Assembly: GCA_026026165.1 (NCBI GenBank)
Contig: JAPEUD010000008.1
Location: 310,001-374,000, forward strand
DNA length: 64,000 bases
DNA from: Sarea resinae
Lineage: Eukaryota
Direction of reading: 5' to 3'
A program made the position numbers and the translations under genes. Every line of letters begins with the position of its first letter. The stretch's first letter is position 1. The notes beneath the pieces are model-generated. The model made no database searches. It saw only the letters and a program-made list of their open reading frames with translations, and had not been told where the DNA came from. Shown piece by piece: positions 1-64,000 of this stretch.

Positions 1-834
1 CAGCTATTCGCATCAGACGGTGGGCGGTGTGCAAACGCTCATTGGCGACTTCGGAGATGCATTAGTTTCTTAGTTGAACTCATGAATGTTCTTTCTGATC
101 AGGGTACGTTGTGAGGGAAGTAGGAGAATAAGGATATTCAAGTAGAGATAGTGCAGGAAGTGGCTCACAGTGGGTTTGTTTCGTCTTCGGTCTCTTGGAA
201 AACATATTTGAAGTGATAGTGAGAAATGTGTGATGATTCGACAGGATGAAGTTTTTGAATGAGCAAGGATCCGTAATCGTTCAGCACGAAGAGGAGAATC
301 CAAAAGAAAGAAGAGAAAGAGGCCCTGGGCGACTAAATAGTAACAAGCTACCCGCTGAGGGACGCCGAGAGGCGCCGAGACGACGAGACTGTCTGGAAGT
401 GGAAGACCAGGTCCGTCCACAAGCGTGAACAAGCAGTGAATGGATCTTGGGTGAAGACATCATCCAGAGACGACGTCATCCAGATCTGGCGTGTTTGACT
501 ATTAACAAACGCGCCGAGACGCCGAGACACCCTCAAAGTAGAAGAAGCTGCTGCTTCTATGGCTATATGCACAGCGTTGGACGAGAGATCGAAAAGGGGA
601 CGGAAGCGTTGTGGAAGTAGGAAATAAGACGACATTTTCAAAGCAGAAGGGTTCTTGCCTTTCCTCAATTGGATGAACAAGGCTACTAAATTAAAGGCAT
701 TTGAGAAAAAGGGTCAATTATCAAGGAAAGAGCCGATCCCGCCGGACCACGCCTAATGCGATGATGACTGTCCAGCGACTGAAATAGATTCGTAAGATTA
801 GTGTACATCATCAAGAAAGGGATATCAAAAACGA

Positions 835-2228
835 TCAATCCGAAAGTGCAATAACGCTAATCGAATCCCAGATCCTCCGCTTTCTACGCCTGCGATCTCT
901 TGTTCTTGAGTCTGTGTCACCAAACATCTTCGGAGCGCCGTCGACAGCATCCCAAGCGGAGTCGGGAATACCATCAGATACATCCTCTGGAGGACTGTCC
1001 TTCGCGGGAATTGCAGGTGCGACTGGCGCTTGTGAGGATGGCGGCGGAGCGGAACGGTGCCGTTTGGGTTTGACAAGGAGTAATATAAATAAGCCCACGA
1101 CGATGAGAAGAAGCAAGAGTATAGCTTTTCGTTTGGTGGTCTTGCGTTGGTATCCAGTGGCCTGTTGTGTATTTATCAGCTCGAAAATGTCCGATGTGGA
1201 GGGAAATACGATTACGTACCACTGTCAACTCCGTGTCGGCCGCTTTGACATCGACGGCCATCCTCTCGACATTATAATCTATCCGATCCAACATAGTCCC
1301 TTGGTCTATCACCATTGTATGAAGCTCCTTGAAGATGTCCGCAAGCTCTATTATTCCCTTTGCAATATCCGTAATCTCCCGTTCTCGTTGTATGATAGCC
1401 GCGTCATTACTGGCGAGCCGTGTTTGAGACGTTTGCTGCAGCGTTGATTGAGAGAAAGACTTGTCCGCATCCGACTCCATGAGAGAAGGGTCCGTGTATG
1501 GGTTCTGGCTCGGTGTGCCCGATCGCTCTAATGGAGAAGCCATGCCATCGAGTCCCCGTAATTCTAAGTCAAGTCAGTCAGCAGACTCGCCATTGAATGT
1601 GAGAAGACTCACTCTTCAAGTAAGCGCTCTGCTTTTTCCTGAAGCCGCCACTAGCCTCCTGCACCCGCGAAGCCAGCGAAATCTGTATGTTCTTCGCCAT
1701 GGTCTCTTCGCCGTTACTGACACTTCCGGTCTGCTTGGACTCCCTGACCAGCTTGTCGATTTTCTGTATTGCTCTCTGGCAGGCATGAAAACCCCGCGTG
1801 ATCTCCTGGGTCAGATCCTCGATCTCATTCTCCTCTCGCCTCCTCACCTCCTCGTCGTCAAAGCCTGGCAAAACGTGCTTCTGATGGAGCTTGTCGAGCT
1901 TGGCGGACCTCTTGGAAATGTCCACGAGCAAATCCGTGACTTCGTCCTGGATCTCGGTCCACCGTGGAGGCAACAGGTCCATCTCAATGACCGCGTCGCC
2001 GTCGTCCTCGAATGCGCCGGCGGACATGAGCCCGCGGCGTTCCTCGGACGCAGAAACATTGTCGGAGAAGCCATTAGACGATGGGCCTACATAGCGAGGC
2101 TTTTTCGACGGGTGATGAGAATAGGATTGACGATAGGAGATGTAGCTGGAGTATCGATCCCGTCAGCTGCGACGAACATGTCAAGAGAGCTGTTCCTACA
2201 CCTACAGATTGGTCCGGTCCCGCCACAT
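835..2228 (-). CDS. TLG2: Golgi/endosomal Qa-SNARE, syntaxin-16/Tlg2 family (4 exons)
   Basis: Spliced N-peptide MWRDRTNL|YISYRQSY (intron 2205-2146), Habc region (LLPPRW...HVLPGFDD), SNARE motif (REREITDIAKGIIELADIFKELHTMVIDQGTMLDRIDYNVE), C-terminal TM LLLIVVGLFILLLV; three GT-AG introns with CTGAY branch sites. Confidence 0.95.
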
Positions 2229-3385
2229 GGCGCCGCTCGAGGAACGAGCAACCACTCAATAGGGACCAGAGACCAAGGGTGACGACTCCACGCGACTGCA
2301 GAGATGGATCATTTGCGGGCAGCAATGGCTGTGTCTCGTGAAGGACGGTGCAGCGGTGGATCGGGTTGAGGATTGGTGCTGAGTGGTGCAGTGATTTGAT
2401 ATGATGAGCTTGTCGACTATCACAATAATCAATGAAGGCATGTGTACTGTAGTACATTGCCTACTGTAGTTCCGATACTTGGCACTTCCATTCGTACATA
2501 CTCCGGAGCAACTCCCGTCCGTAGCCCCCGGGATCAACTGCGCGTCCAAAGCTTCCGAATTGGGGCCTTTCGGGACTTGCCATGGACTTGCCATGGAGCC
2601 GTTGGCAACGTACCAGGTACCTGTAGCTGGATTCGTACTGTGGTGGCCTCCAGCTACTGCTTACCACCAGCTCACCAGAGCACCGGCCCAGCAGCCCTAC
2701 CGCGATATCACACTGGCAAGCTGGAGCTGCGGCATCGAATGCCTGAGGTACCTACCTACCCACCCATCTACCTCCAGCTACCTTCCTACGTAGTGCATAG
2801 TGATGCACATTCACGCTCGTCTACTCTATGAGTCTTCTTGGACGAGATACTCTCTCTGACATGCATTCAATGGTGAACGGTAATGATAATAGGAGTCCCT
2901 TAGGTAATCATCACCATGGTCTTCATCATCACGGTCTGTGTGATGCTATTGGGGCAGAGACGAAGTGGGTAATTTCGAATGAACAGGTACTGATCGATAC
3001 TTCGACCGCCACACCCTGCTGGGCGCGAAGCGGGGTACCACCACCGTCCTCTTGTACCGTCGCGCCCACTTTGCGCCCACAGTGACTGACCGCCTCGACT
3101 CCGATTGACTGCCCACGCAATCCAGCCGACAAGGGTTCCTGCCACCAACGCACGCGCGAGAGAGACAGAGAAGAGAGGGAGAGCAGGCCAGCAGCTGAGG
3201 CTCCATTCATTGAAATTGGACGTCTTGCATCACTCCCCTCATTTCCCCCCCCCCCAACGGCCACCTCGCAATTCTTCTTCTCCTTCTCGCTCCCTCTTGC
3301 AATCGCCAGCCTTTCTCTTCCGCAGCCTCTCATCGATATCTGAAGGCTCAACACTCCTGACGCCTCTTCCCCTCCCCGTCTCAAC

Positions 3386-4394
3386 ATGGTGGGTCCCCTC
3401 GCACGTTATTGACGGTCGTGGTAGCCCCGCGTTGGCAGCCAGTCGCTACAACCAACCATGGGCTTTGCGACTCCTTCGTCATGTCTGCGACACTCGACCA
3501 ACGCTGACTTCTGACTTCCCAGGCCGACTCTCTGACCGAGGAACAAGTTTCCGAATTCAAGGAAGCCTTCTCTCTTTTCGTAAGTACCCTTCCTGGGCCA
3601 GGTCTGAAGCACCAAGCGGTCGACCCAATTGCGCATTCATGCTGGACGTGCCATGGTCTTTGGCTGACATCTCCTGCCCGTGCAACAGGACAAGGATGGC
3701 GATGGTTAGTGCTGATCTTCTGATAACTCGCTGTCCGCTGCTGTGATTCTGGTCCTATACAACCTGCACCCAGCATACATACCCCTTGGATGACCCGTCT
3801 GTTTCAATATCCTCCCTTGACAATCTCATCCGATACAATCTCACACTATGTGACATGAATCTGCGACTGGTACTGTTGTGGATCGAGACGCTTACATGTC
3901 ACCAATGTGTCAGGCCAAATCACGACCAAGGAGCTAGGTACCGTTATGAGGTCCCTGGGACAAAATCCCAGCGAATCCGAATTGCAGGACATGATCAATG
4001 AAGTGGATGCCGATAACAACGGAACGATTGACTTCCCCGGTACGCTATGTCCTCTCCCCTCACCGAGAGAAATAGCCTAATGGGTCGTCGACAGAGTTCT
4101 TAACCATGATGGCTCGCAAGATGAAAGACACCGACTCCGAGGAAGAGATCCGAGAGGCTTTCAAGGTGTTTGACAGAGACAATAACGGCTTCATCTCTGC
4201 CGCCGAGCTTCGCCACGTCATGACATCGATTGGCGAGAAACTGACCGATGACGAAGTCGACGAGATGATCCGCGAGGCAGACCAAGACGGCGATGGACGA
4301 ATTGACTGTACGTTCTATAGCTTTACGTGAAGCCAGCGAGACTAATAAGGATTTGCTAGACAACGAGTTCGTCCAACTCATGATGCAAAAATAA
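3386..4394 (+). CDS. CMD1: Calmodulin (6 exons; first exon is ATG only)
   Basis: Spliced [111 protein letters not shown]...[12 protein letters not shown]; the typical five-intron filamentous-fungal layout. Confidence 0.99.
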
Positions 4395-4826
4395 GTGCAG
4401 GATCGTCACGCGTGGTGTACGAGGAATTGGAAAGGCGAATTTTCTTCCGAGCTCGGACCCTAGCGGTGGTGGTGGGGGCGATGCTCTGTGTGCTGGACGC
4501 ATGTTGCTGAGCAGTATTTGCAGTTCGTTGGGTGGTCTTAGCAATTCAGATATCCTTCGATGCTGCTTGTTCTTCCCCTTTCATACTATGTAACAGCGAT
4601 ACTACAATGCTATTATTCGCGGCTGCGGAATCAATGTGATATTTTTGAGACGGGCACTATTGGTAATCTAACAGAACCAATTCCTGTTGCACTGATGGGT
4701 ATATTGTTGAAGCTGTATATGCAAAATCTCGGCCCTTTCTCACAGAACCTTTTCCAAACGGCTGTTGAGCTTCTTCTTACTGCGCCACCACATTTCGCGG
4801 CAGGCTCAAACTCTGAACGATTTCCA

Positions 4827-5581
4827 TCAGCCACGGAGCCTCAACAGCTCGAAATATTGCCGTTCCAGATCAAAATCCGTGCCCTTTCCAACGCCAGGCA
4901 CTTTGATGTATTCTCGGGCACTAGGAGCTTCCAACTGTTCCCACAGATCCCTGATCACTATCTCGCCCGTATCCCAATCTTCAATGGTATTCTCGCCGTC
5001 CTGGTCGTCTCCAGCCGACCATTCGATCTCTGCTATGATACCCCTCTTCTGGCCACCAGGGCCTGTCTTCACCTCGCCGAGTCTGATGCTGAAATCCCCA
5101 AATGCATATGCGGTGCCGTTCGTCACATGCAGCGTCTGACGCAGAGACCACAGCGGCCCCAGCTTCGAGATCATCAACTGCATCAGGTCTTCACCCTGTG
5201 GGGTCGCAATGACCGTGGGGACTCGGTTGCTCACGGCCCCATCTTGGCCCTTGGGCGCAGTGACGCCGACGATGGTCCTGCCGGGGCGATGCCAGAGACT
5301 GAGGAACTGAAGAGCGCGCGATGCGGCGGCCTTGTCATCGTTGCCGGGCATCAGGGTCGCGGTTTCGCGCATCAGACGGTGGTCGAGGCCCCATCTTCCT
5401 CGCGGTTCCGGTTCGTATCGGATGGTGATGCGGTCGATCAGGGTCTGCAAGGTGGCGGTTTGAGTCGCTTCGGGGATGAAATAGAGGCTATGCATCCAGC
5501 AAGTAGCTCGACGGTTAGCCGCGAGGCAAGCAGGGATTCTGCTCGAAGGAATGCCGAGGCCACTTACCCCGTCACCGTCAT
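4827..5581 (-). CDS. MED20: Mediator subunit Med20 (2 exons: 5581-5568, 5487-4827)
   Basis: MTVTG|LYFIP start after a GTAAGT..GCTAAC..TAG intron; GRWGLDHRLMRET, LGPLWSLRQTLHVTNGTAYAFGDFSIRLGEV and DLERQYFELLR resemble fungal Med20/Srb2. Confidence 0.85.
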
Positions 5582-6141
5582 CGCTCCAGCATGGCAATGG
5601 ACCGTTGATCGTGGACCGTCTTGACTTCTGGTGGTGTTGTCGTCGTCGTAGCCGTTCTATCGCAGGTTTCGCCCTGCTTGTTCGTGGAAAGCGAGGAGAG
5701 ATGTGTTCGTTCCGTCGAGAGAAAGAGAGATCGATGGCCTGCCAGATGAATGGTGATGGTGAGAGTGAGAGTACGAGTACTTCCGAGTATGAACAGCCCT
5801 CATCACAGGGATGCGACATACGCGTGGATTCACCTCTCGAATCCACCCTGCGGCCACAACTAAACCTCATTGAGCGAGTGGATGCCATTCACTAAAGACC
5901 AAGGAGGATAGGAGATTATATGCCACTTTTCATCAACACCAGATCTTAGCATTGTTCTCGGCCTCTCGACTCTCGACTCTCGGAACCTCCAACCTTGCTT
6001 GGGATGGTCAACTGGTATCTCAACGTTCTCAGAGGAGAAACATCCCGGTCCATCCTACCGGCCTCACCCCCAGGTTGAACTTGTCGCGTGCCACAGCCCT
6101 TCACGCCCCCACCCCCCTCCCCTCTGCGCTTTGAAATCACG

Positions 6142-8214
6142 ATGCTTCTCATCCGGCGGGTCTGGCTTCTTCCCGCTTGTTGTGTGCTTTTCATCATCAT
6201 ATTAGCTTACCGCCGGGCGGAACGAGCATCATGGGAGCTGTCACAGCAGACGCAAGCGAAGATCAAAGCCTTGATAGGTCAAGGCATCAAACGACCCGAG
6301 AACTTTCCTGTCAAGTCCATGGTCCCATTACCCACGGGGACTGGGACTGCGATACCGAAGATTCAATTCGCCTTTCCCGAGGGCACCGCCGAGGACCCTG
6401 TGCAGCAGGAACGGCTCAACGCCGTCCGGAAAAGCTTCAAGCATGCGTGGAAGGGCTACAAGGCTTCGGCGTGGATGAAGGATGAGGTGGCGCCGATCTC
6501 GGGCGGATACCGGAACACGTTTGGAGGTTGGGCGGCGACGTTGGTGGATACGTTGGATACGCTGTGGATCATGGGCTTGCATGATGAGTTTGAGGAGGCG
6601 GTGCAGGCGGTCAAGGAAATCGATTTCACCTCGACCGAAGAGACGACGCTGAATCTATTTGAGACCACCATTCGGTACCTCGGTGGACTGATCGGGGCTT
6701 ACGATGTCAGTGGAGGGAGATATCAAGACTTGCTGGACAAGGCGGTGGAACTGGGAGAGGTGCTGTATCGAGCATTCGACACGCCGAATCGGATGCCGGT
6801 GACCAGGTGGGGCTGGAGAGAGTGAGTGCAGATGAGGATATTACACCAGCGAGATACTGATTTTGCGGCAGCTATGCCATGGGCCAGCAGCAGAAGGCTC
6901 CCACTATGGTTCTGGTAGCAGAAATCGGATCCCTGACGCTCGAGTTCACCCGACTCTCTCAGCTTACGGGGGATCCGAAATACTACGATGCCATCCAGCG
7001 TATTACCGACGAGTTTGAGAAGAACCAGAATAACACCGCCCTGCCGGGTCTGTTTCCCGTGGTCATAAACGCGCAGACCTTGTCTTTCACCGACGCAGGC
7101 ATGTTCACCATCGGTGGCATGGCCGACTCATTATACGAGTACTTCCCCAAGGTGAGTCCACTTCCCCCTATCGACAAGTAAAGCCTCCCCTAACATTCGT
7201 TCTTCAGCAACATCTCCTCCTCAACGGCCTCACTCCCCAGTACCGCAACCTATACGAAACCTCCCTGCAAGCAATGAAAACTCATCTCTTCTTCCGGCCG
7301 CTCAACAAAGACGACCAAGAGCTCCTTTTCCCAGGCGACGCCTCCATCTCGGCCCAAAAGGAAGCCACACTCTCGCCGCGCGCTCAGCACCTGTCCTGCT
7401 TCGCCGGCGGCATGGTCGCGCTGGCCGCCAAAGCCTTCTCCAAGCCACGCGACCTAATCCCCGCGCGCAAGCTCCTCGACGGCTGCGTGTGGGCCTACGA
7501 GTCGCAGCCGTCGGGCCTGATGCCGGAGATCCTGCATCTCGTGCCCTGCGACGCGCAGACGCAGTGTGAGTGGGACGAGAAGAGCTGGCACCGCGGCATC
7601 GCGGTACGGCAGAAGGAGATACGGGAGCGGGCGCGGCAGGACGACCGCGAGGTCATCGAGGAGCCGGCGCCGTCGCAGATCGCGCGCATCATCAAGGACC
7701 AGCGGCTCACGCCCGGCGTCACGTCGGTCGACGACCGCCGCTACATCCTGCGGCCCGAGACGATCGAATCTCTTTTTGTGTTGTATCGCACGACGGGCGA
7801 CCCGGGGCTGCGCGACACGGCGTGGCGCATGTTCAACGCGATCGAGCGGGCGACGCGCACCAAGATCGCGCACGCGGGCCTCGACGACGTGACGGTGGTG
7901 CCGGCGGCGTATTCGCCCATGGGCATGGGCGGCGGCAACGGCAAGGGCAAGAGCGACCGCATGGAGAGCTTCTGGCTCGCCGAGACGCTGAAGTATTTCT
8001 ACCTCATCTTTGCGCCCGAGGAGCTGGTCAGTCTCGACGACTTTGTGCTGTAGGTTTTTGCTCTCTCTCACACCCCCTCCCCCTCTTCGCTTCTGGTCTA
8101 GTGAGGTGAGGTCGCTGATGAAGTCGACAAACGAGCAGAAATACCGAAGCCCATCCCTTCAGACGTCCGGCCCCTTCTCCACCGCCCCCACCGCAAAACG
8201 AGGGAGCCGATTGA
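6142..8214 (+). CDS. Class I alpha-1,2-mannosidase, GH47, type II membrane protein (4 exons)
   Basis: N-terminal TM; motifs FKHAWKGY..AWMKDEVAPISG, GWAATLVDTLDTLWIMG, NLFETTIRYLGGLIG, AEIGSLTLEF, ADSLYEY, HLSCFAGG, YILRPETIES, DRMESFWLAETLKYFYL, NTEAHPF. Confidence 0.96.
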
Positions 8215-8895
8215 GGCGCCCAGATAATGAAACCCGTGAATAATGAGTCCAGCCGACCGCAATCCCATACTCCATACTCCGTACTTCTTTCACCACCCTA
8301 TCACCTTATCCCTAGAGCTCGAGTGATGGATCGAATTGACTCGAGTCGATTGTATTGACGTATATATCCATCTGTTCATCTATCTGTCATCTGTCCACCT
8401 TTTCTCTCTCCTTTCCACTTTCTCTCTTTTTCTCTTTCTCCCTCCCTCCCACCCCCCTTCCTCCTCTCTCCTTGTGTATGTATTCCCACTTGGCCCCCTC
8501 ATCTCTCTTCTTGTCTATCCACAACCGCAGCCAGCGTGCATGCATGCGGTACGTTTAAGAAAAATCAACCAACCAACCAACCAATCAACAAGCCAACCGA
8601 CCACCCAGCAAGTCAAGCAAGCAAGTCAAGCGGTCTCCATTATCTCATCAATTCATCTACCTATCAATCAATCTATCTATCGATCAATCTATCCATCTAT
8701 CTCTCTATCTCCAAACCCGAAACTAGCAAAGGAATGAACCCAGGAGTCACAGAGGGAGAGAGAGAGTCAGACAGACAAAGAGAGTCCGAAGGGGGGGGAT
8801 TTATTAGAGTTGGTTCCATACCGTCGATTTTCTTCTTTCATTCTTCTCTTCGCGGGGTCTTGGGGACTTTGCAAGTACGGTTCTTTGTTTGTTTG

Positions 8896-8928
<33 letters not shown>

Positions 8929-8977
8929 TTTCGTAGGATCTAGCCTCCGAGCCTGAACCCCGGTCTGGGGCATCGGG

Positions 8978-9097
8978 CATCAAACGCCAAACATCAAACA
9001 TCACCATCAAACATCACCATCAAACATCACCATCAAACATCACCATCAAACATCACCATCAAACATCACCATCAAACATAACCATCAAACGCCAAAC
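8978..9097 (+). repeat. 13-bp minisatellite (CATCAAACATCAC) x ~7, bracketed by CATCAAACGCCAAAC on both sides
   Basis: Units start at 8992, 9005, 9018, 9031, 9044, 9057 and 9070 (variant). Confidence 0.95.
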
Positions 9098-9231
9098 CTC
9101 TTATCTAGATCTACTAGGAAAGAAAGAAAGAGTGTTGGTGTGTCTCATCGTGCAAACCATCCCATCCCGTCTCATCCCATCCCTATACATATACATACAT
9201 ATACATATACCAATACCAAGAGACCTGTCGT

Positions 9232-9321
9232 GAGCCGGTAAGAGTTGGTAAGAGCTGTAAGAGCTGTAAGAGCTGGTAAGAGCTGGTAAGAGCCGGTGAG
9301 AGCCGGTGAGAGCCGGTAAGA
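9232..9321 (+). repeat. Degenerate 9-10 bp tandem repeat GAGC(C/T)GGT(A/G)A x ~9
   Basis: gagccggtaa gagttggtaa gagctgtaa gagctgtaa gagctggtaa gagctggtaa gagccggtga gagccggtga gagccggtaa. Confidence 0.9.
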
Positions 9322-9942
9322 TTCGGTATAGTAGGAGACATCCATGTAGGAAACATGTCTGGGCCCAAGACGACGACGACGACGAAGATAGTGGAATGGG
9401 CTAGATCGTACCCATCATCCCCATCCCCATCCCCGGCCCCATCCCCATCACCATCACCAGCTACATACGCTTTCTTTCTTTTCTTTTCTTTTCTTTTCTT
9501 TTCTATACGATGGCGTGAGTGTGAGTGAGTGAGTGAGTGAGTGAGAGTGTGTGGCGACTGGTCTCTTACGTATTTGATGCATGAGCGTCTCTCTGCGTCG
9601 GAGCTGAAGCTCAAGGGTCTTTGTTAGGATGGATAGACGGACGGGGGAGGGACGTACATTGGTGGCTAATACGACATGATCGAGTTTGGTAAAGGACGGC
9701 GAAAGTTTTGTTTCTCTGTTCTATTTTCATACAGAAAGAGGAAAAAAGGAGAATATGAGAATGAGATGCAAATGGATGATGAAACCAGGAGAATGCGAGA
9801 GAGAGAAAGAAAGAAAGACGATTGCCCCAAAACACCACAGCCCAGATGCAAACAGATGCCCCGAAAAAGAAAAAAGCCAATTGCCTGCTCATCTTCCAGT
9901 CCAGCTCTCATGCTCTCCAAACGCCAGAATGTCACACACTCG

Positions 9943-11462
9943 TCACGTGCCCGCGGCGAGAAAGCTTAGGAGACTGCCGACGGTCAGGCCAGCCACGAGG
10001 CAGAGGCCCATGAAGCCACCGGCGGCTTCTCTCTCCTCGACGTCGACCCACTCGACGGCACCCATCATGCAACTACTGCCCAGATAGCCGTTGCTCGCGC
10101 CGAAAAGGACCTGCACGATCACGAGATAGAAGACATCGCTCGGGATGACAGCGCCGCGGCCGTGGAGATTGCAGAGGAGATACAGCGGGATGAAGATGAT
10201 GCGGGCGAGAGACATGGCGAAGAGGATCCGTGGCCGGTGTGTAAGCCTCAGTGCTGGGAGGGCGGTCAGGAGACGACCGATCAGGTCGCCAATGTTCCAG
10301 AATAAGAATGCTAGCGGGATGAAGTTCGGCGGGTGGAATATTCGAGACGAGTTCTCCGGCTTGCGAACGGAGAGAATGGCCTGCACCTTTGGTTAGAAAA
10401 TTACCACAACTTCCGACTTCCGACGTACCTGAGTGAAGACGGGGAAAACCATCGTGACAGTGAAGCAGAGAAACACGGCGGCAGACAGCCAATGCAGCTT
10501 CTTGAACAGCCTCCATAGGCCGATCACTTTCCTCTCCAGGTGTTCCTCGACTTCGGCGCTATGGACGCTCTCCAGCATTCGTTTCGCCTCGTTGCGAGCC
10601 CCGTGTCGCTGGACCAAGAAGACAAAGACAAGGAGAGTGATTGCAGAAATGACCGTAGCCGTAATGAAATAAATAAATGCCGAAGTCGACGACTCTTCGC
10701 CTGGGCCATCCACCTCCTTGTTCGGAGGAACAGACAGGACAGAAATGATTTCTACATCAGGTCAGCCGAAGCATTCTGGTTCAGACTGTCCGCTACTCAC
10801 GCGCAACGCAAGGCAAGACCCCAGCAACGGCCTGCCCCGTCATAATGGCCTGAGTGTACTCTTCTCGCCCGAACCCAGAGACGTATGCAAAGACACCATT
10901 CTGACTTAGTGCCGCCGAAAGACTGGCCGAGAAGACCGTAGCAAGCACAAAACCAAAGTATCCACTCGCGGTGACATTACGGAACGCGCTCGTCGATATG
11001 GCCAACAGCGTAAAAGTGACGATACTGAGGAGCAGGGAAAAGGCTATTCGCTTGGGATACGAGGCCTTGGATTGGAGCTTGGTGAGGATGAGCATGGAGC
11101 CCAGATTCGTGACGGTGGAGACGGAGATGATGGCGGATTGGAAGTGAGTCAGGATCCAGTCGGACGAGGAGAAGCGGCGTTGGAAGTAGGGGGCTGCAGC
11201 AAGAAACATATTCCTGTAGCACAATCACACTCGTCAGTCCGTAGTTCCATGGCAGCTATAGCACGATAGAGATCAAATACCATGCCCATAGCATCGCAAC
11301 CCCCAGCATCAGGAAGATGGAGTATTCCGTCCACGAGAAGGGATCCTGCTCCGGTTCCTCTGCCTCGATGGGTTCGCCATCCGGCCCCACGGAGCCGCCA
11401 TCGATGGGCTCATACGCTGGAGGCTCCGACTGAGGGTGAAAGAGGTCGGCGAGACGCGCCAT
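9943..11462 (-). CDS. Equilibrative nucleoside transporter, ENT/Fun26 family (4 exons)
   Basis: YSIFLMLGVAMLWAW|NMFLAAAPYF, YTQAIMTGQAVAGVLP, VTMVFPVFT, FLFWNIGDLIGR, LFGASNGYLGS, EREAAGGFMGLCLVAGLTVGSLLSF; many TM helices. Confidence 0.95.
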
Positions 11463-12415
11463 GACTGTTGGATCTCGAGCAGGCGTCGAGCTGCGGCATC
11501 AGCCTAGGAAAGGCAAAGATGCGTATCGTCTGTGGGTCGAAGAGGTGCTCCGGGATGGATCTGTTGTGATCTGATGGACAGAGGACAGAGAGAGGACACA
11601 GAAAGGACACCGACAGAGGGCAGAGGACAATAGTGACGCATGAAGTCAGAGAGCCCGAGCTCGCTCCATGCCAGCACATCGCTACCTGATATCAAGTAGC
11701 TCTCCGCGTAGACTCGGTCACACAGTACCATGTCGGACGGTACCTCTGCAGCTCAGTCAGCGGTTCAGCGGCTCATGACCATGTCCCATCTCATATCAAC
11801 ACCCCCAGCCGCCCACTATTTTAGCCCCGGGCACTACTCTGCCACGGCCGTCAACCTCCACGCCTTTTACTATGAGCATCAGAGGCCGCGTAACATGATT
11901 GCATCCTCATGCGCTGCATCTATGTCGTGCATTCTTTTACATCTGGCACTCCTCAGGTCAAAATACTCCGGTTGTCGTGATCCGTCCGAGACGGTCTCAC
12001 CTGTTATTGATGCCCTCTATCGAGATTCGATATAAGCATATATCCTCCTTTCTCTCGCATCTTCGATCTTTTTCTTAGTTTCCCCTGACATTAGGTTGGT
12101 GGGCGCCTTCGGCCCAGCGGAGAGGGACACCATGCCTAAAACTCACCTTCCTATCTTGGACGTGGATTTTGATTGTTGATTTTTTAGAAAAGGATTCTCA
12201 TTCATAATCCATACAAATACAATCGTCTCCTTTTTTTTTCTTCAATGCTCCTCTATAACCATTTACCGAAAAACCGTCGAGGCTATCGTCCAAAGGGCCA
12301 AAAACTTCGAAAAGCCCGCCGCATGCGCCATTTTCAACGCCGCGTCAATGCACCCGTCCCGTTCTATTCTATTGAGGAACCAATCCAATCCCGGAAGGTC
12401 TGCCATATCCCAGTA

Positions 12416-14337
12416 TCAAAGTAGACTCGAGCTTGACTCCAGCTGGGTCCCCTCCCCAGCTCCAATAACATCTCCCTCATCCAACCAGCCTTCCCCAATG
12501 GCAAGAGCAATCAGATCGCTCGCGGACTGCATTTCCGTTTGTCTCGGTTCCAGGATCGTTTCCAGACGTTTCAGATGCTCCTTCAATCTCTCTTGGACTG
12601 ACTGGTATAGATCATCAACACTGGTTACCGTTTTCGTGTCCTCTTCTTTCTCTAGGAGCTTATAGAGGATATAATGCAGCCAAAGGAGGTTGGACCTAGG
12701 ATGATAGTCACGCCAGCTCCGTATCGTTGTCTCGGGTAGCTCTTCGTAACCTCCAGCCTCGTTGTATGGATCTTGCCAGAAAAGATCCGCGCGCATGCTA
12801 TAAAGAATAGACCGTCAATTCCTGCGTTGTTGAGAACTTCCCGGGAATATGCAACCAAGAATCCGACTTACTATCTGTAGATGTCGTACTGGTACTCTCC
12901 CTCTCCCTCGTACAGGCCACAGTCCCTTTCCAGGTCCAAATACGCTATCCGCCTTTCTTCCTCTCCATCTGCTCGAACGACGGTATCTTCCATTTCCGCA
13001 CGCGAAAGTGTATAGTCGATAAGCGTCGTCCTAGTCCCCGTGAAGTTATACTTTTTCCCTTCCAGACCGTCGGCCAATGGTCCGGGCATCTCGCTCGAGT
13101 CATCGTTCTGTTTTCTGGATTGTATGCAGATATTGCCAAGATGAAGGTCGCGATGCTATAGAGATAGATTGACGAGAATCAGCATATGAAGCCCTCATCC
13201 AAGACCCAATTGTCATCCACTTACCTCAAATCCCGCCAATTCCTCCCCCTTCGCCAGCGCCATAGCCACGCCCCAAAACACATCCCACTTCCAAAACACA
13301 TCTCCGAACGCCAGATTTTCCAAGTCTGTCCCCGCATCCTGCATCTCAATGATCGCCCAAAGCTGATCCTCACCATAATTGAACGCCTTGCTTGGGTCCG
13401 GAAAATGGCTCTTCTTCCGCTCCCTCCGGAATCGCTTCCAAGCATCCACGAATTGCGTGGCCGGCCTGCCTCGTATAACTCTCACTTCTCTGAAATTCGT
13501 AAAGCCGGGTACGGGGCTCATCCGCCGTAGTAGCTCCACCTCTGACACCACATCCGCAACCTCGCTCATAAAAGCAGCGACTTTGTTGTTTTTCTTCTTA
13601 TTCTTGGAGGATTGTGGAACCCCATCTTCGGGCGGTTTCAGCGCGATGATTTTTAGCACCGACTCGTCTGAGACATCCCAACCGCTCTTCGGGTCTGAGA
13701 ATTTGAGCCTGTAGACCTCGCCATAAGAGGCTTCCGCTATTTTGTCCACTGTGAAGTTTTGTGCGATTTCGTCAGCCCAGACTTGGAATTCCAGGGGCCC
13801 GGTGGAGTCGGCGGGATCTGAAGACAGATCGAGGAGAGGCTGCGTGTGTGCAGTGAGAGCGTCCAAGGTCAGGAGCGGAGGTTCTTCACGTTTTGTTCTG
13901 CGGGCCCGTCGTTCTCGCCGTACAGGAGACTGGCAGACGGCAGCTACTCCTAGGCCATCTTCTTGTCGTGGAGCTTGCTCTTCTATGGTTTTCTTCTTGT
14001 TGTGCTTTTTGGTTGGTGGTATCTGTTCATTGTGATTTTTCGGCCCGAGAACTCCCTTCCTCGGATCTTCCTGCTTGGTTGCATCCTCTTTATTGTCGCT
14101 CACCGGCGGTGTCTCTTTAGTGTCTTCGTGTCCTAGATCTAGATTCTCCAGGTTTTGTACGAGGGCATCCTCATCGTTGTCCCTCCGAGGCTTGCCTTGA
14201 CTCGATCCTAAGGCCTTAACCTTGACCTCGACATGTTTCGGAGCTGGCTTAGTTGGCGATGACAGATTTGCAAAGGTTGGTGATACGTAAGCTGCTGCCG
14301 TTGATCGCTTTCCATAGACCTTTGCATTTCGAGGCAT
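12416..14337 (-). CDS. Haspin-family protein kinase (3 exons)
   Basis: Disordered N-terminus; KIAEASYGEVY, VLKIIAL, FE|HRDLHLGN catalytic loop, TLIDYTLSRA (haspin DYT), YQYDIYRYMR, SNLLWLHY. Confidence 0.95.
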
Positions 14338-14808
14338 GGTGGGAATTGAGATGTGTAATTCGGATGGCGGCGAGCGGATGCCTGGGTGTCAATAAAGCAA
14401 GAACCAGTTTCTCGAGGATTTCTTGCCCACAATCTGGCGCGAGGTGGATTTGAGTTAGATTCTGCCTCGTTTAGTAGTATGGAAGGTAACGGCATGAGTC
14501 TGACGTACGGCGAACAACAGATTGCCGAAAACGATACTCGGTTGCCTGGGAGACCGGCCATTTCTGAATAGCTTCAGATCCGCGACTGCCAGAATCGCGC
14601 AACACAGAAGGTTGAGCATTGGTATACTACGGCAGGTATCGAAGTAACAGTCTTTAGATCATCAGCGTAGTTCCCCGAGGATATTTCCTTACGATCAGCT
14701 AAACTTCACGTCAATAAATGTCACGCCGTTCAAGGATAACATCATAAACTCCGTCCAGAAAAAAAGCTGGTAAAAACTATGAACAAAAAAACCCTCAAAG
14801 ATTTTATC

Positions 14809-15078
14809 AAAAAGCTCCGACTACTCTTTTGAAGAGTCGTACGAAAACCCCAATGGTGGGATTTATCTCATTAGATTTCTCAGCAGCGAGATCTCTAGTA
14901 GCGAAAGGCTTCCCATCATAAATCGGGAATTATTGGTTGGCGGAAAGGAATTATTCCTCCTGCTGGGTTCGAACACGAGCGAACGCAGTCCTCGACCGAA
15001 GTTTGATGGAGGAGAACCGCTGTCAAGCAGGCAGATAGCACCGAGTAGACCACTACGCCAACTGCACTTTCTGTATGA
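14809..15078 (-). ncRNA. Candidate RNA polymerase III transcript (~260 nt) with a tRNA-like 5' promoter region; identity unknown
   Basis: On - strand: TATATAA 15105-15099; A box TGGCGTAGTGG 15060-15050; B box GTTCGAACCC 14974-14965; T5 14813-14809 followed by T7, T5, T7; several hairpins; acceptor stem does not pair, so not a functional tRNA. Confidence 0.65.
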
Positions 15079-15538
15079 ATGAACAGTGCTATCCTAAGTT
15101 ATATAGGTTGAGCTGAGTATTCACTGTGGTCGAACTTACTACCGCCTGGAACCTCTCACAAGCATTCATAGACTACCATACGGCTCTGGGTGATTATTTG
15201 CCAAAGTCGACCATATTATAGATCGCTCAACAGTGTTTTACTTCTTTTACTTTGATTAAGTCTGTCAAAGCGATGGGCTCAGGCGAGGAAATCTTATGGA
15301 CGCAATACGATGGGCCGCACTATGGAATGACTCGCAAGGCATTGTCGAGTCAAGGCAGCTGGGGTGGGCTTGGACAGACGATTGCGCTCAGAGCAGACGA
15401 AAGAGAACGATTTACGAGTGGAGTATATTGTACAAATGGTCAATCTATGACTAGTCTCTATGCCTGGGCCGTATCCTATGCTTTGCAGTACATTACAGTT
15501 GAAACGCGTAGAAAATGAAAATAAAAGTGTTCAAGGTT

Positions 15539-18320
15539 TTATGGCGGAGAGCTCTTCTTCTCCTCTTCAAAGATTTCCTTGGCTTTCTCCTCCTTGGACT
15601 TGTCTTCCATGTACCTCTTGGCGATCACCTCATCGGCCTCTTTCATCTCTTCCACATCGTCGCCACCCTCCTCCTCTTCTTCTAGATTTTGTTCCATTTC
15701 TTCCCGTTCGGTTGGCGGTCCCCTCACTTCTGCGCTACGCGACGGATGATCAGGGACGTCACTGCCGCTCATCTGCCATTCCATCAACTTGCTAAATGCA
15801 CCATCGGGGTTCGATGACAATTCTCTGTATGTTCCCTGTTCAGCCACGCGGCCATCAGTAGAGAGTACGATGACTCGATCAGAGCGCTTGATGGTGGAGA
15901 GTCGATGAGCGATCGAGATAGTCGTGTTATGCCCTTTGAGAAGTTCAGCAAGAGCCGCGTTGACGAGCGTCTCGGACTCGGCGTCGAGGGCAGAAGTCGC
16001 TAGATAGAGAAAGGAGCGTTAGCCGGTTGGTTGAAGAACGCTAAGTACTGAGATATAGTAACGTGAGAGGGAGCTTACCTTCATCAAGGATGAGGATGTC
16101 AGGATCCTTGACAAGTGCACGCGCAATAGCTATTCGCTGCTTCTGGCCACCAGAGAGCTGAGTCCCACGCGGCCCTACGTGAGTGTCGAGGCCATCAGGC
16201 TGTAATCAGACTGGTCAGCAATTTGATGGAGAAAGTATTGGAGAGAGAGACTTACGAAGTCACTGATGAACTGGCAATTTGCCTTGCGAGCTGCCAATAT
16301 AATCTCAGAGCGTGTAGCCAAAGGCTTTGCGTAGGCAATGTTCTCGGCAATGGTGCCCGAAAATAGTACAGGCTCTTGAGCAACGAGACCAATCTTTCTG
16401 CGCAGTGACTTGACATTCATCTTGGCAATATCTTGACCATTAATCTTGATGGAGCCTGCGCTCGGATTGTAGAATCGAAGCATTAGTTGCGCGATGGTCG
16501 ACTTTCCTCCTCCGCTGGGGCCTACGATGGCTACGTTGGTACCTTGCGGTATCTCGAATGTAAGGTTTTCGAAGATCGTAACCGCGGGCCGGGTAGGATA
16601 GCTGAACTTCACGTTCTCGAAGGTGATCGGGCCACGGGCTGACTTGACTTGTTGTCCGACTGTCGCTGCAATGGTCGGTTGTCGATCCTGCAGCTCAAAG
16701 AGACGGCTGGCAGCGCCCACACCCTTCATCAACTCGGAATAGAAACTTGACAGTCCGACAAGACTGGATCCGGCATAAGCTGTGTACATCATAAAGGATG
16801 ATAGGTCTCCGATACTGATAGCCCCAGATTTGACCATTGAACCACCCACGTAAAGGAGGGCCAGTATGGTCATGTTCCCCATCAGCCCTGTCTGCATACT
16901 AATTAGCCTCAAGAACGGAGTCTAAAGCTTGACTCTACATACCGAGCTGAAGAAGGTAGCGCTGATCAGAGCTTCTCTTACTCCCAGATTGAAGATCTTT
17001 CGGACTTGAGTGTTGTATCTATGCACTTCCAGCACTTCGCCGGCAAAGGCCTGACTGGTTCGCACATTGCCGAGACGCTCTTCCGCAATTTTGGTCAGAG
17101 TACCAAGATTCTTCTGGATCTTGCGACTTAGGTTCCGAATAGCCCTTCCGTACAAGAACGCACCAATAGCTACCGGTGGGAATAGCAAAGTGAGTACTCC
17201 CGTAAGCTTCAAGCTCACGTATGCCATCATTCCAAACCCAGCTCCTCCACTCACTAGAGCCCGAAGGCCGTCAGAGAGGTTTTGGGTGATACTCTTTCCG
17301 ACGATGATCGTATCGGAACCAAGCCGCGAGATAAGGTCGCCGACCCTGTTGGCGTCGAAGAACTCTGCGTCTTGAACATACGTCTTGCGGAAGAGAGATG
17401 ACCGTAGTCGGGTGACTATTCTTTCGCCCACCAGCCGGAGAATGATGATACGACCATAATTTGCGCCAGCGCCCAGGGTAAGGACCTTTTTCAATTTTAG
17501 CCACTGGGCCAAACCGACTTGTAAGAGACACTCACTCCTGCCAAAGCTATGTAAAATGTTGAAAGATCTAGACCAAAGAGCTGATCGGTGCCCGATTCAG
17601 CCTTTGTTGCGATGTCGATGATCCTTCCAATGGAAAAGCTGCTTCTCTCAGCACTGTTGAAAGACGGCAAGATTGAGAGAACTCACGGTATTGACATGGT
17701 AATCGAAGATGAAATCAATAGAAAAACAAATGCCCCTAGAAGGATCCGAATTAGCAACTCTTCGTGAGCGGCGCCGACGTTCGCCCAGGGCCATGGTGCC
17801 AACCTCCAAGCCATTTTGCCTCTGGCCTCGCAATCTTGAGAAGCCTCCAAATCTCCGATACGCCCGGCTTTGCTGCCTGCTTATCCTTGTGCAGCCTGGC
17901 GCTCAAGTTCACTTGCGCCGCCTGCGTTGCTTTCTCGGACCGAGCGAACCCCCGCTCTCCATGATCCGCTGGCTGCGTCACCTCCGTCTTTTCTTTTCCG
18001 GGTCTCGATTGCGCTTCTCGTAAAGCTCGGGTGGTGGTGATGATACGGCGCTGCACCCGGGCAGCTGACCTGTGATATGAGGGCCATTGTGGTTGTGAGA
18101 GGCGGATCGGAGTATGATTCAAGGTTTGCCGAGAGAAGATGCTGGACGGCGATGGGTTCGAAGAGGTGGACAGGAATTGCTTGGCAGCAGCACTAGATGC
18201 TAGAATTGATCGTACCGAATGCGGTCTCGAGGGAAGAGTGCGTGAAGTGGAGAGGAGAAAGGCCGAGCCAGCCATGGAAGCTATGCCGGCTTGCTGACCG
18301 AGCAGCGTTGAGGCGCGCAT
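15539..18320 (-). CDS. MDL1: Mitochondrial ABCB half-transporter, Mdl1/ABCB10 type (7 exons)
   Basis: Arg/Ser-rich presequence; [32 protein letters not shown], Walker A GPSGGGKS, signature [38 protein letters not shown]. Confidence 0.93.
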
Positions 18321-18997
18321 GGCGCCGACTCAAGCGGCGGGCAACTTTTCTCCAGGGGCACGAGACGGCTGTAAGACTACCGGCGCAGCAAGGACTGGGA
18401 ATGAATTCGTCGAATAGGCATATTCACCGAGAAAGAGACATGGGCGATAGATGGAGAGAAGATGAGGAGGAGAGGTCGAGGTGAATGCAATGATGGCGAA
18501 TAGAGTAGGTGGAATAGCTGCGAGCCCGGAGGACTAGAACCTCATGACTGCGGTGACTGCACAATGGCGGATTACGGGTCGGCACAAGTTCACAGTTGGA
18601 AGCCAATTCCTCCGATACCGATGATGACGTGAGTCCGCCCTCTCCAGCGTAAGGAAACCCTAACAGCCCTCGAGGTTCTCCTGGCTCTGCAACCGTACGA
18701 TGTCAAGGCACAATGGATGGTCATCGATCGTGATACAGATGAAAAGCTTCAATTCTTGACCGTCATCGCCTTTTCTTTCATGCGCCTGGCGTAACGAAAT
18801 AGTGCGAGAGCAGCCCCGGTGTTGGTACAGTGCAGAAACAGAGAGAAGAGGACCGTAGAGGGGTCTCCCCGACCAACGAACCCCACCGTAATCCATCTAT
18901 CCCTCGAGTCGAGACGTCAAAGTCAACATCCCACTCCACCATATGACCCTCCAAACCATCCGCCATTTGGAACCTCATCATCACGATTGTCATCATC

Positions 18998-20816
18998 ATG
19001 GCCATCAACTACTCAAAATGGGTATGGAACTCTCAATCAGCAGCAGGCTTAGAGGCTAACAGGCGATAATGGCACAGGACAACCTCGAGCTCAGCGACGA
19101 CTCGGACATCGAGGTGCACCCCAACGTCGACAAGCGCTCCTTCATCCGCGCCAAGCAGACGCAGATCCATCAGGAACGCCTGGAGCGGCGCCATAAGATT
19201 GACACGCTGAAGTACGAACGCATCATCAACGACGGCCTGCTCGTGCGCATCGACCATCTGCTCTCGTCGCTGCGCGCGCACGAGGACAGCTCGACTACGC
19301 GCAACCCGGACGAGCTGGTCTTCCAGTCGCTGATCGAGTCGTCGGGCGACGCCGCCAACGACAAGCCGCCGCCGCCACCGGAGAACGTGCACGCCGAGGC
19401 GCTCGAGGCCACGCCGTCGTACTCGAAGATCATGGCCACGCTGGTCGACCAGGTCAAGAAGGAGGTCGACGCCTCGGCGCCGGAGAACCGCTACCACGAG
19501 TACATCAAGCAGATCCGCAGCCACCAGAAGAAAGTCCAGGATCTGCAGAAGCAGCTGCTTGAGAAGCTGGCCGAGCTCGAGAAAGAGGAGGCGCGCAAAA
19601 TCACCAGCGATAACTTGCATACCGGCTTCGACAGCTCGTTCGTCGCGAAGACGGCGGACAACAAGGCGGACGGGCCCAAGGCGCACTCGGTCGAGCTGCT
19701 CAATCCAGCAGCAGGAAAAGCAGGAGCGGCAGGCAAGCCGGACAGTCTCAAACGCAGCGATAGCGCCATCTCGTCGGGCGCCGAAGCGGACATCGAGGAG
19801 GAAGCCGACGAGGCCGGACACGACGAGGACGAGCATATCGAGCCGACGAAGCTGGGCAAGGAGTTCGCCGAGATCAAAGCGGGCGACTACCGTGCCTGTC
19901 TGCAGTACATCTCGGAGCATCCGAAAGTTGTCGCCGAGCGCGAGACGGACGGGCTTTTGATCAAGGCCTTTGACAGCCAGCTCAAAGGCAAGGAGGAGTA
20001 TGCGCGCCAGTGCGTCCATCAGGCGCTGCTGCTGCAGTACTGTCGCTCGCTCGGCCGCGACGGCGTTGGCCTCTTCTTCAAGCGCATCACGACGCCGCAC
20101 CACCAGGCGCAGAAGGTCTTCACGGACGACGTCAACAGCACGTACGCGCGGATCCGCACGCGGGCGACGGAGATTGCGAAAGAGCGGGCCGCCGAGGCAA
20201 ATAGTAACGGCGGCACTGCAGAGGGCGGTGTCGAGCAGATCCAACTGCACGCCGTCGACCCCAACACGACCATCAACATCAACGTGCCGGAGCCCGGCAG
20301 CAGCGACGCCAGCGAGCAGCATGCCCGCCAGATCTTTGAAACGTTCCCGCCGGGTCTGCAGCGCGCTCTCGAGAGTGGCAGTCTGGACGAGGTCAACAAG
20401 TGTCTAGGCAAGATGAGCGTGGATGAGGCCGAGGAGGTTGTGGGCCAATTGGGCGAGGTGAGTGTTCATGTATTTCTGGTGTTAATGCTGCTTTCTACCT
20501 TCACGTCCCTTCCCTACACTACACGTCATGAGTCTATTTCCCCTATATTTTCCCAATTTCACTCCGCTCGTTCACTGCTCTCTACACCAAACTACCCTCC
20601 ACCACCCTCCAACACCCTCAAAACCTCTCCGCTAACCATTCTCCACAAAAAATTCAGGGGGGGATGTTATCGCTCGAAGAGCAGATCATCGACGCAACGA
20701 CGGCAGAAGGCCAAGCCGCGCTCAAAGAGATCGAAGAGAGTCAAGCGCATGGGAAGGGGAAAGAAATAGGCGGCGACGCCGAGGTCGTGCCACAGCTATC
20801 CGAAGACCCGGAGTAG
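18998..20816 (+). CDS. CDC37: Hsp90 kinase co-chaperone Cdc37 (exons 18998-19021, 19078-20457, 20658-20816)
   Basis: MAINYSKW|DNLELSDDSDIEVHPNVDKRSFIRAKQ signature; HQALLLQYC, GVEQIQLH, FETFPPGLQRALESGSLDEVN. Confidence 0.98.
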
Positions 20817-21003
20817 AGTCGAGTCGAGGGGATGAGAGTAGCGTAGATCAGAGTGGTAGAATGCGGGGTCTTTCAGTCACTCTTGCGGGTCATTTCTTCC
20901 GCCAGCGTTAGCAGTATTGCCCCGCCAGTGTTGCGAATTCATGTCCTGCGAAGCCATGCCCCGTCTATCTCCTCCCATCGCGAGTCCGTCTCAGTGTCAG
21001 AAT

Positions 21004-21076
21004 CACTCACTCACTCACTCACTCACTCACTCACTCACTCACTCACTCACTCACTCACTCACTCACTCACTCACTC
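21004..21076 (+). repeat. (CACT)n microsatellite, ~18 units
   Basis: Uninterrupted cactcactcact... run. Confidence 0.97.
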
Positions 21077-22232
21077 CGTCAATCTACCTCATGCTCCCCC
21101 CAGGAAAATGATAAATGATCGGAAGGAACTCAGCCAGAGCCTAGCCAGAGATTGATCGTGTGGTCGTGTGGGCGTGTGCTCGTGAAGGGCGGGTAGGTGG
21201 GTCAAGTGGGTGGATGGATGGGTGGGTGGGAAAAGTAGCATGTTATATTATAGCATATCATATTATAGCGTTTTATATCCAGACCGTCCTTGCGATACTC
21301 TATCTACTGTATCTACCGTACTAGACACAGACCAGACCAGACACAGATCAGACCCGACCCGACCCGACCAGACGGTCTAGACCAGACCAGACCAGTCCAG
21401 ACCAGACTTTTATACCTTACTATAGATGAATAGGTAAAGTAGGTAAGGTAGATAGATGTGGATTTACACGGTAGAAGAGCCTCCTACACAAGGCAGTGAT
21501 GAGAACGAGAAGACTAAGAGATATCTACATCTATAACTCCATCTAGATCTATATCTATGCCTATCTATATACAGCTTTCAGAGAGAAGAGAGAAGAGAGA
21601 GAGAGAGAGGCAAAGAGAGTGGCAAAGAGACTCAACCCCCATCCAGCTCCAAAGTATTCGATCCATCAATCCATCACTCACTTATTCGCTCGGCGCATTG
21701 ATTTCTCTATATGTCTCATTCATTTGTTTGATTGATTGATCATTGACTATCTAACTAACCCCATCGCTTTCGCTATCGCTATCCCTATCCCTATCCCATG
21801 CCAACCCTATGCCCTTTTCAAGCAGATCTCAGCAAGAAAGCCTTTGGCCAAGTGTGCTAGATAGAAGAAACGCCTCGAGCACCGTCATCCCATCCCGTCT
21901 GGATCCCAGATCAAATATCCACACGCATGGCCATGGGTGCCCATGGCTCGATTCGTTCGTTCGTTTGTTCGTTCGTCCGTCATGACATCGGCTTTTCTAT
22001 TCCAGCCCATCTCATTCCCCTCATCTCGTTCGTGTCTTCGCACGCATCGATCATGCAGGCGACTTGTCAAATTCCCCATATCATGACCACGATTGCCCAC
22101 GCATCCCTTTCCTTTGGTTTCCTTTCCTTGCCTCCCCTTCGCTCTCACACGTATCGGCTTTCTTTCTGTATTTTTCTCTCCTCTCGCTTTTCTTATCGTC
22201 TTGGGTCGATGACTTTATCAAAGCAAAGACAA

Positions 22233-23717
22233 TCACGACCGAGCCGTGCCCGTCTCGCCCTCGCTATCGCTCAGACTATCACGTCTCATGCGTCCGCCGC
22301 CACGGCGATAGCCCCTCAGTTCGGCCCTCCGACTGCGCTCATCCTGGTACCGGCTCTCACTCCTCTCACTGCGCTCGCTCCTCTCAGTCCGGGTCTTGGG
22401 AGGAGGAGGCGCCGCCGCAGAGGCACCCACGACGGCACTACCTGCATCTCCCGCCGAACTCGTCAGGCCAGGGATGACGTGATGATAACTCTTGGTGCCG
22501 AGATCCGAGTCGTCGCCGGTGAGATACGAGCCCTGGCTCAGCGTGTCCGTGTAGGTGTACGTGCCCGTGGAAGAGGGGGCGTATTTGCGAGGACTAGACT
22601 GGCGACTGCCGCGCGTGGGACTGTCGTGATAGTGGCTGCGGTCGCGCTGATGCTGATGATGCGGACTGCTGCTGTGCGGACGGTGTGAATGACGGGTAGG
22701 AGGCGCGCTTCCGTAGCTGTATTCGCTCTGGGGAGGAGTCTGGTGGTGCAAGAAGCGGCGCTCGGACGAATAGCTGGCCGTTTCGTCGGCGGCTGAGACG
22801 TTGGTGGCGGTGTCGTCACCCTGTGTGAACGAATAGGCCGTGCTCGGTTGTCTGCCACGGTTGGCTTCTTTCTTGGTGACGTTGGACTCGCCGAGCCCGG
22901 CCTTCTTGCCCTTGTCTTTCTTTTCCATAAAGTGGAGGAGGCCGCCATTGAGGAAGCCGCCATTGAGGAAGCCACCTTTCTTATTCTGCGCCGGAGCTTT
23001 CTTTGGGGTCTCCTTCGTAGTCTTCTTCGCAGTCTTCTTCGGAGCTTTCTTCTGCGCCTTCTTCTGCGCCTTCTTCTTGGCCGGTTTCTCGCTCATGATC
23101 TCCGATCGATCAGTGTTGGTGTGGTCGTAATAACTCCCGTCTGGCTTGCGATTGAGGCCGCCGACTCTGGCCGGCTTCTCATGCCGGTACTCGCGCACAT
23201 CATCATCGCGGCCCATGGTCCTAGTACCCACAATGTCCTCCTGATCGTAGTCGCCCTGAACACTGATGCCTCCTAGATCGGTCGACTTGGTCGCATTGCT
23301 CAGCGTCTTGCCATCAGGGCCCTTGCGCCTCAGTACAGTCGACTTGTAGTCGTCCCAATCACCCTTGCGAAAGACAAACCCACCATGCTTGGCCCTGAAG
23401 AAGAACCAAAGACTAGCGACGACAAGGGCGGCGCCAATGATGGCGAAAAAGGCAAAGTAGACGCGATTATTGACCGAGGCGGGGTTGACAGTGCCTTTGC
23501 CGTGTACAAATGTTGTTGTCGACTTGGCCACATCTCGACGTCGGGATGCAGCATTGATATCCAGTGGAGATGTTGGAGCAACAATATCTCGTTTGAGGAG
23601 GTCAAGGCGACCGGTTGACTCGAGAGTCTTGCGTGCTTTGTGACAGGCGCTCAGAAGCAGAGATGAGATGCTGCCGCTGGTAGGGCGGGAGCGATCGGAG
23701 ATGGGGAGGGGTGCCAT
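22233..23717 (-). CDS. Conserved-looking fungal single-pass membrane protein with a disordered Lys/Arg/Ser-rich cytosolic tail
   Basis: 494-aa ORF; TM VYFAFFAIIGAALVVASLWFFF followed by GGFVFRKGDWDDYKSTVLRRKGPDGKTLSNATKSTDLG, which I recall from Pezizomycotina hypothetical proteins; probable 5'UTR intron starting at 23820 (GTAAGT..CTGAC..AG). Confidence 0.85.
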   Translation of the reverse strand: MAPLPISDRSRPTSGSISSLLLSACHKARKTLESTGRLDLLKRDIVAPTSPLDINAASRRRDVAKSTTTFVHGKGTVNPASVNNRVYFAFFAIIGAALVVASLWFFFRAKHGGFVFRKGDWDDYKSTVLRRKGPDGKTLSNATKSTDLGGISVQGDYDQEDIVGTRTMGRDDDVREYRHEKPARVGGLNRKPDGSYYDHTNTDRSEIMSEKPAKKKAQKKAQKKAPKKTAKKTTKETPKKAPAQNKKGGFLNGGFLNGGLLHFMEKKDKGKKAGLGESNVTKKEANRGRQPSTAYSFTQGDDTATNVSAADETASYSSERRFLHHQTPPQSEYSYGSAPPTRHSHRPHSSSPHHQHQRDRSHYHDSPTRGSRQSSPRKYAPSSTGTYTYTDTLSQGSYLTGDDSDLGTKSYHHVIPGLTSSAGDAGSAVVGASAAAPPPPKTRTERSERSERSESRYQDERSRRAELRGYRRGGGRMRRDSLSDSEGETGTARS

Positions 23718-24864
23718 GATGCCCGGTGAGGAATGGAATAGTTGGATGGCCGCGAGCCTGAGCTCTTGACTTGGGTTGCGTCAGGATAAAGCTGGTTCCG
23801 AGGAATGCTCGATGACTTACCCTCAACACGTGGGCCAAGTCAAAATGTGAGGTGGTACCCAAAAGCTTAATGCGTCGACGATGAAACGGCGTTCAGCAGT
23901 GATCGATTCGCGGTTGACTTGACTGGAATGTGTGATGTTGGTGACTATTCTTTATGAGATGGAAGGCACGAAGTCGAAGAAAGCGCAATGCTGAGAGAGA
24001 GGGTAGATATGGGCTGGGGCTGGCGGAGGTGGAAATGCTGGTGGTAGGTAAAGTGGTCGTGCTAAGTTAATGAGGTGGCTGGAGGTTGGCGCAATGACGA
24101 ATGGCGTCCGATTGTTTACCGGCAACTTCCGAAACTCGTTGGCAGGACAACACCATCCCATTCACTTATCGATAAACTTAGGGGTCACTCACTGTTCGAT
24201 ATTCATAATAATTCAACGCAAACCATTCATCGTCTCTCCTAAATCACTCGGTCGGGAAATCGGGAGGTCTTCAATTATCATCAAATTGGTCATTGCCCAC
24301 AAACTCAATCCCTAAGCTCGACACACCACTCAGACTAGTTCTCCCATAATCGTATATCGCTCCTTGCGAGCCCGCAAATCTATCATTGCCCAACGTTCGA
24401 GAATCTCGACCCAACCCACATGCAGATAAGTAGAGCTAGACAGGAGTGTGAAATGCAATCGAAAAAGTAAGCATGAGAAAAGACGAAGCTAAAGCGGCAA
24501 TGGTATCTTTCAACAATACTGCAGGAAGATACAAGTCAGGGTATACAAGCCGAGAGCAAACATAAATCCTCCTCCAGACCAGGCCATGAAGGACCAGCTG
24601 CTACACGCGTTCCTGCAACTGCAACGGAGAATGCCAAAAACGCTCAGAGAAAAGTCATAATTCGTACAGTCATCTCTCGTCGATGTATAAGCGGAAAAGG
24701 TCGGCCTGGGAGTAACTTTTTTGTTGGAAAAAAAAAGCCGCCCAGTCAAAGCAGTAGTAAACATCCACCAGGAAAGACCATTATCCTTAGCGTCAAGAGA
24801 AATTATGCAGAAATGCGCAAAACAGAGGCAAAAGTATGCTCAAGTGTAATCGGCCACGCTCCTC

Positions 24865-26607
24865 TCAACGACCCGATCGACTTGATCGGCGGCTTGGTCT
24901 CTCTCCGTCTTCAATCTGTCTCCTCAAACCACTTCGAGCGTACTCTATCTGAGCAGCATTGCTCGTACGTTCGATGTATCGGGGCTTCGATCGGCCGCCG
25001 ACACTCAGCTCCGCTTGGCCGCCTTCTTCACCAGGCTTTATATTGATCGTGCGCCCGTCGAAATCGCCACTAAAGTCAAGCTTCACACCATTGAATCGAA
25101 GCGTGAAACCTTCGCCGTCCGAATGTGTAAGACCTGAGCCGGATCGTGTCTTGAGATCACTGCCGTCCCGGCTACTGCTCGTACGACTATGGGAACCAGA
25201 GTCGCTGCTCGGATTCATGCCACGACGAGCTTGTCGAAGGGCATCTGCCGTCAACGGCACTGATGTGACAGCAGCTGTCTCCTGATAATCTTCGGCTGCT
25301 CGCTGACGCTGTTCGATGGCACCCGCTCGTCCATGTCCGTCGTAGCTTACACGCCTACGGTTCGGACCCTCGACGGATACTTTTGCCGCACCATAATCAT
25401 TCGAATAAGTGGCGTATTTTCTGCTCGAGCTGTTGGAAGCAAGGCTAGGCCGTCGTGGACGCATTGTCGGCTCGGCCAGCGCGCCCCGCACCCGCTCGGC
25501 CGGAGCTTTCGTGGTTGCCACATAGGGGCTGGCGCTGCTAGGTCGTTGGATCTCACGTGCCAGATTGGCCGTCACTGAATGTCTCATCGGAGGACGGGCG
25601 ATGGGAATGATCTGGGGTGGCGGGGGCGGCGGCATCTTGTAGTAATCCTCGTCTCGTCCTTCGTTCGATTCACGTCTTGTCCGTCGTTGATTCGACGAGC
25701 CATTCGGCTGCTGAGGGAAGTTTGGCTGATCATATTCTACGACCGGAGTTCCGTAGACCGATTTTGGCCGAGTCGAGTATTGTCCGGCCGCGGGCCAGTT
25801 GCGCGACGATGGGCGCTCATAAGGTGATGGCGGAGGGTAATCCTGCCGCGACTGGGGACGGGAGGGAGGTAAGAAGCTAGCTCCTGGCGGAGGATACGAT
25901 GGCGGAATCGCATACGCTGGATTAGAGTACATGGGCATTGACGGTGGCGGGCCCCGCTCATACGGAATGCCAGGAGGTCGTCCGTATGGGTCAGACATCA
26001 TGCCGCCCTGATAGCTCACAGGTCTTGGCTGGAAGATGTGGGTCGAAGCAGCTCGAGGTCGAGAACGAGCAGTCTGGATGATAGGCGCTTCCGAGATGTA
26101 CCCTGGCCCGGGGTGCCGAATGGCTTGCGGTGAGGGTGGACCGCCATTGTATCGAGAAGGCGGTCGTTGAATGCCATTAAAAGGTTGGTAATTGATGTCC
26201 CAGTGTGACTCCAGCGGACCACGACTCCTTGCGATGCATTCTGGGCAGTCACATTCCTCATGAATCCCGCTATCTCTTCTCTGGTTCCGGGACGCCGTGC
26301 GAGGGGGTAGCTTGTCCATGCTCCTCCGGCCGCTTCCTGCAACGGGCGGTCTTCGTTTGTTCGGACTCGACGGATTGCTTTCCTTGGCCGAGGCTAGCTT
26401 CGCTCCTGATCCAGAATCTCCACTGCCTACCGTGGCTGCCGTGTGACTGGAATAGCCCGAGTCGCTAGCCACGTCTGGATTTTTTGCAGGAACTCTGCCA
26501 GACCTTCCGGCGGGCTTCCTCCTGGCAATAGTACGGGTCTCGGGAAGGGTCTCATTGTTGTCGGAGTTATAGTCCTCAACAGAAGCGACGCGGCTTTGTT
26601 TGGACAT
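24865..26607 (-). CDS. Pro/Ser/Arg-rich hypothetical protein (~580 aa), largely disordered
   Basis: Long single-exon ORF starting MSKQSRVASVEDYNSD; DVASDSGYSSHTAAT, CDCPEC, DEDYYKMPPPPPP; C-terminal beta-rich segment FTLRFNGVKLDF. Confidence 0.85.
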   Translation of the reverse strand: MSKQSRVASVEDYNSDNNETLPETRTIARRKPAGRSGRVPAKNPDVASDSGYSSHTAATVGSGDSGSGAKLASAKESNPSSPNKRRPPVAGSGRRSMDKLPPRTASRNQRRDSGIHEECDCPECIARSRGPLESHWDINYQPFNGIQRPPSRYNGGPPSPQAIRHPGPGYISEAPIIQTARSRPRAASTHIFQPRPVSYQGGMMSDPYGRPPGIPYERGPPPSMPMYSNPAYAIPPSYPPPGASFLPPSRPQSRQDYPPPSPYERPSSRNWPAAGQYSTRPKSVYGTPVVEYDQPNFPQQPNGSSNQRRTRRESNEGRDEDYYKMPPPPPPQIIPIARPPMRHSVTANLAREIQRPSSASPYVATTKAPAERVRGALAEPTMRPRRPSLASNSSSRKYATYSNDYGAAKVSVEGPNRRRVSYDGHGRAGAIEQRQRAAEDYQETAAVTSVPLTADALRQARRGMNPSSDSGSHSRTSSSRDGSDLKTRSGSGLTHSDGEGFTLRFNGVKLDFSGDFDGRTINIKPGEEGGQAELSVGGRSKPRYIERTSNAAQIEYARSGLRRQIEDGERPSRRSSRSGR

Positions 26608-29600
26608 TGTTGGCGCAATAGCGCACACGCGCACCGACGACGATCAAATTGGGGTTGGTGATTGTTGTCGTTGAAGCAGACGTCGAGTGGGCGGAAAAGG
26701 GCTGCGCTCGGGATGGGGATGGGCGTTGATCGATAGGCGAAATATCGATAGCGGATAAGGGTGGTGCGTTGTCTGCCGACTCAAAGATGGGGGAGGGGAA
26801 ACAGGAGAAGGCGTGCGAGCGAGCGAGCGAGCGGGCGGGCGACACAGAGAGCAGTGACGGTGACTTGAGGCGGGCTCAAGTCCTTTTAGTAGCGAAGAAG
26901 CTCCATTGAGGGAGTGTCGGGGTATTTGTAATGGTGGTGGGTTGAGTGCATTCAGGTATCCAGAATCAGGTCGAGAGGGCCAAAATTGGTCGGTCAGGTA
27001 TCAACGGGACCAGAACGACAATATAAGGTGTGCAGTGTGCAGTGTGCGTGTGTGCGGGCGAGCGAGCGAGCGAGCGAGAAAGTGTCGCACTGGCACAGGC
27101 ACAGGCCCAGGCACTGGCACTGGCACACGTACGAAAGTACCCGTACACGTACGAGGCTCAAGGTAATAGGCTGTTTCGGCGTCGGGAGGTCAACGAGGGC
27201 ATGGTCTCTCTGTCTCTCTGCCTCTCTGCCTCTCTCGCGGTGGATTTCTGCTCTCCTCTGGCCCTTTCACCGTTTCGTCGACGGCGGAGAGAGAGAGGGA
27301 CAGTGTGTGAGTAATAAGACGGAATGCTTGGTGCTGGTGCGTGCTGGCCGCCGGCTGTTGGCCTGTTCGTCTTCTGTTGGTCTGTTGGCCTGTTGGCGAG
27401 GGGAGCGCGACCGTGTTCAGGTATATATTTTCTTTTTTGGGCTCCAAGCTGTTCTGGATATACGGCGTACGGTACCCAATGTCAGGTAGAAAGGGTATGA
27501 AGTACTCCGTACTCCGTACGCTGTACGCTGGAGACATTGAAGGTGAGGTCGCTGAGGTACCCCGAGGTAGTGTGGGAAGCAGTACGGGAAGCAGTGTGGG
27601 AAGCAGCGCGGAAGGTCAAGGGGGGCCAGCCATCGACCCGGAAACACCCAGTCAGAGAGCCAGTCCGCACCCACGCAAAGCATCTCGCAGCCAGGATCCA
27701 TCCCGCACGCCAGAAGGCGAGCAGCGAATGTGCTGATCAAGTGGAGACCATGCATGTACTATCAAGTACTCGAAGTACTGTCATTGCCCTGCTGCCGTTG
27801 CCGTGGTCACTTCATTCAATGATACCGTCAGGTAGAGAGTAAGGTACTATGTAAGGTAGATACTCTGTCTGGCTGGAGCGGCCCAACCTTGGAAGGCTCG
27901 TACTATGAGTACGAAGTAACTGCGTACCTCCCCCAATCCCCCAAGTACTTCGTACTCTGCTTCAGCACTCACTACTCCGTACTCGTCCAAACTACCACGG
28001 CTGCTCTACGCAGTAACGCTGTCCACGACAAAAGTGTGGGCGAGGCTGCCAATGACATGTCGTCCGTCCAGGGTCAAGGGGGGAGGACTCATCATTCATG
28101 GCCCCTGGAACGGCCACCATAGGCTTACCTGATGCACCACCATTGACCACTGATCGTCCACCGTCCCGCCATCCACGCCCTTCCTCATCACCAGCACCCA
28201 TGGCTGCGATGGACCACCCACACGATGCCATGCGATGCATTGATTACCTACATCATCGATGAGTACTCCGTAGCTACCTTACCTTCTTCATGAGAACAGA
28301 CAGATCCCCGAGGCCGAGAGGCGGGTACCAGGGGGATGAGTAGGTACTCACTTGTTTCACGAGGGAGTGGAATTTCGAAATCCTACCAGTGTTCATGTGA
28401 AGTCGGCTCAAGTCAGCCAAGGAGGATGCAAGAGACGAGAGATGCGAGATCGACGGCTCAACCACCGCGACGACACACATTGGACGACCCTTTTGCTTCT
28501 ACCTCAGCAGAGTAGTATCTCCTTCGTACGTACATCGACTACTATCTCGCCTCCTGACGGACAAGCATGACTCTGCCGGATCCTATGCGAGAGAATTGCG
28601 CCATCCGGGGCAAGTCTCCTCGAACGAGAGAGTTGTCGATAGACTGATAGTAGACAGGTACTCCGAGTAGTGATGGGAAGTGATCTTGGCGACGAATGTA
28701 CTTGCACTTGTATCTCGACCATTTGAGATATTCGTCGTGCTTCCATGTTCACTCCATTTGCTTGCCTGCTTACCTTACCTACCCACCAACCTTGCCTTGC
28801 CATCTTAGTCCCCCAGCGCCAACCCGAGCCAACGAGCCAGAGCGGTGACGCTACGGGCCAGAAGTGACCGGCTAATTTCCTACAGGCCCTCCAGCTTCCG
28901 GCGCTCGAGGCATTTCCCCCCGAAACCGCGCACGACCGATGCGTGTCATCTCCCTTCTCTGACAGCAAGCAATCTGTGTATCTGCGTGATTGGAACTTTG
29001 GGGAAAGGAAAACCAAAATGTGGGGGAGGAAGGTGAGGAGGTGGTGCGTTATGTATGTCGCATGTACGTAGGCCAAGATGACTCTCAGAACGAATGAGGT
29101 TTTTCTGCCAGAATGGAATACCTTACTTCATGGATGACATGTGTGGACTGGACCAAAGGAATGACGGCGAGGAACATAAAGGTCAAGCAACAGGCAAATC
29201 GGTCGAGCGAAAAAAAGATGCGCGTGTCCCGGATCGCCCGTGTCAAGCGTCCAGGCAGACCGAGCCGCCAGCCAGAGGTCGAGGAGTCGTGCACCCGCTC
29301 CGCAGCACATTGCATCGCATTGCATCGCATTGCATGGCGTCGCCGAGTGTCATCTCCACGTCCGTTTATCTATGGTCGGTGTGGTGACGCAAGGATAGAA
29401 ATGGCTTTCGAAACGATTGAGGAGGCCACCATCACCCTCACTCACAAACACCGATCGCTTAGAAGGCATTCGTCGATCCCGCCAATGCTTTCTTGCGCTG
29501 CTGTTCTATTTGCAAAAGCACGATGGATGAGTGAGAGCAGGCCAGATCAGATCAGATTTTTCGGAGGGGTACAGGGTACGGAAGGCGGAAGGTGGAGAGG

Positions 29601-32370
29601 CCTCTAAGAGGTCGAGATGCGTACTAAGGTGTTGACGCACCTCCCAGGATGTCTCTCTCTCGCTCTTCGTTTACCGCAGCCGATCGAGACGAACCAGAGA
29701 GAGAGAAAGAGATGCACAACTACTCCGGAGTACTATGGTAGACACCTCGTACATCTAAATGGCTATCGACCTCTGACGATGGCTGACTGGGTCTAAGAAC
29801 AAAGTGCCAATACAGCGCAACCAATCTCCCTGTCCTTGCTCTTAGCCTGATTGCCGGGCTTTGCGGCGTATGCGTAGTAAGCAGGACATGATTTAACGAC
29901 AAGTTGATAGAGCTTGGATGATGATCTGCCGTGAGTGATGCCCTTTGATACAGAGTCGTACCGGGCGCCACATCACTCCTCCTATCCATCTGCGAGCCGG
30001 CCATCATATCTTTCCTGATGATCTTGCAGAGATAAGCATCGCGACTCGTGCGATGCTCATATGTTCATGGCCGTAGCTGGTACTTTTAGTTGAGTCTCGA
30101 GTTGCCAAATGATATCCATTGAAAGCAGGCGGCACGTAAATGAAGCGATGAGCGTTCTTCCGCCCACAAGACCACACAAGAAAGCCGGAGACGCATCATG
30201 CACAACAGCATCGACTGCATTTGAGATCAGTCTCCGCCAAGGAACCCAGCCAGTACATCCATCACTGGGCATGGAGTCGAAGCACGAAAAAGCGATCAGC
30301 AAGAAGCAGGCCTTGAACGGCAAGGTAGGAGGCAGGGTGATGATGAGTAGTAGTGATAGTAGTAAAGTAGAACACAGTAGTTCGGATTTGTTGTGTTCTG
30401 TGTATTTTGTTGTGTGCTGAGATACCTAAACGACCGGTCGACCGCCTTACCATAGTTCGTGACTCGCCGGACGAGGTTCGCCAAAGCCGCCAAAGGAACC
30501 GAGCGCATAATCGATCCCATACTAACCCGATATGTCCGTCTAGCTCTCAACTTTTCGACTCACCGCCTTTTTCCAGTGTTGCCCTTCCAGGGCTTCATAC
30601 ATGGGTGACCTTGGGGCCGATAGGGCAAGAAGGAGGGCAAAGGGCACTGGGGCAGGGGGCAGGGGCAGTAGGGAAAGGGCAGAGGGTTCACCGGTTTGAT
30701 GCCCCAGCATGCGCTGTTCATCTTGCCGAGCTTCCATCTCGCGGAAACTTCACTCCGTCCCCGAATCCTTTTTCTGACCAGTCTCTTACCAGTGTAAGGT
30801 ACTGCGTAGAGTATACATTAGTATGTAAGCGACACAGATGGCCATCCGCATTTTGGCATCTCATTGGAATGGTAAAAAGGAGAAAAGCACATAGGGGAGC
30901 GACTTCCCAGCTGGTTGGTGGGGTGCCGCCACCATCCTCCCCTCCCGTCTACTACGGAGTACGTAGTACGCCTCATATCTGAGTCTCATCCTCTGGACTC
31001 TTAGGAGCCACTCCACACTTCGCCTCAGGAGAAAACAGGGTCGCTGACGGACTGCTGGCCGCCGGCCCAATCTGGTCAAGCCATTGTTGACACGCCGACA
31101 ACGCCAGAGCAAAAAGATGGAGCCTGCCCAAACGGGACGGTTCCCTGGCCGGGGCTGCTTGTTTCCATGGAACGAACGATTCGGTACGGGTAGCGGTACG
31201 GTAGCTTGAGTGCGTACGCAGGACTGGGACGGTATTCGTACTTACTCATAGTACCATGGCTCGAATAATAACGGATCCTCCCGTTAGGTAAGGGACCCCT
31301 GAGTCACCGCCTCCCGAAAGCGTGAGCGATGAGCGCAGACCCGTATCGCCACGACCTCCCTAGCCACGTCAGAAGGGTCAGAGCCTCCATCAGGTGATGG
31401 GGCATGACCCTATCCGGCATCGTGTTGGATGTTCATGGATACACGTTACGAAGTACAGCAGTAGTAGCGGGGACTCGTCTGCTACCCCGTGAGACGGATG
31501 GCAGGCCCCATGGGACAGCTCTGTCGTTTTTCCATCTCGAGTAACGGACAAGTAGCTCGAGGCCAGCTCAGATCCCATTGCGTACCTCTTCACAGGTCTA
31601 TCGAAAGATGATCATGCCAAACTTCGTCATCCGAGAAGCCGAGCATGATGTTGCTTGCGCGATGCATTTCACCCGAAACGGCACCTTCATATCGAGATTG
31701 CCCCAGCTTTTCAGACCCCAGAGCAAGCGTCAAACAGGTGTACGGAGCAAGTAGTGGTGAGTTATGTAAAAGTAGTCGATCGATGGTCTCTAAAGCATGC
31801 CTGGGGGATTTTCGGATTTCCCCGAGTTTTGTCCACTCCCTTTCAAACTCGTAAATGCGTAATTGATGTAGCGGTATTAGGACCCTAATTAGTAGGCTTG
31901 TGACACACGAATGGGTGCCTTCTTGAGAAGAAAAACGACTCGTGCTTTGCGAGTAAAGGTGGAAAAAAGGAAGTGATGGTTCTTGGAAGCCTGGTAAGGT
32001 AACAAGCGGAGTCAGAGTCATCTACGAGTTCAATATTCTCGGCATAGTCACCAGCACAACAGCAGTATCTTGTCATAGTGCAAGCGTAATTGAAGCTATT
32101 AAATCGAGTTGATTGCTAACCCGAATCCATCGCGCTATAGTTTACAAGCGTTACAGAAACATTGCATCAGAGGGTAGGTGTCAGCTACCTCAGGGTAATA
32201 TCGCCAAGGAACAAACAAGCACGTATGTAAGAACGAAGGTATGCTCTCAGACGACCGCCAGAAATCCGATACATCAAAGAGGAAAAGAGAAAACTAGGTA
32301 AACTTCATGTCTTCCTTCCGAGTCGTTGCTTCGTCATTATCATTCCACCTCTTGCATTATCGGGGGCTCT

Positions 32371-35300
32371 CTATAGCTCATCTCTCGCTTTCTGCGTAGC
32401 TTCACTCGCCGCGCTGGAAACGCTGCTGGCGAAGTCTTCAACATTTTCCTTTGCCGCTTTGAGTGCTCCAGTCGTCCCTTCTCCAGTACTCTCCATCAGG
32501 GCGGCAATTTTGGCCCTCGCACTCTCCACAGCGCCACCGAGTCTGCTCTGAGCACTCTCGACCGCACCTTGTTCAGGACCATATATGGCGGAGCTCACTT
32601 TGGCTTGCGCTGCTGAATATCTATCCCCTACGTACGACGAGCCCGATAGAACATTGTCTCCCACAATAGACGAGATAGATGAATAGGCATTGCTTGCCGC
32701 ACCTGTTACGGATTCAACCCGTCCAGTCGGTGTTCCATAGATAGCAGCTGAGATGGCACTCTGTGCAGAACTAGCTGCATCCGATATCTGACTTTGCGCA
32801 GCCTCTGCATAGCCGGGCTGAGTGCCGTATACAGCTTCACTGGCTTGAGAGTGAGCTGAGCTGTATGCATCAGCGACAGCGGACGTGGCTTTTTCATAGT
32901 TTCCTTTGCTGGTTCCGTAGACTTGCGCGCTGGCTGCATCAATTGCAGCATTGATCTGCTCACCTGCAGAGCCCAAAATAGACTCGATTGCTGGAGGTGG
33001 CGTAAAATACGACGAAGCAACAGAAGATGCGGAGGCATACACATCGCTTGCATAACTCGAGGCCGAGGATGCAGCCGCGGGATAGCCCGTGTGGTAGACA
33101 GAGCTGAACCTATTCATGACGCTCTCGGTAAAGTCCGGTTCTTTTCCGATAACAAGATCAGAGATCAAAGCCTGAACAGCTTCATACTGGGCGACCGCAG
33201 CATCAGTGGCTTGAGAGGCATAATCACCTGCTTGAGAGGCCAGTGACTCTGTAAATGGCGTTGGGGACCCATAGACCTGCTCGCTGGCTTTTGATACCAG
33301 CGCTTCCCAATTTTGAGATGCCTGTGAAGCTACTGATTCGGTCCATGGAGTTTCTGATCCTGCAAATTGTACGCTTGCAGCTGATAGAACAGAATCCGCT
33401 CGAGCAGTGATTGCCGAGGCAGCAGCCTCGATGCTCCCAGTAGGTCGGCCATAAAATGCCGTGCTTGCAGCGAGTGAAGCAGAGGAAAGAGACTCTGATG
33501 CCACGGATAGAGCAACGCTATACCGAGACGAAGCCGATTCCAGCACGCTCTGCGCTGGGGATTTACTGGTCTTGCCAACAGCGGAACTCGCGGACAGTAA
33601 TACGTTTTGCATCTGCTCCGAAGCAGCAGCAGTGGCGATGCTGTACTGTTCCTGAGCCGCGGAAACGGCATTCTCGTAAGCAGGAGTAGGGGTTCCATAT
33701 ATTACTTGGCTTGCACCATCATAGAGACTCTGATAAGCTGGAGTTGGGGTGCCATAGACGGCATTTGATGCCGTGCTCACAAATTCAGAATATCGTTCAT
33801 GAGCGAGCCCAATGCCTTCATAGTAGCGCCTCTGTGCCTCGGCCATATAGCGTTGATGAGCAGGTGTAGGCTGAGCTCCGACAGCACTCTTTGCGGATGA
33901 GTATTGGGCGGAAGCCAGACTTAAACCCTCACTCAGCCTCGATGAAGCAAGAGCAGTTATGGAGTCAAGAGCTCCTTGTGGGGGGCCATAAACCGCGCTC
34001 GAAGCAGAGGCAGATGCTGATGAATATTGGGAACTCGCTGCGTCTACTACAGCGGAGTATTGCTGCGCGGCCGCAGACAGCAGCGACTGATGGACCGGAG
34101 TAGGTGACCCAGTCAAGGCTGTCTTCGCCTGGTCGTACTGTGAAGATGCGACACTAACTGCGGCCGATAGTTTGTTGTTTGCAACAGAAAGAACTGATTC
34201 TTGAGGGCTTAGTGGCTTTCCATAGATTCCAGTTGATGCAGCAGCTGCTGCCGAGTGTAGTCTGCCACTGGCGGCTGCGACCGAATCAGAATAAGCTGCT
34301 TCGATGGAAGAGAACATCTCTTCATGTACTGGTTTAGGTGTTCCGGATATCTGGGCAGATGCAATAGATTTTGCCTTGGAATAGTGGTCTTGTGCTCTGC
34401 TAATAGCCTCCGAGTAATGCGAGCTGGCCTTGGCCGCCAAAGACTCAGTAAATGGAGCGGGAGTACCATAAATCACAGAAGATGCACTAGGAGAGGGTCA
34501 GCATGGGTCCATAAGTCTCGAGAGGAACAAATGCAAGGGAAGATATGACTTACGCTGCAACAGCTTCGGAGTATCGGCTCGAAGCAATGCTGGAAACACT
34601 CTCGCCAGTTCCCTGCTGCGTTCCATACAGCACGCTTGATGCAGCGGCAAGCGCGCTTGAGTACTGCTCAGCAGCCAAAGATGTTACACTCTCAAGCGAT
34701 CCTTGAGTACTAGTTGGCTTCAGTAAAGCTGCGCTGACAGCGTTTGTCACATCAGCATATCGATCTCCAGCTTCGCTGACAACACTCTGAAGCTTCTGCG
34801 AATATTTGGAATCATCATCCTCAATTATATCATCGTGGACGATTTGCCGTGCTTCAACATGTTGGGCCATAGCCCCACCGAAGATCTTTCGAGGCGCCTT
34901 GCTGGCAGCAGATGATGCAGAGGAGACGCTGCTGGCGACAGTGGAGGCTTTCTCCGAAGCAGACATTCCGGAACCCTGACCTACCACTCCATCCGATACG
35001 GCTGATGCTGCTGACTCTATGCTCGAAGAAGCTTGAGAGATTAGGGTCTCGTGAGCGGGAGCAGGTGTGCCCACAACGGCCTCGCTGCCATCGGACGCTA
35101 CTTGCGATGCCTTTCTGCTTGCTGCAGAGACAACGCTCTCCACAGAGCCTTGCTGCGATCCGACAACAGCTTCGCTGGCTGCGGAGGATGCTTGGCTAAC
35201 GATGGACCCAGCGGCGGATGTCATGCTTTCTGGTAACGACTTTTCTGTTCCGAGGATAGCTTCGGAAGCTTTCGTAGCAAGGCTTTCAAATGACCCTGTT

Positions 35301-37595
35301 TGCGTACCTATGACAGATTCGGAGACAGCCGAACTTAGCTTGCGTGCGCTTTCCACTGCCACAGAGGTCAAACTTTGAGCGGCAGGTTGCGGGGTGCCCA
35401 GGAAGGCTTCAGAAGCACCAGAGGCAGCCTGCTCCGCGAATCCAGGCTCGGAACCAACAAATTTAGATGAGAGGGAAGAAGCGGAATCAACCACGCTCTG
35501 CTTAGCTTGAGAGCTGATTGATTCCATTGTGCCTTGAGAAGTCCCAAAGACCGCTTCACTGGCCCCCTTAGCCTTGCCCAGCACTTTCTGCCCAGCAGCT
35601 GCAGCGCCAGCCGGGACGATCTTCGTCTCAAAGTCATCGCTAGAGTCTCTGGCATTGATCTTCCATTTTCCAACTTCTTTCAATCTTGCCAGCTCCTTCG
35701 CAGAATCCTCAGCAATTGCCATGCCTCTTTCTTCCACGTCTTTACCAGCTTCTCGAGCTCCAGCAAGACCTTCGTGTTCTGTCGCGATGATTTCGACTTC
35801 GGCTCTCCACTCGTCAAACGTTTTCTTGAGAGAATGATACTTTGACCAGTCTTTATATGTGACGCCCTCCATCCATGCCCAACGCATGCCAATCTCTTGA
35901 AGCCCTAGGTCCCTGATGCTATCGATAACTTCTAGTGTAGAGTTTGATGCAGCCGTAATGAGCGAGTACGTCTCATGATCGAAATCATGCTTCCAGGACC
36001 GCAATGCCTGCGCCTTGCCTTTGATAGCAAGACCAGCCGAGCGAACAGCCTCAACGAACTTCTCCTCAGCCTCTTGCAAGTCTTGCTGCGTGGGATCTTC
36101 CGGTAGTGCTTTGACGATAGAAATGACAGTTCCTTTAAGACCACGGATATGAGACTTTGAGCTCTCTTCGAGCTGCACAATCAACGCTTCACCAACACCA
36201 CGGACTTGGCTCTCGATCTGGTGATCCGTGATCTCTTGGACGCGCTCTTTGAGGTCTTGAGCGCCTTTATCGGCGGCTTTGGCGAATTTGGCCTGCCAGT
36301 CTTTCAAATCTTTACTAATCCTCTCCCGGGTTCGTTGAGCTTCTTGTTCGGGAGTAAGGGAAGCCGATGCACTCGCGGATGTAGTGGCGGAGCTACTCGA
36401 GGAATCGGTTGCATAGGCCGAAGCAATAGAAGAAGAAATTGAAGATAGTGTGGACGACGTTGATGTGGATTGAGCGGAGCTGCGGGGAAATCTGTCAGTT
36501 ACACAATTCCAAGTTCGGAAAACAATGCTTCAATGGAAGTAGAGATGATAGTCCTAGGGACTGTGCTGTTTGTATAGTGTGGGAAGACTTGGCCCTTAGA
36601 ATTTTGAATCGAGGAAGCAAAGATAAAGGCGAAGCAACATTGCAGTAGCGGACGAAATGAATGCTTACCTGTCAAGCTCATCAACTGCCGCTCTGAGTCT
36701 CTTCTCATCTCTGTATCGGCCGAGCCGTTCGCCAATTCGAACTAGCTGCGGCTCAACATTCTCACCGTAGAGGATACGAAGCTTAGGCCAGAGCGTCCTA
36801 TCAATAAAGACAGTGAGGGCGTTCCAAGCTCTCTGAGCATATGGGAGACCGGTGTCCACGGCGAACTTTTGGCTAGCAGTGTAGGCTTTCTCTGCGTGAG
36901 GTCGTGATGCTGTGTAAGCTGGGAGGACCCGGCCATTGTAGAGCTGGAGAGTGCGGTCTCTGGCTGATTCATAGTATGGTGCGCAGAGAGTGATGGCCTG
37001 ATTGACATGAGGGCCTAGAGAGGCACTGTATCGCTCTTTTGCAGCCGCGGTAGCATGATCGACGTGCGGCCGCAGTGACTGCTCCCATCTCTGTTGCCCT
37101 AGCTCCCGGATTTGGTCCACTCGAGGGGCAACGTAGGCAGAATAGCTGCTTTTGCCGATAGCAACAGCCGGATTGTATAATTGTTCCTCAAGCGTTTTCA
37201 CGTAAGGCCGAACGGTATCAACATATGGCGCGGCATATGACTGATAGTACGGCTCAAGATAAGGCGCAGCATGGGCTCGCACGGTTAGACTGGGTCGACA
37301 GATTTTTGGAGATTCATCTGTGAGCTCGTTGAGGGACGAGGGGCAGCGGAAGCTAAGCGTGACGATCGAATACCAAACAAGCAATCTGTAGAGGTTAGCT
37401 TAACTTGCCTGTGGACTATCACGACACAGGTGTTTGTATCATGTCAGACCGAGAAGCTTACCTTAAGGTTATGCTTAGTATTGAGCCAGTGAAGCTTCTC
37501 TGCCGCTTCGTGGATTGAGACGTCCGGCTCTTTACCTGCCCATTAGCTCTTCCCTTCTTGGGGTCGACCAGTCGGCCATTCGACTCGACGGCCAT
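32371..37595 (-). CDS. ~1630-aa She10-like, Ala/Ser-repeat ER protein ending RDEL (exons 37595-37462, 37385-36669, 36479-34554, 34486-32371)
   Basis: Exons join in frame (4893 nt); N-terminal hydrophobic anchor RLLVWYSIVTLSFRCP..ICRP; LGLQEIGMRWAWMEGVTYKDWSKYHSL; many ASxAVYGTP-type repeats; C-terminal RDEL. Confidence 0.85.
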
Positions 37596-39423
37596 GATAA
37601 ATGAGCTATCTCGGTGGGAATGAAGCTCCTGGGTGGGCTTCAACTGGGTGCTTTTCTCACTTCGACGTCAAAGGTCTTCGGCGATGGCCTTGACTGCCGA
37701 CAAAGCAAAGTGATGTGAGTGGGGTCTACCTCACTATAGAGAGTTTGCAGCGTTGACAGTAAGGATGGGTGTAGGTAAGAATGAGATGTCGAAGAGAATA
37801 CGTCGTGAATCTTCCCGGGGAGGAATAATTCGACTCTGGGTATGCTTGGCTCAGTACGTCATGAGAATCGACGAAGCGCCGACAGTACCTTCAACGAAAA
37901 GAGTGCCGAGTCAACTGCTACCTTGAGCACTCGAGGTCGAGACACAGCCCAGTGGACGAGAGTGTAAGGATAGCAAAGAAAGGATACTGAGGCGGAGCGT
38001 TGGGCAGGTCAAATGAAGCAAACGGTTCAGAGGTCATTTGCTGCTGCTGCTACTTACTGCGTACAGTGCTGCCCTGCTGCTGCGTGATTGAATGATGAGC
38101 GCCACCAAACCAGTTTTGGGTTTCTGTCGGGGTAAGGTAGCTGTAGCTTTACTGGAGACGCAGGCGGCGGGAATCTAGGGAAAGCAAGCGAGAGACGTCA
38201 CTTTTCTTGGTCTTGGTGCCTTGGTCTCGTCTCGTCTCCCGTCGCGCGCGACACAACCGACTGGAACACAAAAACACACAGAGGGACGGGACCTGGGACC
38301 TGAGGGAAGACTACTATGAGTAGGAGGCCACCTCACTCACCTCAGACACGACAATTAGGCCGAGCTGCCCTACCGCCTATCCCAAGGTACCTACCTTACC
38401 TACTCTACTGCGTATGGGAGACGGAGGAATAGGCAATTGCAGGACGTAATAAAAACGCGGGAGCTCACTACAAACACTCCCATTCCGTCCTGCTAAAGCC
38501 TACCTACCAGGTGAGGTACCTAAGGTACTATATCCACCTTCCCCAGTACCAGGCAGGTTCCTAGGGAGATTAACCGTCGACGGGTAAAGGGAGTCGAGTC
38601 TTTAGCAGGCAGAGCGTAGAAGTATACTCTAGTAGTAACAAGAGTGGTACGTTATATCAAGGTTTGACATGGAGCCGCCGGTAAGATCGCGAATTGGCGA
38701 TCCATACAAAATCCCCAAGATGCAACATGAAGCCACTCGACTTCTACGAGGACTCGGAGTACTCATACTCTATCCTACTAGAGTATCGCATGATACGAGA
38801 CCATTGGAGGTCCCTGCCGACCCCTACTATGAGTACATCCTCCAGCCCACCACAACTTGCATGCTCGGAAAATCATTGGGATTCAAGTATGTTCATTGGT
38901 GAGATAAGTCTCTAGTACGGAGTAGGTTAACCTACCTACCTAAGGTAAGCAGGGGTGAGTTAGTACTCCGCAAAATAGAACAGAGAGAGTAACTTCGTAC
39001 GTCGCGTGCTCTCCTTTATACCATTAGGTCTTACTCATTTCATTCAACATCTACTTGCATCTATCTACCTTTAGGTACCTTATGTTGAAAGATACTCAAA
39101 GTACGAAGTACTCCGGAGTACACTAGATACCTAGGTAGAAGGTAGTATATCTTTTCAAAAAAAAGATAAAATCATATGATTTCTATCGTTTTGAGAAGAC
39201 ATTCCTATTCCGGAATGAAACTTTCTAATGATTCGTGAAATACATGCGCCACCTGCGCCGACTCATGAAAAAAAAAATGGAGGATGCTCTATCTTGCTTT
39301 TGAAATTGCATAGTAGTTAAAGCAGCTGCTATGAAATTCTCGTCACAAACGCGCGACTTGCTCCAATGTAAATAAAAGGCCGCGCCAAGCAGACCAACGT
39401 GATCTATGAATGGGGCAGCTTGC

Positions 39424-41368
39424 TTACTCTTTCTCTTCCTTCAATGACGATTTTCCTGTCTTCCTCGCTGCCTTCTTGGTCGCTTTATGTGTGGCTTCTT
39501 CCTCCTTGACCTTCTTCGCCTCTTCGCTACCAAACATTTCTCGCCACTCTTGTCCTTTTTCCGGTTTGATAGGCCTGAACAAGTATACTGCTTCACCAAT
39601 TTCGTGACCCGGCTTGATGGAATTAGCATTCCAATAATCGGGGATTGAAAGGGGGTCCGCATTGAGTTGTGCGTTCATGGACTTTGCTGTTTCAGGCATA
39701 TACGGAGCGATGAGGGAGGCAAGCAGGTGAATAAGGTTGATGGCAAACCCAATCACAGCCGCACACTTGGAAGGCTCATTCTCACCAAGCTTGTTATCGA
39801 GGTCGTTGGACTGAAGGAAGATGTTGCCCTTTTGAGACATCTGCAGAACGATAGATAGACCAGCGCGAAGTTTGACAGCGTCCAAGGCTCGAATGTACTG
39901 CGTCAGGAGTGAATTGATCTCGTCTTTCCAAGGTTCGAATGAGTACTCGGAATAGTCGGCGTAATGTGGCACAATCTTGTTGAAATGTTTCGCATTCGCG
40001 AACTTCACAACACGGCTGACAAAATTGCCAAGATTCTTGAGTAACAAGTTGTTGTTGGAAGCGATGAACGTATCCCAATTGAACTCGCTGTCGCTAGTCT
40101 CTGGTCGATGAGAGAGCAAATAATAGCGCCAAACATCAGAAGGGACGCCTGTCTGTTGAGCTGAATCTCCAAAAACGCCGACGCCACGGGATTTAGAAAA
40201 TTTCCCGCCCTCATAGGTAAGGTACTCTGTCGTAGCAAGGTGATGAAGCTTCGTCCATGTATCTCGAGTACCGATTTGGGAGCCAGGAAAGATGACGGAA
40301 TGAAAAGCAACGTTATCTTTTCCGATGAACTGATAAAGTTGAACATCTGTGGGGTTGCGCCACCACTGTTCCCAGTGGTCGGTATATCGTGCAGTAATAG
40401 ACACATAGCCAATACAAGCATCAAACCAAGGATAGATAACCTTATCTTCGTAGCCTGGTAGAGGCACCTCTGTTCCCCATTTCATGTCTCTGGTTATGCT
40501 TCGTGGTTTCAACCCTTCCTTCAACCATGCTGTAGTAATTTCCTTGCCATTGCTCGACCACGCACCTTTACTAGCGGCCTGTTCGAAGAAGCTTTCGATT
40601 TCAGGTTGTAATTTATCCAATTCCAAGAAAATATGCTTCGTGTCCTTAGCAACTGGAGTAGCACCGTCAATTTTGCAGCGAGGGTTTTTGAGATCAGTCG
40701 GGTCTAGAAGTTGGCCGCAAAAGTCGCATTGATCACCACGGGCATCCACATAGCCACAGCCCGGGCATTCACCTTCGACGAATCGATCTGCAAGAAATGA
40801 ATGATGATGTTGGCAATATAGCTGTGCTGTCATCCGCTCCTTCAAAAAGCCGTTATGGTTCAATTTAAGAAAGATAGCCTGAGTGATATCTGCTTGAAGC
40901 TTGGTTGTTGTGCGGCCAAAAATATCGAAATCGATATTGAACCATTTGTATACAGATGCGTGAATGACGTGGTATTTGTCACAGAGCTCCTGCGGCGTGC
41001 AGTTTTCTACAAGGGCTCGTGCCTCTGATGTCGTGCCATACTCATCCGTACCTGAAATGAAGAATGGTCAGCGCTAAATAATTTGAACAGGATCAGGAAT
41101 TGATGTCTTTTCCTGAGTTCTCATATATCTTTCTAGGGAAACCACAAATCGGTTACTGGGCCGGCGCATATTACTCACCGCAGACATAGAGGGTATTGAT
41201 ACCGCGTCCCCTATTGTATCTCGAAAATACATCAGCCGAAAGCACTGACCCTATAAGATTCCCAAGGTGTGGCACATTGTTGACGTATGGTAGAGCACTG
41301 GTGATCAGGATGTTGCGTTTTCCAAACTCGGGAAGAATGGTGCTACGGCTGCGCGATTCTTCAGCCAT
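39424..41368 (-). CDS. Methionyl-tRNA synthetase, cytosolic type, divergent (exons 41368-41179, 41051-39424; 605 aa)
   Basis: [16 protein letters not shown] (HIGH), Zn knuckles [18 protein letters not shown] (KMSKS), anticodon domain [14 protein letters not shown]. Confidence 0.97.
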
Positions 41369-42237
41369 TTTTTCTGGGCGTCAGTGTCAACCAAGATGTC
41401 TTTAGAAAGTCGAGTTCTGGACCAAGGTCAAGAGCTGGGTGCAGTTTGGAAGAGTCATACTGCAACCTCCTGTACTGGGTATATTGTTATCTCTGCATAT
41501 CAGTGATTCACCGAGCGATTGTCGGTGCAATCCTTCAAATTACCGCATATACGCATACTGCATACAGATTTCAGCCATATCTACCTAAGGTATGCAAAAT
41601 GACAGAGGTAATGGATCCCATTCGAAGGAGATACCTAAAGAGGTACCTACATAAGTGACGTTGCTGCTCAACATCTCATTATGTAAGCAACAGAGTACTG
41701 CGCAGTACTTCGTAGAACATTGCGTACTACAGCCGTACAAATGTACTCCGGAGTACATTGTGCAAGTCGTGCAACATGATTCCAAGCTGGAGGTTGCTGC
41801 TTTGGTGTAAGCACGGCCCTCGGCCATACTGTACGAGGTACAGGGCAGTACTGCGTACTTGGCACTTGGTACCTCGACATTTGATCCCTGCTGTATGTCG
41901 TACCCATGGAGTGAGCGAGACGGGCAGCCAACATCCAATTCCCTCTCAATCTACCAGAGGCAGCTGTGGTATTATCGAGCCATCAAATCCTATTCCTATT
42001 TATCTCGGTCCTTGACCTGGCCCTACGAGCTCAGCAACTCGTTGAGTGCCTGACTCTCATCGTTTCCTCTCGTCGTCGAGGACTGCGCATCTCTTACCAC
42101 CGGCGATCCTCCCTCGTCCCCCTCCATGTTTCTCTGATCCGTTCCACGGCCAGCTAGGCCCAGGCTCTTGCTCTGATCGATTTATAGCTCTGGTGCTGAA
42201 CCATTTCCCACAAGGGCTGGGTGAATCGTCTATAAAC

Positions 42238-45200
42238 ATGGCCTCTGACCGTCGAACAGAGCCTCCCGACGTCATGAATGATCCGGCCTACGATCAGCAT
42301 GACAGGAAGAATGACGAGCCTGACACCTGTCGGATATGTCGAGGGGAAGGGTCACAGGAGGAGCCGCTCTTTTATCCTTGTAAATGCAGTGGAAGTATCA
42401 AATATGTTCATCAGGACTGGTAATTAGCTATCCCAACTGCGGGACTTTCATGGGCACCAACGCTGACGTTTGTTATTGGAATAGTTTGATGGAATGGCTA
42501 TCTCACTCCCAGAAAAAGCACTGCGAACTCTGCAAGACGCCCTTCAGGTTTACGAAACGTAAGGCGAGCCTCTCAATCAAAGCTGTCACCTGCTGAATAG
42601 TTCCAGTCTACCACCCCCAAATGCCTCAAACTTTGCCCCCGGCCGTTTTCCTCCGCCAGGCCGTCGTTGATGGCTTTAGGACCGTCCAGGCATGGTCCCG
42701 TCTTTTTCTCGTCGGTGTGGTATGGCTCCTATGGCTCCCATGGATGATGCGGACGGTCTGGCGTGCCTTGTTCTGGCTCGGAGATGGAGGTTGGGCCGCC
42801 TGGCCCATATCAGACTCTGGACCTGATTCTACTTCTCAAGCATTGAGGGCGTCGAAAATGGTGTTAGAAGAGCTTGCGACCGAAGGAACATCTCCTGCAG
42901 TCCAGGTTTTCTTCAGAGAAAGCGCCTTTAGCGAAAGCTCGGCTTCCCCTACAGCTGCTATCAGCGCTTCACAAGCACTTCCATCAATTCTATTTCCCTT
43001 CTCAGAGACGCTCAACTTCAGTGCTGGCGAACCGACACTTTTCTCACTACTGAAGAAGTTTCTCTTCGTCCAAACCGTCGATATCACGGGTCCCCAAGGC
43101 ACCTCGAGTTCCAGCACGAACATGACCGGCAATAGCAATCTTGACGTTGCTCGCTCGTCTTTACTTTCTGACATAGACTTTCTGAGAACTCTGACCCCGT
43201 CCCCGTGGATCAATAAACTGATCATTACTACTCTCGAGGGCCAAGTCATAACTCTTCTGGTTGTAGTCGGCTTCATTCTCGTATTCCTCATACGTGAATG
43301 GGTTGTGCAACAACAGCCGGCAATAAATATGGAGGGGATGAATGCCGATGTCCCCATTCGCCAGGATGAAGAGGCAGCTCAACAACAGCTCGCTCGCCAC
43401 CAAGTTCAACGGAGGATTGAGCGGCTTCAAAGAGCAGAGGGCGAACAGGCAGCGGCCGACGAAGCCGATGAAGCTGATGAAGCCGATGAAGCCGACGGAG
43501 CACTTGAAGCGGGCTGGGATGAAAACATCTGGCCAGAGACCTCCGAGAATGGACACGCAGATTACTCAGATGACCAAGTTCCAGTCTCTCAACAGCCGCC
43601 GGTAGATCAAGACCAGCAGCCGTCGAACGAGCCTCAAACCACCACAGTAATTCGGTCTGAGGGCTCATCTGGTCTATCTTCTAATTCAAGGTCACAGTCG
43701 CCAGTACAGCCATCCGATGGTGAGTCAAGCTCTCAACACAGACCTGGCATGCCAAGTAGGAGTGTGTTCTCGAAGGCAACAGAAATTCAGCGCACAATAG
43801 AAGAGCAGGAGCGAAAGAGGCTCGGTCAGGACTGGCCGGGCCTGAAAGTTTTTATGGAGATCTGGCAACGTGCAGGCGGCGATCCAGAAGAGGTGCTTCG
43901 AATCATCGAACGGGAAGATCGCACCGCAACGCTTGGATGGATCGTCGATGCTATGACTCGCCTCAGAGATAACCACAGACCGTCAGACACCCCAATCAAT
44001 AGTCCTTTAGACCGCATATTTGAAGGCCCCATAGCCGAAGCTGATAGTTGGAGACCAAGGGAAGGCAGCACTTGGAGCTGGCAAGGCGTCATGCCCGATG
44101 ACAGTCATACGGGACGGACAGACTTGCAAGATGCTGAAAGGGTGTCAGTTTTCCCAGTAAACGAGGAGCGTTCCGCGACGCCACTATTGGACTCATCGAT
44201 CCCGGAGAGCGGGTCTGCCATTCCTCAGAACAGTGTATTTGATTCAGAGGATCAAAATGTTCGAGAATCCTCAAGTGGCCGCGATAAGGGCAAAGCGAAG
44301 GTAATCAATGTTGGGGAGTTGGAGGATCGCCCCTCATCTCCTAGCCGCCATGGAGATCGAGAAGGAAGTGATGATGAAGTTGACCTCAACGTTCTTAACG
44401 TAGCAGAGGATACTTCATCGAACTCTTTACAACCCAAGCCACTTCAGATACGCCCCACTTCGTCAATCATGGAGTCCGAGAAATTGATATTTGGTGACTC
44501 GATCGACTCGTCGAACAACGAGATATCGTCTGGCTTGCCCGGAGAGAACCCTTCTTTGCCTGACCAGCAAGATCAGCCTATCCCTGCTCCCCAGGAAGAG
44601 AACCAGAGCATTTCAGGTGATGCTGATACACCAGCTCGTGAGGATGCCAATGCCCCGGAGGCCGGTCTTGCTGCCCAGCCACGCGCTGGTGTAGTAGACG
44701 CCATCATGGACTTGCTTTGGGGCGGAGTAGTCCCGCCCGAGAATATGGGAGTTAACAACCTAAGGAATGAGGAGCATATTGTGCAGAATCTGGAGGATGA
44801 GGCGCCATTCGTGCCAGTACCGCGTGCCCGCGCGGCCGAAGAGAACCCCATGGCAGCAAATCAGGATGCCGAAGCTGCAGCAGCAGCGGAAGAAGGCGGA
44901 TTCGATTTTAATGATCCGGAAGCGATCGAAGACGCCGAAGACCTCGAGGGAATAATGGAGCTGATCGGCATGAGAGGCCCTCTAATAGGTCTCTTCCAAA
45001 ATGCGGTATTCAGCTCTGTACTTATTTCGGCGACCGTTGGCGGTGGTGTGTGGTTTCCTTATCTGTGGGGCAAGTTCATGTTGTTCATGGTCGGAAACCC
45101 GGTTTCACTCTTCATCAAGCTGCCTCTTCAGGTCGTTTCATTCCTTGCCGATCTTGCCGTTGACCTGGTCCTCTTCCTAATTGGCAGTATCGTCTACTGG

Positions 45201-47716
45201 GTGGATAGCGGTATCCGTCTGGCATTGACCCCAATTGGCCTGTTCATTCCCTTCATTGCAACCCTTGCTCGCAGTACGACAATCGCTAGTACAACAAGGT
45301 CACTAGCTGAAAGCGGCTTGGAGCGTATAGCAAAGACCGTTGTCGCCGCCAGTATTGCCTTCTCAGAGAACGACTTCCCGGAGTTTTCTGCCGTGTCCCA
45401 CAAGGCCTTGCGCGATATTCAAGCACGAAGTTGTGATATGTTACAGACAATTTTCCGTACTTTCATCGACACATATCACCAAGTTTCTCAGAGTCCTCCG
45501 CATGCTGCTGCTGTGGAGAAGACCTCGGATCTGAGCTTCAGTTCAATGCGGGAATCCGTCTACCAGATTCTGAGTATAGGCTGGGGAAAGTTGCATGACG
45601 TAGCCGTGCTGATACCTTCCCTCTTGAAGCCGAACACTCTGAAGATCACCCTCGAGATGCCAACGCGTCAGATCCAAGTTGATCCTACACTAGTCTATTG
45701 GGACGCGAAAGATCGAGCTATTGCCATACTAGCTGGCTACCTTTTCCTCACAATTGTCGGAGCCTTATATCTCCGAAAAGGGGGCCCATTCTCCCGCAGT
45801 GAACAGGGTAAGAAGATCGAAGGCATCATCGCTGATGTGTTGCAGCAAGCTGGTGGAGTGATGAAGGTCATCCTTATCATCAGCATCGAGATGATTATTT
45901 TTCCTCTTTACTGTGGTCTACTATTGGACATTGCTCTGATGCCTCTCTTTGAGAACGTCACCGTCATTTCCCGGATCAACTTTACGATGGATTCTCCTTG
46001 GACCTCTGGTTTTGTACACTGGTTCATCGGCACTTGCTACATGTTTCATTTCGCCTTGTTCGTTTCCATGTGCCGCAAGATCATGCGGAGCGGTGTCCTT
46101 TGTGAGTCGCGGTCCAAATCACAGGATGAGCTGTTCGCTAACTTGAAGAATTAGACTTTATTAGAGACCCCGATGATCCAACCTTTCATCCAGTGCGGGA
46201 CGTCTTAGAAAGAAACGTTTCAACCCAACTGTGCAAGATCGCCTTTAGCGCTTTAGTCTATGGAGCTCTTGTAATTGTCTGTCTCGGGGGCGTTGTATGG
46301 GGATTATTCTACACGTGTCCTGGTGTCCTGCCCATCCACTGGTCCTCAAGCGAGCCAGTACTGGAATTTCCTGTGGACCTGCTTTTCTACAATTTTCTTA
46401 TGCCAATGGCAGTGAAATTTTTCAGGCCATCAGATGCCCTAACCGCCTTGTACCGCTGGTGGTTCCGGAAGTGCGCTAGAGTCCTCCGTTTGACCCAATT
46501 TCTCTTCGGCGAACGAAAAGCAGACGAAGAAGGCCATCATTCTGGAAGGTCCTGGTTGGGGCTCTTCTATCGCGCGCCAAACGATCATGTTCCGAGAAAT
46601 GAGAACGGCCTGGTGAGCGATGACGGACGTACTGATGCGCATTTCGTACGTGATGGTAAATACGTACGAACGCCAGCTTCCGATCAGGTCCGCATTCCTA
46701 AGGGTGGTAGAGTGTTTCTGGAGGTCAATGATGACAACGAAAGACTCGATGGTCAGCCAGACAGGGATGGCGGTCTACATGGAGCTCGCAACGAGCTTTT
46801 CACCAAAGTTTATATACCACCATGGTTTCGTGTTCGCGTTGGTGTATTTGTCGTTCTTATCTGGATTTTCGCCGCTGTCACTGGAGTTGCAGTCACCATC
46901 ATTCCACTTGTTGTGGGGCGTGTCATCTTTACCATGATTACACCGGATTATCTTCGCATAAACGACGTCTACGCTTTCTCTATCGGATTTTACATATTGG
47001 GTGGCATACTTTATGGTGCTGTGCACTATAAGGCAGTCATCAGATCCTGTCAATCTTTCTTAATACCAGATCAAGCCTCGCCGATCCGAGCCTTTCGTTG
47101 CGCGTACAGTTCCATCGCCCGTGCCGCCCGAATTCTCTACACTTACGCCGCTTTCTTTTTCGTCCTTCCAGCACTTTTCGCTTTAATGATGGAACTATAT
47201 GTTATCGTCCCCCTCCACACGTTCTTCGCTCAAGATGAGGAGCATATAATTCATTTCATCCAGGATTGGACACTAGGTGTTCTCTACGTCAAGATGGCCG
47301 GCCGATTCATTCTCTGGTACTCAAATACCCGTCCCGCTGAAGCTCTTCGAGCCGTCACGAGGAGAGGTTGGCTGGATCCGGATGCTCGTCTTGCAACGCG
47401 ATGCTTCATCCTACCCGCAATAATCGTCATGGGTGGAGCTCTTTCTCTACCGTTGCTGCTCGGCTGGGTGCTAAATACCTTTGTCCTGACAGATGCAGAC
47501 ACTATGACGAGGCTTCAAAGCTACCGGTATAGCTATCCAGCGGTATTGACTCTTTGCATTGTCCTGCTGGTCACATATCTGCTTCGGTCTCTGTTGAATG
47601 GCTGGAGGCAGAGAATCAAGGACGAGGTCTATCTCATAGGGGAGAGATTGCATAATTTTGGGGAAAAGCGAACCGTAGCAGTAAGCACGAGCACGAGGGT
47701 GGAGACTCAAACCTAG
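42238..47716 (+). CDS. DOA10: ERAD RING-CH E3 ubiquitin ligase, Doa10/MARCH6 family (4 exons)
   Basis: CRICRGEG..PLFYPCKCSGSIKYVHQDC|LMEWL..HCELCKTPFRF; TD domain GVMKVILIISIEMIIFPLYCG..HWFIGTCYM..FIRDPDDP; C-terminal IKDEVYLIGERLHNF. Confidence 0.97.
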
Positions 47717-48960
47717 AGTGCAGTGGGTGGATGTTCTTTCAATTTATTATCTGTCTTTCGCGCATTTAGCGACGCTGAGGTTCTAGGCGTTTGGGCTGTC
47801 GGGCGAGGCGCTTCTTGGTCGTGTCCTGGTCTCGAATGTCAACTTCCTCTGGTGCGCGGTCGGCAGCAAGCGGACTGAAGATTTTCCTACTTCTGTATTG
47901 TACCGTGGGCATGGCCCTTATCGAACCAACTATCATCTCATTCATGAAGCAAAACCCGTGGCTGATATGAAAGCCGCCGCTCTAGATTTACCCCAGTAGA
48001 CTACAGTGTGCTTCGTACCTGACCCAGGCAGTGCCTTGGACCTTGGACTGGTGAGATGGACAGGACGTTGATGTTTACAATCTTGTATCATGCTATCAAA
48101 TTGCGTAAAAGCTCATATATGCCTCCGTGCCATTTCGTCCTGATGAATTCAACATTTTATTTCGTGGCAGCTGCAAGTCAGGTGCCTCGAGTAGAGTCTC
48201 GGCCGGAAATGGTCATTCGTGATTCGGCTGTGCCAACGAGGATGTGGAGGATGTGCGGGATGACTGCAAGGAACAGAAATGATCGAGGGCAGCTGACTCC
48301 GCCACTCCCTCAATCCCATCCATCACCACAGAGTGTCCCAATCTTTCCATGTCTTGCTGAATGAAGTAAAGGGATTTGGAAACGTCTAGATCAGATCTGA
48401 CCTTCATGGTCATGGTTGTTTCGTGAGATTGCCATCGCTCTCGGCTTTCCCATCCGCGTCGACACCGTGAGGGCGACGACTGGTCCACAGTATTTCAGTA
48501 CCCGATGATATTTCTGTCTGGAAGCTGTCTCTGTCCTGATGTCCATGTATCACGGGCGTATTGCTGTCTTACTCTCATCTCTTCAGCTGGTCACTTTCCA
48601 AGTCTCTAGCTAGCCATCGACCCTGCTACGCCTCTTCCCCACACGGTGATCCCGCCTCATGTGCAGGGCATGAGGGCCCATCCTGACCTCACACGAGGCT
48701 CATGTCTTCGCCGTCATGTTCCGAGTCGGCTGTTGGCGAACGCCACGCGCCCATTGATACAGGCGTCAATATAAACTCTTGCTTTCCCCCTCTACTGACG
48801 AGCTGACTGCTTTCTTGTTTGGAATGGACCTTTAGTCGGTCTCCCAGTGAAAGGGAACATAAGTCGACGGAAGATGAGCCGGAAACGCCGCAAGAAGTCT
48901 TTTGCAGCTTGAGTCGATCAAAGGGACTTATGCCACGGATGCCGAAGACGAGAGCATCAT

Positions 48961-49626
48961 ATGCCCTTCACTACCCACCACAGTCGCCACTCGTGGCCAC
49001 CTTTCATTACAAACTCTTCTCGGGATGTCTCTTCTAGTAGCATGCCCGCAAGCAACATCGACGAAGATCCTTTCGCTTTTTTTATCTCTCCTCCGTTAGA
49101 GGAAATCGACGATCCTTTTGATAGTTTCAACGCAGGCATCTCTTTGGATCCGGGATCACTTCCCAGTTCAGAGGGTTCCCAACCATCTCCTGCCCGCAAA
49201 CGTCGATGCTCCTTTGTTCGACGTTGGGAGCGATGTGTGAAGAAACGCCACCCTCAAATACACGCAAAAGGCCCTTCGCATATCCCACCCCCTCAAATTG
49301 CCCCGCCGCCAGTCGACCCTCTTACTCGTTCAGATACTCTAAGGAGAATCGAATTGCATGATTCACCTGTTCCAGACTCCCTAGAAGAGCACGAAGAAGC
49401 TACCGAACCCTCTCGAGGTCGCGACAAGACAAAGCGGTCGAAGCGGGCTAGGAAGAAGAACAGAACGCTCTCGGGTCACCGGCATTCGTGGAGGGAACCT
49501 AGTGTAGATTTATGGACCGTGCTTGAGGAAAGCGAAAGGGCCTCGAAGACGAGCAGTACAGAGACGCGCTCAAGCAGCAAGATGAAGGAGGCAAGACGCG
49601 CAGACAGGGTGAGACTCCGACTGTAG
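48961..49626 (+). CDS. Hypothetical protein, 221 aa, disordered
   Basis: ATG ORF downstream of a TATAAA (~48770) and a CT-rich tract; blocks RHSWPP, IDEDPFAFFISP and RTLSGHRHSWREPSVDLWTVLEE look like conserved motifs. Confidence 0.65.
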   Translation: MPFTTHHSRHSWPPFITNSSRDVSSSSMPASNIDEDPFAFFISPPLEEIDDPFDSFNAGISLDPGSLPSSEGSQPSPARKRRCSFVRRWERCVKKRHPQIHAKGPSHIPPPQIAPPPVDPLTRSDTLRRIELHDSPVPDSLEEHEEATEPSRGRDKTKRSKRARKKNRTLSGHRHSWREPSVDLWTVLEESERASKTSSTETRSSSKMKEARRADRVRLRL

Positions 49627-50092
49627 AGTCGGCTTTGGATCGTATGGTTCGACAAACGATCACACGAGGCAGACTACGGTGGTGATATAACGAAAGAAGT
49701 TGCAAGTTGTTGAAGGCTAGGCCATGTTCGGATTTCTTTTTCTCCAGGCAGATGATAAACTATCTGAGAGCATTGCATATCGTTGGCGCAGGAGTCTGCA
49801 ATATCTACATAGCTTAATTGATTGGAATTTGAGTGTTTACCATGGAATATTTCCTGCTTCGTCTATATTTGAGAATATCACATACTCAAGGATATATTTG
49901 CCGAATAATGAAACGCCATTGCTCCCCAGTCTTGATAAATAGCCCCCCTGCATGACCCTCGTTCAACCGCCCAAGCTGGAGAAAAGACAAGCATGAAAAT
50001 GTCTCACTTTGGCCAAAGGTCAAGATGCAAACGCCCCAAGCCAAACGCCTCGAAGATGCCCGCTCCATAGCATCCTCATCCAGCTTAATTGC

Positions 50093-50670
50093 TCATAGAT
50101 ACTTCTTTCCGGCCGCGGCGACCCTGTTCCTGAACACGGGGCTTCTAACCTCCATATCGACGTGGTAAAAGGGGTTCATGAGCGTCTTGACCCAGACTTC
50201 GTACACATCGACGAAGAACTGCCGGATGGCTTCCTCGGTGGCCGGGGCCGTTGGGTTTGCTGCGATGGACGTGGATGACCGCGAGGTGGCAGATGCCGGG
50301 GATGGCTGTGTCGGGGCGTGAAGGAGGAGGAATTTGATGTTGCCGCCTGTGAGGAAGCAGGAGATGTAGTTGTTGTAGAAGCGGTCGATTACTTTGAGAT
50401 ACCTGTTCACGGTCATTAGATTTTCGGCTCTGATGAAGGTAGGGAGAGGTGAGATGAGGAGCGGCGAGGAGAAGCAAAGCCGTACATCTGTCCGTTGGCC
50501 CATTGCACCTCTTCCACGACATCGAGGCTGCCGTGTACGATGAACTGGTTCATGTGCCGGGCCTCCTCGCGGAATCGCGCCACGCCATCGCCGCCTTGTC
50601 GTGAGGTGCCGAACTCGTGCTCGAAGAGAGGGTTGTCCTTGGTGCCGATGATGGTGAAATAGTAAGACAT
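50093..50670 (-). CDS. TRS20: TRAPP subunit Trs20/sedlin (2 exons)
   Basis: MSYYFTIIGTKDNPLFEHEFG..MNQFIVHGSLDVVEEVQW..M|YLKVIDRF..ISCFLTGGNIKFLLLH..VYEVWVKTLMNPFY..KKYL. Confidence 0.96.
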
Positions 50671-50957
50671 GTTTCGGGAGAGTTCGACGTCGAGGAATAT
50701 TTCCAAGAAGAGCAATTGTGGACCGTGTTGTAGGCTCCAGCTCTCTTGCCGTGTCCCTGTATCATCGGCCTCTGGGTCTCGCTGTACGGCGGGAGGGACA
50801 AGTTCGGGGTTGGGGTCGCTGTCGCTCACCGCCCAACGCTCCGATTGGCTAGCCGAGCGCGAAGACTTGGCGCAGAATGCACATCCATCGACCTTCGATC
50901 TCTCTGCCGCAGCAAGGCCATCATCACTGCAACTCCCACCCATCAACCACCATCACC

Positions 50958-51439
50958 ATGTTCGGTCCCTTCCGAGCCACGAACCCGCTCTCGGGTGGTC
51001 TACTATGGTATGCTGCGCCACCCAAATCGGCGAACCCCCCATGGGCAGCGAGACCGTACGGCTAGCTGACATTGGATCTGTAGGAAAATCCCCTGGCGGC
51101 TGTCACGCATGCAAAAGGCGCGCCACCGGAAGCGTCTGCGGGCCGTCGACAACGTTGTCTCGATCGTGGATCAAGCACTGGCGAAGCAAGGTGTCACGAC
51201 TAAAGCGGTCGAGCGATGGAAGAAAGAGATGCCCGCTGAGCAGGACATGCTGCCGAGGGACAAATACACCATCTTCGACCGTAAGGAGAAGAAGTATCGC
51301 AAGGGCATTCACAGTACGTTTTCTCTTTTTGCATCTGCGAGACCGGGGCAGAGAGCTATCATGGGCTGGGCTGATCCTGATGGCAGAGCTACCGAAATGG
51401 ACGAGGCTTTCCCAGCGGGTCAATCCTCCTGGTTTCTAA
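50958..51439 (+). CDS. MRPL31: Mitochondrial ribosomal large-subunit protein L31 (mL60), 3 exons
   Basis: MFGPFRATNPLSGGLLW|KIPWRLSRMQKARHRKRLRAVD..MLPRDKYTIFDRKEKKYRKGIH|KLPKWTRLSQRVNPPGF. Confidence 0.95.
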
Positions 51440-52143
51440 AGGCATGGAGGGGGGTGGAAGAAGTGGGCATGTGTCTGGCACGCTTGTATCATTATTGTAT
51501 TGTCTTTCGGGCACCGTCTAGCATCATGGCGTTCAAATATCATCCACTCGAATTCATTGGACATCTCTGTATACCCCTCGGCCATATGATCTCCCCGTGA
51601 TGTTGCTTACAATGTTCTTTTCCCACATGGCTGCCAGCACGTGATCAAGCGAGATACCGCGTACTTCGTACTCGGATGAGGCGAGGGGAAAGTACGAAGA
51701 TTTGCGTACAAGCAGCCAGCGGTAAATCGGCCTTATCGAGTGCGGGAATTGGACATTTCATAACCTCCATTTCTGATGGTTCCCATCCCCAGTGTTCTTG
51801 CAATCCGACGGCAGACTGAGCCTGCACAGACAACAGACAGCAGACGGCAGACAGTGGAGAGTCCATCCACAGCCGAAACGGGATTAGCTTTCCCTCTCTC
51901 TCTTCCCACGCCCACTTCCACTCCAAATCACCGCCTCCGTTCGGCGGAAGTATTTAACTCCCCTGCCCCCGCCCTCCTTCTCCTCTTCTCTTCTTCTTGT
52001 CACCTTTGCATCTCTCGCAATAGCCATCACCCACCATCACCATCATCATCATCATCATCGACCATCCATCCCATCGACGCGTCTTTCATCTCGGACGTGC
52101 ATCTTCATCACCCATAACATCTTGATACCCATACATCTTCAAG

Positions 52144-52787
<644 letters not shown>

Positions 52788-53752
52788 ACCCGCTATCATC
52801 CTTTCTCCGGCCGCGGTCATATCTGCTCCATCTGCTTGCATCCTGCTCACTGGATCGTTTCTATTATCTGCGCTTCGTCATCATTCGACATGGGCTTTCT
52901 CGCCTCGTACCATTGGCCTCTGACACCAGCATTCGCGTGCGTCTAGACAAACGTCTTTGCGACACTATCGAGGGAACGGAAATGAACACATGGCGAACGA
53001 GGATCCTTTGTTCGAATGATGTCAGCGTGGTTGATGGGCTACCTGAGTGGTGGCGATGTGGTGAAGTCAGCATGTGGAGGAATCGTATCTTGCTTCCTGT
53101 TTCTTTCTCTCTCCTTCTCAACGACCGGCTGGATTCTTCATGATGGGAGGGCTAAAGATGGTTGGGTGGGTTGGGCAAGGCGTTCGTTCTCTTGTTTTGC
53201 TCCTGCGTCGGATTCGCACGCCTTTGGTAGTGTCTGTCTGTGTGTATGCTCTGTAGATCCAATAGCCTAAGAAGCGGGAAATGCAAGCTATCTCTTTTCT
53301 CGATCCATGTGTCAAATTATACGTGCGATTCACTTGATGGAAGAATATGAAATTCGTATTAAATCATGTATTATCGTACAACCCTAATGACTTGGGCCAC
53401 CCCTTTTACATTTTGTCTGTTTCAATATGTCCGACATGTCATACACGATCCGCCTCGACACTTGTGAGAGAGAAAAAACAATACGACCTGGATCGAGCAA
53501 AGAAAAGACTTGAAAGGGCCTTGAATAGTTGCCAAACCTCCACGTTCCACCGTTTTTGCCATTTCCCCGGAATCCCTAAAACGGTCCTTGTTTGGTTCAA
53601 CCACAGCGCGCCCCTCCCTTTACCTTTCTTTACCTTTTCTCCGAGCCCAAACGCGAAATGGATCAAGATGGAAAAAACAAAACGCATTCAATTATTCATC
53701 CACATTCATTTCCACCCACCCACTCACCCACTCACCCGTCCAGCCCCTTCCT

Positions 53753-55451
53753 CTACTCCTTTTTCCAATCCGTCGAATCCTTCGAATAATCCTTCTGCTT
53801 CAAGCCGGCCCCAAGCCCCTGCAGGACCTGGCCCAGCTCCTCGGTCTTCTCGCCCACGTAATCGGCCACGAAATCGGCCGTGTCGCCGGCGCCTTCCTTG
53901 CCGCGGCTCAGGGCCGCGGTCGCGTTCGCCTGGCCGCGGTCGAGGGCGTCCTTGGCGGTCTCGGTCGCCGCGCCCGCCGAGGAGCGCCCGGCCTCGTACG
54001 TCGAGCTCGCCACGGCGGCCGTCTTCCGTTGCGCCGTCGCGGTGGCGTTTTGGGCGTCGGCGGCGCGGGCCCGCGCGCGCGACGCGGCCGAGCGCGCGAG
54101 TCGGAGCACCGAGATGTATAGGCGGACGATCAGCACGTGGATCTGCTCCTTGACGAGCATCGTGATGCCGTGGCCCAGGAAGCCCTTGAGGACTTCGCCG
54201 CCCAGGCCCTCGTAGAGCGCGCCGAGCCCGTCCGTGCGCGCGATCTGGTAGATGCTGAAGAAGATGGTGGAGTGAATGAAAGAGCGCGCTTTGTGGGAGG
54301 CGGTGTGGATGGTGTCTGTGGTGGACGAGGAAGGAGAGGAGGGCGAGATGGAGGAGAGGCTGGCTTTGAGTTTGATCGTCTCGTAGTCTTCTTCTCCTTC
54401 TTCTGCGTCGGCTTCTTGCTTTTCTCCTTTTGGGGTAGTGGTGGCGGGGAGGTCATCGTGAGGAAGGGTGGGGTCGGTCGGGGGGTTGGTTTCGGCCTTG
54501 AGGGTCTGCGCCCGTGCCTTGGCCAGCGAGAACGGATAGGTGATGGCGGAGGCGAGGGCCTTGCTCACGGCGGCGAGGAGAAATGTCGCTCGTGCGGAGG
54601 GAGAGTCGCGCTGGGATTTCGGCAGCAGGATTTTCTTAAAGGACTCGTAGAAAAGGAAGGTCAGGCTCGGGTTCAGCGTCAGGATCAGCGTGGCACTGTA
54701 GCCGGCCCAGAACCCGGCCAGCCCCTTGTCGGCCCGGATCTGCAGCATCATGTCCCTGGTGCTGAGGTCCGGATGGGCGGTCGTGGACGCCGGCCGCGAC
54801 CGCGACGCCACCATGGCCGACGTCTGTTTGCGCGTCACGACTTGCGACATGGGCATGGTGATGAAGCGCGATATAGCGCCGGCGAGGATGCCGACGCCCA
54901 GCTCGTCGACGATGGAGAGGTTGGCGGCGGATCGGGAGCGCTGTTGCTGGCGCTGCTGGCGGAGGAAGTTGTACGCGAGGAAGAAGAGGAACGAGTCCGT
55001 GATGGTTTTGCCCGTGTCCTGGGCGACGCCGGCGTAAAAGGCTGAGAGGCCGCCTTCGCGGGCGTAGATCTTCTGCGCCGCATCTTGAATGCTCCTGTAT
55101 TCTTCTTCTTCGTCATTCTCGCCGCCTTCTGCGTTTTCAGACGACGAAGACGATGACTTCTCCTTTTGGCGGTGTTGCCGCTGCACTTGGAGGCGCGTTA
55201 TCATGAGGCTGAGGGGGTAGACGGAGATGCTGGAGATGGCGCTGCCGATTGAGCCGGCGACGGCGTGGCCGAGGGCGGGGAGCGCTTCGCCGCCGCCCAC
55301 CAGAGCTGGCCCATGGGCTTCCTGGGTGCGGTGGTAGAGCGAGAAGGCATCCTGGGAGCGAACGATTTCGGTCAGACTGGAAAAAAAATAGAAGGTTGAT
55401 TGGCCATGGCTGTGCTTTACTTACTAGCTGGCTGTTGTAGATGTGAGCCAT
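53753..55451 (-). CDS. Mitochondrial-carrier-family protein, Ant1-like peroxisomal adenine nucleotide transporter, with a C-terminal extension (2 exons)
   Basis: MAHIYNSQL|DAFSLYH; three carrier repeats (YPLSLMITRLQV, MPMSQVVTRKQT, YPFSLAKARAQ); GFWAGYSATLILTLNPSLTF; EVLKGFLGHGITM. Confidence 0.88.
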
Positions 55452-56075
55452 AGCTTCGATCGATGACCGTGATGCCGATAACCTAAGGCTTCTGTCGAGG
55501 GGGATGATTGATCATTTCATTCCACAGTGGCCATGGATAAGAATGCCATCTTCTCTCTCGAATCAATGGCACGCTTGAGCAGGGAAGAGGCAAGGGCTCA
55601 AATAGGAAATGGGAATGCGGGGTTGAGAGGTCTTGGGGGAGGGGGCAGCCCATGTGCGAAGTACCAGGGATAATCTGGTAAGGACAGAACAGGCTATCGA
55701 TGATCTCGACCGCTTTGTTTTTCTCACCAGAAACTCATTGGCATATTTAATGCCCCGTTGCACCTAAAGACAAGCAATTCCCTCGACTACGACTGCGCTC
55801 TCTCCGTCCACAAGCGCCGCGGAGGCAAAGCGCTGTGTACAGACGACCAAGACAGACCGAGACATCAAACGTCATGTTCGCTACGCGACAAACGCCGCCT
55901 AAATCATCTACCCCGGATTTCCTGCCCTCGCTTGCTGAACAGCCACACCCGATATGGTAATTGAAGAGCGCAGAGTACATCGATGATCGGACTTCAGTTG
56001 GAAGGGATGCCGTCGTATGTTTATGTTCTTCATGTTCTTCACGTTCTGCACGTTCTGCATCTTCTACATTGGTAT

Positions 56076-56880
56076 CTAACGGAGATTCCGCGCACTTGGA
56101 ACGGCTCCATCTCCAACAGTGGCATTTCCGTCCACGGTCTGCTGCAGTGACTCGTCTCCTGTCCACTCCGTGATCACCTCAGCAGGGACGTCTCTCACAA
56201 GCACATGCATGTGCTCTAGACCGCGCACGCTCTGGAGAGCCGCCCAGTTCTTGAACCATTGCACTCGATCCTCGGTCAATCCTCTTCGAGCCAGGTCATC
56301 TACGAATGTCCTCTGAATGAATTTCTCCAGAATCGCCTTGGAAGCCGGGGTGAGATCACCCGTGAGCGGGTCCGTGGGGATCGGCACCTTGAGCCACACC
56401 ACTAGATGAGTGATGTCCGGCGTGAACCCGTACGGCCAATCGTTGCGAAGGATCTTGTAGTCATCCGGGTCTGCAAAGGGAGTCAGGTCGTTGAAATCAA
56501 AGACTGGTTCGCGGCCCGAGCCCAGCGGCTGCCGTGGCTGCCAGCATAGACGACGTAGACAGATGAAGTTGGAGATGGTCCCGTACGCGGCCTGGGTTTC
56601 TTGCGACCATTGGATATAGCGGACGAGGTCGGACGGTTTGCGTTTTAAGATGCCAAGATCGTTATCAGCTGTGGCACCGCATCGATCAGTACTCTACCGT
56701 GCCAGCCAGCGGGAGAAGGAGGAGACGATCGCGAATCAGCTACGGTACCGTACCGATGATCTGCTTCAAGTCGCCCCATGTATGGAGATGGAATTGGTCG
56801 TCGGTCTGGGCAAGAACCTCGCGATCTGCATCGTTGAGTTCGAAGGGGGGAGGACCAAGTGGTGGTGACGGTGAAGCCAT
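56076..56880 (-). CDS. DUF3605 / GlcNAc-induced protein Gig1-like, HIT-like fold (2 exons)
   Basis: FHLHTWGDLKQII|ADNDLGILKRKPSDLVRYIQW, DYKILRNDWPYGFTPDITHLVVWLK, WFKNWAALQSVRGLEHMHVLVR. Confidence 0.9.
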
Positions 56881-57840
56881 GACATCTCAGTCATCAGTCA
56901 TCAGTCGAGTCGAACGAATGTCCAATTCCAAATGCCAAGTCTCGACTCCGTCTCCAGTGCTACTGCTGTGTACTACGGAGTACGAGGTACGGAGTACCTA
57001 TTCTGGTCTCGGCAGATGGATCCAATCCATGTTTGGTCCAAGTTATGCAAACCTTGGCAGACGAGTGACCTCTCAAGGTCCTGTCGCTTCCGTCACAGTA
57101 GGTAATCATCATCTCTTCGTTTTCCAACTTACTGCCATCCATGGATAGGTACCACTACAATTGGTATACCTAGGTATGATGGCCATGTCCACCTACACGA
57201 CGATGGGCCATGGACTTGATGGGTGTGATGATGTGATGATTTGACGATCGAGTCTCGCAGGAGCAGTAGCAGCCCTCGAGTCACTTCTATCATCTATTTG
57301 TGCAGTAGTACGAACAAGGCAGGAGTGTACTCGTTATGATTGTACGGTGTACTCCGTACGCTGTACCTTGCGAGTGTCACTCGTGCTGGTACGGCTCTGT
57401 CTGGACGGGATAGAGTACTCCGTACCTGGAATTTGCCAAATCTGATTGGCGATCCTCTCTGTTCCTCGCGTTGGTCATCCGAGCTCTCCCATCATCATCG
57501 TCGTCTTCATCAAACCACGACTCCGTACCTCCTTCGTCCCTACCACCAATACCATACCCAGAGCACTCCTCCTCGGGCTCGCCCACGCCGGATCTTCAAT
57601 TCCCATCTCTCCTCCGGTGCAGCTCCTCCTTCCCACCATCTGCACGCCGGCACCGCACGAGCACGACATCGTCCGGCGACTCCGGACTCTCCATTGCGTT
57701 CAGGCCAAGAGAGGGCCGGAGTCTAAGAGGAGCATCACCCTGGGAGCGGTACGGCGATACAGCGACACAAGACGCAGTGACTGGACTTTCCCTGGTCTGG
57801 TCGGGTCTCTTCCTGTCGACACATGCTGTACAATCTCGAT

Positions 57841-60758
57841 ATGCCATCGTTCCTGAGTGATGACCTAGGCTTTTCCGACGCCGCTGGAGCGCCCGACGGC
57901 TACGATAGGTCCGCCCGCTCGTCGCCGGATAAGAGATCGATGCAAGCGAGGGATTCGACAGAACGGAGGAGAAACACGCTCACCAGCAACGGTGCCAACG
58001 GCTACAAGCAACCGGATGGCATCTTCACGAATGGGGTCAATTCCAGTATAGATTCCTTGCCGAACGGTGGACTAGGGACCAGCAATTACAACCCCTCGAA
58101 AGACCGTCTGGCCCCAGGCAGTCCGTACTCTAGTATAAGCAGTCGAGGGCGGCCTGCAGATGATAGCACAAGATCTCCGAGGAATTCTGTTAGCAACGGC
58201 ACAGTGAAGCAGGATGGGCAGAACGGTTCCTACTTTTCTACCATGACAAACGGTGCTACGACGCAATCAACACCACCGCTCTCTCCGGAATTACGAGCGA
58301 CCACCGATGGCTCGGCGAGCAGTACTACTCAGCCGAAGACCTCCTCATCCCCCAGATCATCCTTTACGGGTACCGTAACCTCTACTGGCACCAATCTTGC
58401 CCGAACACCGACTCACGACCCCGCGAACCTGCACCCGGCGTCTTCTCCACCGAATAGGTACTCGTCTCCAGCTAAATTTAATGCCCCTCATCCGTCGTCG
58501 AATCTCTCATTAATCCCATCCCCCCAACATCCTGGAGCAGCCCAATTGCAACAACGTCATACTCTCCAAGTGCCAAAGATTACGCCGCCTCGAAATTCCC
58601 GTGACTCGTCAACGTCCAATCCCATCCATCCAGATGATCTCTCGTCGGCCAGTGGGCGATTCTCACCAACGGTTGTGTCCGGGACGAGACGGGCGTCCAT
58701 GTCTCTTTCTAGGAGGATGACACGATCAATCCATTCAGATATGCGTCTCGAAGATATACCGCAAGACGACGATGCCGCGCGGTGGGCCGACGCCATCAGG
58801 GCGAAGAGAGCAAGCAAACGAAAGAAAAAGGAAGAAGAGGACGAAGATCGAGTGGTAGTCGGAACGAAAGTCGACCAGAACCACGTGAATTGGGTGACGG
58901 CCTACAATATGTTGACCGGTATCCGATTCACAGTCTCGAGAACCAACGCAAAGATGGATCGAGAACTCACCGATGCGGACTTTGACGCCAAGCACAAGTT
59001 CTCTTTCGACATGTAAGTCCCACTTCGCTTTCATCCTCGGGTATCAATTCATCGAAGCTCACGATTGGCAGTACCGGGAATGAGTTGACGCCGTCAGCGA
59101 AATACGACTTCAAGTTCAAGGACTACGCACCTTGGGTTTTCCGCCATCTGCGTGCCAAGTTTAAACTGGATCCAGCAGACTACTTGATGTCCCTCACCAG
59201 CAAATACATCCTGTCGGAACTTGGATCCCCAGGGAAGAGCGGGAGCTTTTTTTACTTCTCACGCGACTACAAGTACATCATCAAAACCATTCACCACGCC
59301 GAACACAAATTTCTTCGAAAAATTCTGCGCGACTACTATCAGCACGTGCAGGATAATCCAAACACTCTCTTGTCACAATTCTACGGATTACATCGGGTCA
59401 AGATTCCTTACGGCAGGAAGCTCCATTTTGTCGTGATGAACAACCTTTTCCCAGCGCATCGTGACATTCATCAGACTTTTGATCTGAAAGGATCCACGAT
59501 CGGGAGAGACTTCAAGGAAGAAGACTTGGAGAAGAACCCTCGCGCAACCTTGAAGGACCTCAACTGGCTCCGTCGCGATCTGCACCTGGAGTTTGGGCCC
59601 ACGAAAAAGCAGGCCTTCGTGACTCAAATGGAAAGAGATGTCAAGCTTCTGCAACGGTTGAAAATCATGGACTATTCTCTTCTTGTCGGCATCCATGACC
59701 TGACCAAGGGCAACGAAGAGAATCTTAGAGATAAGACTCTCCAAATCTTCCAGCCCGGTGGGGACAGATTAGAGGAACCGCAGCAGAACATGCTGCTGCG
59801 GACACCCTCGAAGCTCGAAAACGCAAGGAAGGCCAGAGAACTACGGCAGATTATCAAGCGAGAGAAGCCGGTGCCCATGGATCAGAGTTCGAGCAAAATG
59901 CCCGACGAGATGTTGGAGGAACGCAAATATTTCTATTTCTACAGCGACGATGGAGGTTTCCGAGCCACTCATGAAGATGATCGGCCAGGACAGGAGATCT
60001 ACTATCTTGGCATCATCGATTGCTTGACCAACGTAAGTTTCCTTTGGGTCCTAGACTCTTGATCTGGCTAATTGTATCAGTATGGGGTTGTCAAGAAAAG
60101 TGAGCACTTCCTGAAAGGCCTATCACACAACAAGTCTCAAATCTCCCCGATTCCTCCTGAGGGCTATGGCGACCGGTTCATCAAGTTCATCACTGGCATC
60201 ACAAAGACCAAGGAGGAAGCAGAGCGAGAGAAATTGGGACTCAATCAGCCCGACGGCTCTCTCGACATCGCTAGGCACTCTGACCAAGGATATCAGCGCA
60301 CGTCAATAGAACAGGTCATGGCCAAGGCAGAGAAAATGGCAGAGAAGAGCAAGAGACATGGCCCGCCCGAGGAGGATAGACTGGATCGAACCTTGGTCGC
60401 CGTTCGTAGTCCTTCACTCGAACGAACAAACGGTGCCACAGGATCCGTCCTGCCGATTGTAGAAGAAGCTGGAGAGGGCGGCAGCAGTGGGAGCAGGAGC
60501 CAGAATGGGAGCACGGTGAATGAGCAGGGTGATGGCAACACGAGTGGTCGGGGTAACAGTCTGATTATAGACAATCCCCATGTGTTTTCCGATAAAGTTG
60601 GTAGCAAACCCCCGCCAACGCCCCCGAAGGATGCCACGGGACACGATAAAGAGGTGCCGTATCCGCCTCGGTCATCCTCTCTGTATGGTCCTCCATCGCC
60701 GGTCGAGCCCACCGGTCCAGAAGACATGAAGTCGAAAATGGCGAGAGCCTTTGCTTAG
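57841..60758 (+). CDS. MSS4: Phosphatidylinositol-4-phosphate 5-kinase Mss4 (3 exons)
   Basis: HVNWVTAYNMLTGIRF, YDFKFKDYAPWVFR, SPGKSGSFFY, FVVMNN, FDLKGS, MDYSLLVG, YYLGIIDCLT. Confidence 0.98.
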
Positions 60759-61883
60759 TGTTGCATCGGCAGATTCATTCAATCACATCCGCTGTAAAGC
60801 TACGCCCTGCAACCAACCATCTTTTCCTCTTTGCGGTTTCGGAATTCTTTTTTGATTAAGGCGTTCTCTCCGGTACTCCGCCGCATCTGAGTACCATCGC
60901 ATATACAACATCATCTTGTGGGCGTCACATCCTCGTCGGCACTTCAATGCCTTTACCCTTCTCCGCCTCGCGTTCCTTTCCATCAGTCACTTGTAGGCCT
61001 GCCTTGCCGCTCTGGTCTGCCTTTCCTTCACGGGAGCCTGGCTGCCTATGACATACCACAGTGCCTCTACAGACATTTCCTTGACTGAGACTCATTCGGT
61101 CTGTTATCTGCTATTGTTCGATTCCGTGTCTTCGCGTCGCATTATACCACGCATGCATCTTGTTCTGTTGTCGATGATCAGTCTATACATAGAACAGAGA
61201 ACAGGGCAGATCGTCTTCGCTCTCGATCTCGTCTGACCTTTCCTTGGACCGTACACATTCCCTTCATCTTTCCTTATCCTCACGCGACAGCTCCGATGGC
61301 GACAGAAGTGGGTCACTGGATGACCTTTACTATCTCGACTCATTGCTGCGCTCTCCTTCGTCTAGGTCTTGGCCATTTCTTCTTTTCGCATTCAACTCAC
61401 AAGCGTTTCAATGCTTCCTGTATATAGGATACGTAGATCAAGCAAGCAAGCAAGTGAGCAAAGCCCGGGTCGATCGGGCTAGCTAATTACCACGAAAATT
61501 GCAAACGTCGCGCTCTCCCACGTCTCCCAAACTTTGTAGTGTTTAGTGGAGGGCAGGAGGAGTCTGACCAGCTTCAGGCTTCTGTCTCTTGTTCGATGGC
61601 GTTTGGCAGTCGTAGAAAGAATGAGGCAGGCAACTACAAGTCGGTAGCCCAATTCTCGGCTTCCTGACACGCGCGACGCGATACGCGTTACGGGAAGTCG
61701 CGGGACGGCCTCAAGTATCGAATACACGCTACCAGCTGACAACTTGACGCATGTTCAAGGTAGTCGAAACAACAACAGCAACGACCTTATTGCTGTGCCT
61801 CAGAAACTTTGAATGCTAGTGATCAACACTTCCCGTCCTACTTCTGGAGACAATTCGGTGCTTTTCATCCGTCTGGTATTGCC

Positions 61884-63254
61884 ATGTTCTCGGCTCCTCA
61901 GATACCTCAGTCAAGCACGCAAAGGAGGTGAGATTTGATGGCGAACATCTCTTTGCGACCAGAGCTGACCTCCATGCCTCGCGGAAGAGCAAGCATCAAA
62001 ACTTATTCATCACGCCAAAGCCGGCGCATCTCTCGAGATGATACCGAGCCGTTGCAGAAGAAGAGACGCGTTTCCGACAATGACGAGAATAGCGATGCAG
62101 AAGTAGACGAGACACACGGTCCTGAAGGGCCGCGACTGGGACAGCGGACGAGTTCGTCTACGACTTCATCGAGTCCACCGCCCAAAGCCTCTGCGATCTT
62201 CTCCTCGGATGCGGTGGCCACCGAAGACGATGAAACGCCACCGTCTTCACCGCCCCAGCATGCTATCCCACCACCTCGTAAGGTCCGAAGGCCTAGAGGA
62301 TTGATGTCCAGACGCAAGCATACAACGACAACGACAGCCAATGCGCTTCCAAATCAAGTTCGATCACCACTGGGAGGCGCAAGTGGCAACGCTACGACTA
62401 CGAAACCGACCCCGTCGCGCAAGAAGGTCCGGCTCACTCAGATGCAGATTGATCTCGGGGGAGACGTTCGAAAAGCATGCAAGACGTGTGGGATGGATTA
62501 CGTACCTTCGAATGCGGAAGATGCGGCCCTGCACAAGAAGTTCCATGCCATCAACACCGGGGGGGTCGATTTTGGGAAACTGCTCGGGACGGGCCGCAGC
62601 GGGGTCAGAAAGGTCTGGGAGAGCTCAAGGGCAGGGGGAGAGGGCGCTGGCTTTGTGATGGTCGTGGATCGGGCCAGTCCGGCCGCATACAAGCAACGAA
62701 CGAGGCAGGTCCTGGAGGTCGTCAACACCGAGCTTTCCGCGGTGGCCATCAACCACGAGAGATGGACCAGGGTTGGTGGAAAGACTAGCGCAGGAAACAC
62801 GAGCAGAGATGTCCCGGACCACGGCAACAACAGCTCGGCTCAAACGACGCTCGACAAGGAAGATCGATTCCAAGTCTATCTCTACATCGAAGGCGAGAAG
62901 TGCATCGGGCTCTGTCTGGCCGAGAGTATTTCCGAAGCTTTCAAAGTGACAAAAGACGAAAGCGGCCCCAGCCTCCCCGTATCAGCCGCCGCGCCGTCAA
63001 GGAGTTCCTCCATCTCGGTCAGCAGACACGCCGACCCTGCGCTTCTGGGCATCTCTCGCATCTGGACGTCGCACTCTCATCGTCGAAAGGGCATCGGCAT
63101 CACACTGCTGGATTGCGTGCGTAACAGCTTCATCTACGCCATGCAGATCCCCAAGGACATGGTGGCGTTCAGCCAGCCTACGGAGAGCGGGGGCCGGCTG
63201 GCGGAGAAGTGGTTCGGTGCTACGACAGGCTGGCACGTGTATATGGAGCGTTGA
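61884..63254 (+). CDS. ECO1: Cohesin acetyltransferase Eco1 (probable exons 61884-61927 and 61988-63254; alternative start ATG 61974)
   Basis: QMQIDLG PIP-like box, C2H2 finger CKTCGMDY..DAALHKKFH, GNAT motifs LGISRIWT..RRKGIG..LLD and AFSQPTESG; GTGAGA..CTGAC..AAG intron joins in frame. Confidence 0.95.
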
Positions 63255-63475
63255 TGATAACGAGGTGGGCGATGGGCGATGGGCAATGGGCAATGGGGAA
63301 TAGGCGTCGGGCGTCTCTTTCGGCCTCTCTTCTGGAGCTTTTCACTTTGCTTCTCCTCGGGCGTCGGGGCATCTTGAATACCTCCTCACTTTTGCGAGCT
63401 CCTTTCTTTCCTCGTATCATGTTCGACGGTACCAGTAGAGGTTTCAAAAGGCATCCATCATGCATACCTCCCCAC

Positions 63476-63822
63476 CGCGCCATACCCCAGCTCAACAGAA
63501 CAGAATCAACAGAATCAACAGAATCAACAAAACGCCAAAAACGGTGATCTAACCAGAGTGACTCTTGTAGTATGTATAGGCTATCTGATGCCGCATCGAT
63601 GCCACCACCACCACCACCACCACCACAACAACCTAGAAGGCTGAGACTAGATGGATAGTCATAGGTGATTTGTTTTTGTTTGTTTTTTTTCCATTGTCTG
63701 TCACCCAACATGCACATGCACATACACATACACATACACATACGGCCGCATAGCTATAACTCTAAAACTATAGCCATAGCCAGAGCCGTAACTATAACCA
63801 TAGCCATAGCCAGCCAGCCAGC
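63476..63822 (+). repeat. Cluster of simple repeats: (ACAGAATCA)n, (CCA)n, (CATACA)n, (TAGCCA)n, (GCCA)n
   Basis: Directly visible tandem arrays downstream of ECO1. Confidence 0.9.
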
Positions 63823-64000
63823 CAGGAGAGGGGTGAGGTGGGGTGCAGATGACGAAAACCTAACATCTGGATCGATCTCGTCCGCTTTCCCCCTCCCCCT
63901 CTTTTCCCCCACCAACCCCCTCGGCGTACGTCGCTTGTAGGTAGGTACGTACATACATGCAAGTCGGCGAGTTTTTACACGCTGCGATAGCGGTTGGATA

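Follow-up and report, generated by a model that had tools for sequence, protein, structure and literature searches.

A candidate Pol III unit with a tRNA-type promoter upstream of haspin in Sarea resinae, tentatively assigned to a low-copy SINE-like family

Aspergillus fumigatus harbours tRNA-related SINE families, AfuSINE2 among them, which measure 140-493 bp and several of which are transcribed (PMC5063351, excerpt); for the five AfuSINE elements with an estimate, copy number was put at 1-5 (PMC5063351, excerpt). Here we describe an element in a 64,000-nt stretch of the genome of Sarea resinae (hereafter, the window) that recalls AfuSINE2 in several ways. AfuSINE2 is likewise short and non-coding, carries Pol III motifs of the A/B type at its 5′ end in front of a body unrelated to tRNA, and occurs at very low copy number in gene-rich regions, in some cases with transcription (PMC5063351, excerpt). 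However, AfuSINE2 was found through relaxed tRNAscan and Repbase similarity and has target-site duplications of 4-14 bp (PMC5063351, excerpt), whereas in the Sarea element no tRNA model scores, no duplication is significant, and a T run or T-rich tract forms the 3′ end. By eye, as opposed to by computation, we noticed no similarity to the AfuSINE sequences printed in the excerpted part of that report.

Other Pol III systems share parts of this design. RPR1, SNR52 and ZOD1 of S. cerevisiae place A and B boxes at the 5′ end of a non-tRNA transcript that does not fold as a tRNA (PMC2566860, excerpt), but each is a lone gene from a known family (RNase P RNA, C/D snoRNA), whereas the Sarea element is multi-copy and has no Rfam match. 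RUF70 of Yarrowia lipolytica is a multi-copy Pol III RNA whose function is not known, with 13 genes (PMC2566860, excerpt); in contrast to the Sarea element, which has A and B boxes of its own and no intact tRNA, it is ~70 nt long and is described in that excerpt as having no internal promoter and being co-transcribed behind tRNA-Trp genes. The 7SL- or tRNA-derived 4.5SH and 4.5SI RNA genes combine boxes A and B with a needed TATA-like box at -31/-24 (PMC10137851, excerpt). This is the promoter layout of the Sarea element, but these genes are mammalian and unrelated in sequence, and their transcription is experimental where that of the Sarea element is inferred. Finally, milRNA loci of Neurospora crassa are non-tRNA Pol III units with TATA-like motifs, some putative A/B boxes and a T cluster after the RNA (PMC3547838, excerpt); they differ in giving rise to Dicer-related small RNAs from hairpins, and a long hairpin is not predicted in the Sarea element.

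The element occupies the central part of a 1.2-kb spacer that runs from the stop codon of an ABC-transporter gene (15539) to the ATG of haspin (14337), with both genes on the minus strand, ~430 nt past the former and ~420 nt before the latter. The haspin ATG was set by back-mapping a 592-residue Sarea resinae protein that is 100% identical to the haspin-like ORF of the window, whose next best relative, from Xylona heveae, is 42% identical; the upstream gene encodes ABC_membrane and ABC_tran domains, and its last open frame ends at 15539. The original prediction had placed the element between haspin and a gene it called MDL1; the mapping of ORFs and domains supports a position between haspin and an ABC-transporter gene. 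G+C content is 52.8% in the window overall, 45.7% in the spacer and 47.8% in the element. Searches of the whole 64-kb window found no tRNA gene (ARAGORN, introns allowed), no Rfam match at gathering score and no second copy of the element.

Every motif of the original prediction was recovered where it had been placed, including the T5/T7/T5/T7 succession:

15105-15099, minus strand: TATATAA, a putative TFIIIB/TBP site ~28 nt upstream of the point where similarity among family copies, and presumably the transcript, starts
15067-15061, minus strand: GTGCAGT
15060-15050, minus strand: A box TGGCGTAGTGG, matching TRGCNNAGTGG at all specified positions
14974-14965, minus strand: B box GTTCGAACCC, matching GGTTCGANNCC save for the first G
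14813-14809, minus strand: first T5 run, presumably the main terminator; family similarity ends here on the 3′ side
14791-14785 (T7), 14776-14772 (T5) and 14765-14759 (T7), minus strand: further T runs, either back-up terminators or a decayed T-rich tail
14809-15077, minus strand: predicted Pol III transcript of ~260-270 nt, its limits inferred from where similarity among the copies starts and ends

The layout of a type-2 Pol III gene is complete: the A and B boxes lie 86 nt apart, start to start, a workable spacing; no run of five or more T interrupts the sequence between the A box and 14813, with no T5 for ~150 nt; and oligo-T follows downstream, the 55-nt tract behind the body (14813-14759) being 58% T. 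Under a strict pair rule (TRGCNNAGTGG, then GTTCRANNC 25-120 nt later), the window holds one A+B pair against a mean expectation of 0.015 per 64 kb in 200 second-order Markov simulations. The same rule applied to 65 loci from other fungi, 432,964 bases in all, returned two pairs, both of them real tRNA-Ser genes. TATAWAW occurs at 19 sites in the window, counting both strands, which gives a 0.24% chance for a 16-nt slot, and the four runs of T5 or longer within 60 nt form the sole such cluster in the window on either strand. The prediction of a non-tRNA unit with a full, TATA-assisted type-2 motif set is borne out by this low expectation and by the rarity of both the TATA and the T cluster: as read from the sequence, the set exceeds chance by far.

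The element is not a tRNA gene. The original prediction had noted that GTGCAGT has no 3′ partner and that the T stem is broken, and both statements hold. ARAGORN reported no tRNA by default, with introns or with -ps, giving implausible models only at thresholds of 80%/60%; as a positive control, the same intron-allowing run (-i) detected true tRNA-Ser genes in two of the other fungal loci (L003 and L045). The Rfam search of 381 bases (14740-15120) gave no tRNA match even at E ≤ 10. Because neither program scores a tRNA head, calling the element tRNA-derived means relying on the two boxes alone. Origin from tRNA-Ser was also considered: when the element is aligned with the two tRNA-Ser genes the A boxes fall out of register, and only GTGTTCGAA and ATCAAA are common.

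Nor does the element correspond to a catalogued RNA, as had been predicted: it matches none of the 4227 families of Rfam 15 (covariance models). On 3 kb (13500-16500) there were no matches at E ≤ 10, and on the 381 bases there were two at chance level only (CRISPR-DR26, E=2; CyVA-1, E=6.1), with none at E ≤ 10 to the snoRNA, RNase P/MRP, SRP, U6 or 5S models. The element contains AGCAGG and a CUACUCGG-like string, which we take to be features of 7SL RNA; yet a match to the SRP model is absent, and SRP RNA was rejected. A complete, non-tRNA, uncatalogued unit of apparent Pol III type is therefore supported.

The original prediction had taken this unit for a single resident gene, and here the copy search points elsewhere. 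Contigs of one DNA run (X1) that contains this stretch and may be its source were compared with 14200-15700 at 80% likeness. The output gives the number of differences within each matching block, without their exact positions, and ~30 letters beyond each block. Besides the window's own contig (depth 350), four contigs (depths 319, 376, 362 and 355) match parts of the element of 38-47 bases at 85-92% identity, and nothing else in the 1.5 kb. The matches, and the blocks they define, are as follows:

15023-15061: A-box block, 39 nt, 5 differences (record 5)
14968-15005: B-box block, 38 nt, 3 differences (record 4)
14808-14846: 39 nt, 4 differences (record 2)
14830-14876: 47 nt, 4 differences and 3 single-base insertions (record 3)
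14808-14876, minus strand: conserved 3′ block with the hairpin ACTCTT-CAA-AAGAGT and the first terminator (records 2 and 3)
14968-15005, minus strand: conserved B-box block, containing the B box (record 4)
15006-15027, minus strand: variable segment between the A and B blocks, forming the 5′ strand of the GCGGTTCTC helix

Read by eye, the 30-letter loose ends show that likeness continues past the aligned pieces. ACAGAAAG (15074-15067) recurs in the other copy upstream of the A block, followed by a different 7-mer, and upstream of ACAGAAAG likeness is lost (7 of 16 positions alike, by eye). Past the B block, record 4 reads GTTCGAA-T-CCCAGCAGGAGGA..TTC..TTTCC; its B box is intact, one base longer than that of the window and nearer the consensus. 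On the other side of the B block (from 15005), record 4 has the outer GCCTGCTT in common with the window and then ~22 unrelated letters, so far as the eye can tell, and its variable segment appears ~3 nt longer than the window's. The loose end of record 3 at the 3′ side runs on through ...GAGCTTTTTG (by eye). Record 2 is unlike the window directly after TTTTTG (T5 plus G, 14813-14808).

Records 2 and 3 represent two loci, because their downstream letters differ, and record 4 is most likely a third, because it covers the full length of its copy (match at 716-753 of 1226) but shows an alignment at the B block alone. Record 5 could come from a fourth locus or be the 5′ portion of another record's copy. 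On these sequence matches there are at least two, and probably three or four, further loci with unrelated flanks, and a family of about three to five diverged, dispersed copies in this Sarea resinae genome. Since similarity is lost upstream of ACAGAAAG and after TTTTTG, the repeated unit is about the size of the transcript and its flanks are unrelated: it runs from ~15077 to the first T5 run, which is the stretch that Pol III would transcribe from such a promoter, and similarity in the other copies is confined to this presumed transcript. As far as visible, TATATAA lies outside the portion common to the other copies. Copy number was one of the checks that the original prediction had set against itself, and its outcome here is positive. 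The claim of a unique resident gene, as judged from these diverged blocks on other contigs, is accordingly weakened, and because there are several diverged copies, a small mobile-element-like family is more likely than a unique new RNA gene. A repeated unit in unrelated flanks is characteristic either of a family of SINE-like elements or of an RNA gene whose copies are dispersed.

Other identities for the unit were examined. A stop-free antisense frame of 99 codons (14783-15082, plus strand) spans almost the whole element; a coding reading was rejected, with no Pfam match in any of the four frames tried and no protein relatives at E ≤ 1, and coding is further unlikely because single-base indels separate the copies. 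A MITE or an LTR was rejected as well, the ends of the unit having merely weak inverted likeness, and TG...CA ends being absent by eye.

The copies also bear on whether a known RNA was missed by the models, namely a C/D box snoRNA in the 3′ half behind an A/B-box leader of the SNR52 or RPR1 type, which we consider very improbable. A C-like AUGAUGG (~14906-14900) and a D position (14818-14815) lie ~92 nt apart, and the copy of record 3, whose 3′ end reads ...AGAATAGTCTGAGCTTTTTG by eye, has a true CUGA at the D position, then GC and T5. The upstream sequences of S. cerevisiae snR52, RPR1 and Zod1, moreover, carry regular A and B elements (PMC2566860, excerpt). Yet no snoRNA model matched the 381 bases at E ≤ 10, the D position of the window copy reads CGGA instead of CUGA, and the site of the D guide is taken up by a hairpin. 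By eye, the boxes lack an adjoining terminal stem, and the one internal CUGA lies in a stretch absent from the record 3 copy. In addition, snR52 is single-copy in yeast, against several copies here.

We tentatively prefer to see the element as one copy of a low-copy, SINE-like family of the tRNA-promoter type, the window copy being able to be transcribed; on the available sequence this is plausible, at a little under even confidence. It is ranked first because similar low-copy SINEs exist in Aspergillus fumigatus and because a SINE tail can lack A-richness. Four further contigs of like depth carry dispersed copies whose flanks are unrelated, and the single-base indels, together with a fold that 13 of 200 shuffles match, suit decaying copies over a tightly constrained RNA. 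Under such a scheme, TFIIIC bound to the two boxes (A, 15060-15050; B, 14974-14965) would place TFIIIB on TATATAA; Pol III would start near 15077-15070 and stop at the T5 run at 14813-14809, with three T runs behind it, yielding a non-tRNA RNA of ~260 nt. The other copies would have originated when such a transcript was reverse-transcribed in trans, and the window copy may be a source copy, given its favourable TATA and terminators.

Several observations count against a SINE-like family. An A-rich tail is absent, which the original prediction had used as an argument against a SINE; this is indecisive, because poly(T) and low-complexity tails also occur in SINEs (PMC8825457, excerpt) and the element ends in sequence that is 58% T. 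The 3′ tails give a mixed picture, the window copy having its 55-nt T-rich tract and the record 2 copy only T5 before unrelated sequence. No significant target-site duplication was seen around the window copy. The longest flanking direct repeat is 7 nt, a length reached in 328 of 2000 flank shuffles:

15085-15079, minus strand: TGTTCAT, upstream copy, a candidate target-site duplication (not significant)
14785-14779, minus strand: TGTTCAT, downstream copy, directly after the T7 run

Furthermore, a TATA at the right distance and stacked terminators, both outside the repeated unit, would be luck for a random insertion, and blocks of 85-92% identity stand beside an almost unrelated stretch of 22 nt, a pattern that also fits a functional RNA with variable regions.

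These last points speak for a different origin, a lineage-specific cellular Pol III ncRNA gene with a structured product of ~260 nt, of which the other loci would be paralogues or pseudogenes; we regard this as possible, although on the unlikely side. The genes of 7SL, Y and U6 RNAs are accompanied by dispersed copies. TATATAA (~-28) and the unique stack of four T runs are where a working Pol III gene needs them, an argument softened because a small family may include its own source gene. Conservation is strongly uneven, with A-box, B-box and 3′ hairpin-terminator blocks and a free segment between. The hairpin AGGAA-TAA-TTCCT reads AGGAG..TTCTT in record 4 (by eye), where both changes keep G-U pairing; however, the two are transitions, expected under neutral decay too. 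Rodent 4.5SH and 4.5SI genes provide a precedent with a similar layout (PMC10137851, excerpt), and RUF70 is a fungal precedent for one Pol III RNA, of no known role, with several genes (PMC2566860, excerpt). Structure was part of the original prediction, and the helices it listed are indeed present in the MFE folds, but in folding energy they hold no clear advantage over shuffled sequences: for 14809-15066, z = -1.76, and the two halves score -0.65 and -1.35, so that by energy the fold is indistinguishable from shuffles. Three single-base insertions fall in the predicted hairpin of one copy, and relatives outside this genome were not found, in searches that covered almost no suitable DNA. We know of no such ncRNA family in Pezizomycotina. 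That the window copy is itself the working gene of an undescribed, lineage-specific Pol III RNA of ~260 nt in Sareomycetes, with a TATA and A/B-box promoter, stacked terminators, conserved ends and a variable middle, and with paralogues or retro-pseudogenes at the other loci, is on the sequence an unlikely proposition.

The unit might instead be an inert dispersed repeat or relic that Pol III no longer transcribes, such as old retro-copies of a lost tRNA-like gene or a transposon fragment, with the T tract belonging to the haspin promoter; we hold this to be quite improbable. Fungal core promoters can carry pyrimidine tracts at such an upstream position, and ~420 nt before the haspin ATG is a possible place for one. 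Neither the T stem nor the acceptor pairing is intact, and divergence and indels separate the copies. TATA is absent upstream of both real fungal tRNA-Ser genes (0/2), so nothing seen here shows that this group depends on TATA, which may not matter for its Pol III. Against an inert relic, the A box is perfect and the B box near-perfect, the B box is intact in the sole other copy where it can be read, no other promoter of the 64-kb window has a T-run cluster of this kind, and without selection or recent origin it is difficult to get TATA, A box, B box, a T-free body and T runs all in place together.

Comparative searches covered 65 metagenome haspin loci. They contained no relatives of the ABC-transporter exon at E ≤ 1e-5 and none of the element; the loci give no comparative signal because the nearest haspin is only 42% identical. 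ARAGORN at default settings found nothing in the 60 of these 65 loci on which it was run and, with introns allowed on all 65, two intron-containing tRNA-Ser(CGA) genes, at 1284-1375 (plus strand) of L003 and 2197-2301 (minus strand) of L045, a few kb from the haspin homologues; both end in T4/T5 runs. The gene order of the window, with an ABC transporter upstream of haspin, occurs in none of the 65 loci. In nine of them (L044, at 3-1649 on the minus strand, and L005, L003, L002, L045, L006, L016, L015 and L058), a divergent ORF of ~550 codons with a membrane-like N-terminus and a Spermine_synth domain (PF01564, E=6.5e-07) lies upstream of haspin.

A blastn match of 22/23 identity joins 15044-15066 (minus strand) of the window to 1178-1200 (minus strand) of L044 (E=8.9e-4 against 433 kb). 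As a relative of the element it was rejected as chance, since it sits in the 549-codon Spermine_synth ORF, which has no counterpart in the window at E ≤ 10. A 20-base pattern from the B block had one match in prokaryote genomes, which contains no tRNA, reads as coding by eye and is about what we estimate for chance. The other DNA runs of the study (X2 and X3, from other organisms) gave only short matches of <90% in the ABC-transporter coding part. These X2/X3 matches, at 15554-15592 and 15637-15676, fall in the acidic C-terminal coding part and probably reflect low-complexity likeness.

As regards annotation, both Rfam and tRNA finders miss the element, and its nature was narrowed only through further copies in the same genome. 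To our knowledge, few Pol III genes exist beyond those for tRNA and 5S, filamentous and lichen-associated ascomycetes have hardly been explored for them, and there are almost no functional data for Sareomycetes. TFIIIC-bound sites can act as boundaries in yeasts, and the element would mark a likely, predicted TFIIIC-bound site between two tandem Pol II genes. If the window copy were a working RNA gene, it would be a fungal counterpart of those animal small Pol III RNAs that have dispersed copies (7SL/Alu, Y and 4.5S-type). As an unannotated unit complete in promoter and terminators, the element would mean, for Sareomycetes, either a SINE-like family or a small RNA that is new.
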